From: a virus
Taxonomy: Duplodnaviria > Heunggongvirae > Uroviricota > Caudoviricetes
Length of the DNA stretch: 3,799 bases
IMG/VR virus record: IMGVR_UViG_2654587540_000009
Location: 1-3,799 of that record
Reading direction: 5' to 3' (one strand)
Shown: one piece after another, positions 1 through 3,799 of the stretch
Layout of the letters: every line of letters starts with the position of its first letter
How positions within the stretch are numbered: position 1 is the first letter of the stretch
Made by a program: the position numbers and the translations under genes
Notes under the pieces: generated by a model
The model's database searches: none
What the model saw: only the letters and a program-made list of their open reading frames with translations
Told to the model about the DNA's origin: nothing

Positions 1-37
1 ATGCCATTTGCTCGTTATTTCTGCATTTTCATAAACG
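1..37. repeat. Left arm of an exact 37-bp inverted repeat (partner 3179..3215); includes the outer half of crossover site A
   Basis: Reverse complement of 3179..3215 (cgtttatgaaaatgcagaaataacgagcaaatggcat) equals 1..37 (atgccatttgctcgttatttctgcattttcataaacg), 37/37. May extend left of the window. Confidence 0.95.
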
Positions 38-576
38 TTGGTTTGGGAGAAGGTTCGGCATTACCCGTTGGCGTGCCTGTTCCGTGGCCTTCCGCCACTC
101 CGCCAACAGGCTGGCTGAAATGCAACGGTGCCGCTTTTTCTGCTGAAGAATACCCGCAACTGGCAAAGGCTTATCCGACAAATAAATTGCCTGATTTACG
201 TGGTGAGTTTATTCGTGGCTGGGATGACGGGCGTGGTGTGGATGCGGGACGTGCCTTGCTAAGTCTTCAGGATGACTCTTTTGAAGCGCACAGGCATGAG
301 TCCTTTTTTTACGCGGGTATTTCTCGCAATGAAATACCATTAAAAAATCTTCCAAGTTCAGACGAGATGCTGACTTTAAGTTCTACAACTAATGCCTTGT
401 CCCCGGACGGTATTGATGCCACTAATTCGTTAATTGGTAATGATGATTACAACTGTCTGATTGAAGGAAATAAAAATAACAAACGAACAGCGACGGGGTT
501 GAGTACCAGTATTGTCGGTGCAGCAGAGACACGCCCACGTAATATTTCATTTAATTACATTGTGAGGGCTGCATGA
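1..576 (+). CDS. Side-tail-fibre C-terminal receptor-binding cassette (Sv-like), possibly 5'-partial; joined to crossover site A
   Basis: Translation ...NVGLGEGSALPVGVPVPWPSATPPTGW...RNISFNYIVRAA matches the C-terminal region of lambdoid side-tail-fibre proteins as I recall them (...PWPS... and ...FNYIVR.A ending). The frame is open from nt 1, and the first 12 codons (MPFARYFCIFIN) lie in the 37-bp repeat arm and are not fibre-like. ATGA overlap with the downstream tfa at 573..576. Confidence 0.8.
   Translation: MPFARYFCIFINVGLGEGSALPVGVPVPWPSATPPTGWLKCNGAAFSAEEYPQLAKAYPTNKLPDLRGEFIRGWDDGRGVDAGRALLSLQDDSFEAHRHESFFYAGISRNEIPLKNLPSSDEMLTLSSTTNALSPDGIDATNSLIGNDDYNCLIEGNKNNKRTATGLSTSIVGAAETRPRNISFNYIVRAA
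26..51. other. Crossover site A (gix/pix/hix-like 26-bp recombination site), core dinucleotide 38..39
   Basis: ttttcataaacg|tt|ggtttgggagaa has two 12-bp half sites of the form TTnnnnnAAAC(C/G) and GGTTTnnnnnAA around a 2-bp core, as in Gin/Hin/Cin crossover sites (gix is TTCCTGTAAACC-GA-GGTTTTGGATAA as recalled). Encodes I-F-I-N-V-G-L-G-E in the fibre frame. Confidence 0.8.
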
Positions 577-1178
577 TGTATAACGCCATCTTGAATAGTA
601 AATTTATTGCCACAAAGGCAGGAGAGATTACCGTTTATAACTATGACAGTGAGACACGGGAGTATATTTCTGCATCAACTGAATATCTTGCTGTGGGTGT
701 CGGTATCCCTGCATATTCCTGTTTAGATGCTCCTGGCACACATAAGGCTGGTTATGCAATCTGCCGTTCGGCAGATTTAAACTCATGGGAATATGTGTCA
801 GACCATCGCGGTGAAATCATCTATAGCACCGAAACAGGAGAATCGAAAGAAATCACAGCTCCGGGTGATTATCCTGAAAATACAACCACTATCGCCCCGT
901 TAACGCCATACGATGAATGGGATGGTGAGAAATGGGTAACAGATACTGTGGCACAGCATAGCGCCGCAGTAGGCGCGGCAGAAGCACAGCGTCAGTCACT
1001 GATTGATACTGCAATGGCTTCCATTAGTCTGATTCAGCTGAAATTGCAGGCCGGACGGAATCTGACGCAGGCAGAAACCGCCCGACTTAACGCTGCGCTG
1101 GATTACATTGACGCGGTGACGGCAACAGATACCAGCACCGCGCCGGATGTCATCTGGCCTGAACTGCCGGAGGCGTAG
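573..1178 (+). CDS. tfa: Tail fibre assembly protein (Tfa / Mu U-like chaperone)
   Basis: 201 aa. C-terminus ...DYIDAVTATDTSTAPDVIWPELPEA resembles the conserved Tfa C-terminus (lambda Tfa ends ...VDTSTAPDIEWPAVP as recalled). GAGGG Shine-Dalgarno at 564..568; start overlaps the fibre stop (ATGA). Confidence 0.85.
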   Translation: MMYNAILNSKFIATKAGEITVYNYDSETREYISASTEYLAVGVGIPAYSCLDAPGTHKAGYAICRSADLNSWEYVSDHRGEIIYSTETGESKEITAPGDYPENTTTIAPLTPYDEWDGEKWVTDTVAQHSAAVGAAEAQRQSLIDTAMASISLIQLKLQAGRNLTQAETARLNAALDYIDAVTATDTSTAPDVIWPELPEA

Positions 1179-1593
1179 GCCATTCAATATCTGGCGCACC
1201 GGAAGTATCGACCAGTTCCAGTGCGTCCAGATAATCCAGCCACAAATTATATTGCGCCAGTTCCTCACCTTTCAGACGACCAATAGCGGCTTTACCGGGC
1301 CATTGCTTACTGTTCATGTATTCGTTGGCTTGGTTAATTAGTAGCTGTCTTTCTGATTCAGTAATTTCAATAAGCTCTTCATGCGTGGGTGGAGGAATAT
1401 CTGCCCACGCAGGCAGCCCATCATCTCCGGCAATACGGATTTTTCCTTGTAGCGGTTCAGCCATAAACTCACTGATAATATTTTGATTTACTTCCTTAGC
1501 GTCTGATAAATCCCATCCCTCTGATTTATATTTATCAATCATATCCACAGGGAAAAAAGCATTATGCCTTGCGCTATAAACATATTCGTTCAT
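1150..1593 (-). CDS. tfa: Tail fibre assembly protein, second type (Tfa'), cognate to the minus-strand fibre
   Basis: C-terminus ...LDYLDALELVDTSGAPDIEWPTPPAVQAR carries the same Tfa motif. I place the start at the ATG 1591..1593 (MNEYVYSARH...); the track's GTG at 1600..1602 sits inside the AGGGTG Shine-Dalgarno-like sequence. The 3' end overlaps the plus-strand tfa by 29 bp (1150..1178), convergently. Confidence 0.8.
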   Translation of the reverse strand: MNEYVYSARHNAFFPVDMIDKYKSEGWDLSDAKEVNQNIISEFMAEPLQGKIRIAGDDGLPAWADIPPPTHEELIEITESERQLLINQANEYMNSKQWPGKAAIGRLKGEELAQYNLWLDYLDALELVDTSGAPDIEWPTPPAVQAR

Positions 1594-1613
1594 ATAAATC
1601 ACCCTGAATAAAA

Positions 1614-2276
1614 TTACTCACCAACAGCCCACCAACTGTAATTCATCGATACCGTGTCGCTGGTTGATGACGTTCTGTAAGCAGAATTAAAGCCGGTTAA
1701 CGTTGGGCCTTCTGCAGTCATCACGAACCCTCGCCCAGCGCCTAAAGGCGCACCGCCATCACCAGAATGAGTAAGCATGGCGCAGTCCGCTTTTTTGGGG
1801 AAAGGGATGCTGAATGTAATTCTCATTGTTTGCGTCGATAATGTCGGCGTAACCGCACCACGACCATATTGCAGGATTTTCCCGTTGGGTAATTTCATCC
1901 ATCCATCACCACTGGCAAAAGAGGCCATGTCCGGTATCTGATTTTCCCCTGTCCCCACATCCCGTTTTGCCGCTTCTCCCAAACCAAGGTTTTCGAGAGC
2001 CGTTTTCACCGTGCCATCCGATTTGATATCACCAAACGGATTCTTGCGGCTTAACAGCAGAGCACGAAGCGCGGTAAGCAACTGGTCGTTTCGCCCCTTC
2101 TCCAGGCTGGCACCGGATGCCTCCACCACGCTGCAAAGCTCCTCCTGCAACATATCAAAGTAGTCATCATCCAGATCGGTGGCAGGTGTGCCGGTCTGGG
2201 GGTTACCACGGGTAAAACCGTTCTTACCCGCGCCGAACTTATCCTTCTGCGCGGTTTTCGTGTCTATACGATGCAT
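1614..2276 (-). CDS. Tail fibre protein, 220 aa, with its own start; N-terminal ~96 aa outside and C-terminal ~123 aa inside the A-B invertible segment
   Basis: ATG at 2274..2276 preceded by GGAG (minus strand, 6-nt spacer) and an in-frame stop immediately upstream. C-terminal part contains ...[19 protein letters not shown]..., resembling the G-W-x-K-L-P-x-G-x-I-x-Q-x-G motif of phage fibre receptor-binding domains. Codons 93..101 (ALENLGLGE) are encoded by crossover site B. Confidence 0.8.
1974..1999. other. Crossover site B (internal, inverted relative to A), core 1986..1987, inside the minus-strand fibre gene
   Basis: ttctcccaaacc|aa|ggttttcgagag. The first 14 nt are identical to the reverse complement of A positions 38..51 (core plus inner half); the outer half fits the consensus but differs from A. 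Encodes A-L-E-N-L-G-L-G-E on the minus strand, with the core in the same codon phase as in A. Confidence 0.75.
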
Positions 2277-2328
2277 GGATTACTCCGGATATTTAAAAAT
2301 TACGTAGGTATGCGACGGGCAGAGTTTG
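2277..2328 (-). promoter_or_regulatory. AT-rich intergenic region with ribosome-binding site (and possibly a promoter) for the minus-strand fibre gene
   Basis: GGAG Shine-Dalgarno complement at about 2283..2286. AT-rich stretch (atatttaaaaattacgtagg) between the GC-rich block and the fibre start. No convincing -35/-10 pair could be fixed by eye. Confidence 0.25.
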
Positions 2329-2646
2329 TTAAGCACACACTCGACAACGGTGTCGCCCCAGATAACCATCACGCAGCAGGAACGAACGCAACTCCGCGGT
2401 GATGGCAGCCCGTATTTCCGGTGTGTCCGGCGTCACACGGATATGAAAATCCACCGTATGTGCCACCGGCCTGAACACATACAAATCAGAGCCTGCCACC
2501 GGGGCCAGTGGCCCGATATGTTGTCTTGCCGCCGTTTCCGTTGATTCTTCCGGAATGGGATTAATCAGGTCACTGCTGGCAATCATCACACCGACAGTCC
2601 CCGTTCCCATCCAGTGTCGGTATGTCCATGCGCGGGTAGAAGTCAC
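2329..2646 (-). CDS. Hypothetical phage protein (105 aa), possibly a frameshifted continuation of the upstream gp10-like ORF or a tail-completion remnant
   Basis: ORF in a GC-rich block where the opposite strand translates to Arg/His/Pro-rich antisense-like peptides. Overlaps the upstream ORF by 77 nt in a different frame. No recognisable motif. Confidence 0.2.
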
Positions 2647-2938
2647 CAGAGATCATCCGGTTCCCCTTCCCGTTGCGCTGGTTAGGGGCAATGCGTGTCA
2701 TAAAACCGGCTCGCTTTTTACTGGCTCTCGGCACCATGTAACCAATCGAACGAGCCAGGCGTCCGGTCTGATAACCGGGGTTTTCACCCGGTGCCGACCG
2801 CGCACGGCGCATCACCAGCCGACGGGCATCACGCATATGACGCTGACCAATCGTGACAAACGCCCGCCGGACACGGGCGCGGTTAAAGCGCATCTCCGCG
2901 GGCTGCTGAAAATCAACGTGCAAAAAGGAAGTCGTCAT
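2570..2938 (-). CDS. HK97 gp10-like head-tail joining / tail-component protein (possibly truncated or pseudogenised)
   Basis: Segment ...RRARSAPGENPGYQTGRLARSIGY... resembles the A-P-x-x-T-G-x-L-R-x-S-I core I recall for the HK97 gp10-like family; the expected downstream Y-A-x-x-V-E-F-G-T part is missing in this frame. The 26-nt overlap with the upstream adaptor-like ORF is typical of phage morphogenesis operons. Confidence 0.3.
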   Translation of the reverse strand: MTTSFLHVDFQQPAEMRFNRARVRRAFVTIGQRHMRDARRLVMRRARSAPGENPGYQTGRLARSIGYMVPRASKKRAGFMTRIAPNQRNGKGNRMISGDFYPRMDIPTLDGNGDCRCDDCQQ

Positions 2939-3168
2939 TGTTGCCTCCGTGACTCTGCCTACATTCGCCCAGCTCCGTACACTCCAGCAGCAGAAAGCGC
3001 CGCGCCCCGTTCAGATCGCGCTGACGTTTCACCCGGTACACACTGTCACCGCAGACCACCTCATAATCAGCGGTGATCCCCCGGCGGTAACGAATGGTGA
3101 TGTAATGGGTGATGGCGTCCCCGGTCTGCGCGGTTTCCTGCCAGGTGGTGGCACTGGTCTGGATAACC
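2913..3168 (-). CDS. Phage head-tail adaptor (head-tail joining) protein-like ORF; 5' end runs into the N gap, so partial
   Basis: ...THYITIRYRRGITADYEVVCGDSVYRVKRQRDLNGARRFLLLECTEL matches the I-T-I-R-Y-R ... L-L-C-x-E C-terminal signature I recall for head-tail adaptor proteins of HK97-like siphophages. The track's ORF continues through the Ns into the repeat arm (MMPFARYFCIFIN), but reading frame across the gap is unverifiable. Confidence 0.35.
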
Positions 3169-3190
3169 NNNNNNNNNNCGTTTATGAAAA
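3165..3190. other. Crossover site C (invertase-proximal); only the outer half 3179..3190 is readable, core and inner half fall in the N run
   Basis: cgtttatgaaaa at 3179..3190 is the exact reverse complement of A's outer half (26..37). By analogy with Mu and P1 the invertase gene lies immediately beside one crossover site. Exact extent depends on the true gap length. Confidence 0.55.
3169..3178. other. Run of 10 N (assembly gap or masked bases) at the predicted core of crossover site C
   Basis: Ten consecutive n characters in the sequence; true length and content unknown. Confidence 0.99.
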
Positions 3191-3215
3191 TGCAGAAATA
3201 ACGAGCAAATGGCAT
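3179..3215. repeat. Right arm of the 37-bp inverted repeat; includes the outer half of crossover site C, 29 bp upstream of the pin start
   Basis: Exact reverse complement of 1..37. Homology on the inner side cannot be assessed because 3169..3178 are N. Confidence 0.95.
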
Positions 3216-3244
3216 CATTCCTGCTTTTGTCAGGGGGATCTACC

Positions 3245-3799
3245 ATGCTTATTGGCTATGTACGCGTATCAACAAATGACCAGAACACAGATCTACAACG
3301 TAATGCGCTGAACTGTGCAGGATGCGAGCTGATTTTTGAAGACAAGATAAGCGGCACAAAGTCCGAAAGGCCGGGACTGAAAAAACTGCTCAGGACATTA
3401 TCGGCAGGTGACACTCTGGTTGTCTGGAAGCTGGATCGGCTGGGGCGTAGTATGCGGCATCTTGTCGTGTTGGTGGAGGAGTTGCGCGAACGAGGCATCA
3501 ACTTTCGTAGTCTGACGGATTCAATTGATACCAGCACACCAATGGGGCGTTTTTTCTTTCATGTGATGGGGGCCTTGGCTGAAATGGAACGAGAACTGAT
3601 TGTTGAACGAACAAAAGCTGGACTGGAAGCTGCTCGCGCACAGGGACGAATTGGTGGACGTCGTCCCAAACTTACACCAGAACAATGGGAACAGGCCGGA
3701 CGATTAATTGCATCAGGAGTTCCTCGCCAGAAGGTGGCGATCATCTATGATGTTGGTATATCGACACTGTATAAGAAGTTTCCGGTCGGAGATAAATGA
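3245..3799 (+). CDS. pin: Serine DNA invertase, Pin/Gin/Cin/Hin family (184 aa)
   Basis: MLIGYVRVSTNDQNTDLQRNA... N-terminus with the catalytic Ser in the VRVST motif, ...VVWKLDRLGRS... resolvase-fold core and a C-terminal helix-turn-helix (...QKVAIIYDVGISTLYKKF...). Closely resembles e14 Pin as I remember it. GGGGGA Shine-Dalgarno at 3233..3238. The upstream in-frame ATG at 3209 would add a non-conserved 12-aa extension and lies inside the repeat arm, so 3245 is preferred. Confidence 0.95.
   Translation: MLIGYVRVSTNDQNTDLQRNALNCAGCELIFEDKISGTKSERPGLKKLLRTLSAGDTLVVWKLDRLGRSMRHLVVLVEELRERGINFRSLTDSIDTSTPMGRFFFHVMGALAEMERELIVERTKAGLEAARAQGRIGGRRPKLTPEQWEQAGRLIASGVPRQKVAIIYDVGISTLYKKFPVGDK

Follow-up and report, generated by a model that had tools for sequence, protein, structure and literature searches.

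The 3,799-nt window analysed here (IMG/VR virus record IMGVR_UViG_2654587540_000009, positions 1 to 3,799; Caudoviricetes) opens with 37 nt that recur in inverted orientation beside a pin invertase gene, and in the frame of an adjoining tail-fibre tip these 37 nt encode an atypical hydrophobic leader. Is the arm a duplicated leader that is translated, the dead end of a fibre constant region, or part of the DNA that controls the invertase? The bases themselves are as a preliminary description had given them. The arms (1-37 and 3179-3215) are exact reverse complements of each other (100% complementary) with the translation MPFARYFCIFIN, and the + strand ORF at 1-576 opens MPFARYFCIFINVGLGE. The tandem ATGs noted at the right-hand arm are borne out by a minus-strand ORF ending at 3218, which opens MMPFARYFCIFIN, and an in-frame TAG (the reverse complement of 3240-3242) lies about 8-9 codons upstream of the position-1 ATG. 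The fibre-like ...TVKTALENL that had been set against this leader is also present; it is followed by GLGE and is encoded by the outer flank of a second crossover site (site B), inside a 220-aa fibre ORF on the minus strand.

As a genomic feature, the pair of arms was not confirmed, so the observation stands in part. The limits of the 37-nt repeat are those of missing data: the window edge at position 1 and the end of a run of ten Ns (N10) at 3178. From sequence comparison, we conclude that the window is very probably a mis-oriented scaffold of an e14-type prophage remnant with a Pin-driven tail-fibre switch, in which a single flank of pin would have been counted twice. The interpretation first given to the arms is partly supported. 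Here, we describe the locus and its relatives, then the scaffold, and then the leader itself.

Genes and crossover sites of the locus

Judged by its genes and crossover sites, the locus is a tail-fibre switch of the Din family (Hin/Gin/Cin/Pin), of the e14 P-segment type, and as such a known system (Table 1). It contains two tip types (Collar and Gp53-like_C) and two convergent Caudo_TAP genes; Pfam searches of the window also detected a baseplate-J fragment and a head-completion fragment. A pattern search found exactly two full 26-bp crossover sites in the window, both with 0 mismatches, inverted relative to each other and with matching AA/TT cores, where 0 are expected by chance. Site A consists of an outer half-site (26-37) and an inner half-site (40-51), the latter encoding GLGE. 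Site B lies within the StfP-like gene, whose constant N-terminal part (1988-2276, 96 codons) crosses it into a gp53-like tip (1614-1985). The pin product shares 177 of 184 residues with K-12 PinE, and the spacer upstream of pin has the same 29-nt length in 65 of 77 loci.

Table 1. Coordinates of the features of the locus, in window positions.
Feature	Position	Strand	Description or basis
Pin-proximal outer flank	1-25		Reverse complement of pin upstream region; 29 nt from pinE ATG in L001, L004, K-12
Leader plus silent tip ORF (StfE-like)	1-576	+	12-codon leader and collar-type cassette; Pfam Collar 1.7e-15
Crossover site A (12 + core + 12)	26-51	minus	Reads TTCTCCCAAACC AA CGTTTATGAAAA; core 38-39
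Tail-fibre assembly chaperone (Tfa), silent cassette	573-1178	+	Pfam Caudo_TAP 4.3e-31
Tail-fibre assembly chaperone (Tfa), expressed cassette	1150-1602	-	Pfam Caudo_TAP 1.2e-29
Complete StfP-like fibre gene	1614-2276	-	Pfam Gp53-like_C 3.1e-12
Crossover site B	1974-1999		Reads TTCTCCCAAACC AA GGTTTTCGAGAG; core 1986-1987
Scaffold gap, ten N	3169-3178		Two contigs joined; head-closure gene fragment 2913-3168(-) interrupted
Second representation of pin flank (outer half-site plus 25 nt)	3179-3215		Start of pin contig; equals L004 6037-6001, minus
TGGCATCAT, candidate extended -10 element of pin promoter	3210-3218	+	Other strand gives the tandem ATGs
pin 5' leader (29-nt spacer) with GGGGGA Shine-Dalgarno sequence	3216-3244	+	Sequence
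pin, Din-family serine invertase	3245-3799	+	Pfam Resolvase 1.5e-51, HTH_7 3.9e-13
Candidate recombinational-enhancer homologue	3263-3334	+	Counterpart of the enhancer annotated in P1 cin, gene nt 19-90

In this type of switch, Pin would invert the ~1.95-kb segment between sites A and B (40-1985), so that the constant N-terminus of the fibre gene (96 codons) continues into the other tip cassette, which comes with its own Tfa. After inversion of 40-1985, it is the collar-type tip to which these 96 codons would be joined. In either state, the flank would supply the pin-facing cassette with an in-frame ATG and 12 codons, and because of this gain gene callers report MPFARYFCIFIN... at the start of that cassette. 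It had been proposed that any cassette lying against the arm gains an ORF that starts at the ATG, and this agrees with the annotation of such ORFs as "phage tail protein" or "gp53-like" beside pinE. Both orientations are represented in databases, with one or the other tip beside the same pinE flank in different genomes, and the PGAP name of the ORF ("phage tail protein" or "gp53-like domain-containing protein") depends on which cassette faces pin.

The cassettes themselves are variable. Among loci L009-L088, one and the same leader plus GLGE leads into at least six cassette starts that are unrelated to each other (AAKRDVGTG..., GSALPVGVPVPW..., GANWVMLPGG..., ARYVIQRGANANG..., GAPAIGVPFFWPS... 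and ETINKASGAMQK...), which shows that tips are exchanged as modules at the crossover site. For the middle of the collar-type tip (window 254-525), megablast gave no match in the e14 copy of strain TUM1880; the cassette ends match that copy at 93-95%, a pattern that points to a hypervariable, mosaic receptor-binding region. The two Tfa genes converge and overlap over their last 29 nt (1150-1178). Their conserved C-terminal motifs, LDYIDA and LDYLDA, are encoded by the two halves of an imperfect 18-nt inverted repeat (1097-1114 and 1223-1240).

The closest known relative is the P segment of e14 in Escherichia coli K-12 (pinE, stfP/ycfK, tfaP, tfaE and stfE), reportedly described by Plasterk & van de Putte in 1985. 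The switch has been known since that year, and the start of the leader ORF is already annotated, both in PGAP ("phage tail protein") and in K-12, whose stfE (b1157; L089 3120-3656), marked as a pseudogene, starts at a distance of 29 nt from pinE. Gene order and geometry are alike in the two loci: Pin is 96% identical to PinE, the ATG is the same, the 29-nt spacing between pin and stfE is the same, and the crossover core repeat TTGGTTTGGGAGAAGG is that reported for K-12 (PMC12529663). The leaders differ by two non-synonymous changes (MPFARYFCIFIN here vs MPFACYFFIFIN in K-12), and the middle of the tip cassette diverges from e14. The surroundings differ as well; the prophage remnant here is without ymfQ and most tail and baseplate genes and adjoins proBA (proA/proB), whereas K-12 e14 sits in icd.

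The remnant is heavily decayed in window 2277-3168, where ~636 bp are missing relative to strain TUM1880, a loss that takes in the 3' end of the baseplate-J gene and the greater part of ymfQ. What is left of the baseplate-J gene (2329-2646) runs near 2640 straight into remnants of head genes, namely a hypothetical ORF and the head-closure gene, and among complete genomes strain 18AR0366 alone has this junction at 100%. On the other side, the natural neighbours of pin (L004 1-5971) are TetR, adenosine-deaminase-family, Ham1-like, SIR2_2 and putative AbiC genes, which together look like a defence island.

Two more distant switches help to place the flank. In the Mu G segment, inverted by Gin, 67 nt separate the segment boundary from the recombinase start, as here, and the gin flank (L091 370-436) carries a TGGCATGAT block at -35 from the gin start, like e14. 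Mu also has an in-frame ATG 37 nt outside the core, reading MPCVPKSTIIQNLGLQE into the silent S' cassette. However, the Mu leader peptide, MPCVPKSTIIQN, is unrelated to the e14-type leader, the Mu half-sites are part of a longer 34-bp repeat, unlike those here, and Mu curators treat S' as nothing more than a C-terminal fragment, giving it no separate start. The P1 C segment has a homologous invertase, Cin, and the enhancer annotated in P1 is identical to the corresponding stretch of pin at 57 of 72 bases (55 of 72 for Mu); that stretch of pin is a candidate Fis-dependent enhancer. In P1, however, the 5' side of cin faces lydC rather than the invertible segment, and both the TGGCAT block and a flank-derived leader are absent.

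Scaffold structure and the second arm

The window matches bases 45-3843 of NCBI scaffold JWJM01000128.1 (L008; assembly GCA_000806195.1) letter for letter. In that record, the inverted repeat is 81 nt long, running from the first base of the record to the N10 gap, and it covers the 29-nt spacer as well as 15 nt at the start of pin. The arrangement can be compared directly with a gap-free 190-kb contig, L004, which has a single pin and a single flank. Window 1-3168 corresponds to L004 6001-9168 at 100%, and window 3179-3799 corresponds to L004 6037-5417 (minus strand), also at 100%, overlapping window 1-37. Because L004 matches at 100%, the right-hand copy would be the same single flank, upstream of and overlapping window 1-37, and the supposed duplication of the leader beside pin is very probably an artefact of scaffolding. 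This mis-join is read from identical gap-free assemblies, not from the raw reads of the source strain.

Other genomes agree with the layout of L004. The ordinary one-pin arrangement is also found in L001, L002, L003, L005, L006 and K-12 MG1655, and beyond window 3168 the gap-free sequence L007 runs on inside the head-closure gene, with GGATAACC continuing as TTCGCCCATG. The 84-nt flank is carried by 941 complete E. coli genomes; its median copy number there is one, and it always lies at the junction of pinE and the fibre tip. The layout of the window (>=80% of the window in one place) was found in 0 of 20,395 complete E. coli records. The exact 191-aa product of ORF 1-576 occurs in six contigs, which are the source and five other assemblies. 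A scan of genome, viral and metagenome contig collections for the rare deletion junction (window 2625-2660) gave no hit. The preliminary description had also placed the arm outside any long constant region and had pointed to the sequence upstream of position 1 as the place to look; that sequence is the 5' region of pin with an in-frame stop, and the natural context of the arm is a divergent pin start 29 nt upstream together with this stop.

How the scaffold arose can be sketched. The 3.2-kb contig and the pin contig, which would overlap by 81 nt, would have been left unmerged, and the small contig would have been flipped and then joined to the pin contig across the N10 gap. The real genome would have a single pin, transcribed away from the invertible segment, with its ATG 67 nt from the core of the pin-proximal site. 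In the inverted state, window 40-1985 (+) would be followed directly by AA and then by 3179 onward (+), and because of this adjacency read pairs from an inverted sub-population would support the scaffold join. It is therefore plausible that the inverted state of the segment caused the scaffolder to flip the contig. A counter-point is that the right-hand arm stops precisely at the boundary between half-site and core (3179), beginning CGTTTATGAAAA; inversion heterogeneity alone does not predict an end at this position, since both states share sequence to position 52. The exact contig end may be a k-mer effect (81-nt overlap), a coincidence, or the mark of a pin paralogue whose sequence departs from this one upstream of an 81-mer that the two share. 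Two independent draft assemblies, L007 (1-47) and L008 (1-44), both break 44-47 nt upstream of position 1, in the first codons of pin, and the multi-copy paralogues pinE, pinQ and pinR, or inversion, may routinely fragment assemblies there.

The same data bear on two other accounts of the arms. Were the window truly contiguous, it would hold a 3.2-kb block between inverted pin flanks, with a third site or a nested larger unit of a Min- or shufflon-like kind. The right-hand arm does open exactly at the outer half-site CGTTTATGAAAA, and 7 of the 12 bases of the contig end GTCTGGATAACC agree with the consensus for the inner half-site, but the junction is a run of Ns, the left arm runs off the record, and the full sites number two, the "third" being a half-site against the N10 gap. 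With the 100%-identical gap-free contig ordinary and the layout in none of the 20,395 records, we hold a contiguous block to be very unlikely. A pseudo-crossover site at the contig end GTCTGGATAACC was also considered and rejected: its natural continuation, TT CGCCCATGTCCG, is without a right half-site, and the polarity of its core is wrong for inversion with site A. The other account, put forward in the preliminary description, takes the arm as a dead copy of the end of a fibre constant region, like the 34-bp repeats of Mu, with both outer flanks derived from one duplicated fibre sequence. It has in its favour that the outer half-sites share 7 of 12 bases in the same frame (INV vs ENL). Outside the 12-nt half-site, however, the outer flanks of sites A and B are alike at 4 of 25 bases, which is chance level, and the flank is conserved together with the recombinase upstream region across e14, P2-like and Mu lineages. 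The resemblance fails, and descent from a fibre gene seems to us scarcely credible. The reading as a mis-oriented scaffold with one flank counted twice is the one we carry forward.

Constraint on bases 1-37

Taken as DNA, bases 1-37 combine 25 nt from upstream of pin with the outer half-site (12 nt), and they end exactly at the crossover core. The ATG at 1-3, which is the annotated 5' end of the stfE-type ORF, is the complement of the CAT in the TGGCATCAT block. A TGGCAT(C/G)AT block stands at -35/-36 from the recombinase start in seven lineages (e14-like loci, K-12, pro483, SEN8, Chris1, YP3 and Mu), and its conservation and position suggest that it is probably the extended -10 element of pin. 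A sigma-70 consensus scan of the natural intergenic region between pin and the fibre tip found no promoter or terminator on either strand. The lambdoid phage mEp237, with an invertase that is 55% identical and a gp53-like tip whose beginning is nearly the same, has neither the TGGCAT block nor the leader, and a stop (TAA) lies two codons before GLGE there (upstream of L096 301).

The composition of the arm accounts for the character of its translation. The arm is 43% T vs 25% for the window, with T at the second position in half of its codons, and it is because this strand is T-rich that the peptide is hydrophobic and rich in Phe, Ile and Cys. When flanks were shuffled with the half-site held fixed, an in-frame ATG without a later stop arose in 17% of them.

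Conservation of the leader was assessed in an alignment of 77 IMG/VR loci, which comprise 25 distinct 51-mers (haplotypes). The ATG and the 37-nt spacing to the core are kept in all 25 haplotypes, with no indels and no stops, and both are also kept in Mu, SEN8, Chris1, YP3 and pro483. Variable columns at codon positions 1/2/3 number 2/1/0 within bases 1-9, 3/3/2 within 10-18 and 4/2/2 within 19-37, and the third-codon-position excess expected of translated sequence is not seen across these haplotypes. At codons 4-6 the changes are radical (ARY, TTV, SHN, TLY, ACY, DRY). The overall pattern is one of two conserved DNA blocks with a variable spacer of fixed length between them. An AGGA or GGAG motif precedes the ATG by 3-4 nt in e14 and P2-like loci, and there is none such in Mu.

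Altogether, these comparisons favour constraint at the DNA level, on a recombinase control region and a crossover half-site, over selection on a peptide, and this suggests that the ATG owes its conservation to the control region of the invertase itself and not to a coding role. Against a view in terms of DNA alone, the ATG and the open frame are present in every examined haplotype that has the block.

The position-1 ATG as a possible start and its bearing on StfE2

Work on the K-12 element gives this ATG a particular interest. Kirigo et al. (NAR 2025; PMC12529663) describe how PinQ and PinE invert the P segment of e14, name the two forms StfE and StfE2, and report that ~30% of K-12 carries the inverted P segment; both orientations coexist within cultures (Goldberg 2014). 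StfE2 is the ORF that runs from the stfE start, which is the leader here, and ends in the gp53-like tip of StfP after inversion (PMC12529663). Its equivalent would form in the present locus upon inversion of 40-1985; the window as it stands has the collar-type tip facing pin. When supplied from a plasmid, StfE2 cuts T2 adsorption to 3-12%, and inversion-locked and inverted strains differ in T2 survival (PMC12529663). The function described for StfE2 in PMC12529663 is that of the plasmid-borne gene only, and native initiation at the ATG is not demonstrated there. Deletion of stfE gave a colonisation phenotype (Da Re et al. 2013), and other mentions of stfE in the literature are indirect or treat it as a pseudogene. 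The gene has been placed in the YmfT iModulon with e14 late genes. Since ~30% of K-12 cells hold the inverted segment, the "stfE" RNA may come from a fusion transcript promoted from stfP rather than from a promoter of stfE itself.

The preliminary description had offered, as its other option, a short leader that lets the abutting cassette be translated as a truncated tip. This coincides with an already published assumption, still a putative one, and the comparative data lean against a selected peptide. In its full form, the position-1 ATG would be a genuine start, and the short leader would yield a receptor-binding tip (StfE or StfE2), free and with a truncated N-terminus, that may mask receptors and act against phages. 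An artefactual duplication is consistent with this reading, which is about what 1-37 does. The invariant ATG, its 37-nt distance to the core and the open frame speak for it in the 25 haplotypes and in Mu, SEN8, Chris1, YP3 and pro483, as do the AGGA/GGAG motif of the e14 and P2-like loci, the effect of plasmid-borne StfE2 on T2 with the orientation-dependent differences in T2 survival (Kirigo et al., PMC12529663), and the colonisation phenotype of the stfE deletion (Da Re et al. 2013). There are also counterweights. There is no third-position bias, the middle codons change radically, and in Mu the peptide is unrelated and a Shine-Dalgarno-like motif is absent. The conserved block on the recombinase side suffices to explain conservation of the ATG, and mEp237 is without both block and leader. 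Shine-Dalgarno spacing is short where the motif exists (AGGA 3 nt from the ATG), the scan gave no promoter-like site on the + strand, stfE is a pseudogene in K-12, and Mu S' is curated as a C-terminal fragment. PMC12529663 gives no native promoter or transcript start, Western blot or mass-spectrometry evidence at the ATG; stfE deletions also take out a crossover site, and the "stfE" RNA can stem from the inverted sub-population. On balance, we regard a genuine start as unlikely. The broader proposition that every Din-type fibre switch makes two products at once, a full fibre from one cassette while the "silent" cassette gives a free, truncated receptor-binding tip, strikes us as improbable.

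For invertible loci in general, which are present in both orientations within cultures, the window carries a caution: short-read scaffolds can yield spurious inverted repeats and apparently duplicated leaders. For the e14-type switch, whether the stfE start is used natively bears on the 2025 claim of an anti-phage role for StfE2. If the start were genuine, the free tip could be a receptor mask, a decoy or an anti-phage factor, which would generalise the StfE2 claim.

Follow-up and report, generated by a model that had tools for sequence, protein, structure and literature searches.

The DNA dealt with here, called the window throughout, is a stretch of 3,799 nucleotides. Read from its left end, it displays a fibre tip fused to a short leader, two genes for tail-fibre assembly proteins, a short fibre gene, remnants of phage baseplate and head genes and, beyond a gap in the scaffold, a recombinase gene (Table 1). 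The two fibre tips belong to two cassettes. In each of them an assembly gene of its own directly follows the tip, both assembly proteins show the Caudo_TAP domain, and the cassettes converge.

Table 1. Position and nature of the features in the window
Feature	Position	Strand	Remarks
stfE-like ORF, 191 aa	1-576	+	13-aa non-fibre leader MPFARYFCIFINV, then tip 1 (GLGE...NYIVRAA, 178 aa)
Crossover site A, pin-proximal	26-51		12 bp + core TT (38-39) + 12 bp; in codons 9-17 of the plus-strand ORF
P-type segment, invertible in silico, 1946 bp	40-1985		Two convergent cassettes, each a fibre tip with its assembly protein
TfaE-like tail-fibre assembly protein, 201 aa	573-1178	+	Tip 1 chaperone; Caudo_TAP, E 4e-31
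Second tail-fibre assembly protein, 147 aa	1150-1593	-	Tip 2 chaperone; ATG at 1593; Caudo_TAP, E 1e-29
StfP-like fibre gene, present state, 220 aa	1614-2276	-	Constant part 1986-2276 (97 aa)
Tip 2, 123 aa	1614-1985	-	Gp53-like_C domain
Crossover site B, inverted relative to A	1974-1999		Core AA on the plus strand at 1986-1987; codons 93-101 of the fibre gene
Deletion scars	2277-2638	-	3'-terminal ~85 nt of ymfQ (2277-2364) running into an internal piece of the baseplate J gene (2361-2638)
Head-side genes, SfV-like prophage	2570-3168	-	122-aa ORF and 3' part of a head closure/completion gene (PF05521), ended by the gap
Run of 10 N, scaffold gap	3169-3178		
Copy of the pin-proximal flank	3179-3215		Repeats window 1-37 exactly in reverse complement, left half of site A included
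pinE-type serine invertase, 184 aa	3245-3799	+	Resolvase catalytic domain and HTH_7; Ser9 in YVRVST

Genes and crossover sites

The plus-strand ORF at the left end is homologous to the stfE pseudogene of Escherichia coli K-12. Its tip contains a phage tail collar domain (Pfam Collar, E 1.7e-15). The first-pass annotation had described this tip as attached to a leader that does not resemble a fibre. Such a leader is indeed found; it is 13 residues long and looks like that of the K-12 pseudogene. A long fibre constant region reading into position 1 from upstream had been named as the observation that would overturn the proposal. There is none; instead, pin lies upstream. In the related loci L001, L002, L004, L005 and L010, about 30 nt separate position 1 from pinE, which is read divergently from the opposite strand. 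The left flank of the window itself can be rebuilt from the inverted copy at 3179-3300. In this flank, position 1 is directly preceded by an ATG, and an in-frame TAG stands eight codons before that ATG.

The minus-strand fibre gene was said to possess its own start and Shine-Dalgarno sequence. Both are there, GGAG being placed 6 nt before the ATG at 2276. Its product is a homologue of StfP, and in intact relatives the gene follows ymfQ in the tail operon. These sequence features support the minus-strand gene as the fibre that is probably expressed. The leader-fused ORF, however, should not be assumed to be silent: by analogy, it may be made as well, since StfE2, its post-inversion equivalent in K-12, is reported to be produced (PMC12529663). 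The 147-aa assembly protein corresponds to an annotated gene of 444 nt in relatives.

Tip 2 has its closest kin in foreign company. The protein is 99% identical to a stretch of the Citrobacter phage Omnitron and 88% identical to a stretch in a P2-type phage of E. coli O157:H43, while the rest of these fibres is unrelated to that of the window. Judged from these matches, receptor-binding tips appear to be exchanged horizontally, as cassettes, between unrelated tail types.

Site A reads TTTTCATAAACG TT GGTTTGGGAGAA. Site B reads TTCTCCCAAACC AA GGTTTTCGAGAG on the plus strand, and its reverse complement is CTCTCGAAAACC TT GGTTTGGGAGAA. Both are imperfect palindromes of 26 bp, built as 12 + 2 + 12, inverted relative to each other and equipped with the same central dinucleotide, which is the layout of an invertase system. 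They agree in 21 of 26 positions and have in common a perfect arm of 15 bp, TTGGTTTGGGAGAAG, at 38-52 and 1973-1987; a repeat search of the window returned the pair as inverted repeats at 33-52 and 1973-1992. Even with up to 3 mismatches allowed, the 15-mer has exactly 2 matches in the window, 0.09 being expected by chance. A third crossover site, as it would be typical of a multi-site shufflon of the p15B kind, was considered and rejected, since only these two sites are found even when mismatches are tolerated. The half-site at 3179-3190 is merely the duplicated flank of site A.

Both sites lie inside coding sequence and both encode GLGE, as had been read from the letters and is now borne out by the computed translation. 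In site B, ALENLGLGE corresponds to residues 93-101 of the 220-aa minus-strand ORF (1614-2276), with the CTT codon at 1986-1988. In site A, INVGLGE corresponds to codons 11-17 of the plus-strand ORF, with the GTT codon at 37-39. The core TT thus occupies codon positions 2 and 3 in either site (GTT in A, CTT in B), exactly as claimed. Only the extent of the feature has to be amended: the interval 1614-2276, to which it had been assigned, covers the fibre gene and site B, but site A lies outside, at 26-51.

The computed inversion and its counterparts in other genomes

Flipping positions 40 to 1985 in silico yields a fibre of 275 aa (MHRID...NYIVRAA), followed by the 201-aa Tfa; the two ORFs are joined via an ATGA overlap. 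On the other side, a 136-aa ORF arises as the reciprocal product; it combines the leader with tip 2 and ends in SWWAVGE. The crossover is placed inside the fibre frame, and a constant N-terminal part becomes joined in frame to alternative C-terminal parts. The prediction of an in-frame A x B inversion had been made by hand, with the proviso that an exact computation might put the junction out of frame; the computation finds it in frame. The interpretation that tip and chaperone are swapped together, in frame, by A x B inversion is supported. Of the tip lengths given earlier, the 123 aa are right, while the other tip measures 178 aa and not 179, if the constant part is taken as 97 aa.

The rearranged forms occur in other genomes. 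By megablast, 3,604 of 5,426 complete E. coli genomes match the window. In annotated relatives the canonical order is pinE (leftward), tip, tfaE, tfa, fibre, ymfQ, baseplate J, GP46 and baseplate V; the order pinE, tip, tfa, tfa, fibre, ymfQ, J is seen in L001, L004, L005, L007 and L014. In L004 (E. coli WP4-S18-ESBL-08), a gene annotated as a 275-aa "phage tail protein" lies just downstream of ymfQ; its product matches the predicted fusion almost completely, and the window inverted in silico is collinear with this locus over 813-2364 at 97%. The other predicted product, the 136-aa ORF made of leader and tip 2, is annotated beside pinE in L014 (strain OkiPb01716).

A census with four junction queries of 500-525 nt, in which genomes with at least 80% coverage were counted among the 5,426 complete E. 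coli genomes, gave a similar answer at a larger scale. The constant part is joined to tip 2 in 72 genomes and to tip 1 in 514; the pin flank is joined to tip 2 in 278 and to tip 1 in 830. All four types of junction are present, which implies that each cassette occurs on either side.

A peculiar case is the sister strain E. coli 18AR0366 (L002, NZ_CM132283.1). Its flanks match the window at 100% identity. Its P segment (3810-5696), by contrast, shows 62% identity in one orientation and 72% in the other, and 94% of its bases match one orientation or the other, alternating over short stretches. The mosaic is probably a consensus or polishing artefact of a culture of mixed orientation, and its pattern suggests that the element flips in culture. 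The genes of this segment are annotated as frameshifted or partial in what is deposited as a "complete" genome.

An attempt to find both orientations within the O157:H7 clone was dropped, because the two O157 loci concerned, L005 and L006, are different prophages and can not be compared like for like. L006 (E. coli O157:H7 ECP19-798) contains, at 4152-6969, a second pinE-linked fibre switch, in which pin has the window's tip 2 as its neighbour. The fibre gene of this switch comes after remnants of phage replication genes and not after a baseplate module, i.e., in yet another, independently truncated context. In L009 (GCA_013062135.1) the module adjoins an integrase and a DarT/NADAR pair.

The recombinase gene and the scaffold gap

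The product of pin is a small serine recombinase. It matches PF00239 (E 1.5e-51) and also PF02796, and it is 96.2% identical to PinE of K-12. The 5' part of the gene is present, and the DNA is 94.8% identical to K-12 pinE. In the systems of Hin, Gin and Cin, a recombinational enhancer that binds Fis is located in cis, within the 5' portion of the gene for the invertase.

In the window, pin sits beyond the 10-N gap, and its adjacency to site A is derived from the 37-nt overlap between the copied flank and the left end of the window and from the relatives. In L002 and in L010, a near-identical draft contig, the flank is present as a single copy and links site A to pin, and the head-closure gene runs on into a connector gene. 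Most likely, the piece with pin has been set across the 10-N join in the wrong orientation; its true place would be on the minus strand, left of position 1. From these comparisons we conclude that the join is, in all likelihood, a scaffolding error, by which the 3.17-kb contig appears flipped. Read pairs from cells that had the segment in the other orientation may plausibly have caused it.

One could, of course, take the order in the window at face value. The flank copy at 3179-3215 does come after 3168 across the gap, and serine invertases are able to use secondary sites; pin with its flank might then be a second, inverted copy to the right of the head-closure gene, or the product of a secondary rearrangement mediated by Pin. 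Yet the 37-nt flank exists twice, at 1-37 and at 3179-3215, and one site-specific exchange is unable to produce a second copy of it. The L002 sequence past 3168 (TTCGCCCATGTC) is unlike a crossover site, and in L002 and L010, as mentioned, the head-closure gene is uninterrupted and site A has pin as its neighbour. A head-closure fragment with pin adjacent to it, as in the window, occurs in 0 complete E. coli genomes, and the junction, with a gap of 0-30 nt, has no match among the contigs of representative genomes. That the order in the window is real is, therefore, highly improbable.

Kinship with the e14 switch and possible roles

To the right of the fibre gene the prophage is in ruins. Compared with L001, the stretch from the 3' end of ymfQ to the internal J fragment has lost 636 bp. 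These scars were recognized by blastn against L001, by the annotation of L002 and by Pfam Baseplate_J; the fragment that bears J appears at 2329-2646 in the ORF list and the Pfam scan. Beyond 2638 follow directly the head-side genes, which are 100% identical to L002. The genes for tail sheath, tube, tape measure and baseplate have been lost, while fibre module and pin are intact. In L010, for which the gene table and the final 174 bases were inspected, proA, proB and phoE are the neighbours of the remnant. The window almost certainly holds the invertible P segment of a heavily deleted e14/SfV-like prophage of E. coli. With tail and baseplate genes lost, this copy cannot serve the classical purpose of such a segment, the control of phage host range.

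The closest known system is the P segment of e14 in K-12. The order stfP-tfaP-tfaE-stfE-pinE is the same, and both 26-bp sites agree with those of e14 in every base, A with the pin-proximal one, B with the one inside stfP. The first 101 residues of the window's fibre, which take in its constant part, are 98% identical to StfP, and the 201-aa assembly protein is 87.6% identical to TfaE. Also the GLGE junction and the leader MPFA(R/C)YF of the parked tip are the same; the K-12 stfE leader, the counterpart of the window's plus-strand leader, reads MPFACYFFIFINVGLGE. The differences concern the cargo. Tip 2 and its chaperone make up another cassette, whose identity to the StfP tip and TfaP of K-12 is 23% and 43%, respectively, and the middle of tip 1 differs as well (54% identity). 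The segment measures 1.95 kb versus 1.8 kb in K-12. The deletion in the prophage is also a different one, the scars of ymfQ and J being fused to head genes and the remnant lying beside proA in L010.

More distant parallels are the G segment of Mu with Gin and the C segment of P1 with Cin. As is well established, a serine invertase is encoded beside the segment there too, a site lies inside the fibre gene, and a constant part is combined with alternative variable parts that have their own assembly proteins in convergent cassettes. In comparison to these phages, the constant part in the window is very short (97 aa, a small gene of its own) and the segment is smaller. In intact relatives the tail module is Mu-like, with Mu Gp45, GP46, baseplate J and Mu Gp48. 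The "short tail fiber protein" of the Shigella phages SfV, SfII, SfI and SfIV is 77-78% identical to the first ~160 residues of the window's fibre; the matches end near residue 160, and the tips differ. These serotype-converting phages combine an HK97-type head with a Mu-type tail, and the remnants in the window reveal the same mixture. The design of the Mu and P1 segments is also cited in the work on e14 (PMC12529663).

The e14 switch itself is well documented. The original description is credited to Plasterk and van de Putte (1985), who sequenced it, and to Mehta et al. (2004), who re-analysed it, as these papers are cited in PMC12529663 and PMC4272514. Goldberg et al. (2014) found both orientations to coexist in clonal K-12 cultures and noted a ycfK-stfE fusion (PMC4272514). 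Kirigo et al. (2025) sequenced and quantified the inversion of the 1797-bp P segment between the TTGGTTTGGGAGAAGG repeats in stfP and stfE, which are contained in the sites of the window; it generates chimeric stfP2 and stfE2, and both PinE and PinQ act on the segment (PMC12529663). Inversion amounts to about 30% in wild-type K-12 cultures (PMC12529663). The feature under study is, thus, a member of the e14 P-segment/PinE family, which is already published. New are only a different pair of cassettes and a more heavily deleted prophage.

The mechanism would be that of the family. An invertase of the PinE type, one of the small serine invertases comprising Hin, Gin, Cin and Pin, would pair the 26-bp sites A and B, cut both at the central TT/AA with a stagger of 2 nt, rotate and exchange the strands and religate them, whereby 1.95 kb are flipped. 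With the inner half-sites identical and in frame, the exchange would be silent at the GLGE junction, and the tip and chaperone downstream would be swapped. The fixed 97-aa N-terminal part would thus be joined alternately to tip 2 (123 aa, with the 147-aa chaperone, the state in the window) or to tip 1 (178 aa, with the 201-aa chaperone), and the tip not in use would be parked behind the 13-aa leader next to pin. That Pin is the catalyst and that switching takes place in this strain we infer from the family and from the published K-12 experiments. The sites, the frame, the identity to K-12 and the fusions in other genomes are observed, and there is very little doubt that a P-segment switch operated by PinE is the best explanation of the locus.

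A rival view holds that the module is a frozen relic, its sites and cassettes kept by descent, with no inversion in this strain and neither form of the fibre functional. The loss of tail, sheath and baseplate genes, with ymfQ and J reduced to scars fused to head genes, would fit, and a scan of the window, in itself uninformative, found promoter-like and terminator-like sites no commoner than in shuffled sequence. However, neither pin nor any of the five ORFs of the module is disrupted, both 26-bp sites are identical to the active ones of K-12, and the assembly of the sister strain 18AR0366 looks like a mix of both orientations. Moreover, the equally tail-less e14 of K-12 still inverts, in wild-type cultures at a level of roughly 30% (PMC12529663; PMC4272514). 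Such a relic is unlikely, and a P segment still capable of inversion is the preferred reading.

What a switch might be good for in a phage that can not build a tail is a different question. The module, i.e., the fibre gene, both tips, both chaperones and pin, is intact in three differently deleted remnants: the e14 of K-12 (L003), the window together with L002 and L010, and L009. This hints at selection for the module itself. In K-12, StfE2 joins the leader to a gp53-like tip; reportedly, this protein is produced and prevents phage T2 from adsorbing, a result that rests largely on over-expression and docking (PMC12529663). The inversion could, accordingly, be the one described above and yet have adopted a role in host defence, in that the 136-aa post-inversion product, MPFARYFCIFINVGLGE plus the gp53-like tip 2, blocks the adsorption of other phages. 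It has the same leader as StfE2 and a tip of the same kind, and the persistence of the intact module in at least three remnants would be understandable. On the other hand, tip 2 of the window is only 23% identical to the StfP tip of K-12, which implies that the specificity can not simply be transferred, and the analysis brought out neither a promoter nor an export signal for the leader ORF. Considering also the nature of the K-12 experiments, we regard this role as possible but doubtful.

Significance of the switch in prophage remnants

The interpretation is correct, and what it has rediscovered is a published system, the P segment of e14. A site-specific inversion switch can evidently be reconstructed from the raw sequence alone; as a discovery this has little weight, the e14 switch being long known. 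Of practical importance is that invertible switches provoke errors in assembly and scaffolding, as seen in the misplaced piece with pin and in the scrambled consensus of a "complete" genome.

For the biology of the family, the persistence of an intact switch in prophage remnants that are unable to build a tail fits a role that benefits the host, and Kirigo et al. (2025) propose such a role for StfE2 of K-12. Going one step further, the module may have been domesticated as a phase-variable anti-phage device, whose leader-fused or short fibres block receptors with a specificity set by the cassette pair of the strain. This idea is speculative and, at present, rather improbable. If true, it would extend the single K-12 report on StfE2 and T2 to a whole family of exchangeable cassettes.

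Follow-up and report, generated by a model that had tools for sequence, protein, structure and literature searches.

A ten-N run beside a Pin-type invertase in an Escherichia coli 912 scaffold is very probably a misjoin at a known e14-type crossover site

Introduction

The invertases of the Din family, among them Gin of phage Mu, Cin of phage P1 and Hin of Salmonella, act on their respective G, C and H segments at inverted 26-bp sites, in which half-sites ending in AAACC flank a 2-bp core, and in Mu and P1 the inversion switches alternative tail-fibre C-termini together with their matched chaperones. Closer to the locus described here is the P segment of the e14 element of E. coli K-12 with its invertase PinE, a Gin-like serine invertase; its layout comprises pin, a leader/stfE-type module, a tfa gene, an opposing tfa gene and an stfP-type gene, and both orientations are found among genomes (Plasterk & van de Putte 1985; Mehta et al. 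2004; PMC12529663). In K-12 cultures, even those grown from single colonies, the two orientations of the e14 segment occur at about 1:1 (PMC4272514), and recent work has linked P-segment inversion to phage defence (PMC12529663). The biology of e14-type P segments and their Pin invertases is thus already well described. Phase-variable inversions of this kind, quantified from reads, also break assemblies: coexisting orientations give rise to discordant read pairs and to graph branches at the inverted repeats (PMC4272514).

Here we describe an e14-type P segment in a draft genome of E. coli, in which a run of ten Ns separates a degraded prophage remnant from the start of a Pin-type invertase region. 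A preliminary description of this stretch had placed a further crossover site, called site C, at the Ns. The analysis below leads to another reading, to which we assign a probability of roughly 0.87, namely that the N run is a Velvet misjoin at a known e14-type Pin site, by which the invertase contig was attached to a small neighbouring contig on its wrong side and wrongly oriented to it.

Results

The stretch of DNA analysed (3,799 nt, hereafter the window) corresponds to bases 45-3843 of JWJM01000128.1 (GCA_000806195.1; E. coli 912, ST101). This scaffold is 107,961 bp long and consists of contig A (1-3212, 3,212 nt), ten Ns and contig B, on which the invertase gene is followed by genes for TetR, adenosine deaminase, Ham1-like and SIR2_2 proteins. 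The strain had been sequenced on a MiSeq (2x250 pairs, Nextera XT), and the reads had been assembled with CGE Assembler 1.0, which is Velvet-based (JWJM00000000; PMC4704421). The window holds the following elements, besides a baseplate-J fragment and a short ORF without a Pfam match:

1-576, + strand: Collar-domain tail-fibre module (Pfam)
573-1178, + strand, and 1150-1602, - strand: two opposed Caudo_TAP tail-fibre assembly genes (Pfam)
1614-2276, - strand: Gp53-like_C tail-fibre gene, 220 aa (Pfam)
26..51, no strand: complete invertase-proximal crossover site, TTTTCATAAACG TT GGTTTGGGAGAA, which adjoins pinE directly in L001, L002 and CH458
1974..1999, no strand: distal crossover site, TTCTCCCAAACC AA GGTTTTCGAGAG, within the StfP-type tail-fibre gene (from the inverted repeat and relatives)
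40..1985, no strand: actual invertible (P-type) segment between the 2-bp cores, with two alternative tail-fibre C-terminal modules and two chaperones
3245..3799, + strand: Pin-type serine DNA invertase, 184 aa, catalytic Ser10 in YVRVSTNDQ (Pfam Resolvase and HTH_7)

The invertase matches PF00239 (1.5e-51) and PF02796 (3.9e-13), its catalytic serine motif MLIGYVRVSTNDQ is read from 3245-3283, and RefSeq relatives annotate it as pinE. Its residues 1-181 match the Gin invertase structure 3UJ3 (E=4e-95), a full-length alignment in which many positions nevertheless differ. The gene layout is that of the e14 P segment, and the published e14 inverted repeat TTGGTTTGGGAGAAGG sits, identical, at 38-53. 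All the defining features that were tested were found, which makes this an e14-type P segment whose invertase belongs to the Gin/Pin family. It differs from its K-12 counterpart in segment length (about 1.95 kb, 40-1985, versus 1,797 bp), in its Collar-type module, which is another allele than that of e14 and has at most about 95% identity to most closed genomes, and in its surroundings, which are proA/proB and a TetR/deaminase/SIR2 cluster, whereas e14 of K-12 lies in icd. Unlike Mu and P1, it is a degraded prophage remnant with no functional phage.

The two 26-bp sites lie in inverted orientation, with 2-bp cores that read TT (26-51) and AA (1974-1999) on the + strand and with exact inverted repeats of 15 nt; over the whole window this pair appears as an inverted repeat of 33-52 against 1973-1992. 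We searched closed E. coli genomes for the junction expected from the flipped segment (1888-1987 joined to 3179-3278; in letters, ...CTTCTCCCAAACCAA|CGTTTATG) and found it in 832 of 5,426, in 6 of them at 100%. The chromosomes of the sister isolates CH458 (4,740,891 bp) and CH423 (4,740,904 bp) have flanks that are 100% identical, and their TTGGTTTGGGAGAAG repeats enclose 1,921 bp that lie in opposite orientations in the two, with the breakpoints in the homologous 15-nt repeats; therefore the real switch uses the sites at 26-51 and 1974-1999. These two are near-identical isolates from an Islamabad hospital and offer a clean natural case of switching within one lineage. The segment thus occurs in both orientations among these proxy genomes; for strain 912 the same is suggested by the positions of its contig ends, as described below.

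Two further relatives, L003 and L004, are 100% identical to the window over 1-1699 and then have an extra deletion that takes away the distal site and the stfP constant region. With an intact invertase and, judging from their sequences, a single site, their segment should be locked. Another site-like 26-mer, GGTCTGATAACC GG GGTTTTCACCCG, lies at 2765-2790, within the ORF 2570-2938 (no Pfam match), and scores 9/10 on the AAACC..GGTTT positions; by our estimate with equal base frequencies, chance alone gives about 0.11 such hits per window. A core of GG makes it incompatible with both real sites, whose cores are TT/AA.

The region around the Ns comprises three features:

1..37, + strand: stfE-type 'MPFARYFCIFIN' leader, outer flank of the invertase-proximal crossover site, in its contig A copy (the same genomic DNA as 3179-3215)
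3169..3178, no strand: ten Ns, very probably a Velvet/Pebble scaffolding buffer from contig A to contig B, a placeholder with no measured 10-nt gap
3179..3215, + strand: start of contig B, reverse-complement copy of 1-37, with the outer half-site CGTTTATGAAAA at 3179-3190

The Ns are exactly ten, at 3169..3178, and the junction as written in the scaffold is ...GGTCTGGATAACC, ten Ns, then CGTTTATGAAAA; its E. coli-specific pattern is GGATAACC..CGTTTATG. The bases that follow form an inverted repeat of 37 nt at 100% (3179-3215 against 1-37), within which CGTTTATGAAAA (3179-3190) is the reverse complement of the outer half-site TTTTCATAAACG (26-37). The preliminary description had located the Ns where the core and the inner half of a crossover site are to be expected, and its coordinates are right: the readable half-site 3179-3190 is an outer half only and ends right where the 2-bp core should start. 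It had also pointed out that the bases to the left of the Ns do not continue the inverted repeat, and we find the same, since in either orientation of the segment 3179 should be preceded by the 15 bases CTTCTCCCAAACCAA, while the scaffold has CTGGTCTGGATAACC.

The arrangement of the two contigs in the genome was obtained from relatives, whose contigs, including gap-free ones at 100% identity, were found by exact-protein look-ups. L002, a 190-kb contig with no Ns across the compared stretch, matches 1-3168 at 100% and 3179-3799 at 100% in reverse complement, with the invertase upstream of base 1 and the leader common to both. The closed genome of 18AR0366 (L001) has the same order, with contig B reverse-complemented upstream of base 1, and in both of them 3179 is preceded by CTTCTCCCAAACCAA, the reverse complement of 38-52, and the leader 1-37 is present as a single copy. 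A second draft, L005, is 100% identical over 1-3168 and continues beyond 3168. 18AR0366 was dropped as the sole stand-in for strain 912: it is 100% identical at 2250-3168 and 3179-3799 but carries a degraded allele of the segment (77-90%, with gaps). A further exact-protein look-up, with the StfP-type protein of 220 aa, gave only further standard arrangements among the matches listed, with no additional contig end that was informative. When 1-3168 was used as a single query, none of the 5,426 closed E. coli genomes reached more than 75% coverage, because a deletion junction near 2633 is nearly unique. This junction, at about 2633-2646 on the boundary of the baseplate-J fragment and the 122-aa ORF, marks the loss of most tail and baseplate genes; among the 5,426 closed genomes only 18AR0366 has it (100%, 2250-3168), and the remaining ones match one side only.

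Counted from the first base of the scaffold, contig A begins with 81 nt that recur, reverse-complemented, as the first 81 nt of contig B. Merging the reverse-complemented contig B with contig A through this overlap gives 6,529 nt, of which 6,528 match L002. Since contig B lies upstream of base 1 in L002 and 18AR0366, site C is the physical site 26-51 written twice, and the core and inner half that were supposed to lie under the Ns can be read at 38-51. An independent site C was therefore discarded as a candidate: its half-site at 3179-3190 is 26-37 again, duplicated in the text by the 81-nt overlap of A and B. A true duplication would have to explain the same repeat by two inverted copies of the leader and invertase around about 3.2 kb in strain 912, with a second complete site hidden in the gap. 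The 37-nt repeat does stand at both ends of the scaffold as written, and many E. coli genomes have several pin-like genes, in up to 5 places per genome. We nonetheless hold such a duplication to be highly improbable, given that (i) the left copy stops at scaffold base 1 after 81 nt, an overlap length that depends on k, (ii) past 3168 the three relatives that are 100% identical have the head-closure gene rather than a site, (iii) the reverse-complemented B joined to A rebuilds L002 at all but one position, (iv) a duplicated pin would collapse in the assembly and break the 104-kb contig B at the other repeat boundary, and (v) head-closure sequence adjoining the leader occurs in 0 closed genomes.

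We then compared the contig ends with a k-mer graph built for a mixture of both orientations of the segment. With nodes defined as in Velvet, k=97 was the one value at which a node starts at window position -43, which is scaffold base 1, and at this same k the node of the flipped junction starts at 1892 and its label begins exactly at 3179, the first base after the Ns. In Velvet the label of a node consists of the final nucleotides of its successive k-mers, so that the node's first k-1 bases are missing from the text (PMC3488206). L005 (GCA_965257815.1, CBDGQB010000029.1) starts at -46, as expected for SPAdes with K=99, and both starts, -43 (k=97) and -46 (K=99), trace to one branch, 52|53, the first base that differs between the orientations. 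L005 is an independent draft that also breaks at the invertase-proximal site, 99 nt before the orientations diverge. The drafts L005 and L006, which have both repeats, break at the site, and the relatives without the distal repeat (L003 and L004) were assembled straight across it; L002 kept both repeats and yet was assembled through, so that the break is not obligatory.

On these grounds we propose that the DNA preparation held both orientations of the segment and that the k=97 graph would have branched at 52|53, so leaving A and B unmerged. Read pairs from flipped molecules would link the segment to the invertase contig as A(+) then B(+), and the scaffolder Pebble, finding no graph path from the end of A, would have joined the two by a minimal N buffer. 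The estimated distance from A to B would be negative. The Velvet manual reportedly sets a minimum of ten Ns for any short or negative distance; no published statement of this minimum was found in our literature search. The text after the buffer would be a node label lacking its first k-1 bases, and so would resume exactly at 3179. Pebble has been described to bridge read-pair neighbours that lack a graph path by an N buffer, provided that 4 or more pairs support the join and that these make up 10% or more of the number expected (PMC2793427). The genomic order is pin reading away from the leader, the site at 26-51, the segment of about 1.95 kb and the distal site at 1974-1999, beyond which the constant part of the tail-fibre gene, prophage remnants and a complete head-closure gene follow.

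The same join might have arisen as a plain misjoin with no inversion heterogeneity in the culture, from Nextera XT coverage drop-outs and noisy pairs that mis-oriented contig A. Breaks are frequent in this assembly, which has at least 128 scaffolds, and L002 shows that the site can be assembled through. Three contig ends (-43, 3179 and 3072+96), however, match one k value to the base, and L005 breaks at the same branch with an offset that fits K=99. Moreover, the minimum number of pairs that Pebble needs would have to support A(+) then B(+), and only flipped molecules give such pairs; mixtures of orientations at about 1:1 are in addition documented for the e14 segment (PMC4272514). A join by noise of this kind appears unlikely, albeit less so than the duplication considered above, and we retain the misjoin driven by both orientations as the reading that fits the contig ends.

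The mixed-orientation graph leaves the end of contig A at 3168 unexplained. This end cuts a phage gene:

2913..3168, - strand: phage head-closure gene, C-terminal 84 codons, cut by the end of contig A and in no crossover site

In L001, L002 and L005 position 3168 is followed by TTCGCCCATGTCCGGAACG... / TTCGCCCATGTCCG, which belongs to the head-closure gene, and the same 200 bases (TTCGCCCATG...) follow in all three. The first 155 of these bases complete a 136-aa PF05521 Phage_HCP protein, of which the first 52 residues (MKIRQ...TWAK) are absent from the scaffold. As had been anticipated in the preliminary description, the adjacency of 3168 and 3179 is therefore one of the scaffold only, for the gap-free relatives continue differently after 3168, and the N-terminus of the adaptor-like ORF could not be trusted, for there the head-closure protein starts with 52 residues of its own. 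The ORF that spans the Ns, read as MMPFARYFCIFIN-XXXX-VIQTSATT..., is accordingly a false fusion, as the relatives complete a normal head-closure protein, and its frame is an accident of the 10-N length.

If k was 97, an end at 3168 points to a difference at position 3072 (3072 + k-1 = 96), a position that we predicted from the contig end before any allele was examined. Position 3072 differs in 5 of the 9 natural head-closure alleles sampled, and the allele of YD786 is identical over 3073-3202, which places a k=97 contig end exactly at 3168. Within these alleles (L009-L017), 3072 is among the most frequent polymorphic sites of the gene. The head-closure region is present in 1,065 of the 5,426 closed genomes, in some of them in 2-4 copies; the closest closed relative, 18AR0366, has a single copy, which counts against the idea of a second one. 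Contig A most probably ends at 3168 owing to a second prophage copy of the head-closure gene that is identical from 3073 on; our prediction is thus a further prophage in strain 912, one with a YD786-like allele.

We further examined site C as a crossover site in its own right, for which the bases to the left of the Ns would have to supply a half-site:

3157..3168, + strand: GTCTGGATAACC, candidate inner half, really head-closure coding sequence; 9/12 to CTCTCGAAAACC

It had been suggested that, were the Ns a placeholder, GTCTGGATAACC would be a plausible inner half. This did not hold: it is head-closure coding sequence and is followed by TTCGCCCATGTCCG in three gap-free sequences. The match of 9/12 to a real half-site keeps the correct register, and a score this high is reached at only about 0.15% of positions. 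In GTCTGGATAACC, however, the TC that all real half-sites have is missing, its partner half agrees with them at just 2-5/12, and the candidate site as a whole reaches 5/10 on the AAACC..GGTTT positions versus 9-10 for real sites. Its TT core is direct, not inverted, relative to the site 26-51, so that inversion would need mismatched cores. When the bases on both sides of the Ns were joined as a 200-nt query (3069-3168 with 3179-3278), the two halves were adjacent in 0 of 5,426 closed E. coli genomes, 1,785 of which carry at least one half, and among the contigs listed by the two exact-protein look-ups no head-closure/pin-leader adjacency was seen beyond the source scaffold. Closing the gap by proxy from the relatives yields unrelated sequence without a crossover half, which removes site C. 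The third crossover site under the Ns is no real feature but a scaffolding artefact, and under the misjoin explanation the 9/12 match of GTCTGGATAACC is a coincidence.

A more elaborate account keeps this 12-mer in play by taking GTCTGGATAACC|TT|CGCCCATGTCCG as a secondary ('quasi') Pin site, used in a subpopulation of strain 912 for a 3.1-kb inversion to the proximal site, with the Ns as a placeholder; in such molecules 3168 and 3179 would truly be separated by about 2 bp. Secondary crossover sites have reportedly been documented for the Cin invertase, in work of Iida and of Hiestand-Nauer, and to our knowledge these are the sole precedent for a recombination partner that matches so weakly. 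Quasi-sites are selected for a matching central dinucleotide, whereas the core of the present candidate is wrongly oriented and no junction speaks for it. Contig A does end on this very 12-mer. In our k=97 simulations of site-C recombinants, the AA core placed the end of contig A at 3168 as observed but gave a restart at AACGTTT (3177), and the TT core gave an end of A at 3172 and a restart at 3181, both off by 2 nt from the observed 3179; with either core, A and B would be direct neighbours in the graph, and their join would contain no Ns. The scaffold start at -43 fits the branch 52|53, not 43|44. To this are added the missing TC, the poor partner half and the direct TT core, the adjacency found in none of the closed genomes, and a mundane cause for the end at 3168, the polymorphism at 3072, predicted in advance. 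A quasi-site inversion is in our view extremely unlikely, and convergence with a second prophage copy is a far more likely cause of the end at 3168.

Discussion

Taken together, the order of the contigs in L002 and 18AR0366, the natural inversion at both real sites in CH458 and CH423 and the coincidence of the contig ends with a single k value point towards a misjoin of contigs A and B at the Pin site of an e14-type P segment. In the preliminary description the gap had been regarded as a possible indirect trace of ongoing inversion at site C. The first half of this idea stands in part: the gap is probably an indirect trace of inversion, namely the ordinary inversion of the P segment at its usual pair of sites. 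The second half falls with site C, since no new site is involved.

The contig ends found here, at offsets from the inverted repeats that depend on k, resemble the breaks that phase-variable inversions cause in other assemblies; the outcome differs in that a 3.2-kb terminal contig was flipped and attached through ten Ns, so that the text shows an ORF fusion and an additional half-site which are both false. As written, this 10-N join creates three false features, i.e. a third crossover site, a fusion of leader and head-closure ORFs, and an invertible unit of 3.1 kb, by which annotators of JWJM01000128.1, or anyone who counts shufflon sites from drafts, would be misled. Conversely, contig ends at exact k-offsets together with a flipped join supported by read pairs constitute a signature of an actively switching segment in draft genomes, and one that could be mined without raw reads. 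The quasi-site inversion, if true, would put head-closure coding sequence behind the stfE leader, and would show a chromosomal Pin invertase rearranging prophage DNA beyond its cognate segment.

With regard to the surroundings of the element, the invertase adjoins genes for TetR, adenosine deaminase, Ham1-like, SIR2_2 and putAbiC proteins (L002 1-5971; L006 3289-6620), a cluster that looks like a defence island, and the other end of the remnant abuts proA/proB.
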